From a virus (taxonomy: Duplodnaviria > Caudoviricetes), in IMG/VR virus record IMGVR_UViG_3300048599_000880, positions 1-61,347 of that record: a DNA stretch of 61,347 nt. One strand, given 5' to 3'. Every line of letters starts with the position of its first letter. The first letter of the stretch is position 1. Positions 1 through 61,347 of this stretch are shown here, piece by piece. Below the pieces are notes generated by a model. The model searched no databases. It saw only the letters and a program-made list of their open reading frames with translations, and had not been told where the DNA came from. The position numbers and the translations under genes are program-made.

Positions 1-108
1 ATGCTGCTCACTGGCGTCGTGCTGGCGATCAACCTCAAAGGCATTGCCCTCGGCATAGGGGCGATCGTTCTCATGGCGATCGTTGCCTACTTCGACGTCA
101 ACTCCTGA
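1..108 (+). CDS. 3' end of a hydrophobic (membrane) protein, probably truncated by the window edge
   Basis: Frame 1 reads MLLTGVVLAINLKGIALGIGAIVLMAIVAYFDVNS to TGA at 106-108. Confidence 0.45.
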   Translation: MLLTGVVLAINLKGIALGIGAIVLMAIVAYFDVNS

Positions 109-262
109 CGGGTAACGCCAAGCGCCTGTCACGAAGTGGCGCGGCCAGCGCGCCTTTGCCGGAATAAGCCGCTGTGACCCGGTGCCCGAGATCTTCGAAC
201 ATGGCCACGGCGCTGGCCAGAACGAGAAAGGCGTCATCGACGGCCAGGATGGAAAGCGACCT
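98..262 (-). pseudogene. Response-regulator receiver domain fragment
   Basis: LSILAVDDAFLVLASAVAMFEDLGHRVTAAYSGKGAL matches the N-terminal half of a CheY-like receiver. The rest of the domain (phospho-Asp, conserved Lys) is missing. Confidence 0.55.
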
Positions 263-360
263 TTCCCGCGTGCCCAGCTCCCCGCGACCACTCGGCAAGG
301 GTCGCGCAACTCCACTTCCCACGGCGAGGAAGGCACCCGCAGAATTACGCCTTGGGCACC

Positions 361-639
361 ATGGAGAATCGGGTGAAGTATCGGGCAGGTACATCAAAAG
401 GCGAACTGTCGGCCTATGCCGTCAACGTCATCGAGAAGGCCGTCAGCGAGGCCGATGCCCTGATCCGTGCGCGGCTGGCGGAAGCCGGCGTCAATGCCCC
501 GCACATTGTCCTGGCCATTACCCCGACCGGAGCGGGCGCGATCCGCTCCAACTGCAAGGCCAGCATGCTTACAGACGTAGCCGATGGCCTTCGCAGGATC
601 GCGATCGAACATGATGCAAAGGAGAAGCCCCGGCACTAG
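361..639 (+). CDS. Hypothetical protein
   Basis: ORF MENRVKYRAG... has globular-protein composition and is followed by a GC hairpin. Confidence 0.55.
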   Translation: MENRVKYRAGTSKGELSAYAVNVIEKAVSEADALIRARLAEAGVNAPHIVLAITPTGAGAIRSNCKASMLTDVADGLRRIAIEHDAKEKPRH

Positions 640-651
640 ACCGGGTGAAAC

Positions 652-687
652 AAGAAGGCCGCCCGCCCCCTCAGGGCGAGCGGCCGG
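652..687 (-). terminator. Rho-independent terminator between convergent genes
   Basis: aagaaGGCCGCCCGCCC cctca GGGCGAGCGGCC hairpin with a pyrimidine/U tract on the - strand. Confidence 0.5.
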
Positions 688-701
688 ATTCGTTGTTGCG
701 A

Positions 702-1543
702 CTACCCGAGTAATGACCGCTGCACGGCCTTGATCGGGCGGTCGCTAATCAGCAGCTCAGGCACTGCCGGCGCATCACCGGCTTTCGACGCGATCGTGTA
801 GACCGTCTCGACTTCTTGGACATGAAAGCCTTCGAAGCGCCGACGCACTTCCGGCAGATCATTGATCGACAGCAGGAAGCGGCTCTTCAAGGTACGCAGC
901 CGCATGGCCAGGCGGCCAAAGTCGCTGCGCCGCCAGACGCCGATGCCGTAGTCCTCCTCAGATCCCCAATACGGGGGATCGAGATAGAACAGAACCTCGG
1001 CCTGGTCGTACCGATCGAGGAAGTCAGCCCATGGCAGGCACTCGATCACGACGCCGGCGAGCCTCTCGTGCACGGCCTCGAGCAGCGGCACCAGGCGCGT
1101 GATGTCGAACCGGGCACCGCCATAGGTCACGCCGAAATTCTGGCCGGCGACCTTTCCCCCGAACGCCGTTCGCTGCAGGTAGAGGAAGCGCGCCGCGCGC
1201 TCCAGGTCGGTAAGGGCGTCGGGCCGCATGGCGGACAGCCGCTCGAACTCGACGCGGCTGGTGAGGTACCAGCGCATCATCTCGACGAAGGGCAGATAGT
1301 GCCGCTGCAGCACGCAAAACATCGTGACCAGGTCACGGTTCACGTCGTTGACGACTTCGGCATGCGCCTTGAAGGGGCGCCGCAGGAAGACGCTGCCCTG
1401 CCCCAGGAACGGCTCGACATAGAGCCGGTGCGGGATGAGCGGATCCGCTCGACGACGCGATCGGCCAGGTGACGCTTGCCGCCAATCCACGGCGCGAGGG
1501 GACGCGCCGGCCGTACAGGAGAAAGATTCGACTCGCTTTCCAT
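702..1543 (-). pseudogene. dam: Dam-like (D12 class) DNA adenine methyltransferase, frameshifted near 1437-1450
   Basis: N-terminus MESESNL...APWIGGKRHLA is in one frame (1340..1543). YVEPFLGQGSV, VVNDVN and FYLDPPY are in another (702..1664). One base is missing at GAG CGG ATC CG CTC ATC. Confidence 0.85.
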
Positions 1544-1572
1544 TGTGTTGTTCCACTGAACCCGCCCCTGCA

Positions 1573-2598
1573 GGGGACGCCGGGGAACCTGGCACCATTG
1601 CCGCGATCGTCGCCGACTTCATGGATAGCGACGAGTTCGATGAACTAAAGCCCGCGACGCGCAACGACTATCGCTTGTGCTTAGAGGCGTTTGCTCAAAA
1701 GTTTGGCGCCCGGCACTGGGAATCCATCAGCGCCAAAGAAGCCAAGATGTGGATCCGCGAAAAGGCGGAGACTCACCCCAGCATGGCGCACCAATGGCAC
1801 AGGACCTGCCGCGCCACGCTGAACAAGACGCGCCTTATCTATGACGAGCGGGACCATCCGGGCTATGTCCCCGAGAAGCTGACCCCTTTCGACAAGTTCA
1901 ACATTGGCCTCCCCAAGGCCAAACTGATCGTGTGGCCCTTAGAGGCGGTTACCAAGATGGTCGAAATCGCCGACGAAGTCGGACGACCGAGCTTGGGCGA
2001 CGCCATCGTCATGATGGCGTGGCTTGGGGTCCGGCGCCAGGATTGGCTCCAGTGGCCCGCCAACATCTTCGACACGCCATACTTGGCCTGGGACACAGAG
2101 AAGACCGATGCGCCGGTCACCATCCCCTGGTCGGCCATTCCCGAGCTACGAGTGCGCATCGAAGCGGCGAAACTGCGCCGTCATACCGACAACATCCGCA
2201 GCACGACGTTCTTTATCGACGACGTCGGCCATAGGCCTTGGAGTTCAAATAGGTTCTTCGTCGCGTTCGGGCGGCTCCATGCTGAGCTGGCTAGGCGACA
2301 TGAAAGCTTCGCCACCAAGTACGCCGTGAAGCACTACCCGAACGATCCGATGCGCCTGCCGACAGAGTGGCTCACGATGCGCGTCCTGCGTCACACGTGC
2401 ATTACTGCACTTCACGATGCCGGCTGCGTACGTGAGCAGATACGCGCCATCACCGGTCATACGATCGCCAGCATCAACGAAGTGCTCGATCGCTATACGA
2501 AGTTGACGGCCGATCAGGCCGGCGCGGCCTTGGCGAAGCGGCTGGCGCACGAGGGACGGCCTCAGGAGAGCACGGTCTCGGCGTTCGTCAGACGTTAG
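1573..2598 (+). pseudogene. int: Tyrosine integrase, N-terminally truncated; remnant of an older element at the same tRNA
   Basis: WLGVRRQD, LRHT, ITGH and catalytic Tyr (LDRY) are present and align with the 57482..58813 integrase. The ~100 aa N-terminal arm-binding region is absent. The 5' boundary is approximate. Confidence 0.8.
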
Positions 2599-2626
2599 TC
2601 GAGAGCGGCTAAAACGTTAGTCGAGA
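2592..2626 (+). repeat. 13-bp direct repeat, candidate arm-type integrase sites of the older element
   Basis: ACGTTAGTCGAGA occurs at 2592..2604 and 2614..2626, between the remnant integrase and the att core. Confidence 0.55.
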
Positions 2627-2691
2627 ATCCATGCACAGAACAGAACATGATCGCTGAAAAATGCATAAAACGTTGATCTGCTTGCATTTCA

Positions 2692-2750
2692 ACGATGGTG
2701 CCCCCGGTCGGACTCGAACCAACACTTCCGTGAGGAAACCTGATTTTGAG
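2692..2750 (+). repeat. Left att core: 59-bp duplicate of the tRNA-Leu 3' half
   Basis: Identical to 58924..58982 (acgatggtgccccc...tgattttgag). Identity ends in the anticodon loop. Confidence 0.97.
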
Positions 2751-2781
2751 CCGGGTGCGCGTCAGGCGGAAAGTGCGGTTT

Positions 2782-2858
2782 TGTTGCGTTTCTGATGTTT
2801 TCTGTTGCACGTATCAGGTGACCTGATGACCGATTATAGGTCGGTTGTTGCATGCCTG
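2782..2858 (+). promoter_or_regulatory. Candidate integrase arm-type sites (TGTTGCR)
   Basis: TGTTGCG at 2782, TGTTGCAC at 2803 and TGTTGCAT at 2846. The same motif recurs at 58816-58854 inside the other att. Confidence 0.6.
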
Positions 2859-3061
2859 ATCGCGATGCCGGAGCATGCCGCGTCGGCCACAATTAGCGTG
2901 GTCTGCGCTACAAACTAGAGTGGTAGGCCCGCCAGCAAAGTGCTGTCGCACAATAGCTTGTGTGACAGCACGCGCATGCAGGCGGACGACCTGCATGGAG
3001 CTCATCGGCCCATGCCGCATCGTAGGCAGACGTCCCGAGGCCTGGCTTCTACGAATCGGCC

Positions 3062-3565
3062 GTGCTCTTCGACCTGCCCTTCACGACCTTTGCCGAGCTC
3101 CCCGACCAAGGCCTCGTCGCTGTGCTCTACTGCACCGGCTGCCGTCGCCATGCCGAGATCGACATCAGCGATGCCCGCCTGCAGGGAAAGAGCTTCTGCG
3201 GTTGCGTCCGGTTCCGGTGCTCCAACTTCGTGAAGCTCTGGGATGCCGTTCCTGGCCACGTCTGCGGAACGATCGCCTGCCTCACCATCAGGCCGCCCGA
3301 TGCCAAGCGGATCAAGCCCAATGCCTCTATCATGCACTGCGAGATCGCGTGCCCGAACTGCCGGCCGTCATGGCGCATCGAGGATGTCCGACGGCTGGCC
3401 GAACCGTGGAAGCCTCTCTTCGACGACACCAGGTTCAAGGGCTTCCGATGCCCGACATGCCGGGCCAAGCTCGATGTCCGGTGGAGCGGCTTCAACGGCA
3501 TGCCGTTCACGGACGGCTACCAGAACAAGGGTGACACGCCCTGGCCCGGACGGCCGGCGCCCTGA
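3062..3565 (+). CDS. Cys-rich protein with two zinc-ribbon-like units
   Basis: CTGC...FRCSN...CG and CPNC...FRCPTC motifs. TGATG overlap with the next gene. Confidence 0.7.
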   Translation: MLFDLPFTTFAELPDQGLVAVLYCTGCRRHAEIDISDARLQGKSFCGCVRFRCSNFVKLWDAVPGHVCGTIACLTIRPPDAKRIKPNASIMHCEIACPNCRPSWRIEDVRRLAEPWKPLFDDTRFKGFRCPTCRAKLDVRWSGFNGMPFTDGYQNKGDTPWPGRPAP

Positions 3566-3825
3566 TGGTGGATCGTTGGCCGCACCCACCGGGCACCTTG
3601 CGTGCGCTCAAGGTTGTCCTCGGCGACCACTTCGTCATCTGCCGCCACTGCCGCCGCTACACCGATATGCGCATTCCCAAGGGGCAGGAGGATCGCAAGT
3701 ACGACCCCTGCCCGTTCAGGTGCTCGATTTGCCACCAGCGCGGAGATCTCGTCAGGGCGGTGCCGGATGGGTTCACGCGAGCCGGCGAGGATCTCGGGCC
3801 GCCGGCGCATCGGCCAGCGTTCTAG
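3565..3825 (+). CDS. Small zinc-ribbon protein, paralogous to the upstream gene
   Basis: CRHCRR...FRCSIC motifs; start overlaps the upstream stop. Confidence 0.7.
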   Translation: MVDRWPHPPGTLRALKVVLGDHFVICRHCRRYTDMRIPKGQEDRKYDPCPFRCSICHQRGDLVRAVPDGFTRAGEDLGPPAHRPAF

Positions 3826-4484
3826 GCGGCGTCCTTGGTCTTCGGCAGCAACACGATGGCCTTGTCATCGGCCGGCTTCTGCAGCTCGAGCGCTTCCTCG
3901 AGCGTGCCGGAAAGCCAACGATCGACGTCTTCCGGCGTCATCAGCATGACGGGCATCGCCTTGTTGTGGATCGGTTCCACCACACCATTCGGCTCGGTCG
4001 TGAGGAACGAGTAGAGCTTGTGCTTGCCGACATTGGGTGCCTTCTTCGTTCCGCGGTCACCCTCCCATTCCCGCCATATCCCGGCGAAGAAGAAGGGCTC
4101 GCCATCGGCGCGCTTGAACCATCGGAACTGCACCGGCTTGCTGGTGTTCCGGTCGGGCTCCGAGAACGCCGTCGCCGGAACGACGCAGCGCTGCTCCGGC
4201 TTCTTCAGCCATGGCTTCCAATAATTCGATGCCGTGTTGCGAATGTTCGTCACCGGCGCCTTGCTGCCCATGAAGGGCGGCGGCGGGAAGCCCCAGCGCA
4301 TGGTCTCGATGACACGCTGGCCGTCGCGAACGACAACCACCGGGGCCTCGTAGTTCGGATAGACGTTCGTGGCGTCGTTCTTCTCGGCCATCGCGCCGGC
4401 GAACTCTTTGCCGACCAGCTTGTAGTGCAGGAGCAGGCCCCGGACTTCGTCACGGGAGAGACGCATCGTGTAGAGATTGCACAT
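3822..4484 (-). CDS. SOS response-associated peptidase (SRAP/YedK family, abasic-site protection)
   Basis: N-terminal MCNLY (catalytic Cys2), MRWG, RCVVPATAFSE, FAGIW, LTTEPN and PIHNKAMPV motifs. Confidence 0.93.
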   Translation of the reverse strand: MCNLYTMRLSRDEVRGLLLHYKLVGKEFAGAMAEKNDATNVYPNYEAPVVVVRDGQRVIETMRWGFPPPPFMGSKAPVTNIRNTASNYWKPWLKKPEQRCVVPATAFSEPDRNTSKPVQFRWFKRADGEPFFFAGIWREWEGDRGTKKAPNVGKHKLYSFLTTEPNGVVEPIHNKAMPVMLMTPEDVDRWLSGTLEEALELQKPADDKAIVLLPKTKDAA

Positions 4485-4516
4485 CGGGCCAGTCTGGCAG
4501 GCGGCCGGCGGTGCTT

Positions 4517-4759
4517 CTACCCCTTCCCGGCCTGCCTCCCAGCATCGGTGAGGCAGACCGAGTGCGGCGGCTTCCCCTCGCCCAGCATCCACCCTTTGGC
4601 GATCGCGACGGCGACGGCCTGGTCGACGGCGTCCTCGGTCAGATCGGGGTGCCGCAGACCGAGCTCGTGCGCGGAGACCCAGCGCATGGGGACGCTGCGC
4701 GTGATGGCCCGGACCTCGTCACGTAGCTTGCGAGCCAAGGCCAAGGGTTGTTTCGCCAT
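4517..4759 (-). CDS. Hypothetical small protein (possible winged-helix)
   Basis: 80 aa ORF directly upstream of SRAP, ending ...KGWMLGEG...SVCLTDAGR. Confidence 0.55.
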   Translation of the reverse strand: MAKQPLALARKLRDEVRAITRSVPMRWVSAHELGLRHPDLTEDAVDQAVAVAIAKGWMLGEGKPPHSVCLTDAGRQAGKG

Positions 4760-4824
4760 GGCGGAGTCAACGAGTGGCGCGCCGACAGGTTTCGAGCCTG
4801 AGAAGGAAGAGGTATATTCGGGCC

Positions 4825-5226
4825 ATGGCCAACCGAATTTCCGCGCTAGAGCTGATGGAGATACTGAGGCGCTGCCGCTGCGGTGGAGAGGGATTCGTCG
4901 ACGGCGAGGACGCTGCCGATCAACGCGGCGAGTATCGCGTTGTGAGAATTGACGGCCTGTTCAGCATGGAAACTGTCGCGGAAATGGTGAACGGCAGGAT
5001 CGACGGCTCTTGGCCGCGCATTGACGGAAAACACGGATGCACCGATTGGCTTACAGGCCGGCCGCACGATGCTGAGCCGTTTGCCAAGGTCGAGGTCGAG
5101 TATCGTGACGGGAGCCGCGAGGCGGGCGAGGTCGTGGAAATCGATTGGAACCGACCGGACGAAGGCGACAAGTACTCGCCGCTGCCAGAGCGCGAAGTCG
5201 TACGCTACAGGTTCATCCCCACCTGA
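4825..5226 (+). CDS. Hypothetical protein
   Basis: ATG at 4825 after a GA-rich stretch; protein-like composition; followed by a hairpin. Confidence 0.55.
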   Translation: MANRISALELMEILRRCRCGGEGFVDGEDAADQRGEYRVVRIDGLFSMETVAEMVNGRIDGSWPRIDGKHGCTDWLTGRPHDAEPFAKVEVEYRDGSREAGEVVEIDWNRPDEGDKYSPLPEREVVRYRFIPT

Positions 5227-5518
5227 AACGACAGAAGCCCCGCACCGGGGTCACCGGGCGGAGCTTCGAGATATGTGGAGCGAAACGGTCAGGCTACTTC
5301 ATGGCGGCCTCCTGGCCAGCGGGGCGCTACCCTGCGGGAGCCGTGAGTGAAGCACGGGGTGCTGTCTTTCTCGCCTGAGCTGTCCGGTAAAATCGGACAA
5401 CTGGCCGAAACGGGAATTCCCGCATCGGACTGCGTGCCTGGCCAGCGCCGCTGTCTCGCGGTCAGAATTCCGACCTCGCTCACCGCAGGAAAACGGGACA
5501 TCGCCGAAGCCCGGCCGC

Positions 5519-5872
5519 CTACGACTTGGCCTGCCGCCCCCAGGTGAACGTGATCTTCCGGCTGCCAATCGTCCCCTCGCCGGTGCCATTGGTGACGCCG
5601 TTGAGCTGGGCCGATCCGGCCTCGCCGTTGTTGCAGTTGAATGTGGCCTTGCCGGTCGGACCGACGATGCCGTCATAGACGAACTGCCCGACGCAGGTGA
5701 GACCACGATTGCTGACCAGGTTGAGCGTGCCGGAGGTATCCCAGGCGCCAGTCGCGATCGCGGTGCCCGTGAACTGCTCGCCGTCGGAAGTGACGGCCCG
5801 CACCGGGGCCGAAGTATCGCAAGCCGCGACCAAAAGGCCGGCGGCGACCACCACCCAAATCTCTGACTTCAT
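5519..5872 (-). CDS. Putative lipoprotein (moron)
   Basis: Signal peptide MKSEIWVVVAAGLLVAAC with lipobox, then a Gly/Thr-rich beta domain with two Cys. GGAG RBS. Confidence 0.75.
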   Translation of the reverse strand: MKSEIWVVVAAGLLVAACDTSAPVRAVTSDGEQFTGTAIATGAWDTSGTLNLVSNRGLTCVGQFVYDGIVGPTGKATFNCNNGEAGSAQLNGVTNGTGEGTIGSRKITFTWGRQAKS

Positions 5873-5920
5873 GCCGATCTCCACGGCGCCCCGCGGCAAC
5901 CATACCGCGACCGCCGAAAC

Positions 5921-5995
5921 GAAAAAAGAGCCCGCCCCGGGTGAACCGTCCGACGAAATCGGACAGTTGCCGGAGCGGGCCAGTTCAGGGAGGAG
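5921..5995 (-). terminator. Long hairpin terminator preceded by a CUCCUCCC anti-SD motif
   Basis: On the - strand: CTCCTCCCTGAACT, then a GGCCCGCTCCGG/CCGGGGCGGGCT stem with an inner AACTGTCCGA/TCGGACGGTT stem, then TTTTTT. Confidence 0.65.
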
Positions 5996-6144
5996 CGACA
6001 GTCAGGCTGCCGCATCGACGCCGGCGAAGTGACCGGCGTGCTCGTGTCGCTCAGTCAAAAACCACTGCGATCGACGGCGCGGATGCGAGCGAAAGACCGA
6101 GCACTACGCAACGTGCTACTGTTCAAGGCGAGAGGAACGCTCCA

Positions 6145-6984
6145 ATGCCAAGATCAGACATGGACCACGTCAAAGGTATCGCCGAGGTCGCCAAGACTTA
6201 TCCAGAGGAGTTTCGGCCGGTCGCCAGGGAGCTTGCCGAGGTTCTGACCAAGACCCTCCGAGGAGTTAACATTACCTTGGATGGCATTGCATGGTCGGCT
6301 GGCAAGATTGCGAAGGTCAGCGATTATCTCAAACGCAAGGTGATCCCCAAGCTGTCGGGCACGCCACACGACCGGATCGTCCGGCCAAAATTGAGCATCC
6401 TCGGTCCTGCTTTGGAGGCTGTTGCCTACAAGGCCGAAGAGCCCGAGCTTGAAGAGATGTTCGCGAACTTGCTGGCGACAGCAATGGATGCCGGTTCAGC
6501 ACCACGCATCCACCCGGCCTTCGTGGAGTTCCTGAAACAAATGACTCCGGACGAAGCCCGCCTCCTATTGCATATCAGTCGGGATCCAGCCGCAGCTTAT
6601 CCGGTTCTTCATGTCGTGCGGCAGAGTGTGGACGAAAGGGGCGATCCGATAGGCGAATGGGAGACCGTTACCAACTGGTCTCTCCTTCAGCATGTTGACG
6701 GACTCGAATCGGGGCCGCTCGTGGCGCGCTACCTGGACAACCTAGCGCGTATGGAGATCATCCAGTTCAAGGCCCCTGGACAGCCGTTCAGCGACGCGCG
6801 CACATACGAAGATCTCGAAAAGCACCCAGAATTTCAGGAGCTGATGGCGAAACTGACACATCGGACGGGCTACAAGACAGAATACCGCCAGTCTGGTTTC
6901 ACCGTCACATTTCTCGGCCGCGACTTCATCAAGTACTGCGTACGCCCCTACGAAGAGCGCACCGCGACCGTCCTTGACGAGTAA
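6145..6984 (+). CDS. DUF4393 / Abi-alpha family protein (putative abortive infection)
   Basis: Family-like segments EPELEEMFANLLATAMD, IHPAFVEFLKQMTPDEARLL, YLDNLARMEII and VTFLGRDFIKYC. GAGGA RBS. Confidence 0.8.
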   Translation: MPRSDMDHVKGIAEVAKTYPEEFRPVARELAEVLTKTLRGVNITLDGIAWSAGKIAKVSDYLKRKVIPKLSGTPHDRIVRPKLSILGPALEAVAYKAEEPELEEMFANLLATAMDAGSAPRIHPAFVEFLKQMTPDEARLLLHISRDPAAAYPVLHVVRQSVDERGDPIGEWETVTNWSLLQHVDGLESGPLVARYLDNLARMEIIQFKAPGQPFSDARTYEDLEKHPEFQELMAKLTHRTGYKTEYRQSGFTVTFLGRDFIKYCVRPYEERTATVLDE

Positions 6985-7023
6985 ATCGCCAACAAGACGA
7001 CCCGGAGAGAGCGCCCCGCGAAA

Positions 7024-7230
7024 TCAAAAGAGGTTGAACACCAATCTGATCAGCGAGACCACAACGGCGGCCACGGTCAAATAGAACGCGATGGCCACAA
7101 TGGCCGCGATGACGATCAAGGAGACGCAGTCGTCGAGACGAGCATCCCGCATGACATGGCGCCCGCCAACGATGGTGATAGCAACCACCGCGGTCAGCAG
7201 GCCGCCGGTTAGCCACAGTGCTGCGTCCAT
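7024..7230 (-). CDS. Small two-TM membrane protein at the end of the lysis cassette
   Basis: Two hydrophobic segments; GAGG RBS; 4 nt downstream of the o-spanin stop. Confidence 0.6.
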   Translation of the reverse strand: MDAALWLTGGLLTAVVAITIVGGRHVMRDARLDDCVSLIVIAAIVAIAFYLTVAAVVVSLIRLVFNLF

Positions 7231-7234
7231 CGCC

Positions 7235-7522
7235 TCACTCCGTCGGTCGGCCCTGCCGATTGAACACGTCGATCAACCGGCGCAGCTCCTTCATCTCAGC
7301 GTAGACCGTGCGGCCCCAGGTGACGTAATCGCCGAGGAGGCGGCGCTCGTCGCCGCGGGTCTTAATCTTCTCCAGCACGACGACCGGTTCGGCCGTCGGC
7401 TCATCGAGATGGGGCGGGACCTCGAACGGGCGCGCCGGCGCCGGCTCGAACAGGGTCCGGGCCGAACAAGACGCCAAGAGAATCGCGCTCGGCAGGAGTA
7501 AGAGGAGCATTCGAGCCCGCAT
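7235..7522 (-). CDS. o-spanin (Rz1-like lipoprotein)
   Basis: MRARMLLLLLPSAILLASC lipobox, Pro-rich, overlapping the 3' end of the i-spanin in another frame. Confidence 0.75.
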   Translation of the reverse strand: MRARMLLLLLPSAILLASCSARTLFEPAPARPFEVPPHLDEPTAEPVVVLEKIKTRGDERRLLGDYVTWGRTVYAEMKELRRLIDVFNRQGRPTE

Positions 7523-7826
7523 CGCTGGCCACCTTTCCGCGATAAACCGTGTTGGCGCTCTGCAAGCCACCGACCTTCTCGTGCAGTTCCTTGAAGCCCG
7601 AGCGGACCTCGTTCTGGAACGCGCGCATGTCGTCGATCGCCTGGAGCAGTCCGGCGTTAGCCTTCTCGGCGCGCTCGATCTTCTGGTTGGCCGCGCCGAG
7701 ATCCTTTAGCGAGTCGCGGTAGAGGAGGCCCAGACCGATCGCCACGATCAATAGGCCGCCGGCGGCATAGACAGCCCACGGTCCTGTGGCCTTAGCGACT
7801 GCGCCCTGGACAAGTCCGCCAATCAT
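7401..7826 (-). CDS. i-spanin (Rz-like)
   Basis: MIGGLVQG... with an N-terminal TM then coiled coil. ATGA overlap with the endolysin stop. Confidence 0.75.
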   Translation of the reverse strand: MIGGLVQGAVAKATGPWAVYAAGGLLIVAIGLGLLYRDSLKDLGAANQKIERAEKANAGLLQAIDDMRAFQNEVRSGFKELHEKVGGLQSANTVYRGKVASDAGSNAPLTPAERDSLGVLFGPDPVRAGAGAPVRGPAPSR

Positions 7827-8251
7827 GCGAGGCCCGCCCGCGTGCCGGCCTTGTCGATCGTCAGCACCTGGCGGCGCGGCAGCGGCGCCCAGGCGATGTG
7901 CACCCAGGCGCGGAACTCGTGGATGAGCTGGTCGAAGGAGATGTCGCTGGCTGCGATCGCGCGACAGATCTCCAGCGGCGAGCCGAATGAAGGACAGGAA
8001 AAATCGGCGGCACAGCCCAGCATGTGCGCGCTCTGCGCCGCGCCACCCACGGCCCTGTTCACGCGCGGCGAGCGATAGCCGCTCGACACCAGGATGGGCT
8101 TGCCGAGGAGCGCGCGTACGCGCTCCAGCAGCTCGGCCGTCTTGCGCAGGGCGTCGACCATCTCGGCCGGCGGCGTGTTGTCGAGGCCCTCGCGCGCGGC
8201 CGTCTGCGACTGCGTCAGCTCGGCCAGCGTGAAGTGCGGCGACAAGTTCAT
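7823..8251 (-). CDS. Endolysin, peptidase M15 family
   Basis: LSPHFTLAEL, SGYRS, SAHMLGCAAD and WVHI Zn-peptidase motifs. Confidence 0.9.
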   Translation of the reverse strand: MNLSPHFTLAELTQSQTAAREGLDNTPPAEMVDALRKTAELLERVRALLGKPILVSSGYRSPRVNRAVGGAAQSAHMLGCAADFSCPSFGSPLEICRAIAASDISFDQLIHEFRAWVHIAWAPLPRRQVLTIDKAGTRAGLA

Positions 8252-8697
8252 GGGGCAGACCTCGAGTCATAGAAAACATGCCCGCCGAAGCGGGCGGTTT
8301 CTCGCATCGATGGCGCCCAGTCTGGCGGCCAGGCGCTGGCCCAGGCGGGTGGATTGATGGTGTGATAGTGGTCGGCGCCGTGGGTCGGATCGGCCACAAG
8401 GCCGTCGAGAACACTCAGCGCAACGCCGACTTGCCCGCGACACTGATCGTCGCGCAGCATCAGAAGCTTGGCGCGGTTGGGATCACTTTCGTTCCAGCAG
8501 GAGAACTGCCGCGGCGCGAGACAGACCCACGCAACCGCGCCGTCGTGACCCAGCAGGCGGTCGGCGAAGCGGGCGCGCGTCGCACGGTTGCGGATCACCC
8601 AGGCCACCGCGATCTGACCTTCACTCGGTTCGCCTCGCGCCTCGCCCCAGAGCGTGCGGGCAAGCGTCACCACATCGTGGTGGTCATGCACGATCAT
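8248..8697 (-). CDS. SleB-like cell wall hydrolase (Hydrolase_2)
   Basis: LARTLWGEARGE, VAWVIRNR, QFSCWN, DPTHGADHY and GGHVFY motifs. AAAGGA RBS before ATG 8697. Confidence 0.9.
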   Translation of the reverse strand: MIVHDHHDVVTLARTLWGEARGEPSEGQIAVAWVIRNRATRARFADRLLGHDGAVAWVCLAPRQFSCWNESDPNRAKLLMLRDDQCRGQVGVALSVLDGLVADPTHGADHYHTINPPAWASAWPPDWAPSMRETARFGGHVFYDSRSAP

Positions 8698-8735
8698 CTT
8701 CAGTCCTTTCGGTCGGGAATGGTGGCGCCGCTCGC

Positions 8736-8816
8736 CTAGCGCGAAGCCCGGCGCAGGAGATGCCTCAGATGCCAACCGGCGTAGACGATGACCGCGATCC
8801 AGAAGATCGTTTCCAT
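8736..8816 (-). CDS. 26-aa single-TM micro-protein in the lysis cassette
   Basis: METIFWIAVIVYAGWHLRHLLRRASR. GGAGGA RBS; ATG starts 1 nt after the holin stop. Confidence 0.6.
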   Translation of the reverse strand: METIFWIAVIVYAGWHLRHLLRRASR

Positions 8817-8817
8817 G

Positions 8818-9186
8818 CTACTTCCTCCAGGGCAGGAGGGCGGTGAGCGCGGCGACAAGCAGGTCTTTGAGAATGGTGATCCAGCTGCGGGGGTCGTCCT
8901 TCGCCTGGAGCAGCAAGGCCCTCACCAGCGCGATCACGTCATAGGTGACGGTCGGGGCCACGGCGGCGACGCCAAGGCCGGCAAACAACGACCAGCCGAG
9001 ATCGTTGACCGTCACCATCCCCAGCACTGGCCCCATCGTCCAGGAGAAGGCCGCCGCGACCATCCGCTGGCGCCGTGTCAACACATCCTTGCGGATCGTG
9101 TCGCCGAAGATCGCGCCGACCAGGGAAAACGGCACGAAAATCAGCAGGGCCTCGGCGACAGCCCACAGGTCGCGGCGGTCGTTCAT
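8818..9186 (-). CDS. Putative holin
   Basis: 122 aa with about three hydrophobic segments; first gene of the lysis cluster. Confidence 0.7.
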   Translation of the reverse strand: MNDRRDLWAVAEALLIFVPFSLVGAIFGDTIRKDVLTRRQRMVAAAFSWTMGPVLGMVTVNDLGWSLFAGLGVAAVAPTVTYDVIALVRALLLQAKDDPRSWITILKDLLVAALTALLPWRK

Positions 9187-9413
9187 TCGTCAGCACTCCC
9201 GCCGAGCAGAGATTCCGGGTCCAGTGACATCTACGCTTCTCCCCCACCCATGAGTTCTTCGGCCCCACCAAGGGCCGAGGTCGGCACAATTTCTTGTCCG
9301 GCTTTCATGTGGCTTGGGCGCCCACACCTATCCGCAGCTTGGATTTGCAGCCTGCCGGACTGTCACGCTAACTTGTGGGCGCGTGGCGACATCATGATGG
9401 AGAACCATGCGAC

Positions 9414-10385
9414 ATGATCCGTTACACATTCCATGAGACCGCGCGCAATGTGCTCGGCAATCCCGGCCGATGCTGGAACCCCGAGCTGTTCGACAGCGAT
9501 CTGTTCGCCCCCCACTACGCGCCCAAGTTCACGGTGGATCGTTCCACCTCCGTTTTCGCCTTCGGCTCCTGCTTCGCCGATCACGTCAAGCGGGCGCTGC
9601 GCGCCAACGGTTTGACAGTCCTGTCGACCTACGACAGTGCGCCGGCCGAACTGTTCAAAGAAAGCAGCGCCTACAACCCAGTTGCCTTCTTTCACCGCTA
9701 CAATCCACCTTCTATGCTGTTGGAACTACAGAACCTGTTCGGCAGAACGCAGCAGCTTCATGAGCCGGCGCTGATTGTTCACCATCCAGAGGGTGTGCGG
9801 GACTTCCACTACAGCCCCAACTATCCTCTTTCCACCGTCGACCTTGCCATGCACCGCCGCGCCTTGGTGCGGCAACGGTTCTCTGCCATCCGCAATGCCG
9901 GGCTCTTCATCTTTACGCTTGGCCTGACGGAGACCTGGTTCGATGGCCGGTGTGGCCTCTACTGCAATGCACAGAGCATCGGCGCACTACGCGCCAACCC
10001 CGAGCGCTACGAATTCCGTAACCTAGACACCAACAGCGTCCGCCTACACCTCGAAGCCATCATTGCCCTGATTCGCGAGGAGGTTCCGGGCGCGCGCATC
10101 GTCTTCACCGTGTCCCCGGTTCCGATGGAGAAGACCTGCATGCCGACCGATGTGGCCACGGCCAACAGCTACACCAAAGCTACATTGTTGGCCGCCGTGC
10201 GGGATGTCGAGATGCGCCATGCTGACGTGGGGTACTTCCCCTCTTACGAGATGGCGACCCTCACACGGCGGAGCGCGGTCTGGCGGCAAGACAATCGCCA
10301 CATCAAGGACGAGTTCGTAGATCGCGTGATGGCGGAGTTCGCGCGGCACTACTTGGAACAGCCTCTGCTTCGGGCGGCGGAATAG
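9414..10385 (+). CDS. GSCFA-family SGNH-like hydrolase (moron)
   Basis: FGSCFA, IFTLGLTETW, FTVSPVP, ANSYTKATL, YFPSYE and DNRH motifs. Opposite strand to the late operon. Confidence 0.88.
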   Translation: MIRYTFHETARNVLGNPGRCWNPELFDSDLFAPHYAPKFTVDRSTSVFAFGSCFADHVKRALRANGLTVLSTYDSAPAELFKESSAYNPVAFFHRYNPPSMLLELQNLFGRTQQLHEPALIVHHPEGVRDFHYSPNYPLSTVDLAMHRRALVRQRFSAIRNAGLFIFTLGLTETWFDGRCGLYCNAQSIGALRANPERYEFRNLDTNSVRLHLEAIIALIREEVPGARIVFTVSPVPMEKTCMPTDVATANSYTKATLLAAVRDVEMRHADVGYFPSYEMATLTRRSAVWRQDNRHIKDEFVDRVMAEFARHYLEQPLLRAAE

Positions 10386-10420
10386 GCATTTGATCCGGCA
10401 CACCTACCTGATGTGAATCA

Positions 10421-12319
10421 CTAGTCGCCTACAAATTCCACGGTGGCACGATGTGTGCAGACCGCGGCACCACCGGATGCAACGACCTTCAGGCTGTATC
10501 GCGCCGCGGTGTTCGCTCCAACTGGTGAGGGCAGCGGCGCCAAGTGCACGGCGTCTTCCGAATCAGTGTTCGATCCCGTGGTCGTGCAAGTCAGCGCGGT
10601 ATCAACGCCACCGACCCGCAGGGTATAGGTGAAGCTCTCACCCACTCCTGGTGCATCCGCCGCGGCGCAGCGCAACCGCAAGGCCTTTGCTTTTCGGGTC
10701 GGATAGAATCTTGCATCCTTCTCCAGCGCCGACGCGACTCCTAATCCTAGGTAGGCAGTCGCGCCTGCGGCCACAGTATCGCTGCCGCTTGAAAAAGCGG
10801 GCGCGGCCATCGGCGCGATGAACTTGTAAGTCGAAGCGGAGTAGTGCTCGCCGGCCATTTGAATGAACGAGATTGATTGGCCGATTTTGACATTGCCGAG
10901 ACTCTCCGCGTTGCCAGCGACATTGATGCCCTTAGGGTTCGCTTTGTTGCCGCCATTGAGAACAATATTGTCGAGGACGACGCCGTTGCCGTCCTGGACG
11001 TCGATCGCATAGACGGCTTGATTGTGATAGTTGTTGATCACGAAGCCGCTCATCGTGATCAACTTGACCCATGAAGCCGGCTCGGCAGGGTCCCCCGTGC
11101 CGCTGCCAATTCGGATGGTGCCGGCGGGGTTAACCTCGATTTGAGAAAACTGACCATCGCCGATCACGACATTGGCGAAATTCTTTCCCGGCACCGACTG
11201 CTGAATGTCGATCGCGTATACGGAATGCTCCTCGAAGGAGTAACCGCCGTCGATCGTCACAGTGCCCGTCGGGCCGTCGGTCAACTGCATCAGAAAGCCA
11301 TGCTGCCCGCCGATATACTTGCCGCCAACCAAGTGGAAGTCGCCTCCCTTCTCGTAGCGCACGCAGGCTAGTGATGTCCCGACGTTGAGATCCTGGATCG
11401 TCCCGCCGATCAAGTGATCGCTGCCTCCATCAATATTCCCGGTATTGATCATGTTGACGCCAACGTGCGTATAGTCCTGGATGTGATGGCCAACAGACTG
11501 GATGTGGCCGGCGCCATCGACCACCAGCGCGTCATAAAAGCCGATGATGCGATAGTTCGTGAGGCGCGTGCGGAAGTTCACGGTACCGACGCCGCCGGCT
11601 CCATGGACCCGAATTGCGGCGGTGTCGCCAAGCTTGGTTACACCGATGGCATCTATCGCCACATCTTCGAATTGGCAGCCGTCAGCGGCTTCTACGACAA
11701 AGAGATCGCCGGCGGCCGAAGTGTTACGGATGACTGTTCCGCCAGAGTTGGCAAAACCGTCGCTACCGCCCATTCCAGAGCCCAGGATCTTGATGCCCTT
11801 TGTAATCTTAATTGGCTGGGATGCGGTGTTAACCGCGTAGAAACCTGGCGGAAAAAAGACGACACCGCCCAGTAGGCCATCGAACGCCGGCCCAAGTGTC
11901 GCCGCATCGATGGCAGCCTGGATTGCCGGTCGCGAGTCCTGAGAGAGATCGTTCTTCGCCCCAAACCACACGACGTTATAGACGCCATCGAAGTACCGGC
12001 GGTATCGGCCCGGCGCGCCGGACGTGCACTGAACGGCAAGTGCGTCGTCGGCTGTCACTGTCGAGTTGGCGTGCCAGTAGAAGACGCCACCCCATCCATC
12101 GCCGGGCGCGGTCTTCCCCTTCACCAGGACCGCGCCTGGACGCGACGTCAGGCCTTTCAGACCGGCCAATGTGTCGACGACACTCGCCTTTTGCGCCTCT
12201 ACGGCATCGACAAAGGCATGGATATCCGGCTTGTACGGGTTGTGCTCTCCACTGCTCGGCACGCCATCGGTGTTGAAGGCACGCCACGCCGTCCGCCCGA
12301 GCGTTCCCACATCGGTCAT
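10421..12319 (-). CDS. Tailspike / polysaccharide depolymerase (right-handed beta-helix)
   Basis: YNVVWFGAKNDLSQDSRPAIQAAID...VVFFPPGFY pectate-lyase-3-like start, then G/N/I-rich repeats. Last tail gene. Confidence 0.85.
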   Translation of the reverse strand: MTDVGTLGRTAWRAFNTDGVPSSGEHNPYKPDIHAFVDAVEAQKASVVDTLAGLKGLTSRPGAVLVKGKTAPGDGWGGVFYWHANSTVTADDALAVQCTSGAPGRYRRYFDGVYNVVWFGAKNDLSQDSRPAIQAAIDAATLGPAFDGLLGGVVFFPPGFYAVNTASQPIKITKGIKILGSGMGGSDGFANSGGTVIRNTSAAGDLFVVEAADGCQFEDVAIDAIGVTKLGDTAAIRVHGAGGVGTVNFRTRLTNYRIIGFYDALVVDGAGHIQSVGHHIQDYTHVGVNMINTGNIDGGSDHLIGGTIQDLNVGTSLACVRYEKGGDFHLVGGKYIGGQHGFLMQLTDGPTGTVTIDGGYSFEEHSVYAIDIQQSVPGKNFANVVIGDGQFSQIEVNPAGTIRIGSGTGDPAEPASWVKLITMSGFVINNYHNQAVYAIDVQDGNGVVLDNIVLNGGNKANPKGINVAGNAESLGNVKIGQSISFIQMAGEHYSASTYKFIAPMAAPAFSSGSDTVAAGATAYLGLGVASALEKDARFYPTRKAKALRLRCAAADAPGVGESFTYTLRVGGVDTALTCTTTGSNTDSEDAVHLAPLPSPVGANTAARYSLKVVASGGAAVCTHRATVEFVGD

Positions 12320-12358
12320 TGGTTGTTCCTTCGATTGTCAGAGAGGGTGGTCTTAGCC

Positions 12359-14377
12359 CTAAGGGACGGTCTGTGTTTCTGGCCCGACTTCGGTCGACGG
12401 CTTTTCGCTGGCGTTGGACGCCTGCAGCCACCACCAGAACTCACCAGTGAGGCCGTAGTCGGTGTAGGTCTGCGGCTGCCCGATGTTGCCGTAGTAAGTC
12501 CCGATCACGGAGGCGTCGGCGAAGATCGAGGTGGCGCCGCGGTAGATATCGACCCGGTGAAGGTTCGGGCTGTTCGGGTTGATCCAGTCCAGTTGGACGT
12601 TGCTGCCACTCACGAACGACGTGAAGGTGTGCGGCTGCCCCGGCGGCGTCACATCGGCGCTGGCTGTCTTCGTCTGATAGGAAGTCCAATCCGAGGCGGC
12701 ATTGTTCGACCAGGTCCGCAGCCGGAAGCGATAGACGGCACCATCCTTCAGGTGCTGGGTGCGGACCTCGGTCTCACCCGGCTTCGACATCGCGGAGCGT
12801 GGTGCCTCAGAGAGATCGTTGAGCTGGTATTCGAGCTCGTAGGTCAATGCGCTGGACAGGAAGTCCCAGGAGCCCTTGGCAAAGGCGGCGCCCTGCCCTC
12901 CCGCCAGCGTCTCGGCACCCATCGTCACGGCGAAGCCGGTCGGAACCGGGATGCCTCCAGGCGTTGTGGAGCCCACCTCACCACCGGGGACACCCTCCTC
13001 CGTTGCCGCATCGAATTCGTACAGCGTCGCCGGAACCACGATGCCGTCGAAGGTGATCGTGAGATCGCGCAGGCTCAGCTTCGGCCGGCCGATGATCTCG
13101 ACGACGGCCTCGTCCAGGCCTCGCAGCGGGTAGTGGACGCGAACGAACCGGCGATAGGTGACATTCCGTGTCGGGCTGGAGGCATCGTAGGGGATCGCGA
13201 TGGTGACACGCGGCGCATTGGCCCTGATGAAGGCTAGCTTCTGAAGCCGCTGACAGTGGTTGTGGCGCTGGACGGCATGGTTGTCGACGGTCTGGGTACG
13301 CTGGGTATCGTCGTCGCCGCTGTAGGGGTCACCATAGATCGCGGCGTCGACCGTGTTGTAGACGCTACCGGGATCGGTCCAGCGGCCACGGACCGCCAGC
13401 ACCGTCGACGCCGCGCTCCGATTGGCGTCGTAGCGCAGCATCAGGATCTGGTCGACGGTGATCCGGATGTCCGGTGCCACCATCTTGCCGGGATGCACTC
13501 CGATGAGACCATCCGGGCGCTCGTAGACCACCATCTCGGCGGCCTGGTCCATGAAACGGCCAATCTCAACGGGATCGTTCTCGTGGCGATACCAGAGACC
13601 GCCGTGATAGCGGGGCTCGTCGCCCATCCCCCGATTGATGACGATCTCATCGCAGACATCGGCCGCGGCGATCCACTCCGGCATGTAGAGATCGGCCTTC
13701 GCGAGCTTGAAGCCGCTGGGATGCGTGAGATGGAACACCCGCATCAACGCTAGGTTTCTCGAGAAACTCCAGGTGTTGTGGTTGGCGGGGTTGTGCGCCT
13801 CGTTTCGAGGATCGTAGAGCAGCGCACCGTTGAGGACTGCCGAGTATTCCGGCATCTGCTGCGGATAGACGTTGAGGTACTGCTCCTGCGGCACTGTGCC
13901 GACCGTCATTTCGACGCGGGCGATGCCGTCACCGCGATGATCGGCGGTCCACATCGTGGGGAAAGTCGCCACGAGATACGTATTGGCGGTCTCCGCATCG
14001 AGCCCGACCCATGACGCGATCGTGACGTTCGTCGAACCGAAGTGAGAAGGCGACGTTACGTATGTCCCCGTCAGCGCCACCTCCTCGTCGTGGAGGTAGT
14101 GCTTGACGATGCCCTGGATACGGTGCGCCGCCATGGGCATGACATGATAGGCGGTGCCGTTCAGCTCCTCGCGGAACGCGTAGTCAGGCCCCTTCTTCAC
14201 CGTCCCAAGCGCCACGGCAAGAGAGGGCACATTCTGCTTGAAGCTGTTCGATCCGTCGGCGGGTCGGGGGGCGGCGGGCGTCTGGGTCTGCTGCTGCGGC
14301 GACCGCTTCGGCGTCAGCACAGTCACGATCACGTTGAGCGCAATCGAGACGACCAGCATGATGAGCGTCTCAGGCAT
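12359..14377 (-). CDS. Central tail fibre / tail-tip host-specificity protein
   Basis: Follows the tail-tip genes; has ADHRGDG and YDPR motifs and C-terminal FN3-like repeats (YRFRLRT, VQLDW). Confidence 0.8.
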   Translation of the reverse strand: MPETLIMLVVSIALNVIVTVLTPKRSPQQQTQTPAAPRPADGSNSFKQNVPSLAVALGTVKKGPDYAFREELNGTAYHVMPMAAHRIQGIVKHYLHDEEVALTGTYVTSPSHFGSTNVTIASWVGLDAETANTYLVATFPTMWTADHRGDGIARVEMTVGTVPQEQYLNVYPQQMPEYSAVLNGALLYDPRNEAHNPANHNTWSFSRNLALMRVFHLTHPSGFKLAKADLYMPEWIAAADVCDEIVINRGMGDEPRYHGGLWYRHENDPVEIGRFMDQAAEMVVYERPDGLIGVHPGKMVAPDIRITVDQILMLRYDANRSAASTVLAVRGRWTDPGSVYNTVDAAIYGDPYSGDDDTQRTQTVDNHAVQRHNHCQRLQKLAFIRANAPRVTIAIPYDASSPTRNVTYRRFVRVHYPLRGLDEAVVEIIGRPKLSLRDLTITFDGIVVPATLYEFDAATEEGVPGGEVGSTTPGGIPVPTGFAVTMGAETLAGGQGAAFAKGSWDFLSSALTYELEYQLNDLSEAPRSAMSKPGETEVRTQHLKDGAVYRFRLRTWSNNAASDWTSYQTKTASADVTPPGQPHTFTSFVSGSNVQLDWINPNSPNLHRVDIYRGATSIFADASVIGTYYGNIGQPQTYTDYGLTGEFWWWLQASNASEKPSTEVGPETQTVP

Positions 14378-14766
14378 CAGATCACCCACATCCCGAGCGG
14401 ATGGGCCGTCAGCGGCGTAAATCCTTCAGTGCCGCGGACCAGCCATCGGGTTCCGTCATGGATGGCGCCCCACTGCCGATCGACGTTGTGCAGGGCCCCG
14501 ATGACGCCGACGACGCCTCTCGCCGGGATCGAGACGGACGCGAGGCCGGCACGGGCGCAGAGATCCGATACCAAAGGCCGCAGACCACTTCGTGCCACCA
14601 CGATGCGCCGCCAGCCGAGATCGTCCGAGTAAGCGCCGCGGAGGTCCACGGCAGGATCTGCGTGCCCATTGGCGACGGCCCAATCGGCCAGCACCAGGGA
14701 ACAGTCGACAGAGCCCCACGCCCATGGCAGCGCGGCATGGGCGGCGAGGAAGTCGTCGAGGTCCAT
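14377..14766 (-). CDS. Tail-tip NlpC/P60-like protein (DUF6950-like)
   Basis: WAWGSVDCSLVLADW...LRGAY motif; position in the tail module. Confidence 0.75.
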   Translation of the reverse strand: MDLDDFLAAHAALPWAWGSVDCSLVLADWAVANGHADPAVDLRGAYSDDLGWRRIVVARSGLRPLVSDLCARAGLASVSIPARGVVGVIGALHNVDRQWGAIHDGTRWLVRGTEGFTPLTAHPLGMWVI

Positions 14767-14769
14767 CGA

Positions 14770-15345
14770 TCAGCTCGTGTATCGCGGCCAGACCAGCGTC
14801 TTGTCGCGCATCTTCGGTACGAACTCGCAGAAGCGATCCGGGGGCGCCGAAGGATTGAGAATTGCCGATCGCGCCCGCTGGTCGGTGTCGGAAAGTGCGG
14901 CACCGTTGGTGAGACGACGCAGCGTGAAGCGGTTCCGGCAGTCCACTGTGATGGTCGAGTGCGGTTGCTTGTCCTGCACGAACTCGTCAAACTTGATGTT
15001 GTCGACGATGCCGGTGAAACGGACCTCCGGACTCCCCTGCGGCTGGTCGTACTTGTCACAGGGCTGGATCAACAGACGGACCCGACCATCGATGACATTG
15101 CCGTCCTGGTAGTCCTGCCAGGCGACATCCGCCAAAGCCGAGGAGACGCCCGACAAGGCCATGCTGAGCGTGTACGCCTCGCCGTTGATGGCATGCTCGA
15201 TGCCGTCCAGCCCTTCGAGAAGCGAGAGCCCCTTCCAGACATTGCCATCGAGATCGGCCAAGGGGCCAGAGCCATCCCATAGGCGCGTGACCGTATCGTT
15301 CGGCCAGTCGAACTGGACGAGGATGCGGATCGACTTCGTGGTCAT
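14770..15345 (-). CDS. Minor tail / hub protein
   Basis: RLWDGSG...GNVWKG and SDTDQR...DRFCEFV motifs; synteny. Confidence 0.7.
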   Translation of the reverse strand: MTTKSIRILVQFDWPNDTVTRLWDGSGPLADLDGNVWKGLSLLEGLDGIEHAINGEAYTLSMALSGVSSALADVAWQDYQDGNVIDGRVRLLIQPCDKYDQPQGSPEVRFTGIVDNIKFDEFVQDKQPHSTITVDCRNRFTLRRLTNGAALSDTDQRARSAILNPSAPPDRFCEFVPKMRDKTLVWPRYTS

Positions 15346-16055
15346 GCCGTCGCGAGCTCGTTCCAGACGTCGTTGGCCTCGACGAAGTCGATATCGACGC
15401 TGTCGATGTTCCCCGCGCTCAGCGCGACATCCATGCCGTTATCCTCGGCGAGGTGGACGAGACAAGTCGGAAATCCGACCTCGAGCTCGGCTCCGGCCGG
15501 GATCGGAGCGCGCACCGGAGGCGTGATGCGTACCTGCCAAACATCACCTTCAATCGAGATCGGAAACCCAGTCGCGTAGAGTGCGTGTTGATAGCTGAAC
15601 CGAATGCCCGACAGCTCCTCGATGCCGAATACCTTGCGCAGCTTCACGACCGTGGCGCCGATGCCGACGGCCTCGACCATCTCGACGCCGATTGCAGGTT
15701 GCGAGTAGAGCGAGCCATCGGCATGTGGTGTGCCGTCGGAGTGCGTCGTTAAAATTCTGCCGTTGGCGGCCCCAGCCGGCCATGCCGCGAGGTCGTATGA
15801 CCAGACCGGCACCACCAACAGGCCCGCTTTGCCGGAAAGCTCAACGCGGATCATTTCCCAGAGGCGACGACGATCACTGTCGACCAAGCTGATCCCACGA
15901 TACGAGATAGACCACCAGCCGCAGTCGGTGCGGGTATCGGTCGAGAGCCCCCCCAAGGTGCGGCCGCCAGATCGGCTGAACGGCACCGGATTTGGACGGA
16001 TTGACTCCGGCTTGAGGATGCTAACGGGCCAAAGGATATGATCAGGCAGCGCCAC
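15342..16055 (-). CDS. Distal tail protein
   Basis: Directly follows the tape measure gene; SRSGG and PPVRAPIPAG motifs. Confidence 0.7.
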   Translation of the reverse strand: MALPDHILWPVSILKPESIRPNPVPFSRSGGRTLGGLSTDTRTDCGWWSISYRGISLVDSDRRRLWEMIRVELSGKAGLLVVPVWSYDLAAWPAGAANGRILTTHSDGTPHADGSLYSQPAIGVEMVEAVGIGATVVKLRKVFGIEELSGIRFSYQHALYATGFPISIEGDVWQVRITPPVRAPIPAGAELEVGFPTCLVHLAEDNGMDVALSAGNIDSVDIDFVEANDVWNELATA

Positions 16056-19000
16056 GCCATTCCCCTTCCCGCTCGGCCTTGAAGCGGTCGACCGTCGGCA
16101 TCACCTCGTCCCGCGACTTGTCGGTTGCCTTCTTGATGATGCTCGGCGACGCCTTGATGATGCGGGCATCGGCGCGGTTGTCGATGGTGAGCCGCAGCAT
16201 CTCGGTGGCGTCGTGGATGTAGATGTCCACCCGACTCGCACTTGCCTGCGACCGGCCGTAGTTCGCGACGCCGAGACTGCCGTCGGGTCCACGCTTCAAC
16301 GGAATGATGCCCTCAGGTCCAGCTTCACCCATCAGGCCGGCACCGCTCGCCATCGGAAACAACGTCGGGCGATTGACCACTCCACCGCGGGCGAAGGGGA
16401 TGACGTTGCCCGCCCGGAAGGCAGCGCCCTTGGCGAAGCCCGGCATCCAGCCGCCCGCCAGCCCGCCGGCCCCGGAAATGATGTCTCCGATGCCCATCGG
16501 CGCAGAAGCCGAGACGCCACCACCACCAAACAGGCCGCCGATGAGGCTCATCAATCCGCCGCCACCACCGCCCCCGCCTCCTCCACCGAGGGCTCGGTTG
16601 AAGAGGTCGTCGACCAGCATCTGCGTGAGCTTGTCGGTGATCTTGGTCAGGGCGTTGAGGCCGGCATTGCCGAAGGCCTCCCAAGCGCTCTGCCCCTGCT
16701 GCAGGTTGTTGCGGGCGTCGGTGAAGAAGGCCGTCGTCGTGCTCTTCGCGAAGTCGATCGCCTGGCGAAGTTCGTTGGTCTTGGCCTGCGCCGACGCCAT
16801 GGCGGCCGCTGATTGCTGGGCTCCCGCCACAACGGACGGCGTCAGCTCCACGCCAGCCTGCTTCAGCTTGTTCAACAGCTCGTATTCGAAGCGCAGCCGT
16901 GCCGCGGCCTCGGCCGAGAGGAAGAGGGCCTGGCGCTCGATGTCTTGCGAGGCAACGTACTCGCTCGACTGGGCGATGATGTCGGCATAGGCGCGGGCAC
17001 TATCGGCCGCTGCTTTGCTCCGCATGCCTTCGGCGATCGCCGCGGCCGCGGCAGGGCCGGCCTGCTGCTGAGCGAGCTTGATGTCGTAGTCGAGCTGAAT
17101 CTGCTTCTGCAGGGCCAGGTTGCCCGCCGCAGCCGCCAGTTTGTTCGTGAGATCGATCTGGCTGTTGAGGTTGGCGATCGTCACGGCATCGGTCAGCGCC
17201 TGCCGAGCATCGAAGACCTTGAGCTCAAGGCCGCCCTTGTTGCTTTTCGCTGCGGCTTCGGCACGGCGCATCGCAACCGCGCCCTGCTCGACCACCTTCA
17301 TGGCAGCAGCGATGCCGTTCAGCTCGTCCTGCAGGCCACGGCCGCCGCCGAGAGCACCCTGGATGCCCCTGTTCTTTTCGATCTTGGCGAAGGCCGCATA
17401 GACGCGCTCCGAGAGGACATCCATCGCCACTTCGGCTTCTTCCGTCGTGGCGGCGACGTTCTTCATCTGCCAGGCCAGGAAGGCTGCAGCGACAGCCGCA
17501 TCGATCATCGCCTGCTTGCCACCCCGCATGGCCGCGGTCTTCTTCTCCTCGGCGTCGGCTTCGGCCTCCAGGGCCTCAACCAACTGCGTCACGGACTGCA
17601 CGTGCTGGGCGTTGCCCAGCATGGCGGCACGATCCGGGCTGACATCGCCCTGGCTCGATATCGCCTTGATGCGATCCTCGAGGCCGCGCTGAGCCGGCGT
17701 CAGCAGCCGCTCGCGCTGGCTTTGCTCGCTCTGCAGCTTACGCAGCGCCTGATCGAAGGCAGTGCCGGCGTTATCGGCTTCTGCGCGGAGCTTGCGGATA
17801 CCATCAGTGATGCGTGCGACGAGGCCGGGGATCTGGTCATTCGCGACGCCCAGCGCGTTGCCCGACAGGAGATCCTTAATTGCCTTCTCAGCTAGGTCGA
17901 TCTGCTTGTGCAACTCGATGAACTTGTTTCCGACGGGATCAAGTTTATTCGCCAACGCCAGGGCATTGGTGATGTTGTCGGTGACGATCTTGCTCTGTGC
18001 CGCGCCTTCAGCTCCTCGCTCTTCCTCGTAACGCGCCATCAGCGTGGCGATCGCGGCGGCGAAATCTTGCTTCGCCTCCCTCAACCCCTTCTGGCCACCC
18101 GGGGAGTTCAGTATGGACGGATGGAGCCCTCCGAAGACCGGCCCAGCCGTTCTCGAGATGACTTGCTCCGGCGTCTCCGGCTGCGTGCCCTTGTTGAGCA
18201 GCTTGGCCGCGGCTGCGGCGGCTTCGATAGCGAGCCGATACTCTCTGACCAGCGGCACGAGATTGGCAAAGCGCTTCACGACCTGCGCGAGATCGCCGGC
18301 CATCGTCGAGAAGGTGTCGCCGATGGAACGCGGCATCTTCGCGAATTCGGTGTTCACGCTGTCGGTCTGCTTCAGCAGAGCGTCGAACACCATCTTGTTG
18401 GTGAGTTGGCCGTCGGTGGCCATGAGCTTGAGCTGGGCAGCCGAGATGCCGAGACCGAGGGCGATGCGGTCGGCGATCTGGGGGACCGACGACAGGACGG
18501 TCCGGAGATCCTCGGCGCCGACGGTGCTGTCCTTCAGCATCTTGGCCAGGGCACCACGGGCGGCGTCGCCCTCGCCCTTCGATGCGCCGGAGAGCAGCGT
18601 CAGCTTCTCCGTCGTAGTGGCAAGCTCGAGGAAAGCCTTCTGGGTGGCACCAAGACCGGCGCCGGCGCGCGAGAACTGGGCGAAGCGCTCGGTCAGCACC
18701 TCCATGCCGATGCCAGCTTCGGAAGCCGCCTTGGCGATGTCGCGATAGAGCGCCGTCGCCAGTTCACGGGAGCCCGTCAGCGTGGTGAGGCGGCGAAGCT
18801 CAAGCTCTTCCGCATCTTGCAGCGCGTTCACGGCAGCTAGCAGGCGGACGTAGCCCGCCGCCGCGATGCCGATGGCGCCAGCGACGGCGACCATGCCGAT
18901 GACAGCCCGGGCGACGCTGGTGGTGACAGCGTCGACGGCATTCGCTGTCGCTGCGGCTGCGCTGGCCAGGCGCGGACCGCCACCCACACCAGCACCTCCC

Positions 19001-19440
19001 GCGCTTCCAGCGCCGGAGCCGCCGCTAGCAGCGGGCGGCAAGACCGTTGGCACGGTACCCCAGCCACCGGTTCCTGTGCCGCCGCGGCTGTACTGCGATA
19101 CACGACGCGCCGCATTGGCGTTGTCGTTGGCGGCCTTCGTGGCTGACGCCGACAGTGTCTGGTAGGCCTTGGCAAGATTCTGGGCATTGGCAGTGGCCGC
19201 CTTGTAGGCAGCATCCGTGGCACCCAACGTCTTCGCGACAGTGCCGTTGTCGTTGGCCACACGAGCGGCAGCAGCGGCCGCGGCCGAGCTGGTCGTGCCA
19301 AGCTTGTTGACGCTGTCGGACAGGCTCTTGACCGACCGCTCCGCCTTCGCGGCCTCGACCGGCATCTTTGCCACTTCCTTGTTGGCCTCGGCGAGTGGCT
19401 TGCTGTCGATGTCGAAGCCCAGGGATGCGATGTCACTCAC
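16042..19440 (-). CDS. Tail tape measure protein
   Basis: About 1130 aa, Ala-rich helical. GTG start with GGAGG RBS. C-terminal FARGGVV...MGEAGPEGIIPLKRG motif. Confidence 0.92.
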   Translation of the reverse strand: MSDIASLGFDIDSKPLAEANKEVAKMPVEAAKAERSVKSLSDSVNKLGTTSSAAAAAAARVANDNGTVAKTLGATDAAYKAATANAQNLAKAYQTLSASATKAANDNANAARRVSQYSRGGTGTGGWGTVPTVLPPAASGGSGAGSAGGAGVGGGPRLASAAAATANAVDAVTTSVARAVIGMVAVAGAIGIAAAGYVRLLAAVNALQDAEELELRRLTTLTGSRELATALYRDIAKAASEAGIGMEVLTERFAQFSRAGAGLGATQKAFLELATTTEKLTLLSGASKGEGDAARGALAKMLKDSTVGAEDLRTVLSSVPQIADRIALGLGISAAQLKLMATDGQLTNKMVFDALLKQTDSVNTEFAKMPRSIGDTFSTMAGDLAQVVKRFANLVPLVREYRLAIEAAAAAAKLLNKGTQPETPEQVISRTAGPVFGGLHPSILNSPGGQKGLREAKQDFAAAIATLMARYEEERGAEGAAQSKIVTDNITNALALANKLDPVGNKFIELHKQIDLAEKAIKDLLSGNALGVANDQIPGLVARITDGIRKLRAEADNAGTAFDQALRKLQSEQSQRERLLTPAQRGLEDRIKAISSQGDVSPDRAAMLGNAQHVQSVTQLVEALEAEADAEEKKTAAMRGGKQAMIDAAVAAAFLAWQMKNVAATTEEAEVAMDVLSERVYAAFAKIEKNRGIQGALGGGRGLQDELNGIAAAMKVVEQGAVAMRRAEAAAKSNKGGLELKVFDARQALTDAVTIANLNSQIDLTNKLAAAAGNLALQKQIQLDYDIKLAQQQAGPAAAAAIAEGMRSKAAADSARAYADIIAQSSEYVASQDIERQALFLSAEAAARLRFEYELLNKLKQAGVELTPSVVAGAQQSAAAMASAQAKTNELRQAIDFAKSTTTAFFTDARNNLQQGQSAWEAFGNAGLNALTKITDKLTQMLVDDLFNRALGGGGGGGGGGGLMSLIGGLFGGGGVSASAPMGIGDIISGAGGLAGGWMPGFAKGAAFRAGNVIPFARGGVVNRPTLFPMASGAGLMGEAGPEGIIPLKRGPDGSLGVANYGRSQASASRVDIYIHDATEMLRLTIDNRADARIIKASPSIIKKATDKSRDEVMPTVDRFKAEREGEWRGAA

Positions 19441-20214
19441 TTGCGCCTCCCTGGTCCTTGGTTGCCGCTTGCTCACGTCGAACGGCCGCCAGATAGGCGG
19501 CATCGACGGCGAACAGGATTCCGATCTCTTCGACGCTGAGCCGCGTCCCGGTCACTTCGCACCAGTCGCGCAAGGCGCCGGGTTGGATTGGATCGGGACC
19601 ACCGAAGCCCTGCGTCCGAAACGCCGAGAGCCGCCAAAACACATCAAGCAGATAGTCAGCGGCCTCATCGGTCTCGACCTCAGGGCTCGGTTGCTGGAAC
19701 CGAGCATTCCGCTCCCGGCGGGTCTCGCCGTTCTCGTCCGGCGTATCGTACCGGACGGTGATCGCTATTCGTCGCCGGAGCCCGTCGGCGAGCTCGGCGA
19801 AAAATTTGTGGTCTTGTTCGCGGCCTCCACGACCTGCGCGAAGATCCAGCCCTGAGCCTCCAGGACTTCGATGGCGGCCTTCATGGACAACTCCGGCGGA
19901 GGAAGCTTCCTGCCGTCGGCGCCTACGCCGTAAGTGTTCGCCTCACCGCTCTTGGGGTCGGTGCCCCAGTCCCATGACGCGATGTACGAAGCCGCCTTCT
20001 CCAGCTCCTCAGCCTCGATCTGCTCGCTCTTCGGCATCTTGTTCTTGATGCGGCGTTCCAGGTTCTTGTTGGTGTGCTTGCGCAGCACGGCCTTGGCGGC
20101 CTCGGACCCGGCGGACCGGATCATCATCGACAGGCCGGTAGGCTCGTCGGTGACGGGGTCGAGGATGGCGAGCTTGAAGAGCAGCTCGTAGTTGACGCGG
20201 CTGGAGAGATCCAA
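19433..20214 (-). CDS. Tail assembly chaperones gpG (19765..20214) and gpGT made by a -1 programmed frameshift
   Basis: Slippery A AAT TTT at 19807..19801. The -1 frame is open through FFAELADG...DVFWRLS... to the stop at 19433. Confidence 0.85.
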
Positions 20215-20266
20215 GGGTCACCTTCTGATGTCGAGAGAGAAAGACGGGGCCGAAGCCCCGCTGTGG

Positions 20267-21049
20267 TTAGGCGGCGATGATCGGGATCGTGCCGAGCGAG
20301 TTCGCGGCGGAGGATGAACCGGCGCCGTTGACGGCCGTCACCTGGACGCGAATGGAGTCGGCGACGTCGCCGACCACCGGCGTGTACTTCTTGGCCGTCC
20401 CGCCGACCGAGACGTTGCTGAAGGTGCCGTTGCCCGAAGCATCGTGCTGCCACTGGTAGGTATAGCTCGTGGGCTTGCCGAGCCATTCGCCTTCCAGTGC
20501 CGTCAGCTCGACGCCGACCTGGACGACAGTACCGACGATCGACGGCTTCACGGTGTTCGTCGGGGGATCATCGGCCTCGGGCGCAACGATGATTTCCTTC
20601 TGGTTGTTGCCCAGCATGAAGGCATCGGTGATGAAGTCCTCCGACCGTCCGCCGGCGCGGGTCGGACCGGTGATGACGCCGCGGCGGTACGTGATGGTGT
20701 TCGTGTAGTCGTCGGACGGCTTGTCGTTGTCCTCGAACTTCATCGCGTAGTTGTAGCGGTTCAGCGGAGCGCCAGCGGTTCGCAGCGCCTGTTGGCCGGC
20801 ATCGGACAGATCGCGCGCGCACTCGATCGGCGTGTTTTGGCCGTCGCTGTTGCCCTTCTGCTTCTGGGTCAGCTCTTCGGCCAGCATGTCGTACTGGACG
20901 ATGTTGGTGTTCACGCCTGATTCGCCCACCGAGCCGACCTTCGCGATCGGTACCCAGACCAGGGCTTCGAACTGCTCCCGAGTCAGGTCATTGGGCTTGG
21001 GCGTCACGCAGATGTACGCGAGTAGGCCTTTCTGGGTATTGGCGGGCAT
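20267..21049 (-). CDS. Major tail (tube) protein with C-terminal Ig-like domain
   Basis: Tube-protein motifs (KQKG, DAGQQAL). C-terminal YTYQWQ...YTPVVGDV..IRVQVTAVN is Ig-like. Confidence 0.85.
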   Translation of the reverse strand: MPANTQKGLLAYICVTPKPNDLTREQFEALVWVPIAKVGSVGESGVNTNIVQYDMLAEELTQKQKGNSDGQNTPIECARDLSDAGQQALRTAGAPLNRYNYAMKFEDNDKPSDDYTNTITYRRGVITGPTRAGGRSEDFITDAFMLGNNQKEIIVAPEADDPPTNTVKPSIVGTVVQVGVELTALEGEWLGKPTSYTYQWQHDASGNGTFSNVSVGGTAKKYTPVVGDVADSIRVQVTAVNGAGSSSAANSLGTIPIIAA

Positions 21050-21157
21050 AAGGGGCTCCATCTATGGGATGGCGGGCGCCGTCCGGCGCTCGCAGGTGCG
21101 GTTGCCCAAGCCGCATGTTGGGCACCACCAGGGGGGCTTATCTGGCGGAGTTCAGTT

Positions 21158-21334
21158 TCATCGAATTGGTCGTTTGATCGTCGACGTGACGATTGAGCGA
21201 TCAGCGCACCCAAACTGCCAAATGTCCGTGGTGGAGATGACGACCTCCAGGCCCGCAGTAGCTGCCTCTTTGATGGCAGCGTTCAAGGCCTCCAGCGCTT
21301 TCGCGACGGCCGCGGCATGCTCTTGGTCGGTCAT
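21158..21334 (-). CDS. Hypothetical small protein
   Basis: MTDQEHAAAV... with GAGGA RBS, between the tail terminator and tube genes. Confidence 0.5.
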   Translation of the reverse strand: MTDQEHAAAVAKALEALNAAIKEAATAGLEVVISTTDIWQFGCADRSIVTSTIKRPIR

Positions 21335-21345
21335 GGCTTCCTCGT

Positions 21346-21756
21346 TCAAGCAAAGCACTCGTAGGACACGCTCACCGGCACATCCCACGACGCGTCGGTC
21401 TTCAGGGCGGGTGCAATCGACGGCGCCTTGGTGATCGTCACCTTGGTTCCCCCGCTGTAGAGGGCGAGGTCGGCCGGGAAGTGCAGCGCGACACGGCCCG
21501 CCAGGTTCGTGGCCGGAGCCGGCCCCTTGTTCAGCGGACAGACCACGGTGAGCTGCAGGATGCCGCGCCGGTGGTGAGGGTCAGAGCCTTTCAGCAGGAA
21601 CCGCTCGGTCGCGTTCGGCAGATGATCGACCCTGAGATAGGCCCCCGTCCCCGGCGTGAAGGCCGTATTCGACCACGCAACCGGAAGAGCGGGCGTCAAT
21701 TCCAGTGTGGCAACGCGCCCGAACAGCGCCGCCTCGATGTTGTCCTCAACAGCCAT
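21346..21756 (-). CDS. Tail terminator-like protein (DUF4128-like)
   Basis: PVAWSN.AFTP...YLRV...RRGILQL motif; synteny. Confidence 0.75.
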   Translation of the reverse strand: MAVEDNIEAALFGRVATLELTPALPVAWSNTAFTPGTGAYLRVDHLPNATERFLLKGSDPHHRRGILQLTVVCPLNKGPAPATNLAGRVALHFPADLALYSGGTKVTITKAPSIAPALKTDASWDVPVSVSYECFA

Positions 21757-21771
21757 GTGCTAGCCTCGTGC

Positions 21772-22020
21772 GTGGCCGATCCCGAAGATGACGACGAGGA
21801 AGCGCTGACCGACGAAGAGGTCTATGACCTGCTCCACAAAGGCCGGCTGCTGTTCTCCAACAAGGTCGTTGAAACCCCTCTCGGGCAAGACGTCCTGCGG
21901 ATCGCCATCCGGCAGATCGACCTTCTGCAGCGTGCCATGATCGGTGTCATGGATGACGTCAGGTTTCCCGACTCTGACGCGCCTCCACCCGACCCTGAAG
22001 AGTCTTCGCCGCCTCAGTAA
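21772..22020 (+). CDS. Small acidic protein on the opposite strand within the tail operon
   Basis: GTG start, VADPEDDDEEALTDEEVYDLLHKG...; fills the gap between two - strand genes. Confidence 0.55.
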   Translation: MADPEDDDEEALTDEEVYDLLHKGRLLFSNKVVETPLGQDVLRIAIRQIDLLQRAMIGVMDDVRFPDSDAPPPDPEESSPPQ

Positions 22021-22435
22021 TGATCTGCGGCCAGCGTTGGGCGGTAAGCCTCACGAAGCCGTTGCCGACCTGGTTGTAGGTGCGGCCGGCACTGTCTTCG
22101 CCCCGAAAGCCATACTCCATGCGCCGCGCATAGACAGCCTGGAAGCCGAGATAGATCCTCCCGCCGAGCTTCGTCTTGGCGATGGTGAGCTTGATGTTCT
22201 GGCTCTTGTCGGCGAAGTCGGCGTTGCCCGCTTCCACTGTCGGCATCTCGGTATTCGACGCGATCAGCGATCGACGCAGGTTGCCGGTATCAACCGGCAT
22301 GTGGCCACCGGATGCCTTGGACTTACGGACCTCGTTCGCCACGGTCTGAGCGCCTTGCCGGAACACCGCCGCCATCCGTTGCTCGGTGTTACGTGCCCAG
22401 TCGCTGAGCTGCGCGCTAAAGCTCCTCTTGGCCAT
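21959..22435 (-). CDS. HK97 gp10-like tail completion protein
   Basis: MPVDTGNLRRS, YARRMEYG and FVRLTAQRWP motifs. Confidence 0.8.
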   Translation of the reverse strand: MAKRSFSAQLSDWARNTEQRMAAVFRQGAQTVANEVRKSKASGGHMPVDTGNLRRSLIASNTEMPTVEAGNADFADKSQNIKLTIAKTKLGGRIYLGFQAVYARRMEYGFRGEDSAGRTYNQVGNGFVRLTAQRWPQIITEAAKTLQGRVEARQSRET

Positions 22436-23520
22436 CACTCCAGCCCTTCGCTGAAATCGATGTCGAGTTCCTGATCGCAGCGGCAGTTGATGATCTCGTC
22501 CAGGCTGGCGCCGAGCGAGGAATCCAGCGGGAACATCAGTCGCGAGCCATTGGGCGACACGAACGGCTGATCAAGGCCAGTCACGGTCTGCCCGTTCATT
22601 TCCTCGTGGCTGTGCCGGACCCGCTTGTCGCCCGCCGAGCGCCACGTCCGGGTGACGGCGGCCGCGGTGTACCCCGCCTTCTCCAGCCCCTGCCGGAAGG
22701 TCTCCAGCGAGGCCGCATGGACCGCCCTGCCGGTCTCGGTTCGCGCCACCATCTCGCCGCGCAATTGGATCGCATTGTCGACGTAGCGGCCGTACATCCT
22801 GGTCACATCCGCCGGCGACGGCGCCTTGCCTGCCGCGATCAACTTCCGCAGCGACGCATCGAACCGCTTGTCGCGCAGCTTCATGTCGAAGACCTTGCGC
22901 ATCTCGGCGGGATCGCCGGAGAGCAGCCGGGTCCGCAAGGACAATGCCGCCTCGGTCTGCGGCGAGCTCATGCCGAGCACACCTCCCTCGCGACGGCCCG
23001 TTGCCGGGTTGATACGGCCCGCCAGATCGAGGGCGATGGTCTTCGGTCCCAGCCCCTTGGCATAGCCATCCAGCACCACCGCGCGAGCCGCCAGCATGGT
23101 GTCGTTGGAAATCCTGGTGATCTCCGTCCCGGCCATATTGGCGATCTCTCGCTCGGCGCGCGGGTTGGCGACATTGAACCGGATGATGACGGCACCACCG
23201 GTCCGATCCTTGAGCCGCGGCATGTTCTTGGCCGTGGCGTCACCGCCGGCGCGATAAGCGCCCTCGAGCGACAGGCGCAGCGGCGCGAAGGCCTCCTCCT
23301 CGATATTGAGCGACCGCAGCGCGCCTTCGGTATCGCGATCGCGGAGTGAATCGACCGCCCGTTGTAGCAGCACCTCCGACTTCAGGTTGTTGACGCTGTC
23401 TTCGAAGCCCTTGCGCACCGAGGGCTCCAGCTTCTCAATCCAGGCCCGCAGCTCGCGCCGCAGCTTCAGCGCATTGGCGCTCTGTTCGGAAACGAGGCGA
23501 AGACCGGGACGGCGGGCCAT
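22435..23520 (-). CDS. Mu gpF / SPP1 gp7-like minor head protein
   Basis: VARTE, WRSAGDKRVRHSH, GQTV and INCRC motifs. Confidence 0.85.
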   Translation of the reverse strand: MARRPGLRLVSEQSANALKLRRELRAWIEKLEPSVRKGFEDSVNNLKSEVLLQRAVDSLRDRDTEGALRSLNIEEEAFAPLRLSLEGAYRAGGDATAKNMPRLKDRTGGAVIIRFNVANPRAEREIANMAGTEITRISNDTMLAARAVVLDGYAKGLGPKTIALDLAGRINPATGRREGGVLGMSSPQTEAALSLRTRLLSGDPAEMRKVFDMKLRDKRFDASLRKLIAAGKAPSPADVTRMYGRYVDNAIQLRGEMVARTETGRAVHAASLETFRQGLEKAGYTAAAVTRTWRSAGDKRVRHSHEEMNGQTVTGLDQPFVSPNGSRLMFPLDSSLGASLDEIINCRCDQELDIDFSEGLE

Positions 23521-23897
23521 CAGGCGGCAACGCCGGCGGCGAAGATCAGGAAGGCGACCGGCGTCCCTGCGGCAGGCTTCGGTTCGATCTTCTTGATGGC
23601 GTGAGAGACGCCGTCGATCGTCAGCCCGTCGCCCATCTTGGGCGTCACCGACGGATGAACCGCGGCCGTCACCAACAGGTCCGACGCCAGGATCAGCGTC
23701 CCATCGACATACTTCGTCGGGACACCGCGCGCCGTGGCATCGAGCGTGAAGCTCGCAGTCGTCTCCTCACCCGGTATCCAGGGCGTCGCCGGGTTCGGTT
23801 CGGCCGTGGTCGTGCGGGTGAGCGTCACGACGCCTTGCTTGAACTCCTTCAGGATGCCCGAGGCGATGCCCTGCAGGTCGGCGTAGAACCCGCTCAT
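23520..23897 (-). CDS. Head closure / head-tail adaptor
   Basis: FYADL...EFKQG, YVDGTLI and PAAG.PV motifs; synteny. Confidence 0.7.
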   Translation of the reverse strand: MSGFYADLQGIASGILKEFKQGVVTLTRTTTAEPNPATPWIPGEETTASFTLDATARGVPTKYVDGTLILASDLLVTAAVHPSVTPKMGDGLTIDGVSHAIKKIEPKPAAGTPVAFLIFAAGVAA

Positions 23898-24436
23898 CCC
23901 CGTTCTGCCCTGCCGAAGAGATTGGCGGCCCGTTCGCCCAACAATGGCGACAGGATGCCGTCGATGACCGTCGAGACCGGGCGCTGGTCCTGGACACCTC
24001 CAGGCGTCGCGTATTTGACGCTGACAGCCACCTCGACCGCGACCTCGCTGATGATCTTGCCGGGAGTGACATCAGGGCTCAGCGAGCCCGGGGCTGCTTT
24101 CTCGCGAACGGCGGCTTCGATGGTGGCCTGCACGATCTCAATCGGCACCGCATCGGGATCAATCGGGTTCGGCGGGCAGAGCGCATCCAGGGCACCAGTC
24201 CGCGGCCATTCCAGCGCCTGGGCCCGCCGGTTCTTGCGATAGCCCGAGAAGCGGCCGCGATAGGCTGCATCCAGCCAGACAGTGGCCCGACGTAGCGCCT
24301 GCTCGGCCAGGGTCGCGTCGGCGCCCGCAATCGGGAAGGTCAGCCCGCGCGAGGTCGCGTAGGCATTGGCATCGGCCAGGCTGACATAGCTGTCGGCGTT
24401 GGCCATGCCGGTGCCGTTCTCGACGATCAAGGGCAT
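23894..24436 (-). CDS. Head-tail connector (DnaT-like family)
   Basis: LIVENGTG..NADSYVSL.DANAY and QALEWPR motifs. Confidence 0.8.
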   Translation of the reverse strand: MPLIVENGTGMANADSYVSLADANAYATSRGLTFPIAGADATLAEQALRRATVWLDAAYRGRFSGYRKNRRAQALEWPRTGALDALCPPNPIDPDAVPIEIVQATIEAAVREKAAPGSLSPDVTPGKIISEVAVEVAVSVKYATPGGVQDQRPVSTVIDGILSPLLGERAANLFGRAERG

Positions 24437-24438
24437 GG

Positions 24439-24882
24439 TCAGGCCTCGTGGCGAAGAGATACGACCGGCAGACCGGACCAAACATCGACGCAGCAGGCGA
24501 TCTCTACAGCCAGCTCGGCCGAGGCGCCGGCATGCATGGCGCCCTGCGCAACGCCTTCACCGCTACCGATCGCGAAGAACTCACTGAAGATCGGGCCGGC
24601 CAGATTGAAACTGTCGAAGCCGTAGTAGCCACTTCCATTGGCCTTGACGGCAAGGAAGGTGAACTTGAGATCGGGCGCCTTGGGGGCGTCCTCTGCTTTG
24701 CCGCCCCGTTCATACCAGTCCAGGATAGCCTCACCGAGGCCGACTTGATTGGTAGAGCATCCGATCAGCGTGCCGTCATCGAGGCGACGTATCTTGACCT
24801 TCGTTCCAAGTGCGCCATTGAAGCCAGCGTAGGCGCGGGAGTCGGCGGCCATGACGCCGGCCCGATAGGCAATGGTCGTCAT
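24439..24882 (-). CDS. Ntn-hydrolase (HslV / proteasome-beta-like) peptidase
   Basis: MTTIAY...AADSR, KI, AIGSG...A.GAM..GAS...AVEIA...D..SG motifs with an N-terminal Thr nucleophile. Confidence 0.8.
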   Translation of the reverse strand: MTTIAYRAGVMAADSRAYAGFNGALGTKVKIRRLDDGTLIGCSTNQVGLGEAILDWYERGGKAEDAPKAPDLKFTFLAVKANGSGYYGFDSFNLAGPIFSEFFAIGSGEGVAQGAMHAGASAELAVEIACCVDVWSGLPVVSLRHEA

Positions 24883-24893
24883 GGCCTACTCGA

Positions 24894-25169
24894 TTACTGC
24901 TGATCCGCCGGCTTCGCGGCCTCGATGGCGGCGATGATGTCGGCCTTCTTGGTGGCCTCGCCGAGGTCGATGCCCTTCTCGGCCGCCAGGGCCTGTAGCT
25001 CCTTGACGGTCTTCGCTTCGAGGCCATCCGGGGCCGGCTTCGCGGCCTCGATGGGCTTGCCATCCTCGCCAACCAGCACATAGGCGCCGGGATTGGCGTC
25101 GTACTTCGCTTTGTCGATGAGATGCCAGCCGCGCGGGCCGTCGCGCTGGACCTTTACGAGACCGTTCAT
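24894..25169 (-). CDS. HeH/LEM (Rho-N-like) domain protein
   Basis: TVKELQALAAEKGIDL..ATKKADIIAAI motif; AAAGGAG RBS. Confidence 0.75.
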   Translation of the reverse strand: MNGLVKVQRDGPRGWHLIDKAKYDANPGAYVLVGEDGKPIEAAKPAPDGLEAKTVKELQALAAEKGIDLGEATKKADIIAAIEAAKPADQQ

Positions 25170-25185
25170 GGTCGCTCCTTTCGAG

Positions 25186-25512
25186 CTATGGGGCCGTCGA
25201 AACCTTGAGGGCGCCTTCGTCGTTCCAAACTGACGAAGCGTCCTCCTGGTCGGCGGTCGGGATGTTGTCGAGCAACGCCTTCTGATCCGCCGTCGGTACA
25301 TTCGCCGCGAAGTCCGCCTCCGCGATGGTGACGGACAAAGCGCCCTGCGTCGTGAACTGGCGCGGCACTACGTAGGGACCGAAGACCGCGGCCGCCGCGT
25401 TGGTGACGCGCCGACCGATTGCCGGGTTCTCAACCTGGCGGATGTAGCCGGAGCCATCGACGATCGAGGCGGTGATCGTGTGGCCGGCCGGCACGACATG
25501 CAGACTGTTCAT
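25186..25512 (-). CDS. Hypothetical virion protein (possible decoration)
   Basis: Follows the coat gene; GAGGA RBS. Confidence 0.6.
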   Translation of the reverse strand: MNSLHVVPAGHTITASIVDGSGYIRQVENPAIGRRVTNAAAAVFGPYVVPRQFTTQGALSVTIAEADFAANVPTADQKALLDNIPTADQEDASSVWNDEGALKVSTAP

Positions 25513-25535
25513 GGCGTCATCCTCGCAAGAACGAG

Positions 25536-25561
25536 GCTGGAGGCAGTTGCCCGCCTCCAGC
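25536..25561 (-). terminator. Stem-loop downstream of the coat gene
   Basis: GCTGGAGGC N8 GCCTCCAGC; weak U tract. Confidence 0.45.
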
Positions 25562-25578
25562 GACGTAGGTTTCAGTCC

Positions 25579-26748
25579 TTAGCCGTGCAGGACGGCGATG
25601 TGGTCCTGCTTGACCGCGCGGAAGCCCCACGCCAGGCGGACGTGGTAGACGACCTGCAGGTACTGCCGGTAGACCGCGATCTCGAACGACAGACCCGAGA
25701 TCGGATCGGTGATGGTGATACGGTCGTCGGCAGCGTCGCCGCCCGGCGGCATGGCCGGCAGGCGGGTGGCCAGCACGATCGCCGAGCGGGCGAACGCAAC
25801 GTTCGGCGTATGGGACGCAACGATCGACATCTCGACCGCATCGGCCAGAGACTGTCTCAGGCCAGGCCCGCCGATGGTGATGTCGGCTTCGACCTCGGTC
25901 GTGCCCGTCACCACGTTGTACTTGTTGGCGTCGTTGGCAAACGTGACCAGGTCGCCGGCCTTGATGCCGGTGGTGTTCACGGTGCCGCCGTCCAGATGGA
26001 TGACCTTGTCGCCGACGGCGTAGCCGCCAGGGTTCAGGTCGACGTCGTACCCGGTGCCGGCACCCGCCACGTGCGGGACGATCGCGTTCGAGTGGCGCAG
26101 GGCAAACTTCATGACGCGATCCGTCATGCCGTTGCGCAACATGTCCTCCCGGCCGGCCTCGTTGACCTTGAAGAGAACGGATTGCTTGCCGCGGAGGTTC
26201 GAGATGGCGTCATGCCCGAGAACGAGCTGCAGATCGCTCGTGGGAGCGCCGTTCTGTTCGAGGATCTTGAGCACACCGGCAAAATCGGTGAAGTCGCCGG
26301 CAGTCCCGAACGGTGCCGTGCCAGCGGTGGCGCCGTAGCCGCGCGAGGCGTTCTTGTAGGCCTCGAGCCAGAGATCATTCTCCATCTCGTTCACCAGGGT
26401 CCGCATGGCCTGGTAGAAGCGGTCGGCCTGGATCGTCGAGAACAGGCCAGAGTTGTTGAGCCCCTGCGTCTCCTCGCCGTTCCAGCGCACCGGAACGTGC
26501 CGGGACTTCGACATCGTCACCTTGACGTTGTCGACCGTGGTATCGCCGGTGTTGGGCGCAGTGACGCCGGGGGTGTTGTCGGCTGCGGCGTGCGCACCGG
26601 TCACCGGTACGATGACTTGCTCACCGATAGCGGCGCGCGCGACACTAGAGGAACGCGAGACAGCCGGGATGAAACCGACCAGCTCGCGGGACACGACATC
26701 CATGGCCTCGAAGAGGTCCGGGATCAGATCAGTCAAAGTGTTGGGCAT
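25579..26748 (-). CDS. Major capsid protein (P22 coat-like)
   Basis: NTLTDLIPDL..AMDVVSRELVG, ITDPISGLSF..AVY and AWG motifs; follows the scaffold gene. Confidence 0.9.
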   Translation of the reverse strand: MPNTLTDLIPDLFEAMDVVSRELVGFIPAVSRSSSVARAAIGEQVIVPVTGAHAAADNTPGVTAPNTGDTTVDNVKVTMSKSRHVPVRWNGEETQGLNNSGLFSTIQADRFYQAMRTLVNEMENDLWLEAYKNASRGYGATAGTAPFGTAGDFTDFAGVLKILEQNGAPTSDLQLVLGHDAISNLRGKQSVLFKVNEAGREDMLRNGMTDRVMKFALRHSNAIVPHVAGAGTGYDVDLNPGGYAVGDKVIHLDGGTVNTTGIKAGDLVTFANDANKYNVVTGTTEVEADITIGGPGLRQSLADAVEMSIVASHTPNVAFARSAIVLATRLPAMPPGGDAADDRITITDPISGLSFEIAVYRQYLQVVYHVRLAWGFRAVKQDHIAVLHG

Positions 26749-26797
26749 CGGATGCTCCAATAGAAACGGCCGCACGCGGCGGCCTGTTGGGTTGAGA

Positions 26798-26846
26798 CAA
26801 TTGGGCCATCCGACCCGGTGCGCCTTCCCTCATCCGAGGTCGGGCG
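26798..26846 (-). promoter_or_regulatory. Structured RNA leader motif (GGAU tetraloop hairpins), copy B, upstream of the coat gene
   Basis: CCTC-GGAT-GAGG, then linker GGCGCACC, then GGGTC-GGAT-GGCCC. Confidence 0.7.
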
Positions 26847-26864
26847 ATTGCATGCTGGAGGGCG

Positions 26865-27626
26865 TCAGTCGACGACCTTGAACCCTTCCTTCATCTTGGC
26901 TTGAGCCGCCGCCGGAGCAAGCGCCTCGAAATCCTTGCGGCTGATGGTCTTGTCGCCATTGCCGCCGCCATTACCGGGCCGCGCACCGGTGCCGCCGCCG
27001 GTACCCCGCAGGATCGATTCCTTGTGCGGGTACTGGTCGACCAGGATCTCCAGCGCCTCGTCGAACTCGGCCGGCTCGCCGTGCTTCACGCGGCTGTAGA
27101 TCTGGTTGCCGTCGGCGCCCTTGGCGACGATCTTGCCGCCGTCGATGCTGAAGTGCTTGCCGAAGTGAGACAGCGCTAGATCGGCCGGGATGGCCAGCTT
27201 GGCCTTGTCGCCGACGATCAGCGAGGAACGCGCGAACGCACCGCCAATCTTCTCGCCGTAGAGGTCGGACTTCAGCTTGTCGCGCTCATCGATGACGGGC
27301 TTGTACTTCTCCTCGACCGAGGCGATGGCCGCGGCCTTCACCTTCTCGACCTCGCCGGCATCCACCAGCTTCTTGTCGTCGAGGTTCTTGACCGTCTCCA
27401 GGGCCTTCAGCGCGGCCGTGGGGTCGGTGATGCCTTCGAAGGTCTTCAGCGCCCCCTCGGCCTTCTCGGCCCGCTCACGGTGGCCCTTGGCCTCGCCATT
27501 GAGGCGGCTGATCGTGGAAAGCGTCCCCGGCGCGTCGAATGCGATCTCCTTGCCGTCGTCGTGGACGTACACGGGCTTGCCATCCTGAACGACCACGCGG
27601 CCGTCAGCGTCGAGCTTCAACTTCAT
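26865..27626 (-). CDS. Capsid scaffolding protein (DUF6651-like)
   Basis: MKLKLD.DG..VVQDGKPVYVHDDGKE, LNGEAKGHRE and YPHKESIL motifs; position between portal and coat. Confidence 0.85.
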   Translation of the reverse strand: MKLKLDADGRVVVQDGKPVYVHDDGKEIAFDAPGTLSTISRLNGEAKGHRERAEKAEGALKTFEGITDPTAALKALETVKNLDDKKLVDAGEVEKVKAAAIASVEEKYKPVIDERDKLKSDLYGEKIGGAFARSSLIVGDKAKLAIPADLALSHFGKHFSIDGGKIVAKGADGNQIYSRVKHGEPAEFDEALEILVDQYPHKESILRGTGGGTGARPGNGGGNGDKTISRKDFEALAPAAAQAKMKEGFKVVD

Positions 27627-27638
27627 CGGTGGTCCTTT

Positions 27639-27701
27639 CGGGCATCCGCCCGGTCAATGGGCGATCCCGCCCGGTGCGCCCTCGCCGATCCCGGCTTAGG
27701 C
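27639..27701 (-). promoter_or_regulatory. Structured RNA leader motif (three GGAU tetraloop hairpins), copy A, upstream of the scaffold gene
   Basis: GCCG-GGAT-CGGC, linker GGCGCACC, GGGCG-GGAT-CGCCC, then CGGGC-GGAT-GCCCG abutting the AAAGGA RBS. Confidence 0.7.
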
Positions 27702-27706
27702 TGATC

Positions 27707-27961
27707 TCAGTTCTCGGCCGGCACCGGCCCCACCGATACAGAGATCGGCGGATGCTGCGTTCCGAGGATGCAGACATGGATCGAAGCGCCGGCATTCAGC
27801 GCCGCAAGCTCGGCAGGCGTCGGGGTCCAGGCCGTCGTCATGCACGGGGTGCCGGGTCCGTTCACGGAGCAGTTGACCTCCTCATCGCGAACCGGAAGCC
27901 CCTCGTAGCCCTGCGAGGCGCCGATGGTGCGAGTGGTGCCTTCAATTCGTCCGCTCAGCAT
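27707..27961 (-). CDS. Hypothetical phage protein
   Basis: GGAG RBS after the portal stop; LPVRD...TTAWTPTPAELAALNAG motif. Confidence 0.65.
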   Translation of the reverse strand: MLSGRIEGTTRTIGASQGYEGLPVRDEEVNCSVNGPGTPCMTTAWTPTPAELAALNAGASIHVCILGTQHPPISVSVGPVPAEN

Positions 27962-27970
27962 CTCGTGCTC

Positions 27971-29437
27971 CTAGACCGCGCCAGTAAGTTCTTCGTCGCC
28001 GGGATCGTCCGGCACCTCCGCCAGGATCTCCGCCATATCGGCTTCCTCGTCGTATTCGGCCGACAGGAAATCCCGTCGCTTAGCCTCGACGATGAGCGCC
28101 TTGCGGCTGATCACATGCCGCTCGTGCATCTTCAGGAGGAAGTCCGGCGCCTTATCGCTCTCCATGTCGATGGAGAAGTCGGTGTAGACCGCGACCTCGG
28201 GCTTGCTGCTGTCGCCGAGCCACAGGCAGGTCAGGCGTAGCGCCTCTTCCAGCGCATCCTTGAGATTGAGGCACCAAGCCTGAATGGCGCTGTTACCCTT
28301 CTGGGCCGCGAATGCCGTCGTCACCACAGTCAGGTTGCCGGTCTGTGCCGTCAGCGGCTGGCGGCCGAGTTCACGAAGCTGCTTTTCGGTGGCCTCGACG
28401 TCCTTGGCCAGGAAGGTCAACGATGCTGCCGAGGGCTCGATGAAGTCCCATTCACCGTGATTGCCGTCTCCAGCGGGTGGCGCAAAGAGCACTGACTTCG
28501 GACCAACTGGCACCATCGCTGGCGTCCCGTCCGCCGTCGTCGGCGGGGTGACACCGTTGCCCGCCAGCATCGGAAAGCAGGCCTGCTCCTTGATGCTCTT
28601 GAGGTTGGTCTCCTGCTGATAGTGCTCGACCTGCAGGAAAGCGGCATCCTGCATCGGCGGCACGAACTGCCAGGAGCCTTCCTTGCGGCGGCCGGTGATG
28701 AACGGCACCACGGCGATGACACCGATGGCGATCGGGCCTTCCTGCACGGCCACCCACTCGACAGTGCCGGCGGCATCCTTCTGCTCTTCCCAAAGGATGA
28801 AGCGCGCCGGCCCGTAGCTGCCATTCGGCAGTTGATCCCGGATCAGCTCCCGGACGCGGTTTATGGTCGTCTCACCGTAGCCGCTGCGCACGGTCTCCGG
28901 CTCGTGGATGCGGACGCTGACGAACTCTTCCTTGCCGCCAATGACGGCGCTGTAGACGGCCAGCATGCGCTTTGCCGGCACATGCACCCAGTACGGCCGT
29001 GCCCCAAGCTTCTGCTCATCGGCAACCGTGGCGCCGGCCGGGACAGGCGGCTTGTCGACGAAGATCCAGTCGACGGCGTCGTTGATGCCCTGAAAGAACA
29101 GATTGGCGGCGAAGACGTGGAGGTGATTGCCCTGGCCGTCGATGTCTTCGATGAGCTCGGTCACCGACTGCGAGGCCTTGCCGTCGACAAGCCCGACCTC
29201 CTTCGCGAAGGGCTTGGCGGCCAGGTTCTCGACGATGTCGCGATAGATGTTCGTGAACTTGGCGTTCCTGCAGCGGTAGTCGTAGTCCGGCTTCGTCTCG
29301 TTCGGGAACTTCGGGAGATACTTCTCGCCCGCCGCCCGCATCGTGGTGGCACCACCCAGGATCGCATCGACCATGGCCCAGAACGGGTGCATGGCCTTCC
29401 AATCGGAGGACGGCTCGTTCGGCTTCAGGTCGGGCAT
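27971..29437 (-). CDS. Portal protein (DUF4055-like)
   Basis: MRAAGEKYLPKFPNE...Y..R and EDIDGQGN motifs. TGATG overlap with terL. Confidence 0.88.
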   Translation of the reverse strand: MPDLKPNEPSSDWKAMHPFWAMVDAILGGATTMRAAGEKYLPKFPNETKPDYDYRCRNAKFTNIYRDIVENLAAKPFAKEVGLVDGKASQSVTELIEDIDGQGNHLHVFAANLFFQGINDAVDWIFVDKPPVPAGATVADEQKLGARPYWVHVPAKRMLAVYSAVIGGKEEFVSVRIHEPETVRSGYGETTINRVRELIRDQLPNGSYGPARFILWEEQKDAAGTVEWVAVQEGPIAIGVIAVVPFITGRRKEGSWQFVPPMQDAAFLQVEHYQQETNLKSIKEQACFPMLAGNGVTPPTTADGTPAMVPVGPKSVLFAPPAGDGNHGEWDFIEPSAASLTFLAKDVEATEKQLRELGRQPLTAQTGNLTVVTTAFAAQKGNSAIQAWCLNLKDALEEALRLTCLWLGDSSKPEVAVYTDFSIDMESDKAPDFLLKMHERHVISRKALIVEAKRRDFLSAEYDEEADMAEILAEVPDDPGDEELTGAV

Positions 29438-30981
29438 CAGCGCGAACTCCCGTAGCCCCCAAACACCGCCTGCCCGCCGCCGCTCTTCAGCAGCCGACCG
29501 AACGCTCCCGATGACGCATCGACCTGGTCCTTGAAGCTGCTCCCTGGGAACAGGCAGAGCTCGTCCAGATAGGCCTCGTTCCAGTCGGCCGAGACCAGAT
29601 AGACGTTGCCGGCCTCGCACTGCGACGAGAACGGTTCGGCTCGTGTGGCCTTATCGCCGGTCTCCGGCTCGGCCTTCACCTTCCAGCCGGCCAGCAGCGA
29701 GACGTAATCCCTCGCCTGGACCTTGCCGGCCTGCCCGGGGTCCTGCGGCAGGCTGATCTCGACATCCTTGCCGTCGATCTCGGCCGTGGCCTTGATCAGC
29801 CGTCTCACTGCGGCGCCCTCGTCCTGCGTCTTCACGACATGACCGACGATGAATGAACCATCCGGCGCCCTACCCAGCTTCACGCCGGCGGTACGAGCGG
29901 CCGTCTGCTTCTTGGTGGCGGCTAGATCCCAGTGTCGGACCCAGATCGTGCCCGCCGGCGCCTGCCGAATGAACTTGCCCGCGAACCACTCCCGCTTGAA
30001 CAGACCGCCCTCGCGAGGCACCGGACGCTGCTGGTACTGGCCGGCATACGCATACGCCGTGGTATCTCGCTTGAGCTTGTCGACCGTGGGCCGCGCGAAG
30101 CGGATCGGGTCGAGAAGGTCCCCCTCGCTTTGACGCGGGTCGGTGAAGCCGATCTCCGTACTGCAGCGCCGCTCGACCTCGAATTCCATGGGCAGGCAGA
30201 GATGCACGTATCCCATGCCCAGCTTCACGATCGTGCCGGAAACGTCATCCTCATGGAGACGCTGCATGATCACGATGATGGCCGACCGCTCCTGGTCGTT
30301 CAGACGGTTGATCGCGCCTTCCCGAAATTTGCGTGTCGTGGCTATGCGCTCGGCAGGGCTCTCCGCCGTCTCCGTCGAGTGCGGATCGTCGATGGTGAGC
30401 CGATCGCCACGCTGCGATGTCAGCGAACCGAAGGCGACACCCTCGCGCGTGCCGGTGTTGCTGTTGGCGAAGCTGGTCTCGCCGGTTCGGGTCAGCACGA
30501 CCTCGGGCCAGAGCGATCGATACCACTCCGAAAGGATCAGATCGCGGCACTTCCGGGTATCGCGCTTGACCGGCCCATCGTTGAAGGCCGTCGTCAGGTA
30601 GCGCATCGACCGAAGATGCGCCTGCGTCCACTCCCAGGCCGGCCAGAGCACGCTCACCAGGAGCGATTTCGACGAACCCGGAGGGACGTTGATCAAGAGC
30701 CGGTTGATCCGGCCTTCCGTCACCGCCTCGAGGTGCGCGCAGATCGCGTCGAGATGCCAGTTCCAGACCAGCGTCGTGCTGGGTTCCAGAACACGCCAGG
30801 CCTCGCGCACGAATCCCGCCAGCGTCTTGCAGCGGGCCCTGATCTTCTCGGCATCCCGAGCGACCCGCTCGCGCTCAGCCTCTGCCTGCCGCCGCGCCTT
30901 CTCCGCCCTGATCAGGCGCATCATCGTCGTCGGATCCGGCAAGCGGACCGAAGATGCGTTCGAGCTTCGAGAGGTCATCAT
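29437..30981 (-). CDS. terL: Terminase large subunit (true start may be ~30924)
   Basis: WHLDAICAHLE, LLINVPPGSSKS, IDDPH, IMQRLHEDD, WDLA and DQVDA motifs. Confidence 0.95.
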   Translation of the reverse strand: MMTSRSSNASSVRLPDPTTMMRLIRAEKARRQAEAERERVARDAEKIRARCKTLAGFVREAWRVLEPSTTLVWNWHLDAICAHLEAVTEGRINRLLINVPPGSSKSLLVSVLWPAWEWTQAHLRSMRYLTTAFNDGPVKRDTRKCRDLILSEWYRSLWPEVVLTRTGETSFANSNTGTREGVAFGSLTSQRGDRLTIDDPHSTETAESPAERIATTRKFREGAINRLNDQERSAIIVIMQRLHEDDVSGTIVKLGMGYVHLCLPMEFEVERRCSTEIGFTDPRQSEGDLLDPIRFARPTVDKLKRDTTAYAYAGQYQQRPVPREGGLFKREWFAGKFIRQAPAGTIWVRHWDLAATKKQTAARTAGVKLGRAPDGSFIVGHVVKTQDEGAAVRRLIKATAEIDGKDVEISLPQDPGQAGKVQARDYVSLLAGWKVKAEPETGDKATRAEPFSSQCEAGNVYLVSADWNEAYLDELCLFPGSSFKDQVDASSGAFGRLLKSGGGQAVFGGYGSSR

Positions 30982-31252
30982 CGCTGACCTTCGTCAGGTC
31001 GACATGCTGGATCGGGCCGCCGTTCCTGCCGGTATGCTGCATCGAGGCAAGCTTCGGATGCACATAGGGCGCCGCCGCCTTCGCCATTTCGTCACGACGG
31101 GCGTCGCTGGCCTTCGGGTTGCGCATCACCCGCAACATGTAGTCGAGAGGGGTTTCACCGCCGGCCGCGACGCGCTCCTGTCGCGCGATGGTGGCCTTGT
31201 TCGGCACGCCCTTCTTGCGTCCTGCACCAGGGCGTCTACCGCCGTTCTTCAT
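30875..31252 (-). CDS. terS: Terminase small subunit
   Basis: GGRRPGAGRKKG.PNK, TPLDYML and AKAAAPYVHPKL motifs; directly upstream of terL. Confidence 0.85.
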   Translation of the reverse strand: MKNGGRRPGAGRKKGVPNKATIARQERVAAGGETPLDYMLRVMRNPKASDARRDEMAKAAAPYVHPKLASMQHTGRNGGPIQHVDLTKVSDDDLSKLERIFGPLAGSDDDDAPDQGGEGAAAGRG

Positions 31253-31287
31253 CGGAAATCCCGGGCCCGTTCTATTTCAGTTCGGCC

Positions 31288-31322
31288 AAAGAAAACGCCC
31301 GCTCGATTTCTCGGCGGGCGCA
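31288..31322 (-). terminator. Terminator between the early/middle and late operons
   Basis: CGCCCGC...GCGGGCG stem followed by TTTTCTTT on the - strand. Confidence 0.6.
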
Positions 31323-31341
31323 ATTCGTACTCACACCATAT

Positions 31342-32106
31342 TCATGACCTAGTGTCGGTCAAGTTGTCAAGATGTTGTGCCCTCTGCCGGACCCATCCGC
31401 GCAGCGTGCACCAGAGGTCGAGTCCCTGCTGATAGATGGCAAGAGCCTGCCCCGCATCGAGTCGACGCTCCTTCTCGATGTCAGTTAGAGTCTTCGGCTC
31501 AACCAGGCAGTCGAGCACGACGGAGAAGCTGATATGGCTAGATTTGGCTAGTTTTAGCCAGTTCGCCCACGCTGCCTTCAGAGCCACGCTCAACTCGTGC
31601 TCACCGCCACCATGGCCAGGCGCGAACGACCCATACTTGGCGCTGGCCGTGCCCAATCCGACGGTCATGGTGCGCCACGTCAAAATCATCTCGCCTTCAG
31701 CCTGCCGCTGCATCGGCGTGAGCTGCCTATACCGCCATGCTTCCGATTGCTTCACCCGGGTGAGGTTCTTCCGAGCCTTGCGCTTGCTCTCAGGATCATC
31801 GACGGCGACCTCGACCGTTGCCTTGGCCTGAATGGCATCGTTATCGGTCTTTTTGCCGAGCTCATGGCGGAGGGCGAGCAGGTAGCGCCGCTGCGCCGTC
31901 CAGTCGAGCCGCCGGCGCGTCAGGGCATCGTAGTCCAAGTCGTCATACGGGCCTTCAGCCAGCGGATACGGCCCCAGCCTCCGCAGCCGATCATCGACTT
32001 CCCGAACGCTCTTCGGTGCCCGCTTCGGCGCAGGCTTCTTCGCGGGCTTGTCGCCTGTCGGTGACTTCGGCCGCACGCCACTCTTGGCCTGAACCATCAT
32101 CGGCAT
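31342..32106 (-). CDS. Putative late transcription regulator (Q-like position)
   Basis: Last gene before the terminator and terS, with a C-terminal HTH-like segment. Function is inferred from position only. Confidence 0.5.
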   Translation of the reverse strand: MPMMVQAKSGVRPKSPTGDKPAKKPAPKRAPKSVREVDDRLRRLGPYPLAEGPYDDLDYDALTRRRLDWTAQRRYLLALRHELGKKTDNDAIQAKATVEVAVDDPESKRKARKNLTRVKQSEAWRYRQLTPMQRQAEGEMILTWRTMTVGLGTASAKYGSFAPGHGGGEHELSVALKAAWANWLKLAKSSHISFSVVLDCLVEPKTLTDIEKERRLDAGQALAIYQQGLDLWCTLRGWVRQRAQHLDNLTDTRS

Positions 32107-32348
32107 TACCGATTCTCCCCGCCCCGCTTCCGAGCTCTCCACACCACGAACGGCCAGGGCGGAATGTGCCGTCCCCAATGCTCTAACACGTAGGTGAGGA
32201 TGAAGGGCATCGGCCCAGCTATCGCGCAGAACACCAGAACCGCGATCGCCGTATCGGCCATGACGTCCTCATGAAGATGGAGCATCCAAAGCAGCAACAC
32301 GGTGCCGCCGAGCCACCAAACCAGCCAGGCCACCAACATCCAGCTCAT
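32106..32348 (-). CDS. Small membrane protein
   Basis: Two hydrophobic segments; overlaps both neighbours. Confidence 0.6.
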   Translation of the reverse strand: MSWMLVAWLVWWLGGTVLLLWMLHLHEDVMADTAIAVLVFCAIAGPMPFILTYVLEHWGRHIPPWPFVVWRARKRGGENR

Positions 32349-32584
32349 TTGCCGCTCCCATACAGCCGCTTCGCCTCGCCCTCGATGACGGCCCTCGACC
32401 AGTCCGGCAGTCGTTGCAGGTCCGCCCGCAGGAACATGATCACGCCTTGCCCGAATGCCTTTGCCGCCATTGCTCGGATCTGCGCTTCGGTCGCCGGCGC
32501 CTCTCCCTGGACGCGGTCAAGGCTGCTGCGCGCCCGGTCGCGCTGGTACTGGTTGGCGGTGACCATGGGGTAGACGCCGCTCAT
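32345..32584 (-). CDS. Hypothetical protein
   Basis: ATGA overlaps on both sides. Confidence 0.6.
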   Translation of the reverse strand: MSGVYPMVTANQYQRDRARSSLDRVQGEAPATEAQIRAMAAKAFGQGVIMFLRADLQRLPDWSRAVIEGEAKRLYGSGK

Positions 32585-33324
32585 GCTGCCTCCGGGATGT
32601 CTCGGGATTCCGGGACGATGCGTGCCGGCGCTGGCTGGCCAGTGTGTCGAGCCCGGGCAAGTTCAGCACACCGCTGCGCCGTCGGACTGAACGTCCTGCG
32701 TTCAGTCGGCATGTCCCGCTTTTCAACGGCATCCGAGGCCGGCGGAAACTCAGCCGTCCAAGCCTCGGGCTCCCGGTTCTCCATCGCCGCCAGCTCGCGC
32801 TCGTAGCGCGCCGCCTTCGCCTGGTCGCCACTGCGAAGAGCCCACTTCAGCAGCGTCCGGACACGCACCTCAGGCGGTTCGGGCCGGAATGGCGCGACCG
32901 GCTTCGGTGCGGTCAGCTTCGCCAGGATCGCCTCGGTGCGTGCCAGGGCTGTCCGACGCTGCTCAAGGGCTGCCGCCACCGGCGTCTGAAACCCCTCCGC
33001 CATCGGCGCAACATCACCCTGCATCCAGGTCAGTGTCGCCTTGGTCCAGAGATCACCCGGCAGCTTGCCGTTCATCGCGAGCCAGCGCTTCGTGGCGTCG
33101 TCATCGAGCACAAGGCCGAAGCTCTTCGCCAACTTCCGGAGACACCAGCGGGCATCCTTCGGCGCCGCGGGCTCGAGATCCTTCCGCAGGATCGGCAACG
33201 CCTTCCGGACATCGGTGACCTCCGGCAGGTTTGCCGGCAGCGTCCATGCCGGTGCCGGCCCATCGCCCAGCACCAGCGGATCGGCTATGGCGCGGCGGAC
33301 TGATTCGGGGATCTTGGCCGTCAT
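32581..33324 (-). CDS. Replication-module protein (paralog of 33321..34148)
   Basis: ATGA coupling; shares C-terminal motifs with the upstream gene. Confidence 0.6.
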   Translation of the reverse strand: MTAKIPESVRRAIADPLVLGDGPAPAWTLPANLPEVTDVRKALPILRKDLEPAAPKDARWCLRKLAKSFGLVLDDDATKRWLAMNGKLPGDLWTKATLTWMQGDVAPMAEGFQTPVAAALEQRRTALARTEAILAKLTAPKPVAPFRPEPPEVRVRTLLKWALRSGDQAKAARYERELAAMENREPEAWTAEFPPASDAVEKRDMPTERRTFSPTAQRCAELARARHTGQPAPARIVPESRDIPEAA

Positions 33325-34148
33325 GCCGCGACCTCGCTGCGGTCGATTCCCAGCATCGCATCGCGACGCCTCTGCGCCAGTTCGGCGAGCGTCAGGTCGC
33401 TCTTGCTGGGCGTCGGCGCTGGAGCCTGCGCGGCCTGTTCGTCGGCAACCCGCTGATACTCAGCCGCCTTGGCTTTCTGCTCGGCGACCTGCTCCGCGAT
33501 GGCGTCTTCGGCCCATTTCTTGACGGGTCGGTTCTGCGCCTTGGCCAGCTTGACCTCGAAATGCGCGGCGGTGCGGGTATCGCCGGCTTGCCGGCGCAGT
33601 AGGACCGAGGTCCGCAGCCGCTCCTGCAGCGTCGCTAGCGGTGCTGGGGCGGCGAGTTGCGGCCGCGCTGGCGTCGACAGGCGTCGCAGGGCCTCCTCCA
33701 GGGCGCGATGCTCGGCGATGCGCTTCGCGGCCAGGCGATCGCATTCCCGCTTGAGATCGGCCCAGGCCGGCCACCAGCGGCTGCTGTCGGCCCAGCGCTG
33801 GCACGCGACCTGGATCACATCCGCCGGATACTGGGCGAGGTCGTTAGCGTAGGCGGCGCCGCGGAGCTCCTGATCGGCCTCGTTCTGCTTCGCGCCGACA
33901 GTCCTTCGCTCAAGGATCGTCAACGCCTCTGCGGCTACGCGATGCCCGCCAGGTCGGCACTGGTTGCGGCAGGTCTCCAGGGCGCGACGGATCGTCCCCT
34001 CGGCGTGCTGGCCGGTGAGAACTGCCGCGTCGACGACGGCCCCATCGAATTGGCCATCGGCACCGAAGACCGAGCGCGAAGTGAACTTCAGCGCGCTCGA
34101 AATCGTTGCCGGCAGGCCGGCCGTCGTGATCGTGAGATAGCCGCTCAT
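33321..34148 (-). CDS. Putative helicase loader / replication protein
   Basis: Y..DL..YPADVI..AC..W....WWP..ADL motif; directly after the initiator gene. Confidence 0.6.
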   Translation of the reverse strand: MSGYLTITTAGLPATISSALKFTSRSVFGADGQFDGAVVDAAVLTGQHAEGTIRRALETCRNQCRPGGHRVAAEALTILERRTVGAKQNEADQELRGAAYANDLAQYPADVIQVACQRWADSSRWWPAWADLKRECDRLAAKRIAEHRALEEALRRLSTPARPQLAAPAPLATLQERLRTSVLLRRQAGDTRTAAHFEVKLAKAQNRPVKKWAEDAIAEQVAEQKAKAAEYQRVADEQAAQAPAPTPSKSDLTLAELAQRRRDAMLGIDRSEVAA

Positions 34149-35296
34149 GGGTCGAGAATCCCCTTCAACGGTTTGGTACCGGCGACCGACATGGCGCCGC
34201 GGTAGAGGGCTTCGGAATTCGATTGCGGTCGCTGCCGGCGGCCATCGGCGGGATCATCGAAGCCGCCCTCAAGCAGCTTCGTGAACTTGGCCTGGCGAAG
34301 GATGAAATCGAGATCGCAGCGCCAGTTCTCGTGGCCGTTCGTGCGTCCGGACTTGCCGGTCAGGAACGAGCTCGCCTCAGCCTTCGCGAGAGCGGCTGAC
34401 CAGCCCTCCAGGCCGCCACATTCGGACAGCCGTAGCTTCAGCGCTCGACGGCGAGTGTCGGTCAAGCGCTGGGCCTTTGGCCATCCGACGCGATCGGCCG
34501 CCGCGTTCCACAAGTTCAGCGCTTCGGCCTCGGGTGATCGATCGAAGGCGAGCGGAGGGTACGGGTCATCCTCGTGCTCGGGGGGCGCTGGTGGAGGTTG
34601 GTCGGCCGGCGGCGGGTTCGGCGCGTTAGCGCCATCCGGCGAAGCCGCCGTCCCTTCTTCCCCTATAACTTCTTTTCCCTGTCCCTCTCTCTTCCCTGTC
34701 TCTGTCCCTGTCCCTGTCTTACCAATCTCACCACCGTCTACGTAGGCGTCTACATCTCCGTCTTTGTCGATGTCGGAGATGTCTACTCCTGCGTCTCGAC
34801 ATAGTTTCTCAAGCGTCTCCATCTTTGCACCGCGAGGAACGGGAATTCCCTTGGCGCGCAGTGCGTTAGACAACTTCTTCAGACGTTCACGCCACCGGCG
34901 CTGACGCTCGTTCTTGGCCTCGATCTCACCGCGATGGTCCAACCGGCGGTCCCACGCCTCGCAGACGATTTCGGCGACAACCTTGTGATAAAGTCGGCCG
35001 TCCGCGGCGAGAAACCAGCCGCGTAGTGCCTGCAGTTTGACTTTTTTCCACGCGCGAACGCTCTCACCATAGCCTGCATAGACACTCAGGAGCCGATCGT
35101 TGTCGGGGAGTGAGCCGGCCGGGAGCTCCTTCGCGAAGGCGTGCCACCACAGCCGAAGAGCGGCGCAGCGACCCTCGGGGCTGGCCTCAATCCAGGTCAC
35201 CGAGTCGAACAGGCGATCGCCCTTCAACGGCATGAAATCCATGCCGCGCAGATCGCTGTCCGCGGGGACAGGTGGCGGAGGGAGCTGGTCGGCCAT
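34145..35296 (-). CDS. Replication initiator (DUF1376/YdaU-like)
   Basis: DLRGMDFMPL, PAGSLPDND and DGRLYH motifs; C-terminal CDLDFIL...KLLEG. Confidence 0.8.
   Translation of the reverse strand: MADQLPPPPVPADSDLRGMDFMPLKGDRLFDSVTWIEASPEGRCAALRLWWHAFAKELPAGSLPDNDRLLSVYAGYGESVRAWKKVKLQALRGWFLAADGRLYHKVVAEIVCEAWDRRLDHRGEIEAKNERQRRWRERLKKLSNALRAKGIPVPRGAKMETLEKLCRDAGVDISDIDKDGDVDAYVDGGEIGKTGTGTETGKREGQGKEVIGEEGTAASPDGANAPNPPPADQPPPAPPEHEDDPYPPLAFDRSPEAEALNLWNAAADRVGWPKAQRLTDTRRRALKLRLSECGGLEGWSAALAKAEASSFLTGKSGRTNGHENWRCDLDFILRQAKFTKLLEGGFDDPADGRRQRPQSNSEALYRGAMSVAGTKPLKGILDP
34679..34820. repeat. Candidate replication origin iterons inside the initiator gene
   Basis: TGTCCC/TGTCTC hexamer run, then several (C/T)GTCT(AC) repeats in the low-complexity linker. 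This is a lambda-O-like ori location. Confidence 0.5.
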
Positions 35297-37849
35297 TTAC
35301 GCGGCCTCCTTCTCGTTGTCGGTAATATCGAAGAGGGTTGGCATCGCCGCTTCACGCTCTGCCGCACGCAGGTACCAAGCGCTGTCTTTCCAATAGCCGG
35401 CATTGAGTTCGCAGCCGAGGCCTCGACGCTTCAGCTTGAGCGCTCGCAGCGGGACGGTCCCCAATCCCGAAAACGGATCGAACACCACGTCGCCCGGCAT
35501 CGAGTGCTGCACCACCAGCCGGTCGACGATGTCGAACTGCAGCGGGCAAAGGTGCATCTCGCGGCCCTTGGCATACTGCTCGCCGTTCAGGGTCCGCATG
35601 CGCGTGATGTCGGACCAGATGTCAGGATGTGTCGACTGCGGCGGCAGCAGCATGAACGTCGGGGGCAGCTTGCCCTGCTCCTCGAGCCCTTCAGCGATCG
35701 CGACGTGGTTCTCGAAGTCGTAGACCGTCGTCTCGGAGTACGCGCGGAACACCTTGTAGATCTGATCTGCCGGCATGCCGGCGAGGTCCTGGGCCATCAG
35801 AAGCCGGTTGCCGCTGCTGCGAATCACACCATGGGCATCGAGCTGCCAGCGGCCCCGGCTGTAGCCTTCGGCATTCTCCCAACGATCGTGGCGCCATTCC
35901 TTCTTGGCCTTGACGACCGGCTCGTCGGCATAGCCGTTGCTGCGGTCGGTCGGCGGCTTGCGAAAGCGCAGCACGTATTCGGGCATGCCGTTGCCCATGC
36001 GCGAGCCGTCCTTGCACTGTTCGGTCCAGCCCAGCCGGTAGGTCTGATTGTTCTCACGAACGACGTCCGTCGACACGGTAACGCGGCTCAGGAAGCCAAA
36101 CCCGTGCTTGCGGAAATGCGCAATCGTGTGGTCGCTGAAAGGGCTCACGGTTTGGAAGCCCATGCCGCTCAGCCCGGAGGGCACGATGCGATCCTTGACG
36201 TGCACGGCGGCGATCCGGCCGGGCTTCAACACCCGAAACAGCTCGCGCGTCAGGTAGTCCATCTGCTCGAAAAAATGCGGATCGTCGTCGGTGTGACCGA
36301 AATCGTTGTACGAGGGCGAGTACTCGTACTGCGTCGAGAATGGAATGCTGGTGACGATGAGGTCGACGCTGTCGGCCGGCATCGCCTGCGTTTCGAGAAC
36401 GCTGTCGTTCTTGACCAGGCGCCATCCCTCGCCGAATGCCTCTTCGCGGGCCGTGCCAATCGATCGCTGCAGGGCCGATGCCATGGCCGACTGGCTGAGC
36501 CCGTACTCCCGGATGATGGCGGCCATCTTGGCGCGCTGTTCGTCGTGCTGCTTCCAACGACGCTCGATCCGCCGGCGACGTTCGCGCTCGGCCGAGGTGT
36601 AGATCAGATCAACGCGGACGGGCCGCGGCTGGCCGAATCTCTGCAGCCGGTAGATGGCCTGGATCAGATCGTTGAACTTGTCATCGATCCCGACGAACAC
36701 CGCCCAAGCACAATGCCGTTGAAAGTTGCAGCCGCTGCCGAGCATGACCGGCTTCGCCGCGAGTTCCTGGATGCGGCCGTTCTTGAAGTCGTTGATCGCC
36801 TTGTCGCGTTCGTCGAGGTCCTGGCTTCCATAGACGCTGACCACGTCCGGCACGGCCTGCTCAATCGCCCGGCGTTCGTCTTCCAGATGATGCCAGATCA
36901 CGCGGTGGGCAGCAGGATCTTCGGCGCGAATCTCCTGCAGCTTGCCGATGCGGCCCTCAAGGCTGTCGCGCTTCTCTCGCGCAGCATCTTGGACGCCGGC
37001 CGCGGCGTTGCGGAACATCCGCACCTGCCCGTCGCGCTCGGCTCCAGCGCCCTTGTGGTCGGTCGGGATCTCGTGCCACCGAACGTCGAGGGATGGCAGC
37101 TCGTAGCCCTCATCGCTGAAACCGAGGTCCGACGGCTTCTGCACGAACAGCGCCCACGAGGCGACCCACAGCCAGAATTCCCGCTCCTTGTGCGGATGCA
37201 GCGTCAGGGTGTCGGCTTTCTCGCTGTTGCGCTTGAAGAACCGCGTCTTGGCCTGCCCGATGTCCATGATGCCAAGGAAGGCGGCATAGGCCAGAAGCTC
37301 GATGTACTCGTTCGGGCTGGGCGTCGCCGTAGCGACGAAACGATAGCCCTCGGTGTGCTCGAACAGCCGCATGAACTCGCGGAAAGTCTTGGTCCCTCCG
37401 AAGCCTCGCAGGATCGACGCCTCGTCGAGGCTGACACAGAAGCCGGTCGGGTCGAGCTTGCCTTCGCGCACGCTCTCGTAGTTGGTGAGCCAGATCGGCC
37501 GTTCATCGTCGATCTGGCGCGTCTCCTGCACGAACCGAAGGTCCACGGCGTGCTCGCCAAGGAAGAACCGGGCGGCATCCTCAATGAACTCTTGCCGGAC
37601 GTTGAGCGGCGCCACGATAAGGCGCGGCACCTTCACCGGCGCCAGCCGCATGACCTCGATCTGCGTCACGCTCTTGTGCAGGCCAAACGAAGAGAACAGC
37701 GCTCGCCTGCCGCCGCGCAGCAGCCATCGGACCGAGGCCTGGGTGAAATCCTTGAGCCGCGGGTTCATCCGCGCGGGATCGACGTCAATCCCGCTGCCGT
37801 GGTCGAGCTTGATCTTTGCCTCTAGGAAGGACTGGTAATCGCGTTCCAT
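35297..37849 (-). CDS. SNF2-like helicase / DNA methyltransferase fusion
   Basis: Degenerate Walker A (FGLHKS), LDEAS, ATATPSPN and QAIYRLQRFGQ; C-terminal DLIVTSIPF and HLCPLQ...FDPFSGLGT. Confidence 0.88.
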   Translation of the reverse strand: MERDYQSFLEAKIKLDHGSGIDVDPARMNPRLKDFTQASVRWLLRGGRRALFSSFGLHKSVTQIEVMRLAPVKVPRLIVAPLNVRQEFIEDAARFFLGEHAVDLRFVQETRQIDDERPIWLTNYESVREGKLDPTGFCVSLDEASILRGFGGTKTFREFMRLFEHTEGYRFVATATPSPNEYIELLAYAAFLGIMDIGQAKTRFFKRNSEKADTLTLHPHKEREFWLWVASWALFVQKPSDLGFSDEGYELPSLDVRWHEIPTDHKGAGAERDGQVRMFRNAAAGVQDAAREKRDSLEGRIGKLQEIRAEDPAAHRVIWHHLEDERRAIEQAVPDVVSVYGSQDLDERDKAINDFKNGRIQELAAKPVMLGSGCNFQRHCAWAVFVGIDDKFNDLIQAIYRLQRFGQPRPVRVDLIYTSAERERRRRIERRWKQHDEQRAKMAAIIREYGLSQSAMASALQRSIGTAREEAFGEGWRLVKNDSVLETQAMPADSVDLIVTSIPFSTQYEYSPSYNDFGHTDDDPHFFEQMDYLTRELFRVLKPGRIAAVHVKDRIVPSGLSGMGFQTVSPFSDHTIAHFRKHGFGFLSRVTVSTDVVRENNQTYRLGWTEQCKDGSRMGNGMPEYVLRFRKPPTDRSNGYADEPVVKAKKEWRHDRWENAEGYSRGRWQLDAHGVIRSSGNRLLMAQDLAGMPADQIYKVFRAYSETTVYDFENHVAIAEGLEEQGKLPPTFMLLPPQSTHPDIWSDITRMRTLNGEQYAKGREMHLCPLQFDIVDRLVVQHSMPGDVVFDPFSGLGTVPLRALKLKRRGLGCELNAGYWKDSAWYLRAAEREAAMPTLFDITDNEKEAA

Positions 37850-38697
37850 CAGTGCCTCAGGAACGCGATGGTCTTCGGGGTCGACCAGCAGAGGGCACAG
37901 GTCCCGCAGCAGTCGGTCTTTCCAGTCTGCGCCGGACAAACGATGGCGCCGGCGGCTGCGGCCTGGTCTTCGGTGTCGACCGTCACCGCGCGGAACTGGC
38001 CTTCCTCACCGTCGCTGAAGCGTATCGAGCACCGGGGATGCTGGTTGATCCAGTCGATCGCGCCGGCGATGTCGCAGCCATTCCGGGCCGTGTAGCCGTA
38101 GAGGTGCAGGCCCGGCAGCCGGTCGAGCATGTCATGCCAGAAGCCCACGTATTCGGCGCTGAAGAAGTCACCGAGCACATGCAGGCGCACCAGGATCAGG
38201 CCATGTCGGGCATGCAGCTTGCGCAGCTCGGCGTCGAGCAACGGCATCAGGTCATCGTCGACCTGGATCCGTTGCGACCAGTTCATGTTGTTGCCGTAGC
38301 AGTCCCGCCAGTGCGCGCAGGATCTCGGGCAGGTGGCGCGCTCTTCGAGCGTGAGCGTGAACACCTTGGCGCCTCGAAGGTGGCCTTTCATCACCGACGC
38401 ACCGATCTTGCGATTGTGCTCGCCGGACTTCAGCAGGCGTTCCTGCAGGGCTGCGGTCGCGACGCGCGCGCCGAACAGCGTCCGGCCTTCGATCACGGCA
38501 CCGTGCGAAGACGCAAGCACATGGGGATTGCCGGCGGGCTTATGCTCGGCAAATCGGCGCTTCGGTGTTCCCGGCGCCGAGTGCTGCCGCGCAGACCGAT
38601 GCACAGAGCCGCCGCGCAGGGCGTAGCGCACTGCACAGATTCCGCGATGGTTGGCAGGCCGGCCGCAGCCGCAGAGGGTTTCCGTGGCGACCAGCAT
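37849..38697 (-). CDS. GP88-like Cys-rich (Fe-S / radical SAM-like) protein
   Basis: TCPRSCAHWRDCY, VRLHVLGDF, YGYT and CPAQ..CGTCALCW motifs. TGATG coupling to the methylase. Confidence 0.7.
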   Translation of the reverse strand: MLVATETLCGCGRPANHRGICAVRYALRGGSVHRSARQHSAPGTPKRRFAEHKPAGNPHVLASSHGAVIEGRTLFGARVATAALQERLLKSGEHNRKIGASVMKGHLRGAKVFTLTLEERATCPRSCAHWRDCYGNNMNWSQRIQVDDDLMPLLDAELRKLHARHGLILVRLHVLGDFFSAEYVGFWHDMLDRLPGLHLYGYTARNGCDIAGAIDWINQHPRCSIRFSDGEEGQFRAVTVDTEDQAAAAGAIVCPAQTGKTDCCGTCALCWSTPKTIAFLRH

Positions 38698-38801
38698 CAG
38701 TCGGCAACTGGTGTGAGCGATGCAGCATTCAAGCGACGCTTGTTTGCGCCAAACGCTGCGTCCACTATGGTCTGCAGGTAAATGAAAGCAGGGAGATTAG
38801 T

Positions 38802-38972
38802 ATGGACGGAAGCTCTAAAACTGCGGCAGCAATATTGGCTGCCGAAGCCTCTAGGCAGCAGCAGCAAGAGATCGCCTCGGCACACAGTGCGCCAAGAGGG
38901 CGAGACATATCCGGCGAGCTTCTTGCGCTCTATAAGTACTTCCTGGCGCAAATCGACAAGAAGGCTGACTGA
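38802..38972 (+). CDS. Small opposite-strand protein (moron)
   Basis: GGGAG RBS; MDGSSKTAAAILAAEA...LYKYFLAQIDKKAD; visibly more AT-rich region. Confidence 0.55.
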   Translation: MDGSSKTAAAILAAEASRQQQQEIASAHSAPRGRDISGELLALYKYFLAQIDKKAD

Positions 38973-38992
38973 GCGAGCAAATAAAGCACTGA

Positions 38993-39472
38993 TCACGCCA
39001 CCCTCGCCTTCGGCCAAAGCCGCTCGTAGGCGACCAGCCCCACGGCGCCGGCATCGGCCTCGTGATCGGTCGCGACCTTCCATCCGAGCTTCATTGCGGC
39101 GGCGATCATGTGGACCTTCTCGACGCCGGTTGACCGCCCGGTGAGCGCGAACTTCACTTCGTGGATGGTGATCTCGCGCCACGGCAGCCCATGCATGCCG
39201 GCGAAGCCATAGGCGATGCCGACCAGGCCGTAGAGGATCTCAAGCTTGTCGACTTTGTCTTTAGGCGTGATGATCGGCCGCTCCCAGGCCACGGCGTCGA
39301 ACGAGTGCACCGCATGCATCTCGTCGAGCCAGATCGTGAACCTGCCCAGGCGACGCGCGAGGTCGTTGCCCTCCTGCTCCAGCTTCAACGTGCCGAGCAG
39401 AGGCGGCCGGCCACGCACCATCACGGCGTGGCCGACGTTCGTTGCCAGATCAAGAGCAAGCAGCTTGGACAT
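38993..39472 (-). CDS. RuvC-like Holliday junction resolvase
   Basis: LLALDLAT..G, WERP, VK..LTG...K and DHEADA acidic active-site residues. Confidence 0.85.
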   Translation of the reverse strand: MSKLLALDLATNVGHAVMVRGRPPLLGTLKLEQEGNDLARRLGRFTIWLDEMHAVHSFDAVAWERPIITPKDKVDKLEILYGLVGIAYGFAGMHGLPWREITIHEVKFALTGRSTGVEKVHMIAAAMKLGWKVATDHEADAGAVGLVAYERLWPKARVA

Positions 39473-40092
39473 CAGTGCGCAGCGGCCTCGGTGCCGTTGC
39501 CACGACCGAGCGTGGCAGCAATTGCGTCCTGGCCGGTCTGCCAGCCGTTGTTCCAGGCGAACCAGTCAGGCTTGCCGGGCGTGTACGGGTTGCTTTCGCG
39601 ATCCGCGCCCTCGCGGCCGGCCTGCTCACCCTTTGCCGTGGCATCGAGGGTGACGCCTTCCTCGTCTTCCTGATCAAAGAGTGACCACTGCGTGCCGAGT
39701 GGGCTGCCCATGATCTTGAGGTAGCGACCAACGTTGCGCTGTTCGCTGATGACTTCGCCGGTGGAGCGCTCGGCAATGCGGAAGGCCAGCTTCAGGCTGT
39801 CGACATCGACACCATCACCCTTCGCGACCTTGTACCGGTTGCGCAGCACGCCTTGTGCCTGGCTTGCCTTGTCGCGCAGCTCACGCCATTCGATTTCGGC
39901 GGCCTTGATCAGGTTGATGTGCATGTCGAGGGTCTGGTCCGACGCCTCGCCGACGTTCTTGCCCTTCTTGCTCTTCTTGGCATTCTCGGCGGCCGCTGCC
40001 TTGGACAGCGTCTCGATTGCTTCCTTGTTGGCGTCCGGTCCGGCGAAGTCACTGTGATCGGTGGAGTGCTGCCCGCGGGGTCGTTTGGCCAT
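39472..40092 (-). CDS. Protein with a GapR/DUF2312-like central region and an Rmf-like C-terminal motif
   Basis: LRNRYKVAKGDGVDVDSLK..FRI and G..AG.EG....SNPY.......W..GW motifs. Confidence 0.55.
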   Translation of the reverse strand: MAKRPRGQHSTDHSDFAGPDANKEAIETLSKAAAAENAKKSKKGKNVGEASDQTLDMHINLIKAAEIEWRELRDKASQAQGVLRNRYKVAKGDGVDVDSLKLAFRIAERSTGEVISEQRNVGRYLKIMGSPLGTQWSLFDQEDEEGVTLDATAKGEQAGREGADRESNPYTPGKPDWFAWNNGWQTGQDAIAATLGRGNGTEAAAH

Positions 40093-40267
40093 GTTCATTC
40101 ACCTGGTTGGTCGAGGGGTAGGTGCCGGATCGTCTCTCTTGGCGTTTCAATGTCGGGGCTTCCGCCCGAGAGGTGGACACGCATTGACCGACACGGGAAT
40201 TCCCGTATCGGCAGAAAGACTTGGTTCGCTGCGACTTCCGGCGTCGCCACCTGCAAGGTCCACCTCC

Positions 40268-40483
40268 CTATCCAATGACGCGCTGGCCGAGGGCCGTATC
40301 GATTGCGGCTTCGATTTCGTTGCCGGCAAAACCAAGCTCGCGCGCTCGGTCGCGCAGCATGTCGCGCGTAGCAGCGCGGGCGGCGGCCGGACTGAAGGTG
40401 CGATCGTCGCCGGCGCAGGCAGATTCGAACGCGCGATACTCGGCTGCGGCTTCGGCGAGGAGAGCGGCGGGTGTCGGGTCCAT
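40268..40483 (-). CDS. Hypothetical protein
   Basis: Starts 2 nt after the CII-like stop. Confidence 0.55.
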   Translation of the reverse strand: MDPTPAALLAEAAAEYRAFESACAGDDRTFSPAAARAATRDMLRDRARELGFAGNEIEAAIDTALGQRVIG

Positions 40484-40485
40484 CG

Positions 40486-40971
40486 CTACACCTGATCCGC
40501 GGCAGCGATGATGCCGGCGCGGAGCTGCGTCAGCCCGCGGATGGCATCATCGATGTGCGGCAAGACCTGCTCCCGCTCTGCCGGCGAGACGCGCCCGTCG
40601 GCGATCGCTTTGATGATCGCCGCGATGGCTGCGCCGTGATCGCGGGTCTGATCGGCGATGGCCGTCAGAGCGACACCGTCAAACTCGTGGGGACTCTCGA
40701 CGGGCTGGAAATAGCCGCCCGCCATGAAACAGAGGAGTTCGGCGCCGGCCGGTGACTTCGGCGTCGTCAGCGCCGCAACGCGCGCGTAGCTCATCTCCTC
40801 CGGCGACTGCGGATCGGTGTACGCATACGCCGTGGTCTGGCCGATGCTCAGACGGTTCATCACCATCTTCACGCCGCCGACCTGGTCGTACAGCTCGGAG
40901 ATCGCGCCCTTCGGCGTATAGACCTCGCGCCGCTTCATCGGCCGGAAGGCCGCTACCGTCGTCATACGCAC
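40486..40971 (-). CDS. CII-like regulatory protein
   Basis: N-terminal HTH and C-terminal AIADGRVSPAERE motif; position downstream of cro. Confidence 0.65.
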   Translation of the reverse strand: MRMTTVAAFRPMKRREVYTPKGAISELYDQVGGVKMVMNRLSIGQTTAYAYTDPQSPEEMSYARVAALTTPKSPAGAELLCFMAGGYFQPVESPHEFDGVALTAIADQTRDHGAAIAAIIKAIADGRVSPAEREQVLPHIDDAIRGLTQLRAGIIAAADQV

Positions 40972-41287
40972 CCTCCGGGAAAGCAGGCCGATCGTTCCGG
41001 ATGAAGGCGCGCATGCTGTGCAGGCATGTTCCCCTCATGGACGGTTCGGCAGAAGACAGTTGGAAACGGCTCGGCGCGGTGGTGCGCGACGTGCTGAACA
41101 GTGGGGCGATGCCAGGGTTGGGGAGGCATCGCCCCGCTGCAGGGCCTACGAGCGGGGGCAAGGAAGGGACCTGCAGCATTCGAAAAACTCTGTTGCCGAC
41201 GAGCCCCTCGCTCGCTCGGCAGGTGGCCGGACCGATGCGCCCCACACGCTTTTCCGGTCCGGCCACCAAAGCTCCGTGATGTCCGCG

Positions 41288-41632
41288 TCATGCCGGCGCT
41301 CCGCTGCCGATGGCTTGAGCGATGCGCCGCGCGACCGCGCCTTTGACGCCGGATGCTTGTGCTTTGCGAAAGATCACCTGCTGCGCGGCCGTCAGGCCTG
41401 CCAGCGCCTGCGTCTTGGTCGACCGGTTGTTGTTCCAGAGCAACGTGCCGAGCGACGACAACAGGATGTCGTACTTGGCGCAGAGATCCTTGCGGCTCAT
41501 GCCGGCATCGAAGTCCGCCAGGATCGCGGCCTTGCGCGCGGCGTCGGTTTGCTTTCGCTCGGTTTCCAGGTCGGCGAGGCGCTTGGCCGTCGCGGTGATG
41601 TCGGTATCGATCTCGGTGAGGGTTCTCATCAC
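41288..41632 (-). CDS. HTH-like protein
   Basis: ILADFDAGMSRKDLCAKYDI motif; GGGAGG RBS. Confidence 0.6.
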   Translation of the reverse strand: MMRTLTEIDTDITATAKRLADLETERKQTDAARKAAILADFDAGMSRKDLCAKYDILLSSLGTLLWNNNRSTKTQALAGLTAAQQVIFRKAQASGVKGAVARRIAQAIGSGAPA

Positions 41633-41695
41633 ACCCTCCCCGATTCGACAAGCCGGGCGGCAACCAACAGGATCGCCGCTTTGCGGAGATCACTG

Positions 41696-41947
41696 ATGGC
41701 CGAGCCGAACAACGAGACCAAGCAGATGCTGGCTGTTGGCGTCGCGGGATACGCGGTCGCCATGGAGACGCTGAACAAGCTGGAAGAGCGCGGCGTGCTG
41801 GACCGCAACGAGTGTGCCAGCATTCTCGATGCCGCGATTGCGGGCTTGGAGCGGACCGAAGAGAACACGCCCCACGAAGCCTTCCGGCTCGCGCGCCACA
41901 TGCTCGATCGGCAGTTGCAGCTTTGGCAAAAGGAACGTCCGCAGTGA
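41696..41947 (+). CDS. Small opposite-strand helical protein (moron)
   Basis: GGAG RBS; MAEPNNETKQ...LNKLEERGVLDRNE... Confidence 0.6.
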   Translation: MAEPNNETKQMLAVGVAGYAVAMETLNKLEERGVLDRNECASILDAAIAGLERTEENTPHEAFRLARHMLDRQLQLWQKERPQ

Positions 41948-41951
41948 CGCA

Positions 41952-42068
41952 TCACGCCCCCTTCCCCTTCGCAGCCTTCTTCGGCTTGCGAACGGTCTTC
42001 GGCGCGCGGTCACCGGCTTCGAAGTCGAAGCGCAGGACGGGGATGTCGAGGGTGGTGGTGGCGGGCAC
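41952..42068 (-). CDS. 38-aa basic peptide
   Basis: GGAGG RBS, GTG start, VPATTTLDIP...KPKKAAKGKGA. Confidence 0.45.
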   Translation of the reverse strand: MPATTTLDIPVLRFDFEAGDRAPKTVRKPKKAAKGKGA

Positions 42069-42071
42069 CGG

Positions 42072-42365
42072 TCAGCCTCCGACGTACTGGCTGAGCGCGG
42101 CTTCGCTGGCGCGGGCATCGGCTGCGGCCGTCGAGATCCGGGCGATGGCCTCTCTGAGCTGGCCGCTTTCGATCTCGATGCTGAGGGTCTTGATCGCGTG
42201 CCGAGGTACAATCACTTCCTGGCCGGCTTCGGCGACAAGCGGCGCGGCGACACGCGCGATGACGCCACCGTTGGCGAAGGCCTGTGTGGGCTTGGCGGCG
42301 GCAACGCCCACCGCGGGCAACGCCAGCGGCAGGGCAAACAGAGTGCGGCGGGAGAGCTTGCGCAT
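42072..42365 (-). CDS. Hypothetical protein with a Tat-like leader
   Basis: MRKLSRRTLFAL...; TGATG overlap with cro. Confidence 0.5.
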   Translation of the reverse strand: MRKLSRRTLFALPLALPAVGVAAAKPTQAFANGGVIARVAAPLVAEAGQEVIVPRHAIKTLSIEIESGQLREAIARISTAAADARASEAALSQYVGG

Positions 42366-42610
42366 CAGGCGGCGTCCCGCTTGCGAGAGGGGCGGTTTGC
42401 GACGCCCGCGTGCGCGCGAACTAAAGCTTCATAAGTGAACTCCTTGATGCGCTTTTCCTTCGCCAGCTCGATCAGCGCCGACCAGACCTTCACGGGAATA
42501 GATTGCCGAGACGCCCATGAGGCGACCGTCGTGAATGGATGCTTGGTGTGGTGGGAGACGACCTTCACGCCGCCGAGGAGTTCGATTGCGTGGGATGGCG
42601 AAGTGATCAT
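42365..42610 (-). CDS. cro: Cro-like regulator
   Basis: IELLGG...TTVASW..RQSIP..W HTH; divergent from cI. Confidence 0.8.
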   Translation of the reverse strand: MITSPSHAIELLGGVKVVSHHTKHPFTTVASWASRQSIPVKVWSALIELAKEKRIKEFTYEALVRAHAGVANRPSRKRDAA

Positions 42611-42618
42611 GGGCAGCG

Positions 42619-42675
42619 ATGCTACGCATCTTGCGTAGGATCGTCAACGCCAAATGCGTAACGCAATTTGCGAAA
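42619..42675. promoter_or_regulatory. cro promoter with three operators
   Basis: - strand TTGACG-17-TAGCAT. Operators CTACGCAtctTGCGTAG (42622), CAACGCCaaaTGCGTAA (42645) and TAACGCAattTGCGAAA (42659). Confidence 0.8.
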
Positions 42676-42683
42676 CAGAAAGG

Positions 42684-43379
42684 ATGGATACGACCGACAC
42701 GCCCGCGAAGCGTCTAAAGTGGGCTCGCGAACAAAAGAGCAGCTATGAAACCGCCACCGCTGCGGCGAAGGCCTTCGGTTGGACGGTGCCCACCTATCTC
42801 GGCCACGAGAACGGCGATCGCGTCCCGAGTAGAAAGGCTGCCATCAAGTACGGCGCCGCCTACAAGGTGCCATGGGCCTGGATATTGGAAGGTGGCCCGC
42901 TGCCTGGTAGCCGGGCCCCGAAGACAGGTCCGATCCCGACCAAAGGCGAAGTAGCGGCCGGCCAGTGGCTTGATCTTGATGTTGAACTGGACCCGCGGGA
43001 CTTTGAGCAATACCCCATCACGGCAGATCCAAAGTATCCACACGAGGCGCAATACGGCCTGATCGTGCGCGGAACGTCCATTAATCGACTTGCCGATTCC
43101 GGAGACGTTTTGCACTGCCTCGACCTCGGTATCTCGAGCGTCGAGCCCGACGAAAACGACCTCGTGATAGTGGAGCGGCGGCGCGCTCAGGCCGGTCAGA
43201 AGGAAGTTACAGCCAAACGCATTCAGCGCCGCAATCGCGCTATCCTGCTGGTCCCCGATTCCACTGACTCGAAGTGGAAGCCAATCGAGCTTGACCCCAA
43301 GAAAGCCCAGGATGGCGAGGAGGTTGGCGTGGTGGCTCTTGTGCTTGCGGTTTACAAACCCTTGCGTAGGCGCAAGTAG
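42684..43379 (+). CDS. cI: CI-like repressor (HTH plus S24 autopeptidase)
   Basis: RLKWARE...YLGHENGDR HTH; VAAG cleavage site; VRGTSIN Ser and VTAKR Lys. Confidence 0.92.
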   Translation: MDTTDTPAKRLKWAREQKSSYETATAAAKAFGWTVPTYLGHENGDRVPSRKAAIKYGAAYKVPWAWILEGGPLPGSRAPKTGPIPTKGEVAAGQWLDLDVELDPRDFEQYPITADPKYPHEAQYGLIVRGTSINRLADSGDVLHCLDLGISSVEPDENDLVIVERRRAQAGQKEVTAKRIQRRNRAILLVPDSTDSKWKPIELDPKKAQDGEEVGVVALVLAVYKPLRRRK

Positions 43380-43382
43380 CCG

Positions 43383-44198
43383 CTAATTGAGGCGGCTAAG
43401 TATCTCCCGCGTGTCGGTGGCGACAATCGCGCCGCAAGCATTCTTCAGCGCCACGTAGCGCTTATTTATGGTCACATCCTGAGGGTTCTGTAGCGTCGGT
43501 GAGCTTCGCCAATAGCCATCTATTGCGCCAGGCTGACCCAGTTCGCCCACGATCAGCACGCTAAGCCTGCCTCCCAGGGCTTGGGCTCGCTCTGGCGGCA
43601 GCGGTATGATGAAACGTCTCCTCAGCCAGCTTGTCGACTTGATCAACCTAAGCTCCGGCAGGGCAATTCCGTACTCGTCGGATTTCTCCGCCCTCACGAC
43701 ACGCGTCGCGCCGTAAGCGTTCTGCCCAACGTAGTCGTCTTTGTGCCGCGGACGACTTTCTACTGCGACAAGCTCAAAATCCTGCCGGATCGATGTTTCC
43801 GTTTCGAAAATGTTCGAGCCTGTCAGCGCCTCCCCCAACATGCTGCCGACGGTGAAGAATTCCTTGTCAGCATCATACGGCGCATGGATAGGCGCCATCG
43901 CCACCACGCGACTAGATCCATAGTCGTGGATTAGCGCTGCCTTGATCTTCTGAATCGCGCCTTCGACTCGCAATTCGAAGGCGCCGGTGGTTTCGAATTC
44001 GCCCTTCGGCTCGATGCCGCCGCGAACTCGGTTGTACAGGTCTACGATCGGCGTTGGTGTGGGCCGGGAGCCAAGAATATCGGCACACCATTGGGCTGCA
44101 GGCCTGGTCTGCGCTTTGGCCGGAGGCGTCACCCAGCCGATCGCCGAACAGGACAGCGCCACCCATAGAGCGCTTGAGGAGAAGACCCACCACCGCAT
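43383..44198 (-). CDS. Exported protein in the immunity region (moron)
   Basis: N-terminal signal (…AKA), PKGEFET and YVGQNAYGA motifs; convergent with cI. Confidence 0.7.
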   Translation of the reverse strand: MRWWVFSSSALWVALSCSAIGWVTPPAKAQTRPAAQWCADILGSRPTPTPIVDLYNRVRGGIEPKGEFETTGAFELRVEGAIQKIKAALIHDYGSSRVVAMAPIHAPYDADKEFFTVGSMLGEALTGSNIFETETSIRQDFELVAVESRPRHKDDYVGQNAYGATRVVRAEKSDEYGIALPELRLIKSTSWLRRRFIIPLPPERAQALGGRLSVLIVGELGQPGAIDGYWRSSPTLQNPQDVTINKRYVALKNACGAIVATDTREILSRLN

Positions 44199-44222
44199 GT
44201 GCGCGAACCCTATTTCGAAAAG

Positions 44223-44266
44223 CTACGCATTTTGCGTTGACCGCAACTACGCATTGTGCGTAGTAT
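44223..44266 (+). promoter_or_regulatory. Early-operon promoter with two operators
   Basis: TTGACC-18-TAGTAT overlapped by CTACGCAtttTGCGTTG (44223) and CTACGCAttgTGCGTAG (44247). Confidence 0.8.
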
Positions 44267-44291
44267 CCCTCCCGTCACCGACGAGGAGCCC

Positions 44292-44807
44292 ATGCCCGCC
44301 ACCCTCAACCAGCCGCACACCGGCCTCACCCGTTACGGCTTCGCCGACCGGATGGAGCAGATCGACGCCGCGATCCGTCGCGACCGCCGCCCGCTCCCCT
44401 CGCACGATCTCAACACCGACAACTACCGCCGCTGGGCCCGCGCCGTCCTGCATGCGGAGGTCAAGCACGCCGTTGATGACTTCTGGCGCTGCGCCAACGC
44501 TCTCGGTGCCGGGCTCGTCTTTGACGACTACCACCGTGCCCGCGAAGCCGCGCCCTACCGCTTCGATCACGAGCGTAAGGCCGAAACGGCCCTGCACTGG
44601 CTAGACCAGCTCAACCTCCATGACGGCACTGCCCGCGATCCCTGGTCCCACTGGACGATCTACTCGCGCGAGCGGCGCCGGGAATGGGCTCGGGAACGCT
44701 GGCAGCTCAAGCAGAAGTTCTCGGTGGCGATGGGTGCCTATCTCGGGGCGCGTGTCGCCTACCAGGAAGGGCTCGTCGTGGTCGTTCGGCAGAAGGCGGC
44801 CGCGTGA
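44292..44807 (+). CDS. Hypothetical early protein
   Basis: GAGGAG RBS; first gene after the promoter. Confidence 0.65.
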   Translation: MPATLNQPHTGLTRYGFADRMEQIDAAIRRDRRPLPSHDLNTDNYRRWARAVLHAEVKHAVDDFWRCANALGAGLVFDDYHRAREAAPYRFDHERKAETALHWLDQLNLHDGTARDPWSHWTIYSRERRREWARERWQLKQKFSVAMGAYLGARVAYQEGLVVVVRQKAAA

Positions 44808-45121
44808 TGGGACTTCATCGCTGCACCGAAGCCGAGTGCCCTTACGAGGGCGACCTTAGCCCCAGTAGCTGCGGCTGCCACAAGACGGATGAGCGGATCA
44901 TGGCCGATGCGGCCAACGCCCTGCTTGTCGCCTTGAAGGCGCTTGTCGCTGCCGACGACGCGATGCTCGCGTTCTTGCTTACCGCCGACGCGGACAAGAT
45001 CGGCGAAGAGGCGTGGGCGGCTCAACACAAGGAGCGGGCTACCCATAAGCGGGACGCGACCTTGGCGGCAATCGCCGGGATCAAGGCCGCCGAAGCGGCT
45101 GGCATCAAGGCGGAGGGCTGA
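44807..45121 (+). CDS. Hypothetical protein
   Basis: TGATG overlap; N-terminal Cys/His cluster. Confidence 0.55.
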   Translation: MGLHRCTEAECPYEGDLSPSSCGCHKTDERIMADAANALLVALKALVAADDAMLAFLLTADADKIGEEAWAAQHKERATHKRDATLAAIAGIKAAEAAGIKAEG

Positions 45122-45122
45122 G

Positions 45123-45419
45123 ATGGCAGCCCACAAGTACAAGAGCGCCTGGATGGTCGAGCGCCGCGACCACGACAGCGGCTACATCTCCTACGAAGTG
45201 TGGAGCCAGCGCCCCTTCACGCGGCTGTTCTGCATCAGCGAGCACGACAACAAGGCAGCCAAGGCAATCGCCGAGAACATTGTCGCTCAGCACAACGAGG
45301 CGGCCGACATGCTGGACGCGCTCTATGCCTGCGCGTCCCTGCTCCACGACAAGCCGGAGCATCATGCCGCGCTGGAGAAGGCGCGCGTGGCTATCGCGAA
45401 AGCCGAGGCTCGCGCATGA
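45123..45419 (+). CDS. Hypothetical protein
   Basis: GGAGG RBS; C-terminal DMLDAL...ARVAIAKAE motif. Confidence 0.6.
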   Translation: MAAHKYKSAWMVERRDHDSGYISYEVWSQRPFTRLFCISEHDNKAAKAIAENIVAQHNEAADMLDALYACASLLHDKPEHHAALEKARVAIAKAEARA

Positions 45420-45757
45420 GCACGCACACCCTCACCACCACGATCCCCCACGGCCCGGCCGATATCGGCGCCGAGGTCGAGTTGGAGATCACCTTCAACT
45501 TCACGGCCGGCGCGGCACCAATCTTCCATCCGGCGGACGAGGCCTGTCCCGGTTATCCGGACGCCATCGAGCTGGTCTCGTGCAAGGGACCTATCAACCA
45601 CCCTGCCTACGCCGACCTTGAACAGCAGCAGCTCAACGATATCGCCGAGGCGTGGCTGGAGAGCGATGACGGGCGCGAGGCGGCGTTGCTGCAGGCCGCC
45701 GACGACAACGAACGGGACCGCGAGTACGCGGCCGAGTTGCGGGCGGAGGTCCAGTGA
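45416..45757 (+). CDS. Hypothetical acidic protein
   Basis: ATGA overlap; CPGYPD motif. Confidence 0.6.
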   Translation: MSTHTLTTTIPHGPADIGAEVELEITFNFTAGAAPIFHPADEACPGYPDAIELVSCKGPINHPAYADLEQQQLNDIAEAWLESDDGREAALLQAADDNERDREYAAELRAEVQ

Positions 45758-46275
45758 TGGAGGGCGCCTTCACCCTCTTCGACAAGCCGAAGCGCCTCGC
45801 CGACTTCAAGGCCTTCCTGACGGCCCGCGGCTGCGACGTGCTGGCCCCGACGAACGAATGGGAGCTGCTGCGGTTCAAGGCGGCCGGTCGTACCAACGTC
45901 GTCTACACGAATAGCAAGCGCGGCATCGCCGTTGTCGGCCCGGACATTGGCCCGGCAGCGGCCTCCTTCGTGAACGGCCAAGCCTGGAAGCCTGCCGGTG
46001 CCGCGAGGAAGGACGCGCTTAACAGCCGCCGGCGCCGCGTCCTGGCCGCCCGGCTCATCGAGCGCGATGGCACCGACTGCTTCTACTGCGGGAAGCCGCT
46101 CGGCGATGACGCCACGGTAGAGCACTTGGTTTCGCAGGCCCATGGCGGCCCGTCGCGCATCGGCAATCTCGCCCTTGCCCATGCTGAGTGCAATCAGGCC
46201 GGCGGCCACCTGTCGGTCATCGAGAAGATCAAGCTGCGCGAGCAGATGCACGCGGACGCGGAGGGCCGGATATGA
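45754..46275 (+). CDS. HNH endonuclease
   Basis: RDG..CFYCG, TVEHL..QAHGG and NL.LAHAECN motifs. Confidence 0.88.
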   Translation: MMEGAFTLFDKPKRLADFKAFLTARGCDVLAPTNEWELLRFKAAGRTNVVYTNSKRGIAVVGPDIGPAAASFVNGQAWKPAGAARKDALNSRRRRVLAARLIERDGTDCFYCGKPLGDDATVEHLVSQAHGGPSRIGNLALAHAECNQAGGHLSVIEKIKLREQMHADAEGRI

Positions 46276-46547
46276 CCGAACAGGAAGCCAAGACGAAGTG
46301 GTGCCCGTTCGTACGCGCGCCGCATCTCGGGACCGCCGGCATCAATCGGCAGGTCGACGAGCAACCGACGCCGCAAGCCCGCTGCATCGGCTCTGCCTGC
46401 ATGGGTTGGCGTTGGGCTGGTGCATGGGACGCGAACCACGGGGGGTTTCTGAACGATTCGACCGACATCAGGGAGCGCACCGTCGCCGGCAGGCTCATGG
46501 AGCATGAGAAGGCCGTGGGCTACTGCGGATTGGCAGGCAAGCCATGA
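46272..46547 (+). CDS. Hypothetical Cys-containing phage protein
   Basis: AKTKWCPF, CIGSACMGWRW and GYCGLAGKP motifs. Confidence 0.7.
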   Translation: MTEQEAKTKWCPFVRAPHLGTAGINRQVDEQPTPQARCIGSACMGWRWAGAWDANHGGFLNDSTDIRERTVAGRLMEHEKAVGYCGLAGKP

Positions 46548-46729
46548 GCGCCGACAGCAGAACGCTGCCGAGTGAGAAAGCTGCCGCGGCATTCCTCTCT
46601 GAACTCGATGCTCTTTGCGAGAAGCACGGCATCGTCATCGATGAAGGCGCGCAACTCTACGAGATGGAAGATGGCGACCGTGACTTCGTCTACGTCGCCG
46701 ACGAGGAAGGAGTGTTGGCCCGCACATGA
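46544..46729 (+). CDS. Hypothetical protein
   Basis: ATGA overlap; FL.EL.ALCEKHGI motif. Confidence 0.6.
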   Translation: MSADSRTLPSEKAAAAFLSELDALCEKHGIVIDEGAQLYEMEDGDRDFVYVADEEGVLART

Positions 46730-46905
46730 CCGACCCCAGCGCCGCCCTCCGCGAAGCCATGCGTTACGAAACCGACCCTGCATGGAGCCGCCTGCCCGTC
46801 GAACCGATCCCTCGGCCGGCCCGCTTCTACTGGCCCGAGATCCTGTGCGCGGTGCTGGCCATCGCCTGTCTCGCAATCGCTGTCACCGTGGGAGTCTCCG
46901 CATGA
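46726..46905 (+). CDS. 59-aa protein with a C-terminal TM segment
   Basis: AAGGAG RBS; ATGA overlaps at both ends; ILCAVLAIACLAIAVTVGV. Confidence 0.55.
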   Translation: MTDPSAALREAMRYETDPAWSRLPVEPIPRPARFYWPEILCAVLAIACLAIAVTVGVSA

Positions 46906-47090
46906 CGACGCTCGCTGACATGCTGATCCTCAGCCACGTCGGGATGATGGCGATGCGGGATCGCATTGAGCGCGCCGAGACGCGGCCGCAGCCCAACCGG
47001 CTCCCCGTCCCCGCTACGCGCAGCCGAGACACTCGTCGACGAGTGCGCCGTTCGAAGCCCAATCAATCCATCCTGAGGAGAGACCGATGA
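46902..47090 (+). CDS. Hypothetical basic protein
   Basis: ATGA overlaps at both ends. Confidence 0.45.
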   Translation: MTTLADMLILSHVGMMAMRDRIERAETRPQPNRLPVPATRSRDTRRRVRRSKPNQSILRRDR

Positions 47091-47956
47091 TCACGCTTGG
47101 CGAAGGTTTTCACCGCAACGTCCCGATGGAAAGCTACTTGGGCAACCTGTGTCCTGGCGTCTCAGTCTCGGGCTCGACGCTCTGGACCTTGCACGACAGT
47201 TGCCCGGCCAAGGCGCTGTCCAAGCACTACCTCAGCCCGTGGGCCGAAGAGGACGAAGAGTCCGCATCGCAGGATGACACCGCGGCAAAGGCTTTCGGCA
47301 GCGCCGCCCACGCCTACCTGATCGAAGGCAAGGAAGTCTTCGACGCGCAGTATGCCGTGAAGCCTGACGGCATGTCATTCGCGACCAAGGAAGGCAAGGC
47401 TTGGCGAGCCGATCATCAAGATCGCCGAATCGTGACCTTCAAGGAGTTCGAGACGATCACCGGCATGGCAAACGGCATCGTCGCCAATCCTGCCGCGCAC
47501 AACGCTTTCAGTGAAGGCGAGCCGGAAGTCACCGCGATCTACCAGGATCCGGAGACCAAGCTCTGGCTGAAGGTCCGGCCCGACTACCTGCGGCCGGGGC
47601 TGGCCATCAACTACAAGACGACCCGCAACGCCGCGCGCGAGCCCTGGATGCGGGATGCCTGGAACCTTGGCTATGCCGTAAGCGCCGCCCTTTGCGTCGA
47701 CGTGCTGAAGGCGCTGGGCCAGGACGCGCACTACGCTTTCGTAACACAGGAGAAGGCCCCGCCTTACCTGTGTGCGGTTCGCGTCCTCTCCGACGACTTC
47801 CTGCAAGGCGGCCGGATGATCTACCGCCGCGCGCTGCAGCGCTTCGCCGACTGCCTCGCCGCCGACAAGTGGCCGGGCTTCGCCGATGGCGTCGAAACGA
47901 TCCCGCTGCCCCCGTGGGCAGATCGAACCCTAGCCAACATGGAGAGCCCAACGTGA
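47087..47956 (+). CDS. RecE-like PD-(D/E)XK exonuclease (DUF3799-like)
   Basis: FGSAAH, EPEV, KVRPDY, NYKTT and FVTQEKAPPY motifs. Confidence 0.85.
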   Translation: MITLGEGFHRNVPMESYLGNLCPGVSVSGSTLWTLHDSCPAKALSKHYLSPWAEEDEESASQDDTAAKAFGSAAHAYLIEGKEVFDAQYAVKPDGMSFATKEGKAWRADHQDRRIVTFKEFETITGMANGIVANPAAHNAFSEGEPEVTAIYQDPETKLWLKVRPDYLRPGLAINYKTTRNAAREPWMRDAWNLGYAVSAALCVDVLKALGQDAHYAFVTQEKAPPYLCAVRVLSDDFLQGGRMIYRRALQRFADCLAADKWPGFADGVETIPLPPWADRTLANMESPT

Positions 47957-49143
47957 ACGCCCCAGCCCGTCAGACCGGCAACGGCACCGCCGCCAACGTC
48001 GCCAGCATCATCGGCGGCCGTGCCCCGATGCCTCGCTCCGAGGCCACCCAGGTCGAACAGAGCCGTGCCATTGCCGAAGTACAGGCCATGGTGACGGTCG
48101 CTCAGTCTCGGCCGCGCGATGTCACGCGTGCGATGGAACAGATGCGCCAGTCCTGCGCGATGATGGGCCTGGCCGAGCGCGCCTTCTTCAAGTTTCCGCG
48201 TGGCGGCCAGAGCGTTTCCGGCAAGTCGATCCATCTCGCTGTGGAGCTGGCCCGCTGTTGGGGCAACGTGAACTACGGCATCCGCGAACTCAGCCGCGAT
48301 GACATTGGCGGCCAGTCCGAAATGCTCGCCTTCGCGTGGGACCTCGAAACCAACTCGCGGGCCGACACGACCTTCATCGTCCCGCACAAGCGCGACAAGA
48401 AGGGCGGCCCCGAGGCCCTGGTCGATCTTCGGGACATCTACGAGAACAACGCCAACAACGGTGCCCGCCGGCTCCGCGAGATGATCTTCCGCATCGTGCC
48501 ACCGTGGTACCGAGAGAAGGCCGCCGAGCTCTGCCACGAGACACTGCAGCGCGGCGAAGGCGACGAGCCGTTGCCGGTCCGCATCGCCAACATGGTGGCG
48601 GCCTTCGCTGGCATCGGGATCGGTCGCGATCGCATCGAGGCCCGCGTTGGCTCCGTCGATAAAATGACCGCCGTCGACCTCGCCAACATGATCGTGTCGT
48701 TCAAGTCGATCAAAGCCGGCGAGATCAGCAAGGACGAGGAGTTCCCGCCCCTCACCGCTGGCCAGGTCAACCAGCTTCTCAATCCCTCCGCGCCGCCGCC
48801 TACCTCAAATCCGGAAGGCGGCGCGAAGGGCGGGCAAACGGCTGTTGATCCTCCCGCAGCCGCGGCCGGTAGCGATAGCAAACCCGAGGCCACCGGCCAG
48901 CCCGCTCAATCCGACAACGGTCAGCAGGCCGCGCAGGAGCCGACCGATCTCGTCCCCACTGGCGCTGGGCAGGAGGACATCGCGGCGAAGATCGTTGCGC
49001 TGATCAAGGAAGCCAAGACCGAGGACCGCGTCCACGCCATCACGTCCGCCAATGCCGAGCGGATGAAAAAGTGGACGCAGGGCAATCGCGTGAAGGTCAA
49101 CAACGCGGCCGAGGATCAGATCGAGGACCTGCAGAAGCTCTGA
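47953..49143 (+). CDS. Candidate ssDNA-annealing recombinase (RecT position, non-RecT sequence)
   Basis: GTGA coupling to the exonuclease; RAIAEVQA, PRGG...G.SI.LA.ELAR.WGN and ARRLRE motifs. Confidence 0.55.
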   Translation: MNAPARQTGNGTAANVASIIGGRAPMPRSEATQVEQSRAIAEVQAMVTVAQSRPRDVTRAMEQMRQSCAMMGLAERAFFKFPRGGQSVSGKSIHLAVELARCWGNVNYGIRELSRDDIGGQSEMLAFAWDLETNSRADTTFIVPHKRDKKGGPEALVDLRDIYENNANNGARRLREMIFRIVPPWYREKAAELCHETLQRGEGDEPLPVRIANMVAAFAGIGIGRDRIEARVGSVDKMTAVDLANMIVSFKSIKAGEISKDEEFPPLTAGQVNQLLNPSAPPPTSNPEGGAKGGQTAVDPPAAAAGSDSKPEATGQPAQSDNGQQAAQEPTDLVPTGAGQEDIAAKIVALIKEAKTEDRVHAITSANAERMKKWTQGNRVKVNNAAEDQIEDLQKL

Positions 49144-49175
49144 GGTCCTGACGCACGCACTACGGAGAGAAGCTC

Positions 49176-50522
49176 ATGGCAAAGAAGATCGAGAAAGCCG
49201 TAAAGGCGCCGCTGAGGATCGTCAATCTGGTCGCCGAGAACTTCAAGCGGCTGGTCGCGGTGGAGATCACGCCGGACGGCAACGTGGTCGAAATCACCGG
49301 AGCCAACGAGGCCGGGAAGAGCAGCGTTGTGGATGCTATCTGGGCAGCGCTCGGCGGCGAAGACAGCATCCCGGACATGCCGATCCGCAAGGGCGAGAGC
49401 AAGGCGATGATCCGCCTGGATCTCGGTGAGTATGTCGTCATCCGGTCTTTCAAACTAAAGGACGATGGCAAGACGGCCTCCTCGCAACTGCGCGTCGAGA
49501 ACGCCGACGGTTTTCGGTCACAGTCGCCGCAGACCGTCATCAACGGTCTTCTCGGCCGGTTCGCCTTCGATCCGCTGGAATTCGACCGGCTGAAGATGAA
49601 GGACAAGTTCGAGACCATGAAGGGCTTCGTCCCCGGCGTCGACTTCGCCGCCATCGCGAAGTCCGATGACGAGGATCGCAAGGCCCGCACCGATGTGAAC
49701 CGTGACGCCAAGGCGATCCAGGCGCAAATGGATGCCATCGTCATTCCCGACGACGCCCCAACCGAGAAGACCGACGAAGCCGCCTTGGTCGACGAAGTGG
49801 CTTCCGTCGGCGACTTCAATGCGCAGCTCGAGCGGCGCGAGGAACGCCGGCAAGCCATCGCGGCCGAAGCACAGGGGCATCGGGAAGACGCCAAGGCAGC
49901 CCGCGATCGCGCCACCGATCTGCGCAAGCAAGCCGATGCGCTGGATGCCCAAGCCGAGGCGAGCGATACGTTGGCCAAGGAACGCGAAGACAGGCTTGCT
50001 AACGCAGAACCTCTGCCCGCGCCCAAGGATGCTTCAGAGGTCCGCGCTCGCCTGGAGAAGGCCAAGGCCGACAACGCCCTGGTCGATCTCCGAAACCGCC
50101 GAGAGACGCTGGGGAAGCAGCACGATTCCCTCGTAACCAAGTCGGCGGCACTGACGGCGGCGATCGACAAACGCCAATCCGACAAGTTGGCCGCCATCAG
50201 CGAGGCGAAGCTGCCTGTTGACGGGCTGGAATTCGGCGACGGCGTCATCCTGCTCAATGGCATCCCGCTGGATCAATGCAGCGCCGCCCAGCGGCTCAAA
50301 ACCTCCATTGCGATCGCCATGGCCGCCAACCCGCGGCTACGGGTCCTGCGCATCAGCGAAGGCTCCCTCCTCGACAGCAACGGCATGAAGATCCTTGCCG
50401 AGATGTGCAAGGGCCGCGGCTACCAGGCTTGGGTCGAGCGGGTCGACGATACCGGCAAGACGGGCTTCTTCATCGAAGAAGGCCGGTTGCGGGATGCGGC
50501 TGCCGAGCGCGAGGCCGCGTGA
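49176..50522 (+). CDS. SMC/Rad50-like ATPase
   Basis: ENFKR, Walker A GANEAGKS, long coiled coil, CSAAQ signature, ISEGSLLD. Confidence 0.85.
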   Translation: MAKKIEKAVKAPLRIVNLVAENFKRLVAVEITPDGNVVEITGANEAGKSSVVDAIWAALGGEDSIPDMPIRKGESKAMIRLDLGEYVVIRSFKLKDDGKTASSQLRVENADGFRSQSPQTVINGLLGRFAFDPLEFDRLKMKDKFETMKGFVPGVDFAAIAKSDDEDRKARTDVNRDAKAIQAQMDAIVIPDDAPTEKTDEAALVDEVASVGDFNAQLERREERRQAIAAEAQGHREDAKAARDRATDLRKQADALDAQAEASDTLAKEREDRLANAEPLPAPKDASEVRARLEKAKADNALVDLRNRRETLGKQHDSLVTKSAALTAAIDKRQSDKLAAISEAKLPVDGLEFGDGVILLNGIPLDQCSAAQRLKTSIAIAMAANPRLRVLRISEGSLLDSNGMKILAEMCKGRGYQAWVERVDDTGKTGFFIEEGRLRDAAAEREAA

Positions 50523-50962
50523 TGGACATCATCGTCGACATCGACGGCACCCTGGCCGACTGCACTCACCGGCTGCGTCACATTCAGAAGCAGCCGAAGG
50601 ATTGGGACGCCTTCTTCGCCGACTGCGGCAAGGACGCCCCGATCAACACAGTGATCAATATCGTGGAGGCGCTGGGCCTGGCCTCGAACACCATCATCTT
50701 CTGCAGTGGCCGGCCCGAGCGCTGCCGCGCTGACACCGAGCAATGGTTGCGCACGATGTTGAACTATGTCGCGCCGACCCCTCTCTACATGCGCCCTGAT
50801 GGCGATCGCCGAGACGATCAAATCGTGAAGCGCGAGTTGCTGGCCCGCATTCGTGCCGATGGGTTCAACCCCGTTCTGGCGATCGATGACCGCAGCCGTG
50901 TCGTCGCCATGTGGCGGGCCGAAGGGCTGATTTGCGCTCAGGTGGCAGAGGGGGATTTCTGA
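50522..50962 (+). CDS. HAD-family phosphatase (PNKP phosphatase-like)
   Basis: DIDGTLAD, SGR, MR..GDRRDD..VK and IDDR motifs. Confidence 0.88.
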   Translation: MDIIVDIDGTLADCTHRLRHIQKQPKDWDAFFADCGKDAPINTVINIVEALGLASNTIIFCSGRPERCRADTEQWLRTMLNYVAPTPLYMRPDGDRRDDQIVKRELLARIRADGFNPVLAIDDRSRVVAMWRAEGLICAQVAEGDF

Positions 50963-51846
50963 TGGACCTTACCCAAGCCCTCGCACTGGTCGAGGCCTCT
51001 CCTGACCATCGCGTCCTGCGACGGATCAAAGTCGAGCTTGGCCTGAGGATCGAGGAATCCGGCTTTGGCCCGGTTCACCGCGGCCTGTTCGTCGATACTG
51101 AGACCACAGGCCTCGACCACGCCAAGGACGCCGTCGTCGAGTTTGCCGCGGTGCCGTTCTCCTACGCCAACGACGGGACTGTGATCAGCGTCGGCGCCCC
51201 TTTCCATAGCTATCAGGACCCCGGCAAGCCGATCCCTCCAGCAATGACGAAGATCCATGGCGTCACGGATGAGATGGTTGCCGGCAAGTCGATCGACCGA
51301 GATGCCTTGGCTGCGTTCGCGAAGGGCGTGGACCTCGTGATCGCCCACAATGCCGAGTTTGACCGGCCCTTCTGCGAAGGCATCTGGCCTGGCTTTGCCG
51401 AGCTACCGTGGGGCTGCAGCATGGAGCAGGTTCCTTGGGACGAGGAAGGCGTCGAGGGTAGGAAGCTGACCTATATCGCGGCGTCGTTGGGGTGGTTCTA
51501 CGATGCCCACAACGCGGTCAACGACTGCATGGCGGCGCTGTTTCTGCTGTCTCTCAAGCTGCCAAGCGGGCGAACCGGCTTGGCGCGACTTCTCGGCAAG
51601 GCCTTCCTCGACACTCGGCGGATCTGGGCCGTCGACTCGCCCTTTGAGACCAAGGACATCCTCAAGGCCCGCGGCTACCGATGGAATGGCGGCGAGGATG
51701 GTCGTCACAAGGCTTGGCATAAGGAAGTCGCGCTCGATGAGTTCGATGCTGAGATCGAGTTCCTGAAAACCTCGATCTATCGGCGCAATACCATGGGCCG
51801 GTCTTCCAAGGTCACGCCGCTGACGCGGTTCACGGTGCGCGGATGA
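50962..51846 (+). CDS. DnaQ-like 3'-5' exonuclease
   Basis: DTETTG, AHNAEFD and AHNAVNDC (DEDDh) motifs. Confidence 0.9.
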   Translation: MDLTQALALVEASPDHRVLRRIKVELGLRIEESGFGPVHRGLFVDTETTGLDHAKDAVVEFAAVPFSYANDGTVISVGAPFHSYQDPGKPIPPAMTKIHGVTDEMVAGKSIDRDALAAFAKGVDLVIAHNAEFDRPFCEGIWPGFAELPWGCSMEQVPWDEEGVEGRKLTYIAASLGWFYDAHNAVNDCMAALFLLSLKLPSGRTGLARLLGKAFLDTRRIWAVDSPFETKDILKARGYRWNGGEDGRHKAWHKEVALDEFDAEIEFLKTSIYRRNTMGRSSKVTPLTRFTVRG

Positions 51847-52178
51847 GCGCCGACACCGACCTCGCCATCGCCCAGTCCGAAGCACGGGCGCCCTACTACG
51901 CCGAAGCCGGCATGGTCTGGAAGCATCCGGTCTACACGCGGACCGACACCGGCTTGCGCATCAGCATCGGCTTCCCGGTCTGCACTATGCATGCCGCGGC
52001 TGGAGCCGAGGCGGCCGCCAAGGTCGCCACGCTCATGAACCTTGGCGACGCGGCCGAGGAGTTGATCGCCGCCCTGGAAGACATCCTCAACTACACCGGC
52101 GGCGCCGAAGGTCCGCTCAACGATGACTATGTCGTCGATCGAGCGAAGGCGGCGATTGAGAAGGCGAAGCGCGAATGA
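51843..52178 (+). CDS. Hypothetical protein
   Basis: ATGA overlaps; C-terminal ELIAAL...AKAAIEKA motif. Confidence 0.6.
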   Translation: MSADTDLAIAQSEARAPYYAEAGMVWKHPVYTRTDTGLRISIGFPVCTMHAAAGAEAAAKVATLMNLGDAAEELIAALEDILNYTGGAEGPLNDDYVVDRAKAAIEKAKRE

Positions 52179-52801
52179 CCGAGCGGCCGACCTCGTACCC
52201 ACTTGCGTGGCCGCTTGGCTGGCCACGAAATAGGGTCCGCCAGCGCGCCCGCTTCAGCAGCGACGGTGGAAGCAAGTCGGTCACGATCTCCGATGGCCTT
52301 CGCCGCCTCGAGGCCGAGTTGAAGCGGCTTGGCGTGCCGGACTGGAACGTCATCGTGTCGAGCAATCTCGTCCTCGGTCAGCGCGGTATGCCGCTCGCCA
52401 ATCAGGCCGAGCCGCGTGACCCTGGCGTTGCAGCGTACTTCAAGCTTCGCGGCAAGGATCGTGTCTTGGCGTGCGATCGCTGGTACCGGACGGCGGAGAA
52501 CCTTGCCGCGATTGCCGCGCATATCGATGCCATCCGTCGCGTCGACCGCTACGGTGTTGGCACCCTCGACCAGGCCTTTGCGGGGTACACGCCCCTGCCG
52601 CCACCGGGCGCAGACAATCGCGCGCCGTGGAGAGCCATCTTCGAATTTGCAAGCGACGCTGTTGTCACGCGCGACGATATCGATCGCCGCTTCAAGGCCC
52701 TGGCGATGCGGCTGCATCCAGATCGCGGCGGCACACAAGAGGGCATGGCCCAGCTCAATCAGGCACGGGACGACGCTATGCGGGAGGTCGGCAATGGGTG
52801 A
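52175..52801 (+). CDS. Phage J-domain (DnaJ-like) protein
   Basis: YPLAWPLGWPR, DPGVAAYF and ACDRW motifs; C-terminal LHPDRGG. Confidence 0.88.
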   Translation: MTERPTSYPLAWPLGWPRNRVRQRARFSSDGGSKSVTISDGLRRLEAELKRLGVPDWNVIVSSNLVLGQRGMPLANQAEPRDPGVAAYFKLRGKDRVLACDRWYRTAENLAAIAAHIDAIRRVDRYGVGTLDQAFAGYTPLPPPGADNRAPWRAIFEFASDAVVTRDDIDRRFKALAMRLHPDRGGTQEGMAQLNQARDDAMREVGNG

Positions 52802-53684
52802 ATCAACCAAGATCGAATGGTGCACTCATACTTGGTCGCCATGGATCGGATGCACGAAACTGTCGGCAGCCTGCGACCATTGTTATGCCGCCGACATGGC
52901 AAAGCGCTACGGCTGGGCGAGATACGAAGCAGGAGCGCCGCGGCACCGGACATCGGCGGACTATTGGAAGAAGCCCTTGCTCTGGAACAGGCAAGCCGAG
53001 GCCGCCGGCAAACGGGCTTCGGTCTTCGCCAGTCTCTGCGATCCGTTCGATAGCGAAGTCGACGACGCTTGGCGCGCGGACCACTTCGCGATCATTGAAG
53101 CGACGCCGTGGCTCGAATGGCTCGTGCTCACCAAACGGGCCAAGCTCGCGCATCAGTTCTTTGCTGGTCGTGCCGTACCGAACAATGTTCGCATGGGCAC
53201 GACGGCCGAGGATCAGAAGATGCTCGACCTTCGTGGGCCAGACATCATCGCGATCAAGGCGGCACTATTGCCATTCCTGTCGGCTGAGCCACTGCTCGGT
53301 GGGATCGACGCTTATCATGGAGACCCCGACCCCCGGCTCGGCGGTGTGCGGGCCAAACAGACTTTGCTCGGCCACTGGTGGAAGCCAGGCGACTCGCGCA
53401 ACCACCCCGGTCACTTCGGATTCGGCTGGGTCATCACCGGAGGCGAGAGCGGCCCCAAGGCGCGCCCCTCGCACCCGGATTGGTTCCGATCACTGCGCGA
53501 CCAATGTGAGGTCGCGAATGTTCCCTTCTTCTTCAAGCAGTGGGGCGAGTGGGTCTCGGTCAGCGAAGTCGAGGGCGTCGGCAAGCACTTCACGTTTCCA
53601 GATGGCGCGACCGTCCGGCGGATCGGAAAGGCCAAGTCTGGCGCGTCACTCGACGGGCGCGAATGGCGCGAGTTCCCGACATGA
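52794..53684 (+). CDS. DUF5131 (phage Gp37/Gp68) radical SAM-like protein
   Basis: TKIEW..HTW.PW.GC......CDHCYA, LTKR, SAEPLLG, GGESG and FFFKQWG motifs. Confidence 0.9.
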   Translation: MGESTKIEWCTHTWSPWIGCTKLSAACDHCYAADMAKRYGWARYEAGAPRHRTSADYWKKPLLWNRQAEAAGKRASVFASLCDPFDSEVDDAWRADHFAIIEATPWLEWLVLTKRAKLAHQFFAGRAVPNNVRMGTTAEDQKMLDLRGPDIIAIKAALLPFLSAEPLLGGIDAYHGDPDPRLGGVRAKQTLLGHWWKPGDSRNHPGHFGFGWVITGGESGPKARPSHPDWFRSLRDQCEVANVPFFFKQWGEWVSVSEVEGVGKHFTFPDGATVRRIGKAKSGASLDGREWREFPT

Positions 53685-53878
53685 CCGCCCGCCGCGCCAC
53701 TCGCAATCTCTGGTGCGCGAGCTGCGACAGCGCGGGCGCCGTCCTCTGCTTCTGCGGTGGCGACGCCTGCCACTGCGGTCGCGAAGAGGTCGCCTGCCCC
53801 GACTGCGATGGAGCGTCACAGCCCGCGTACTGCGAGGCCGACGACTGCATCGAAGAACTCGTCACCCTCATCTGCTGA
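53681..53878 (+). CDS. Small Cys-rich zinc-finger protein
   Basis: CASC..AG, C.CGGD.C.C and CPDCDG in 65 aa; ATGA overlap. Confidence 0.65.
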   Translation: MTARRATRNLWCASCDSAGAVLCFCGGDACHCGREEVACPDCDGASQPAYCEADDCIEELVTLIC

Positions 53879-53896
53879 TCACCGAAGGAGCAACCA

Positions 53897-54310
53897 ATGG
53901 AAACCACTGCCGAAGCCGCCACCGTCGAAGTCATGCCGCCAGCCGCCCCTTGGGAGGCTCTGCCTGATGGTGACTACTCCATCGTCGAGCTGATGGGACA
54001 CACCACCCTGGTCGGCCGCATCACCGAGGTCGAGCGCTTCGGAGCCAAGATGGCGGCAATCGAGGTCCTATTCAGCGGCCAGCTCCTGCCTGCGATCTTC
54101 CAAGGCGGCTCGTCTTTCTACCGGATGACGCCGTGCACGAAGCAGACGGCTTGGAAGAGCCAGCACACCGCGGATCGCATGTATTCGCTGCCGGCACCCA
54201 TCAAGGCGATCGTGCCCGCGGCATTGCTGCCAGCACCAGACAAAGTGACGGACGAGGACCGCGATCGGGCGATACGTCGCTCGTTCGATGACGAAGATCC
54301 CGAGTTCTGA
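53897..54310 (+). CDS. Hypothetical phage protein
   Basis: AAGGAG RBS; IVELMGH..LVGRITEVE motif. Confidence 0.7.
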   Translation: METTAEAATVEVMPPAAPWEALPDGDYSIVELMGHTTLVGRITEVERFGAKMAAIEVLFSGQLLPAIFQGGSSFYRMTPCTKQTAWKSQHTADRMYSLPAPIKAIVPAALLPAPDKVTDEDRDRAIRRSFDDEDPEF

Positions 54311-54437
54311 TCCTCAGCCCCACAGGACTCACCATGGCAGCGGGTAAGAAGAAGCATCCTTGGCTGACAATCATTTGCGGCGGCACTGGCTGGGCTTGGT
54401 CCTATCCCCGCCCAGCGCGGCGGAAGGAGAAGCGGCC

Positions 54438-54785
54438 TTGAGTGATATCAGCATGCGGACTTTCAGCGTGGAGAATAGAGCGCGCTGCGAATCACCCCGA
54501 GGCTTCAACCATGCCTTGTCGTCGTGGTCACTGTCGGACTGGATGACGGCGACGCTTGGCGAGTTAGGCGAGGCCGCCAACGTGGCCAAGAAGCTCAACC
54601 GTGTTCGAGACGGCATACCCGGAAACAAGCAGTCGCCGGAGGAACTGCAGGCCATGTTCGCGGATGAGCTGGCTGACGCCTACATTTACCTTGACCTGAT
54701 GGCGCAAGCTGCTGGCATCGACCTGCCCGCGGCTATCCGCAGCAAGTTCGACCGCAAGTCGGAAGAGATCGGGTACATCCCATGA
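54438..54785 (+). CDS. MazG-like nucleotide pyrophosphohydrolase
   Basis: GELGEAANVAKK and DELADAYIYL motifs; TTG start with AAGGAG RBS. Confidence 0.85.
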   Translation: MSDISMRTFSVENRARCESPRGFNHALSSWSLSDWMTATLGELGEAANVAKKLNRVRDGIPGNKQSPEELQAMFADELADAYIYLDLMAQAAGIDLPAAIRSKFDRKSEEIGYIP

Positions 54786-55210
54786 CCCCCTCCCCTGCCG
54801 CTTGCGCCGAGGGAATGGAAAAGACAGTGAAGTGGTTGACACACACCCTGTCGATTGAGCAGCGCCGCCATGCTGCATCTCGGCGAACGGTTCACGCGCA
54901 AGCCCGGCTTATCGAGGAGGCGCGGGAGATAGTGACGCTGTTTCTGTCCGACGATGCCCACGGATTTCCCAACTGCCCGATGCCGTCGCCCTATCGCGAC
55001 AAGGCCAAAGCCTTCCTCACCACCCTCCCCGCCAAGACAGCAGAGAGTCCACCAACGCGCGAAGAAATGCGCAGTGTGCTGGCGGCCGTCGCGAACGCCC
55101 ATCGCCTGATCCGCGGTGACTGCCCTGGTGCCGCCGGCGACGTGCTCCGCACCATCATGCAGAGCACATCGGCTTATCAGGTACCTGCGACGGAGCGTAC
55201 CGATGGCTGA
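54782..55210 (+). CDS. Hypothetical protein
   Basis: ATGA overlap with the MazG-like gene. Confidence 0.5.
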   Translation: MTPSPAACAEGMEKTVKWLTHTLSIEQRRHAASRRTVHAQARLIEEAREIVTLFLSDDAHGFPNCPMPSPYRDKAKAFLTTLPAKTAESPPTREEMRSVLAAVANAHRLIRGDCPGAAGDVLRTIMQSTSAYQVPATERTDG

Positions 55211-55214
55211 CGCC

Positions 55215-55508
55215 CTACCCCTGCCCGTACAGGTTCGCCAGGCGCGCTCGCAGCTCGGCCGTGGTGGCCATTCGGGCATCCGCCGGCAGCTCGGGCGTCA
55301 GGAAGATGTCGTCACGCTCGGCACGCAGCATCGTCCACTCGCCGTCGTGGTGGCGGTCGGCCTCGAGCTGGTCGAGCGCAATCGAGACGTAGTGCGATTC
55401 GCGGACGGTCGGTTCGCGTCCCTCCTGTTCGATCTTGGTAATCACTCGCCCGATACGCTGGGCGAGGTTTCGACGCGCCGTCTGCACGGCCTTGGGGGAC
55501 AGGGTCAT
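55215..55508 (-). CDS. Small opposite-strand protein (moron) in the early operon
   Basis: MTLSPKAVQTARRNLAQRIGRVI... has helical-protein composition. Its ATG overlaps the ATG of the next + gene. Confidence 0.5.
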   Translation of the reverse strand: MTLSPKAVQTARRNLAQRIGRVITKIEQEGREPTVRESHYVSIALDQLEADRHHDGEWTMLRAERDDIFLTPELPADARMATTAELRARLANLYGQG

Positions 55509-56244
55509 GGTTGAGCGACCGATACTGTTCAGCGGACCTATGGTCAAAGCGCAACTCGATGGCACGAAGACGCAGACGCGGCGTCTGCTGACACGCAACA
55601 ACACGACGGTGAACGGGGAGAGCTGGCGCGGAAAGACCTGCCCGTGGGAAGGATTGCGCCTCGACGAATCTATGGTGCGCGACACCAGTCCACTCTCGGG
55701 TCAGCGCGATCCGCACCTTGCAGTCCCGTTCTGCCATCCCAACGACGAGCCGGCGCCTTCGGACGAATGCGGCATCTATACCGTGCGGCCTGTTTTCGAG
55801 ATCGGCGATCGGCTCTGGGTTCGTGAGGCCTGGGCACGCACCAGCGTGGCGCCGATCGTCTCCACGATCGACAACCCCATCGTCGTCTATCGCGAGAGCG
55901 ACAGCCGCACTGACTACGGCGGCCCGTGGAAGCCCGGCATCCACATGCCGAGAGCGGCCTCGCGCCTGACGCTCACCGTCACCGATGTGCGCGTGCAGCG
56001 GCTGAACGAATGCAGCGAGGCTGATGCGCTATCCGAGGGCGTCGTATGGTCGGACCAGTGGCACGGCTACGTGGTGCCCGGCGTCGAGCACCCCAACAAA
56101 GATTTCCCGGTGCTGTCACGGCCGACGGCTCGCGAGATGTACGCAGCGCTTTGGGACGTCATCAACGGTTCGGGCGCTTGGCTGGCAAATCCGTGGGTCA
56201 TAGCCACGACATCAACCGTCGAGCAGCGGAACATCGACGCATGA
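55507..56244 (+). CDS. ASCH/PUA-like phage protein
   Basis: ERPILFSGPMV..DGTKTQTRR, GDRLWVRE, HMPRAASRL and NPWV motifs. Confidence 0.8.
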   Translation: MVERPILFSGPMVKAQLDGTKTQTRRLLTRNNTTVNGESWRGKTCPWEGLRLDESMVRDTSPLSGQRDPHLAVPFCHPNDEPAPSDECGIYTVRPVFEIGDRLWVREAWARTSVAPIVSTIDNPIVVYRESDSRTDYGGPWKPGIHMPRAASRLTLTVTDVRVQRLNECSEADALSEGVVWSDQWHGYVVPGVEHPNKDFPVLSRPTAREMYAALWDVINGSGAWLANPWVIATTSTVEQRNIDA

Positions 56245-56504
56245 TGACCGACCGCCAAATCGACCTCGCCCGCCACGCGCTGGGCTTGCGGGAAACCCGC
56301 CTGATCTCCTATCGCAATCACTTCTGCGCCGGTCCTGGTCACGACGACTTCGCCGAATGGGAAGCAATGGTTGCCGCCGGCTTCGCCTGGAAGCGCGAGA
56401 GCAAGGTGCTGCCGCCGGGTGACGTCATGTTCCACCTCACCCGCGACGGCGCCAACCAGGCGCTGAAGCCTGGCGATGTTCTGGACCCGGAGGATTGGCC
56501 ATGA
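56241..56504 (+). CDS. Hypothetical phage protein
   Basis: LARHALGL...SYRNHF motif; ATGA overlap. Confidence 0.7.
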   Translation: MMTDRQIDLARHALGLRETRLISYRNHFCAGPGHDDFAEWEAMVAAGFAWKRESKVLPPGDVMFHLTRDGANQALKPGDVLDPEDWP

Positions 56505-56986
56505 TGGCTGAAGCCGATCTCGCGGTCATCGAAAGCGTCGAGCCCGACGACCCACGCGACCGTTGCCCGAAGTGCGGCGGCGGCAGCGTAGCACGGGCGA
56601 AGGTGAAGCCCGGCACCTTCAAGGGCTACGGGCCGCTCATCGCTGTTTGCAAGTCCTGCAAGGCGCTGTGGGAGGCCATCGACCACGATCTCATCTGGGA
56701 TCCCGATGACCCGCTCTGTGCGTTCTCGGATCCCTGTGACAATTGCGCATTCCGTCCGGGCTCTAAGGAGCAACGGGACAAGGAGGAATGGGCGGCAATC
56801 AAAAGGAATGTCGAGACGAGTGGCGGCTTCTATTGCCACAAGGGCGTGCCGATCGAGGCCGGCGCCAAGCATGGCTTCGCGTACCCACATGCCGCCGACG
56901 GCAAGCCCGAGTTCAAGAAGCTCCGTTACTGCCGCGGATGGCTCAATGCTTGGGGCGCCAAGATGGACAAGGAACCGGCAGCATGA
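56501..56986 (+). CDS. Cys-rich zinc-binding protein
   Basis: CPKC, CKSC, CDNCAFRPGS, FYCH and CRGW motifs. Confidence 0.7.
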   Translation: MMAEADLAVIESVEPDDPRDRCPKCGGGSVARAKVKPGTFKGYGPLIAVCKSCKALWEAIDHDLIWDPDDPLCAFSDPCDNCAFRPGSKEQRDKEEWAAIKRNVETSGGFYCHKGVPIEAGAKHGFAYPHAADGKPEFKKLRYCRGWLNAWGAKMDKEPAA

Positions 56987-57135
56987 TCGCCGGCCCCTGG
57001 GCAGACCGAGCCGAGTACGAGATTTGGTGGAAGCTCAACGTCCGGGCCCTGAACCGCCTCGCCGTCACCGATCCTCGCGAGTACGAGCGCGTCTCGCGAG
57101 TGATCGAGGATTTCAATGCAGGGCATCCGCAATGA
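56983..57135 (+). CDS. Hypothetical small protein
   Basis: ATGA overlaps at both ends. Confidence 0.5.
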   Translation: MIAGPWADRAEYEIWWKLNVRALNRLAVTDPREYERVSRVIEDFNAGHPQ

Positions 57136-57431
57136 GCGCCTACGCCACCCCTCTCGACGATCCCCTCGGCACGCTCACGTCCGCGGAAGTCAGCACGCTC
57201 GTCTTCAAGAAGCGGCCGGGCTGGTTCGGCCGGGACATCGTCAGAAAACGCCTTTATTCCCGCGGTTTTCCACATCCGATTGAGCGGGGTATCTGGTCGG
57301 CTGCGGCGATCAAATCCTGGCTGGAAACCGCCGGAAGCAACCCCAATCGCGTCGTGCCGAAGGCCCCGCCTGTGCGCAAACCTACGCCGCGGAGACGGCC
57401 CAACGGTTACGCTCAGGTCTCCCCGCATTGA
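57132..57431 (+). CDS. xis: Excisionase (AlpA/Xis-like)
   Basis: LTSAEV...GFPHP...W....IKSW winged-helix motif; directly upstream of int. Confidence 0.7.
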   Translation: MSAYATPLDDPLGTLTSAEVSTLVFKKRPGWFGRDIVRKRLYSRGFPHPIERGIWSAAAIKSWLETAGSNPNRVVPKAPPVRKPTPRRRPNGYAQVSPH

Positions 57432-57481
57432 CCCGCCGCCACACCATCGGGCAGCCTCCCCTACAGGGGGAGGAACAGGAT

Positions 57482-58813
57482 ATGGCCACCGTGAAGGTGC
57501 TCTATCTGGTTACGCATGAGAACAAGGATGGGACGCAGCGGCACTACTTCGCGCCGCGACAGGACGACCGCAAGCACGGCTGGGCAACGGTTCGCCTGCA
57601 TGATCAGCAAGGGCGCCCGATCCGCGACGAATTGAAAGCCGCTGATGCCTGTAGAGCTGTGACGGAAATCTACACCAGATGGCGTTCCGGCGAGCCCGGC
57701 TTCGGCCCTCACATGGTCGACCAGCTCGGCCGACCGGTGAAGGAACAGGTAGCGCAGGGGACCGTCCTCGCCAGTGGCGAAGGGCCGAAGGTGTATCTAC
57801 CCGGCCAGATCGGCGCGATGGTCGCCGACTTCTTGGACCACAAGATCTTCAAGGAAGAACTCAGCGAGAAGACACAGTACGAGTACAGGGTCTATCTCGG
57901 TCTGTTCGTCGAGAAGTTCGGGACGAGCTACTGGAGGCGATTGGCGCCTGGCCCTGCACGAGAGTGGTTTCAGGAGCGTGCCAAGGCCGGTGGCGGTGCC
58001 GGAGCTCACGCCCTCTACCGCGTCGCAAGGGCGTTCCTAGGCAAGATCAGGCTTTGCTACGACAGCGTCGATCATCCGGGGTTCGTGCCCGAGAACGAGA
58101 ACCCGCTGATTGGGCTCGATCTCGGCATACCGCGATCACCAATCATCATCTGGCCGCGCGGCGCCATCCAGGCGTTCGTCGAGCTTGCCGACAACGACGG
58201 CCAACCGTCGATCGGCGATGCCATGATCATGATGAGCTGGCTGGGAGTGCGCCGGCAGGACTGGCTGCACTGGCCGGCCGATATATTCGATCGCCCCCTG
58301 ATCGCATTCGCGCAGGAGAAGACCGACGTTCCGAACGTTCTGCCCTGGTCGATGGTGCCCGAACTCGTCGACCGCGTGAATGCCGCCAAGGCACGACGAG
58401 AGGCCTCGACCATCACGGCGACGACCTTCTTCCACGATCGCAACGGACTGCCCTGGAAGGACGACAAGGCGTTTCGGCGCGCGTTCAATCGACTGCGTGA
58501 GAAGCTGCGCCTGCAGTACGGCAACTTCTCTACCACCTATTACGTCGGGTTGATCGAACACGACCCGCTGGCGGTACCGACGTCCGAACTCACCATGCGT
58601 CTCGTGCGCCATACCTGCGTCACGCTCAACTTCGATGCCGGTGTGCCACCTGATCTCATTCGAGGGATCACCGGGCACAGCGCCGAAGAGATCAACGAAA
58701 TCTTGCGCTACTACCGAGCGCGTACATCGGACCAGGCGGCGGCCGCATTGCAGTGGCGACTAGATGCCGAAGCGAAGCGTCGCGAGAAGGAGGAGAAAGA
58801 GGCGAACGGGTGA
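57482..58813 (+). CDS. int: Tyrosine integrase
   Basis: WLGVRRQD, VRHT, ITGH and RYY catalytic motifs; GAGGA RBS; adjacent to att. Confidence 0.93.
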   Translation: MATVKVLYLVTHENKDGTQRHYFAPRQDDRKHGWATVRLHDQQGRPIRDELKAADACRAVTEIYTRWRSGEPGFGPHMVDQLGRPVKEQVAQGTVLASGEGPKVYLPGQIGAMVADFLDHKIFKEELSEKTQYEYRVYLGLFVEKFGTSYWRRLAPGPAREWFQERAKAGGGAGAHALYRVARAFLGKIRLCYDSVDHPGFVPENENPLIGLDLGIPRSPIIIWPRGAIQAFVELADNDGQPSIGDAMIMMSWLGVRRQDWLHWPADIFDRPLIAFAQEKTDVPNVLPWSMVPELVDRVNAAKARREASTITATTFFHDRNGLPWKDDKAFRRAFNRLREKLRLQYGNFSTTYYVGLIEHDPLAVPTSELTMRLVRHTCVTLNFDAGVPPDLIRGITGHSAEEINEILRYYRARTSDQAAAALQWRLDAEAKRREKEEKEANG

Positions 58814-58814
58814 T

Positions 58815-58854
58815 TTGTTGCACGCCTGGAGACGTGCAACTGAAACATGCAACA
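58815..58854. promoter_or_regulatory. Candidate integrase arm-type sites
   Basis: TTGTTGCACGCCTG (compare TTGTTGCATGCCTG at 2845), plus inverted GTGCAAC and ATGCAACA. Confidence 0.6.
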
Positions 58855-58923
58855 AAAGCCACGTTCCGTTCTCGCCTGTGAGATACTGAAGAAGCGGCCT
58901 AAATTCAAGCGGGTGTGGATTTT

Positions 58924-58982
58924 ACGATGGTGCCCCCGGTCGGACTCGAACCAACACTTCCGTGAGGAAACCTGATTTTGAG
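58924..58982 (+). repeat. Right att core (59 bp) overlapping the tRNA 3' half
   Basis: Identical to 2692..2750. Confidence 0.97.
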
Positions 58983-59014
58983 TCAGGCGCGTCTACCAAT
59001 TCCGCCACGGGGGC
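58928..59014 (-). tRNA. tRNA-Leu(CAA)
   Basis: GCCCCCG/CGGGGGC acceptor stem plus ACCA; D-loop GGAATTGGTAGAC; anticodon arm CCTGA-CTCAAAA-TCAGG; long variable arm; GTTCGAGTC; 87 nt. Confidence 0.97.
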
Positions 59015-59134
59015 ACACTGTTGTGCGCGGAGGGGAATAAAGCCGAAGGGCGGAACCGGGTCAACGCTTGCGGTGGGTTTCTTCCTCCGGTTTTATGGGG
59101 CTCCATCAAGAAACGCCGCCGGAGGAAGTTCAGA

Positions 59135-60676
59135 GTGCATCCGTACATCCACGCCCAGACGAATCCTGACAAACCAGCCTATGTCATGGCCGGCAGCGGC
59201 GAGGTGGTGACCTACCGGCAGCTCGACCAACAATCCAACCGCATCGCGCAACTGTTTCGCTCGCTGGGCCTGAAGGCCGGCGACCATATCGCGCTCTTCC
59301 TCGAAAATAATCCGCGTTTCTTCGAGATTTGCTGGGGCGCCCAGCGCTCGGGCCTGATCTACACGGCGATCAGCTCGCGGCTGACGGCGGCCGAGGTCGA
59401 CTACATCGTGACCGATTGCGGCGCGAAACTCTTCATCACCTCCAAGTATCTGGCCGAAAAGGCCACCGAGCTAGGGCCGCTCCTCAAGGGCGTTGCCGAC
59501 CGCTTCATGATCGACGGCATCATCGCCGGCTACAAATCCTGGGAGGAGACAGTCGCGACCTTCCCGGCGACGCCGATCGCCGACCAGACGGCCGGCCATG
59601 ACATGCTCTATTCGTCGGGCACCACAGGACGACCCAAAGGTGTGATGCCGGTTGTCGAGCCACAGGCGATCGACTTCGACAATCCGCTGCTCGCCATCTC
59701 CCGCAAGCTCTACGGCATCGATGCCGATACGATCTATCTCTCGCCGGCGCCGCTCTATCACGCGGCTCCTCTGCGCTTCAACATGAGCGTCATGCGGCTC
59801 GGCGGCACCTCGATCATCATGGAGAACTTCGACGCCGAGGCGTTCCTGAAGCTGGTGCCCAAACACAAGATCACGCACACCCAGGTCGTGCCGACCATGT
59901 TCGTGCGTTTCCTCAAGCTGCCCGAAGACGTGCGCACGAAGCACGACATGTCCTCGCTCAAGTGTGCGATCCATGCCGCCGCGCCCTGCCCCATTCCGAC
60001 CAAGGAGGCGATGATCGGCTGGTGGGGACCGATCATCTGGGAATATTACGGTGGCACCGAAGGCAATGGCCTCACCATGTGCAATGCCCAGGAATGGATG
60101 GCGCACAAGGGCACGGTCGGCCGCGCCGTCGTCGGCAAGCTCAAGATCTGCGACGACGAAGGGAACGAGTTGCCGATGGGCGAATCGGGCACCGTCTATT
60201 TCGCGGAAGGCCGGCCATTCGAGTATCATAACGATCCGAAGAAGACCCAGGAGTCGCGCCATCCGCTCGGATGGACCACCCTGGGCGACGTAGGTTACGT
60301 CGACAGCGACGGCTTCCTGCATCTCACCGACCGCAAGGCGTTCATGATCATTTCCGGCGGCGTGAACATCTACCCGCAGGAATGCGAGAACCTCCTCATC
60401 AACCATCCCAAGGTGATCGACTGCGCGGTGTTCGGCGTGCCCAACGACGAGTTCGGCGAGGAAGTGAAGGCCGTCGTCCAGCCACAGAACATGGCAGAGG
60501 CTGGTCCGGCACTGGCGGAGGAACTGATCGCCTATTGCAGGCAGCACCTCTCGGCGATCAAGTGTCCGCGCAGCATCGACTTCGAACCCGAATTGCCGCG
60601 TCATCCCACGGGCAAGCTCTACAAGCGGCTGCTGCGCGACCGCTACTGGCAAGGCCGCACGAGCAAGATCGCCTAG
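59135..60676 (+). CDS. Acyl-CoA synthetase (AMP-binding), host gene
   Basis: YSSGTTGRPKG, YGGTEG, TLGD, DRKAFMIISGG and TGKL motifs; GTG start with GGAGGA RBS. Confidence 0.95.
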   Translation: MHPYIHAQTNPDKPAYVMAGSGEVVTYRQLDQQSNRIAQLFRSLGLKAGDHIALFLENNPRFFEICWGAQRSGLIYTAISSRLTAAEVDYIVTDCGAKLFITSKYLAEKATELGPLLKGVADRFMIDGIIAGYKSWEETVATFPATPIADQTAGHDMLYSSGTTGRPKGVMPVVEPQAIDFDNPLLAISRKLYGIDADTIYLSPAPLYHAAPLRFNMSVMRLGGTSIIMENFDAEAFLKLVPKHKITHTQVVPTMFVRFLKLPEDVRTKHDMSSLKCAIHAAAPCPIPTKEAMIGWWGPIIWEYYGGTEGNGLTMCNAQEWMAHKGTVGRAVVGKLKICDDEGNELPMGESGTVYFAEGRPFEYHNDPKKTQESRHPLGWTTLGDVGYVDSDGFLHLTDRKAFMIISGGVNIYPQECENLLINHPKVIDCAVFGVPNDEFGEEVKAVVQPQNMAEAGPALAEELIAYCRQHLSAIKCPRSIDFEPELPRHPTGKLYKRLLRDRYWQGRTSKIA

Positions 60677-60708
60677 GTATCGCGAGGCTGTCGCGTTGAT
60701 GCGGGAGC

Positions 60709-61347
60709 TTACGCGCCTCCCGCCGACGCCTGCCATCGCGGCATCGCCAGCGTCTCGGCGTAGTTGGTGAACATGAGATTGAACGCGATGCTGATGCGTT
60801 CGGAATTGCTCTCGTTTGAAGGAACGTGGTGCCGCAGCCACGGCGGGAACATCACCATGCGGCCGGGCTGGGGCTGCGCGACCGAGGCGTTGGCGGTCAT
60901 GCGGCTGGGCTTGCCGCTCCACGGCATGATCGAGATCGGCCGCGGATCCTGGAAGACGAGGTCCGTGCCACTCCCCGGTGCGTCGACGTAGTAGACGCCG
61001 CTCAGGAAATTGTTCGGGTGGTTGTGCGTGGGATGATAGCTGCCGGGTGGATTCACGTTGGCCCAGCAGCCTGTGATCATCATTGGAAAGCGTTCGAACT
61101 GAAGGTATTCCGCCACGCTCTTCGAGGCGATCTCGATCAGCTTGGCCAAGTCGGCGAAGGCCGGCCGCGTATGCAGATCGTGCGGTGTCTGCCAGTTGCT
61201 GCCGCTCGGCACATGAGGGCGTGGCGAGATGATCTTCTCGATCTCGGCCCTGAGCGTGGCATTGCAGGGCGCGGCGTCGGCCGGGAGGATATCGAGGATC
61301 CAGAGCAGTGTTGGGAAGAGTTCCTGAACCTGCTGCCTGATCTTCAT
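60709..61347 (-). CDS. Putative 2OG-Fe(II) oxygenase (TIGR02466-like), host gene
   Basis: LFPT, WANVN, H.HPN..LSGVYY, DPR, L.H.V and RISIAFN motifs. Confidence 0.88.
   Translation of the reverse strand: MKIRQQVQELFPTLLWILDILPADAAPCNATLRAEIEKIISPRPHVPSGSNWQTPHDLHTRPAFADLAKLIEIASKSVAEYLQFERFPMMITGCWANVNPPGSYHPTHNHPNNFLSGVYYVDAPGSGTDLVFQDPRPISIMPWSGKPSRMTANASVAQPQPGRMVMFPPWLRHHVPSNESNSERISIAFNLMFTNYAETLAMPRWQASAGGA

What the first reader, a model, noticed from the sequence alone, without database searches (positions are those of the whole stretch)
26798..27701. Duplicated, covarying GGAU-tetraloop RNA motif in the leaders of the scaffold and coat genes
Seen: on the mRNA (-) strand the scaffold leader reads GCCTAA-GCCG[GGAT]CGGC-GA-GGGCGCACC-GGGCG[GGAT]CGCCC-ATTG-AC-CGGGC[GGAT]GCCCG-AAAGGA-N6-ATG (27639..27701). 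The coat leader reads CGCCCGA-CCTC[GGAT]GAGG-GA-AGGCGCACC-GGGTC[GGAT]GGCCC-AATTG (26798..26846). Five hairpins share the same GGAU loop. The stems differ in sequence but keep pairing (GCCG/CGGC vs CCTC/GAGG), and the linker GGCGCACC is invariant. This pattern indicates selection on RNA structure. The last hairpin abuts the scaffold RBS. Known: P22 scaffolding protein represses its own translation, and CsrA/RsmA binds GGA in hairpin loops. Inference: this is a cis-regulatory RNA that sets scaffold:coat stoichiometry, bound by a phage protein (scaffold, or the HeH/LEM protein at 24894..25169) or a host GGA-binding protein.
Basis: partly seen in the sequence, partly recalled or inferred. Interest (0 to 1): 0.75.

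Follow-up and report, generated by a model that had tools for sequence, protein, structure and literature searches.

The report
GGAU-hairpin leader RNA on head genes
The messages for this prophage's capsid scaffold and coat proteins start with a small array of RNA hairpins that all carry the same four-letter loop, an array kept in many related phages and listed in no RNA database, so it is probably an undescribed control element for how much head protein is made.

Summary
On the (-) strand, three GGAU-loop hairpins precede the scaffold gene (27627-27703) and two precede the coat gene (26778-26847). These are the only two copies in the window.

It is not chance. The same array stands before 78 of 80 related DUF6651 scaffold genes. 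It shows strong compensatory change: 94.6% of cells paired against 29-51% in slid controls, and 13 of 14 pairs changed on both sides. It occurs only on the gene strand. It is present in named phages of E. coli, Pseudomonas, Acinetobacter, Caulobacter and Synechococcus. Rfam has no match, and four of my literature searches found no description.

I read it as a structured translation-initiation region or operator. The last hairpin carries or abuts the Shine-Dalgarno site.

The binding partner is not identified:
- Host CsrA is unlikely as the general partner. It was found in none of three host genomes of relatives and not in the window.
- The HeH protein is not conserved among motif-bearing phages.
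- Scaffold autoregulation remains possible but untested.

In the coat leader, hairpin 2 can pair instead with the coat start region, which suggests a switch.

The scan has noted this motif before on other DNA, with notes from at least 13 other genomes.

The parts
27627..27703 (-). Scaffold-leader element: helix P0 carrying hairpin 1 at its tip, then hairpins 2 and 3
   Evidence: Covariance-model hit of 62.6 bits, E 1.9e-20. Sequence read.
27678..27701 (-). P0 helix (27698-27701 pairs with 27678-27681) enclosing hairpin 1 (27684-27695, loop GGAU at 27688-27691)
   Evidence: Minimum-free-energy fold. P0 is 90% paired across 99 aligned copies, with some changes on both sides.
27659..27672 (-). 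Hairpin 2, GGGCG-GGAU-CGCCC (loop 27664-27667)
   Evidence: The helix is 98% paired in relatives and all 5 pairs show changes on both sides.
27639..27652 (-). Hairpin 3, CGGGC-GGAU-GCCCG (loop 27644-27647), directly abutting the Shine-Dalgarno-like AAGGA (27633-27637)
   Evidence: The helix is 99% paired in relatives. Its position relative to the start codon was tabulated.
26865..27626 (-). Scaffold gene (253 aa, DUF6651, phrog_784/phrog_206)
   Evidence: AlphaFold model with mean pLDDT 82.
26778..26847 (-). Coat-leader element: P0 (26843-26846 with 26821-24), hairpin 1 (26828-26839) and hairpin 2 (26803-26816). There is no third GGAU hairpin.
   Evidence: Covariance-model hit of 39.2 bits, E 3.1e-12. 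Sequence. Homologous two-hairpin copies lie after the scaffold gene in related loci.
26768..26784 (-). G+C-rich hairpin GGCCGC-CGCGU-GCGGCC followed by GUUUCUAUU, between the element and the coat ribosome-binding site
   Evidence: Read and present in the fold. Whether it acts as a terminator was not tested.
26742..26762 (-). Coat translation-initiation region (SD GGAG 26755-26758, CAUCCGA 26748-26754, start codon 26746-26748). It is complementary to the 5' strand, loop and 3' flank of hairpin 2.
   Evidence: The minimum-free-energy fold pairs it with 26800-26816 instead of forming hairpin 2. Duplex energy -22.3 kcal/mol, z -2.1 against 200 shuffles.
25579..26748 (-). Coat (major head) gene, phrog_283

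Best explanation
This is a conserved, structured 5' leader RNA of phage head genes. It consists of a bulged stem (P0 plus hairpin 1) followed by one or two simple hairpins, each capped by the tetraloop GGAU.

I read it as a translational operator. The identical loops are recognition points for a trans-acting factor that binds more than one loop at a time. The 3'-most hairpin of the scaffold leader carries the Shine-Dalgarno site (30 of 56 relatives) or directly abuts it (26 of 56, including this window). Occupancy there would therefore compete with the 30S subunit and set scaffold output.

In the coat leader the element lies about 55 nt upstream of the start codon. Here hairpin 2 is mutually exclusive with a helix that buries the coat Shine-Dalgarno site and start codon, so the same factor could open or close coat translation.

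Shown: the structure, its conservation, its strand and its position.

Inferred: that a factor binds the loops, and the direction of the effect.

The factor is not identified. My ranking is: a phage protein inherited with the head module (free scaffold protein first), then the ribosome itself, then host CsrA in hosts that have it.
For: Conservation:
- 78 of 80 loci fetched with the scaffold alignment have the element directly before the scaffold start at E <= 0.01 (65 of 67, 13 of 13). L046 and L081 lack it, and L103 is weak.

Covariation on a plain MAFFT alignment of 56 distinct leaders:
- 94.6% of cells are paired, against 29-51% when the partners are slid.
- 13 of 14 pairs have changes on both sides, in 126 cells.
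- 0 of 500 shuffles reach this.
- RNAalifold finds the same three hairpins on its own.

Loops:
- GGAU in 49, 55 and 55 of 56 leaders for hairpins 1, 2 and 3. The base after the loop is G in 46 to 50 of 56, depending on the hairpin.

Strand and place:
- All 92 hits at E <= 0.01 in 567 kb searched on both strands are on the gene strand.
- 91 of them lie at the scaffold leader or just after the scaffold stop codon. The exception is a 15.5-bit hit inside L062.
- G-U pairs are frequent: 15 and 25 of 56 at two positions. These would be A-C mismatches on the other strand.

Whole-genome scans of five named phages put strong hits only at the scaffold leader (5 of 5) and the coat leader (DMCA, Ssp-JY42).

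Position at the ribosome-binding site:
- In 30 of 56 leaders the hairpin 3 loop ends 4-8 nt before the start codon with nothing else in between.
- In 26 of 56 a purine-rich stretch follows the hairpin directly.

More distant relatives keep tandem hairpins that share one loop within a phage, but the loop differs between phages: AGUAA x3 in L005/L025, AGGA x2 in L013/L014, GUGAU x2 in L028, GGAA in DMCA and L008. This fits a partner whose specificity can change.

Switch in the coat leader. In 10 of 28 coat leaders a hairpin has a downstream partner at z < -2.
Against: - No binding or expression data exist here. No RNA run was listed for this DNA.
- No phage protein tracks the motif:
  - The coat family differs in AUS531phi and AM106, yet the scaffold-leader motif is kept.
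  - L028 has a GGAU element before its coat gene but GUGAU hairpins before a scaffold of a different N-terminal type.
  - L005 keeps the same scaffold N-terminus but has AGUAA loops.
- The scaffold model shows no recognisable RNA-binding fold. Foldseek against the PDB gave no match at E <= 0.001.
- Several of the variant loops (AGGA, GUGAU), and in part GGAU itself, are complementary to the 16S rRNA 3' tail (from recalled knowledge). The ribosome alone might therefore be the partner.
- The alternative helix in the coat leader is significant in only 10 of 28 leaders, and a broader duplex test gave mean z of -0.6.
- The sequences are related, so shuffle controls overstate significance.
Confidence: 0.55

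Rival explanations
1. The element needs no dedicated protein. It is a special ribosome-binding region. The hairpins display short Shine-Dalgarno-like sequences in accessible loops as docking or standby sites for 30S subunits, possibly helped by protein S1. The structured 5' end also protects the message. Together these give the very high output needed for scaffold and coat.
For: - In 30 of 56 leaders the hairpin 3 loop is the only Shine-Dalgarno-like element at the right distance from the start codon.
- If the hairpin is opened, the scaffold start regions pair with the anti-Shine-Dalgarno tail at about -5 kcal/mol. This is no worse than other ORFs of the same loci, at -3.9 (with crude start calls).
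- The element occurs in phages of very different hosts: E. coli, Pseudomonas, Acinetobacter, Caulobacter, Synechococcus, and prophages in Methylobacterium and Kaistia. This fits a universal partner.
- The variant loops AGGA and GUGAU are complementary to the 16S 3' tail (recalled).
- Precedent: the rpsA leader has helices H1-H3 with conserved GG in loops L1 and L2 and lacks a canonical Shine-Dalgarno site, yet it is translated efficiently (passages read in PMC3616713, PMC4408793, PMC10931766).
Against: - Near-invariance of the fourth loop base U (GGAU in 159 of 168 loops) is not what pairing with the anti-Shine-Dalgarno sequence would select. GGAG would pair better.
- A tetraloop on a 5-bp G+C-rich stem can offer at most 3-4 bases.
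- AGUAA loops (L005) and the concerted change of all loops within a phage fit a changeable protein better than an invariant rRNA.
- The coat-leader copy lies about 40-85 nt from the start codon, which is far for a docking site.
Confidence: 0.25
2. The hairpins are binding sites for the host global regulator CsrA/RsmA. CsrA would repress scaffold translation by covering the loop at the Shine-Dalgarno site, tying head-protein synthesis to host physiology.
For: - The loop plus the next base usually reads GGAUG. This is the core of the CsrA SELEX consensus RUACARGGAUGU, which is bound best with GGA in a hairpin loop (passage read in PMC4347634).
- There are several sites 20-24 nt apart, the last at the Shine-Dalgarno site. 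From recall, this is the layout of known CsrA-repressed leaders.
- Many motif-bearing phages infect hosts that have CsrA or RsmA: E. coli, Pseudomonas, Acinetobacter (that these hosts have CsrA is recalled, apart from the E. coli control).
Against: - CsrA (PF02599) was found in 0 of 3 host genomes holding related prophages: Methylobacterium isbiliense and Kaistia soli, both with GGAU loops, and a Rhodoferax MAG with variant loops. The same search found it in the E. coli, B. subtilis and Thermotoga controls.
- There is none in the window.
- The element is kept in phages of Caulobacter and Synechococcus. The Synechococcus elongatus control has no match above the family cut-off.
- The ACA part of the consensus, described as 100% conserved in SELEX, is absent. 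The bases 5' of GGA are stem bases, and the loop has 4 nt rather than the usual 5-7.
- The host of this window is unknown.
- CsrA does exist in some Alphaproteobacteria (2 of 3 genomes), so absence cannot be assumed for this host.
Confidence: 0.1
3. The array is a processing or decay signal rather than a translational one. The hairpins would mark or block RNase cleavage, or work together with the terminator that often precedes them, so that stable scaffold and coat sub-transcripts accumulate from the long late operon.
For: - 51 of 65 distinct scaffold-leader copies have a T-run, the tail of a terminator-type hairpin, within 30 nt 5' of the element. So do 9 of 24 coat-leader copies (one coat-leader copy, L036, was miscounted among the 65 by my filter). 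HK639 has this terminator annotated.
- The window's coat leader has a G+C-rich hairpin with a U-rich tail after the element.
Against: - The window's scaffold element has no terminator before it. The upstream ORF stops 4 nt before the 5' end of the model hit, 11 nt before hairpin 1.
- An invariant loop sequence on covarying stems is not needed for a simple protective hairpin.
- The constant placement at the ribosome-binding site points to initiation.
- No 5'-end or RNA-seq data were available.
Confidence: 0.07
4. It is a DNA-level repeat, such as a small mobile or REP-like element or a protein-binding DNA site, and not an RNA.
For: There are two similar copies about 850 bp apart.
Against: - There are only two copies in 61 kb, both in the same orientation and both in gene leaders.
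- In relatives the element is always on the gene strand and at the same two places.
- Stems covary while loops stay fixed, and G-U pairs are frequent. This fits single-stranded RNA and does not fit duplex DNA.
Confidence: 0.01

Closest known systems
CsrA/RsmA-repressed mRNA leaders (and CsrA-sequestering sRNAs)
   Same: GGA is presented in hairpin loops. The loop plus the next base matches the GGAUG core of the SELEX consensus (PMC4347634). There are several sites about 20-24 nt apart, the last one at the Shine-Dalgarno site.
   Different: - The loop is a 4-nt tetraloop without the ACA/ANGGA context.
- The element is kept in phages whose hosts lack CsrA (0 of 3 hosts).
- No Rfam CsrB/Rsm-type family matches.
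- The whole array, with P0, fixed order and fixed spacing, is conserved as one unit.
rpsA (ribosomal protein S1) leader of Gammaproteobacteria
   Same: Successive hairpins stand before the start codon, with conserved GG in the loops of the first two. There is no canonical Shine-Dalgarno site, yet translation is efficient and under autogenous control (PMC3616713, PMC4408793, PMC10931766).
   Different: - There is no sequence or model match.
- The rpsA linkers are AU-rich S1 sites. Here the first linker is paired (P0), and in this window the linkers are G+C-rich.
- The element is found in phages of several phyla, not only in Gammaproteobacteria.
Translational operator hairpins of phages (MS2/Q-beta/PP7 coat-protein operators, T4 RegA and gp32 sites). 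Recalled, not tested here.
   Same: A structural or assembly protein, or a dedicated repressor, binds a hairpin at a ribosome-binding site. Loop identity defines specificity and differs between related phages.
   Different: Those operators are single hairpins in RNA phages or T4. Here there is an array of two or three identical loops in the late operon of temperate tailed dsDNA phages, and no binding protein is known.
Autoregulation of P22 scaffolding protein synthesis (recalled; no paper read)
   Same: The same gene position (portal, scaffold, coat) and the same logical need: free scaffold limits its own synthesis.
   Different: In P22 the scaffold gene starts 13 nt after the portal gene (3879/3893), so there is no comparable leader. 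The P22 scaffold belongs to a different family from DUF6651.
TwoAYGGAY RNA motif (Rfam; name and description recalled)
   Same: Two hairpins whose loops share a GGA-containing sequence, with unknown function.
   Different: Those loops have 6 nt. cmscan at E <= 10 over the leaders, and at E <= 5 over 10 related loci, gave no such hit.

Membership tests
Any Rfam 15 family | Covariance-model match at or near the gathering score | tested here: not met
   - Whole window at gathering threshold: only a tRNA.
- Positions 26500-28000 at E <= 10: three unrelated weak hits elsewhere in that stretch.
- Ten related loci (57 kb) at E <= 5: nothing on the element on its own strand. One 22.9-bit mir-432 hit (gathering score 70) on the opposite strand overlaps L003's coat-leader copy.
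CsrA/RsmA target leader | GGA in hairpin loops, several sites, one overlapping the Shine-Dalgarno site | tested here: met
CsrA/RsmA target leader | A(N)GGA / ACA-GGA sequence context of high-affinity sites | tested here: not met
   The bases 5' of GGA are variable stem bases and the loop is 4 nt. Consensus taken from PMC4347634.
CsrA/RsmA target leader | A CsrA-family protein is present in the host or phage | tested here: not met
   PF02599 was found in 0 of 3 host genomes of related prophages, with positive controls, and in 0 of 1 for the window. The window's own host is unknown, so for this phage the test is indirect.
CsrA/RsmA target leader | Demonstrated binding and regulation by CsrA | not testable with these tools
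   Needs EMSA, CLIP or a reporter in a csrA mutant.
rpsA-type S1 leader | Homology to the gammaproteobacterial rpsA leader, located before rpsA, with AU-rich linkers | tested here: not met
   No Rfam hit. The element lies before phage scaffold and coat genes. The linkers in the window are G+C-rich.
Intrinsic terminator | G+C-rich hairpin directly followed by a U-run | tested here: not met
   None of the five GGAU hairpins is followed by a U-run. Separate terminator-type hairpins stand 5' of the element in 51 of 65 relatives.
Dispersed intergenic repeat (REP/MITE/PATE-like) | Many copies, on both strands, not tied to one gene | tested here: not met
   Two copies in the window. In relatives the element lies only before the scaffold and coat genes, always on the gene strand.
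Protein-binding translational operator (general kind) | Conserved structure at the ribosome-binding site, with invariant loop and covarying stem | tested here: met
Protein-binding translational operator (general kind) | An identified cognate RNA-binding protein | tested here: inconclusive
   - The HeH-type protein is not conserved: none of the four other named phages matched. Only the window (weak Rho_N) and AM106 (Ish1) matched.
- The scaffold model has no recognisable RNA-binding fold.
- No protein tracks the motif across mosaic relatives.

The most novel reading that the evidence does not exclude
This would be an assembly-coupled translational switch shared by a large group of tailed phages. 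Free scaffold protein, or another head-module protein, binds the GGAU loops. On its own leader it covers the hairpin at the ribosome-binding site and shuts off scaffold synthesis. On the coat leader it holds hairpin 2 closed. That prevents the alternative helix that buries the coat Shine-Dalgarno site and start codon, so coat is translated only while scaffold is available. Changes of loop sequence between phage lineages (GGAU, GGAA, AGUAA, AGGA, GUGAU) would then be changes of operator-repressor specificity.
Probability: 0.2. Interest if true: 0.85.

Novelty: new variant of a known kind. Interest (0 to 1): 0.65.

Why it matters
How tailed phages set the amounts of scaffold and coat protein is known mechanistically for almost no phage. 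P22 scaffold autoregulation has been known for decades, but as far as I recall no RNA operator has been defined for it.

This element is a clearly delimited, covarying RNA of about 75 nt. It sits at that control point in a scaffold-gene family for which a capped scan of one viral collection confirmed 461 relatives. All but 2 of the 80 loci I examined carry the element. It also occurs in cultivable phages of laboratory hosts: E. coli HK639 and Caulobacter DMCA. The question therefore becomes directly testable.

The element is also a candidate new RNA family for Rfam. If the loops are protein-specific, it could serve as a set of orthogonal operator-repressor pairs.

Tried and rejected
- **RNA evidence.** The look-up of sequencing runs listed no RNA holder for this DNA.
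- **Scaffold as an RNA-binding protein.** The AlphaFold model searched by Foldseek against the PDB gave no match at E <= 0.001. This neither supports nor excludes binding.
- **Broad test for long-range pairing in coat leaders.** RNAduplex of the whole element against the start region gave mean z of -0.6, with only 3 of 19 leaders below -2. Nine leaders were dropped because my hairpin finder failed on them.
- **Longest exact complement test (28 leaders).** 14 of 28 had a complement of 7 nt or more. 13 of 28 had one of 6 nt or more that overlapped a loop. Fisher's combined p was 6e-5, without correction for relatedness.
- **Focused hairpin test.** 10 of 28 leaders had z < -2. I therefore keep the switch only as suggestive.
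- **Shine-Dalgarno strength comparison.** This did not discriminate between the explanations.
- **Class-level genome scan with the model.** 151 alphaproteobacterial genomes were scanned, but only 31 candidates per genome were scored. It re-found the Methylobacterium prophage. Three further hits (E 1e-7 to 8e-6) are, by eye, not followed by a scaffold-type start and do not look like the element. I do not count them. Two of those three genomes do have CsrA.
- **Megablast of L054 against E. coli genomes.** No match. The HK639 leader matched 14 of 5426 genomes.
- **P22.** It has no comparable leader.
- **A 16S rRNA mimic.** I rejected the idea that the gamma-type hairpin 3 mimics the 16S 3' end, because that stem sequence covaries freely in other phages.
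- **Literature.** Searches found nothing on this motif. The HK639 search was seen as a listing only. Supplements are closed, so published CsrA CLIP tables could not be checked. Skorski 2006 is not held.
Full report
**What is there**

Read on the (-) strand, the window has the gene order large terminase (29437-30981), portal (27971-29620), an 84-aa ORF (27707-27961), a DUF6651/phrog_784 scaffold gene (26865-27626) and a phrog_283 major head gene (25579-26748). The record is an IMG/VR provirus of 61,347 bases and 64% G+C.

The scaffold leader holds three hairpins with the loop GGAU: 27684-27695, 27659-27672 and 27639-27652. The last one abuts AAAGGA, six bases and the ATG. The coat leader holds two: 26828-26839 and 26803-26816. 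The two copies share the loops and the linker GGCGCACC, but their stems differ by compensating changes.

**More than chance**

- The window has 25 GGAT-loop hairpins on both strands together. Five of them fall in about 112 nt of leader. The other 20 predict about 0.02 there.
- The 28-position pattern spanning two loops occurs twice in the record and never when read backwards.
- A covariance model built from relatives finds these two sites at 62.6 and 39.2 bits. Nothing else in the window scores above 12.9 bits with filters off.

**Conservation and covariation**

Coat relatives first showed the two-hairpin element before the coat genes of prophages in Methylobacterium isbiliense and Kaistia soli and in three viral contigs. 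A scaffold alignment (A1) then retrieved 80 viral loci; the capped scan had confirmed 461 relatives among 586 pattern matches. Almost all of the 80 leaders show three GGAU hairpins.

On a plain MAFFT alignment of 56 distinct leaders:
- The three helices are 94.6% paired, against 29-51% when the partners are slid by 1-3 columns.
- 13 of 14 pairs have changes on both sides, in 126 cells.
- None of 500 shuffles reaches this.

RNAalifold predicts the same three hairpins independently.

With the model R1:
- 78 of 80 scaffold loci have a hit directly before the scaffold start (65 of 67, 13 of 13). L046 and L081 lack one, and L103 is weak.
- All 92 hits at E <= 0.01 in 567 kb searched on both strands are on the gene strand.
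- All but one weak hit lie either at the scaffold leader or just after the scaffold stop codon.
- Frequent G-U pairs confirm that the structure belongs to the sense-strand RNA.
- About a quarter of the scaffold loci (19 of 80 by my count) also have the two-hairpin copy before the next gene.
- Among more distant coat relatives the element is mostly missing. Only 3 of 27 viral coat loci searched have a scaffold-leader hit.

**Named phages**

The scaffold family occurs in 85 GenBank phage records. The element is present before the scaffold gene of E. coli phage HK639, Pseudomonas AUS531phi, Acinetobacter AM106, Caulobacter DMCA (mostly GGAA loops) and Synechococcus Ssp-JY42. In DMCA and Ssp-JY42 it is also present before the coat gene. 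Whole-genome scans of these five give no other strong hit. The HK639 leader is found in 14 of 5426 complete E. coli genomes by megablast.

**Anatomy**

- **Loops.** GGAU in 49, 55 and 55 of 56 leaders. The following base is G in 46 to 50 of 56, depending on the hairpin, so the loop and its closing base usually read GGAUG.
- **Linker.** The "invariant linker" is probably paired. A GCC-containing stretch 5' of hairpin 1 pairs with the GGC of the linker (helix P0). P0 is 90% paired in 99 model-aligned copies, and the model itself did not impose this helix. It shows some compensating changes, namely C-G to U-A or G-C, and a swapped GGC/GCC in L053. The fold of the window's own leader shows P0 as well.
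- **Two classes.**
  - In 30 of 56 leaders, the loop of hairpin 3 ends 4-8 nt before the start codon and is the only Shine-Dalgarno-like element.
  - In 26 of 56, including this window, a purine-rich Shine-Dalgarno stretch follows the hairpin directly.
- **Upstream terminator.** 51 of 65 distinct scaffold-leader copies are preceded within 30 nt by the T-run of a terminator-type hairpin (one coat-leader copy, L036, was miscounted among the 65 by my filter). HK639 has this terminator annotated. This window has none there.
- **Variant loops.** More distant relatives keep tandem hairpins with one shared loop per phage, but a different loop: AGUAA x3 (L005/L025), AGGA x2 (L013/L014), GUGAU x2 (L028), GGAA (DMCA, L008).

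**Who reads the loops?**

*CsrA.* The loop matches the core of the CsrA SELEX consensus, which is bound best in hairpin loops (PMC4347634, passages). Against CsrA as the general partner:
- The ACA context is missing.
- PF02599 was found in 0 of 3 host genomes with related prophages, while the E. coli, B. subtilis and Thermotoga controls were positive.
- It is absent from the window.
- CsrA is not absent from all Alphaproteobacteria (2 of 3 genomes), and this window's host is unknown. The argument therefore rests on the relatives.

*HeH/LEM protein.* A domain of that type after the coat gene matched in the window (Pfam Rho_N, 23.8 bits, just below its cut-off) and in AM106 (Ish1 above its cut-off, HeH below it). 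None of the four other named phages matched.

*Scaffold protein.* The evidence is mixed.
- The motif travels with the DUF6651 scaffold gene whatever the coat family (AUS531phi, AM106). This could equally be simple linkage.
- L028 has a GGAU element before its coat gene but GUGAU hairpins before a scaffold of another N-terminal type.
- L005 keeps the scaffold N-terminus but has AGUAA loops.
- The scaffold model has mean pLDDT 82. It shows a small N-terminal beta unit, long helices, an alpha/beta domain and a C-terminal helical unit. It has no Foldseek match at E <= 0.001.

*P22.* It has no comparable leader, so its autoregulation is only an analogy.

*The ribosome alone.* This is a serious rival. 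In class A the loop must act as the Shine-Dalgarno site. The rpsA leader is a precedent for hairpins with conserved GG loops giving efficient, controllable initiation without a canonical Shine-Dalgarno site. The near-invariant U in the loop, and the concerted loop changes between lineages, argue for a protein.

**A possible switch in the coat leader**

The minimum-free-energy fold of the window's coat leader does not form hairpin 2. Instead it pairs 26800-26816 (the 5' strand, the loop and the 3' flank of hairpin 2) with the coat start region, 26742-26762, which holds part of GGAG, CAUCCGA and the start codon. This duplex has an energy of -22.3 kcal/mol and z of -2.1.

Related coat leaders often carry an exact complement of loop plus 3' stem further downstream: 9-11 nt in L003, L036, L069 and L114. 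In L069 and L114 it ends right at the start codon. However, only 10 of 28 leaders reach z < -2, several have nothing, and a broader test was null. I report this as suggestive only.

**Comparison with what is known, and novelty**

- No Rfam 15 family matches.
- Four full-text searches found no description.
- The element works like a protein- or ribosome-read translational operator. It resembles CsrA-target leaders and the rpsA leader, but it fails the membership tests for both.
- It is best called a new RNA family of a known kind.
- Earlier notes of this scan describe the same array on at least 13 other genomes. These include follow-ups on Rac-like E. coli prophages and a related single-hairpin code on four head genes of a cyanophage. 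I did not test those claims beyond what is stated here.

**Verdict**

The binding partner and the stoichiometry claim are untested, and two of the proposed partners (the HeH protein, and host CsrA as a general factor) are unlikely.

Noticed in passing
window 26768-26784 (-): A G+C-rich hairpin, GGCCGC-CGCGU-GCGGCC, followed by GUUUCUAUU, lies between the coat-leader element and the coat ribosome-binding site. Related coat leaders have a third hairpin without a GGAU loop at the same place, for example GCGC-loop-GCGC in L006, L028, L037, L073 and L116.
   Followed up: partly
L005/L025 (about 25-80 nt before scaffold start), L013/L014, L028: Distant scaffold leaders have tandem hairpins with a different shared loop per phage: AGUAA x3, AGGA x2 and GUGAU x2. 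L028 combines GUGAU hairpins before its scaffold gene with a GGAU-type element before its coat gene.
   Followed up: partly
coat leaders of L003, L028, L036, L069, L114, L118, L119 and window 26748-26754: A (C)CAUCC stretch, often extended to a 7-11 nt exact complement of a GGAU loop plus its 3' stem, lies between the element and the coat start. In some leaders it ends right at the start codon.
   Followed up: partly
window 27971-29620 and 29437-30981 (-): The longest portal ORF (GTG start) overlaps the end of the large-terminase ORF by 184 nt in the mechanical ORF list. The real portal start is probably further downstream.
   Followed up: no
window 24894-25301 and 25186-25512 (-): Two overlapping ORFs lie after the coat gene. 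The 135-aa one ends in a Rho_N/HeH-like domain (Pfam 23.8 bits, just under its cut-off; PHROG hits). A similar C-terminal Ish1/HeH domain follows the coat gene in Acinetobacter phage AM106, but not in four other motif-bearing phages.
   Followed up: partly
window 58931-59014 (-): A tRNA gene near the right end of the provirus record (59.1 bits). It may be the integration site.
   Followed up: no
scaffold proteins, alignment A3: The first 31 residues or so of the scaffold (MKLKLD...GKPVY...DGKE.AFD) are among the best-conserved stretches of the protein (invariant M1, P18, V19, G25, D31). They form a small beta unit in the model. Its role is unknown.
   Followed up: partly
G053, G061 (unnamed alphaproteobacterial genomes): CsrA (PF02599) is present above the family cut-off in 2 of 3 alphaproteobacterial genomes checked. 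The family is therefore not absent from that class.
   Followed up: no
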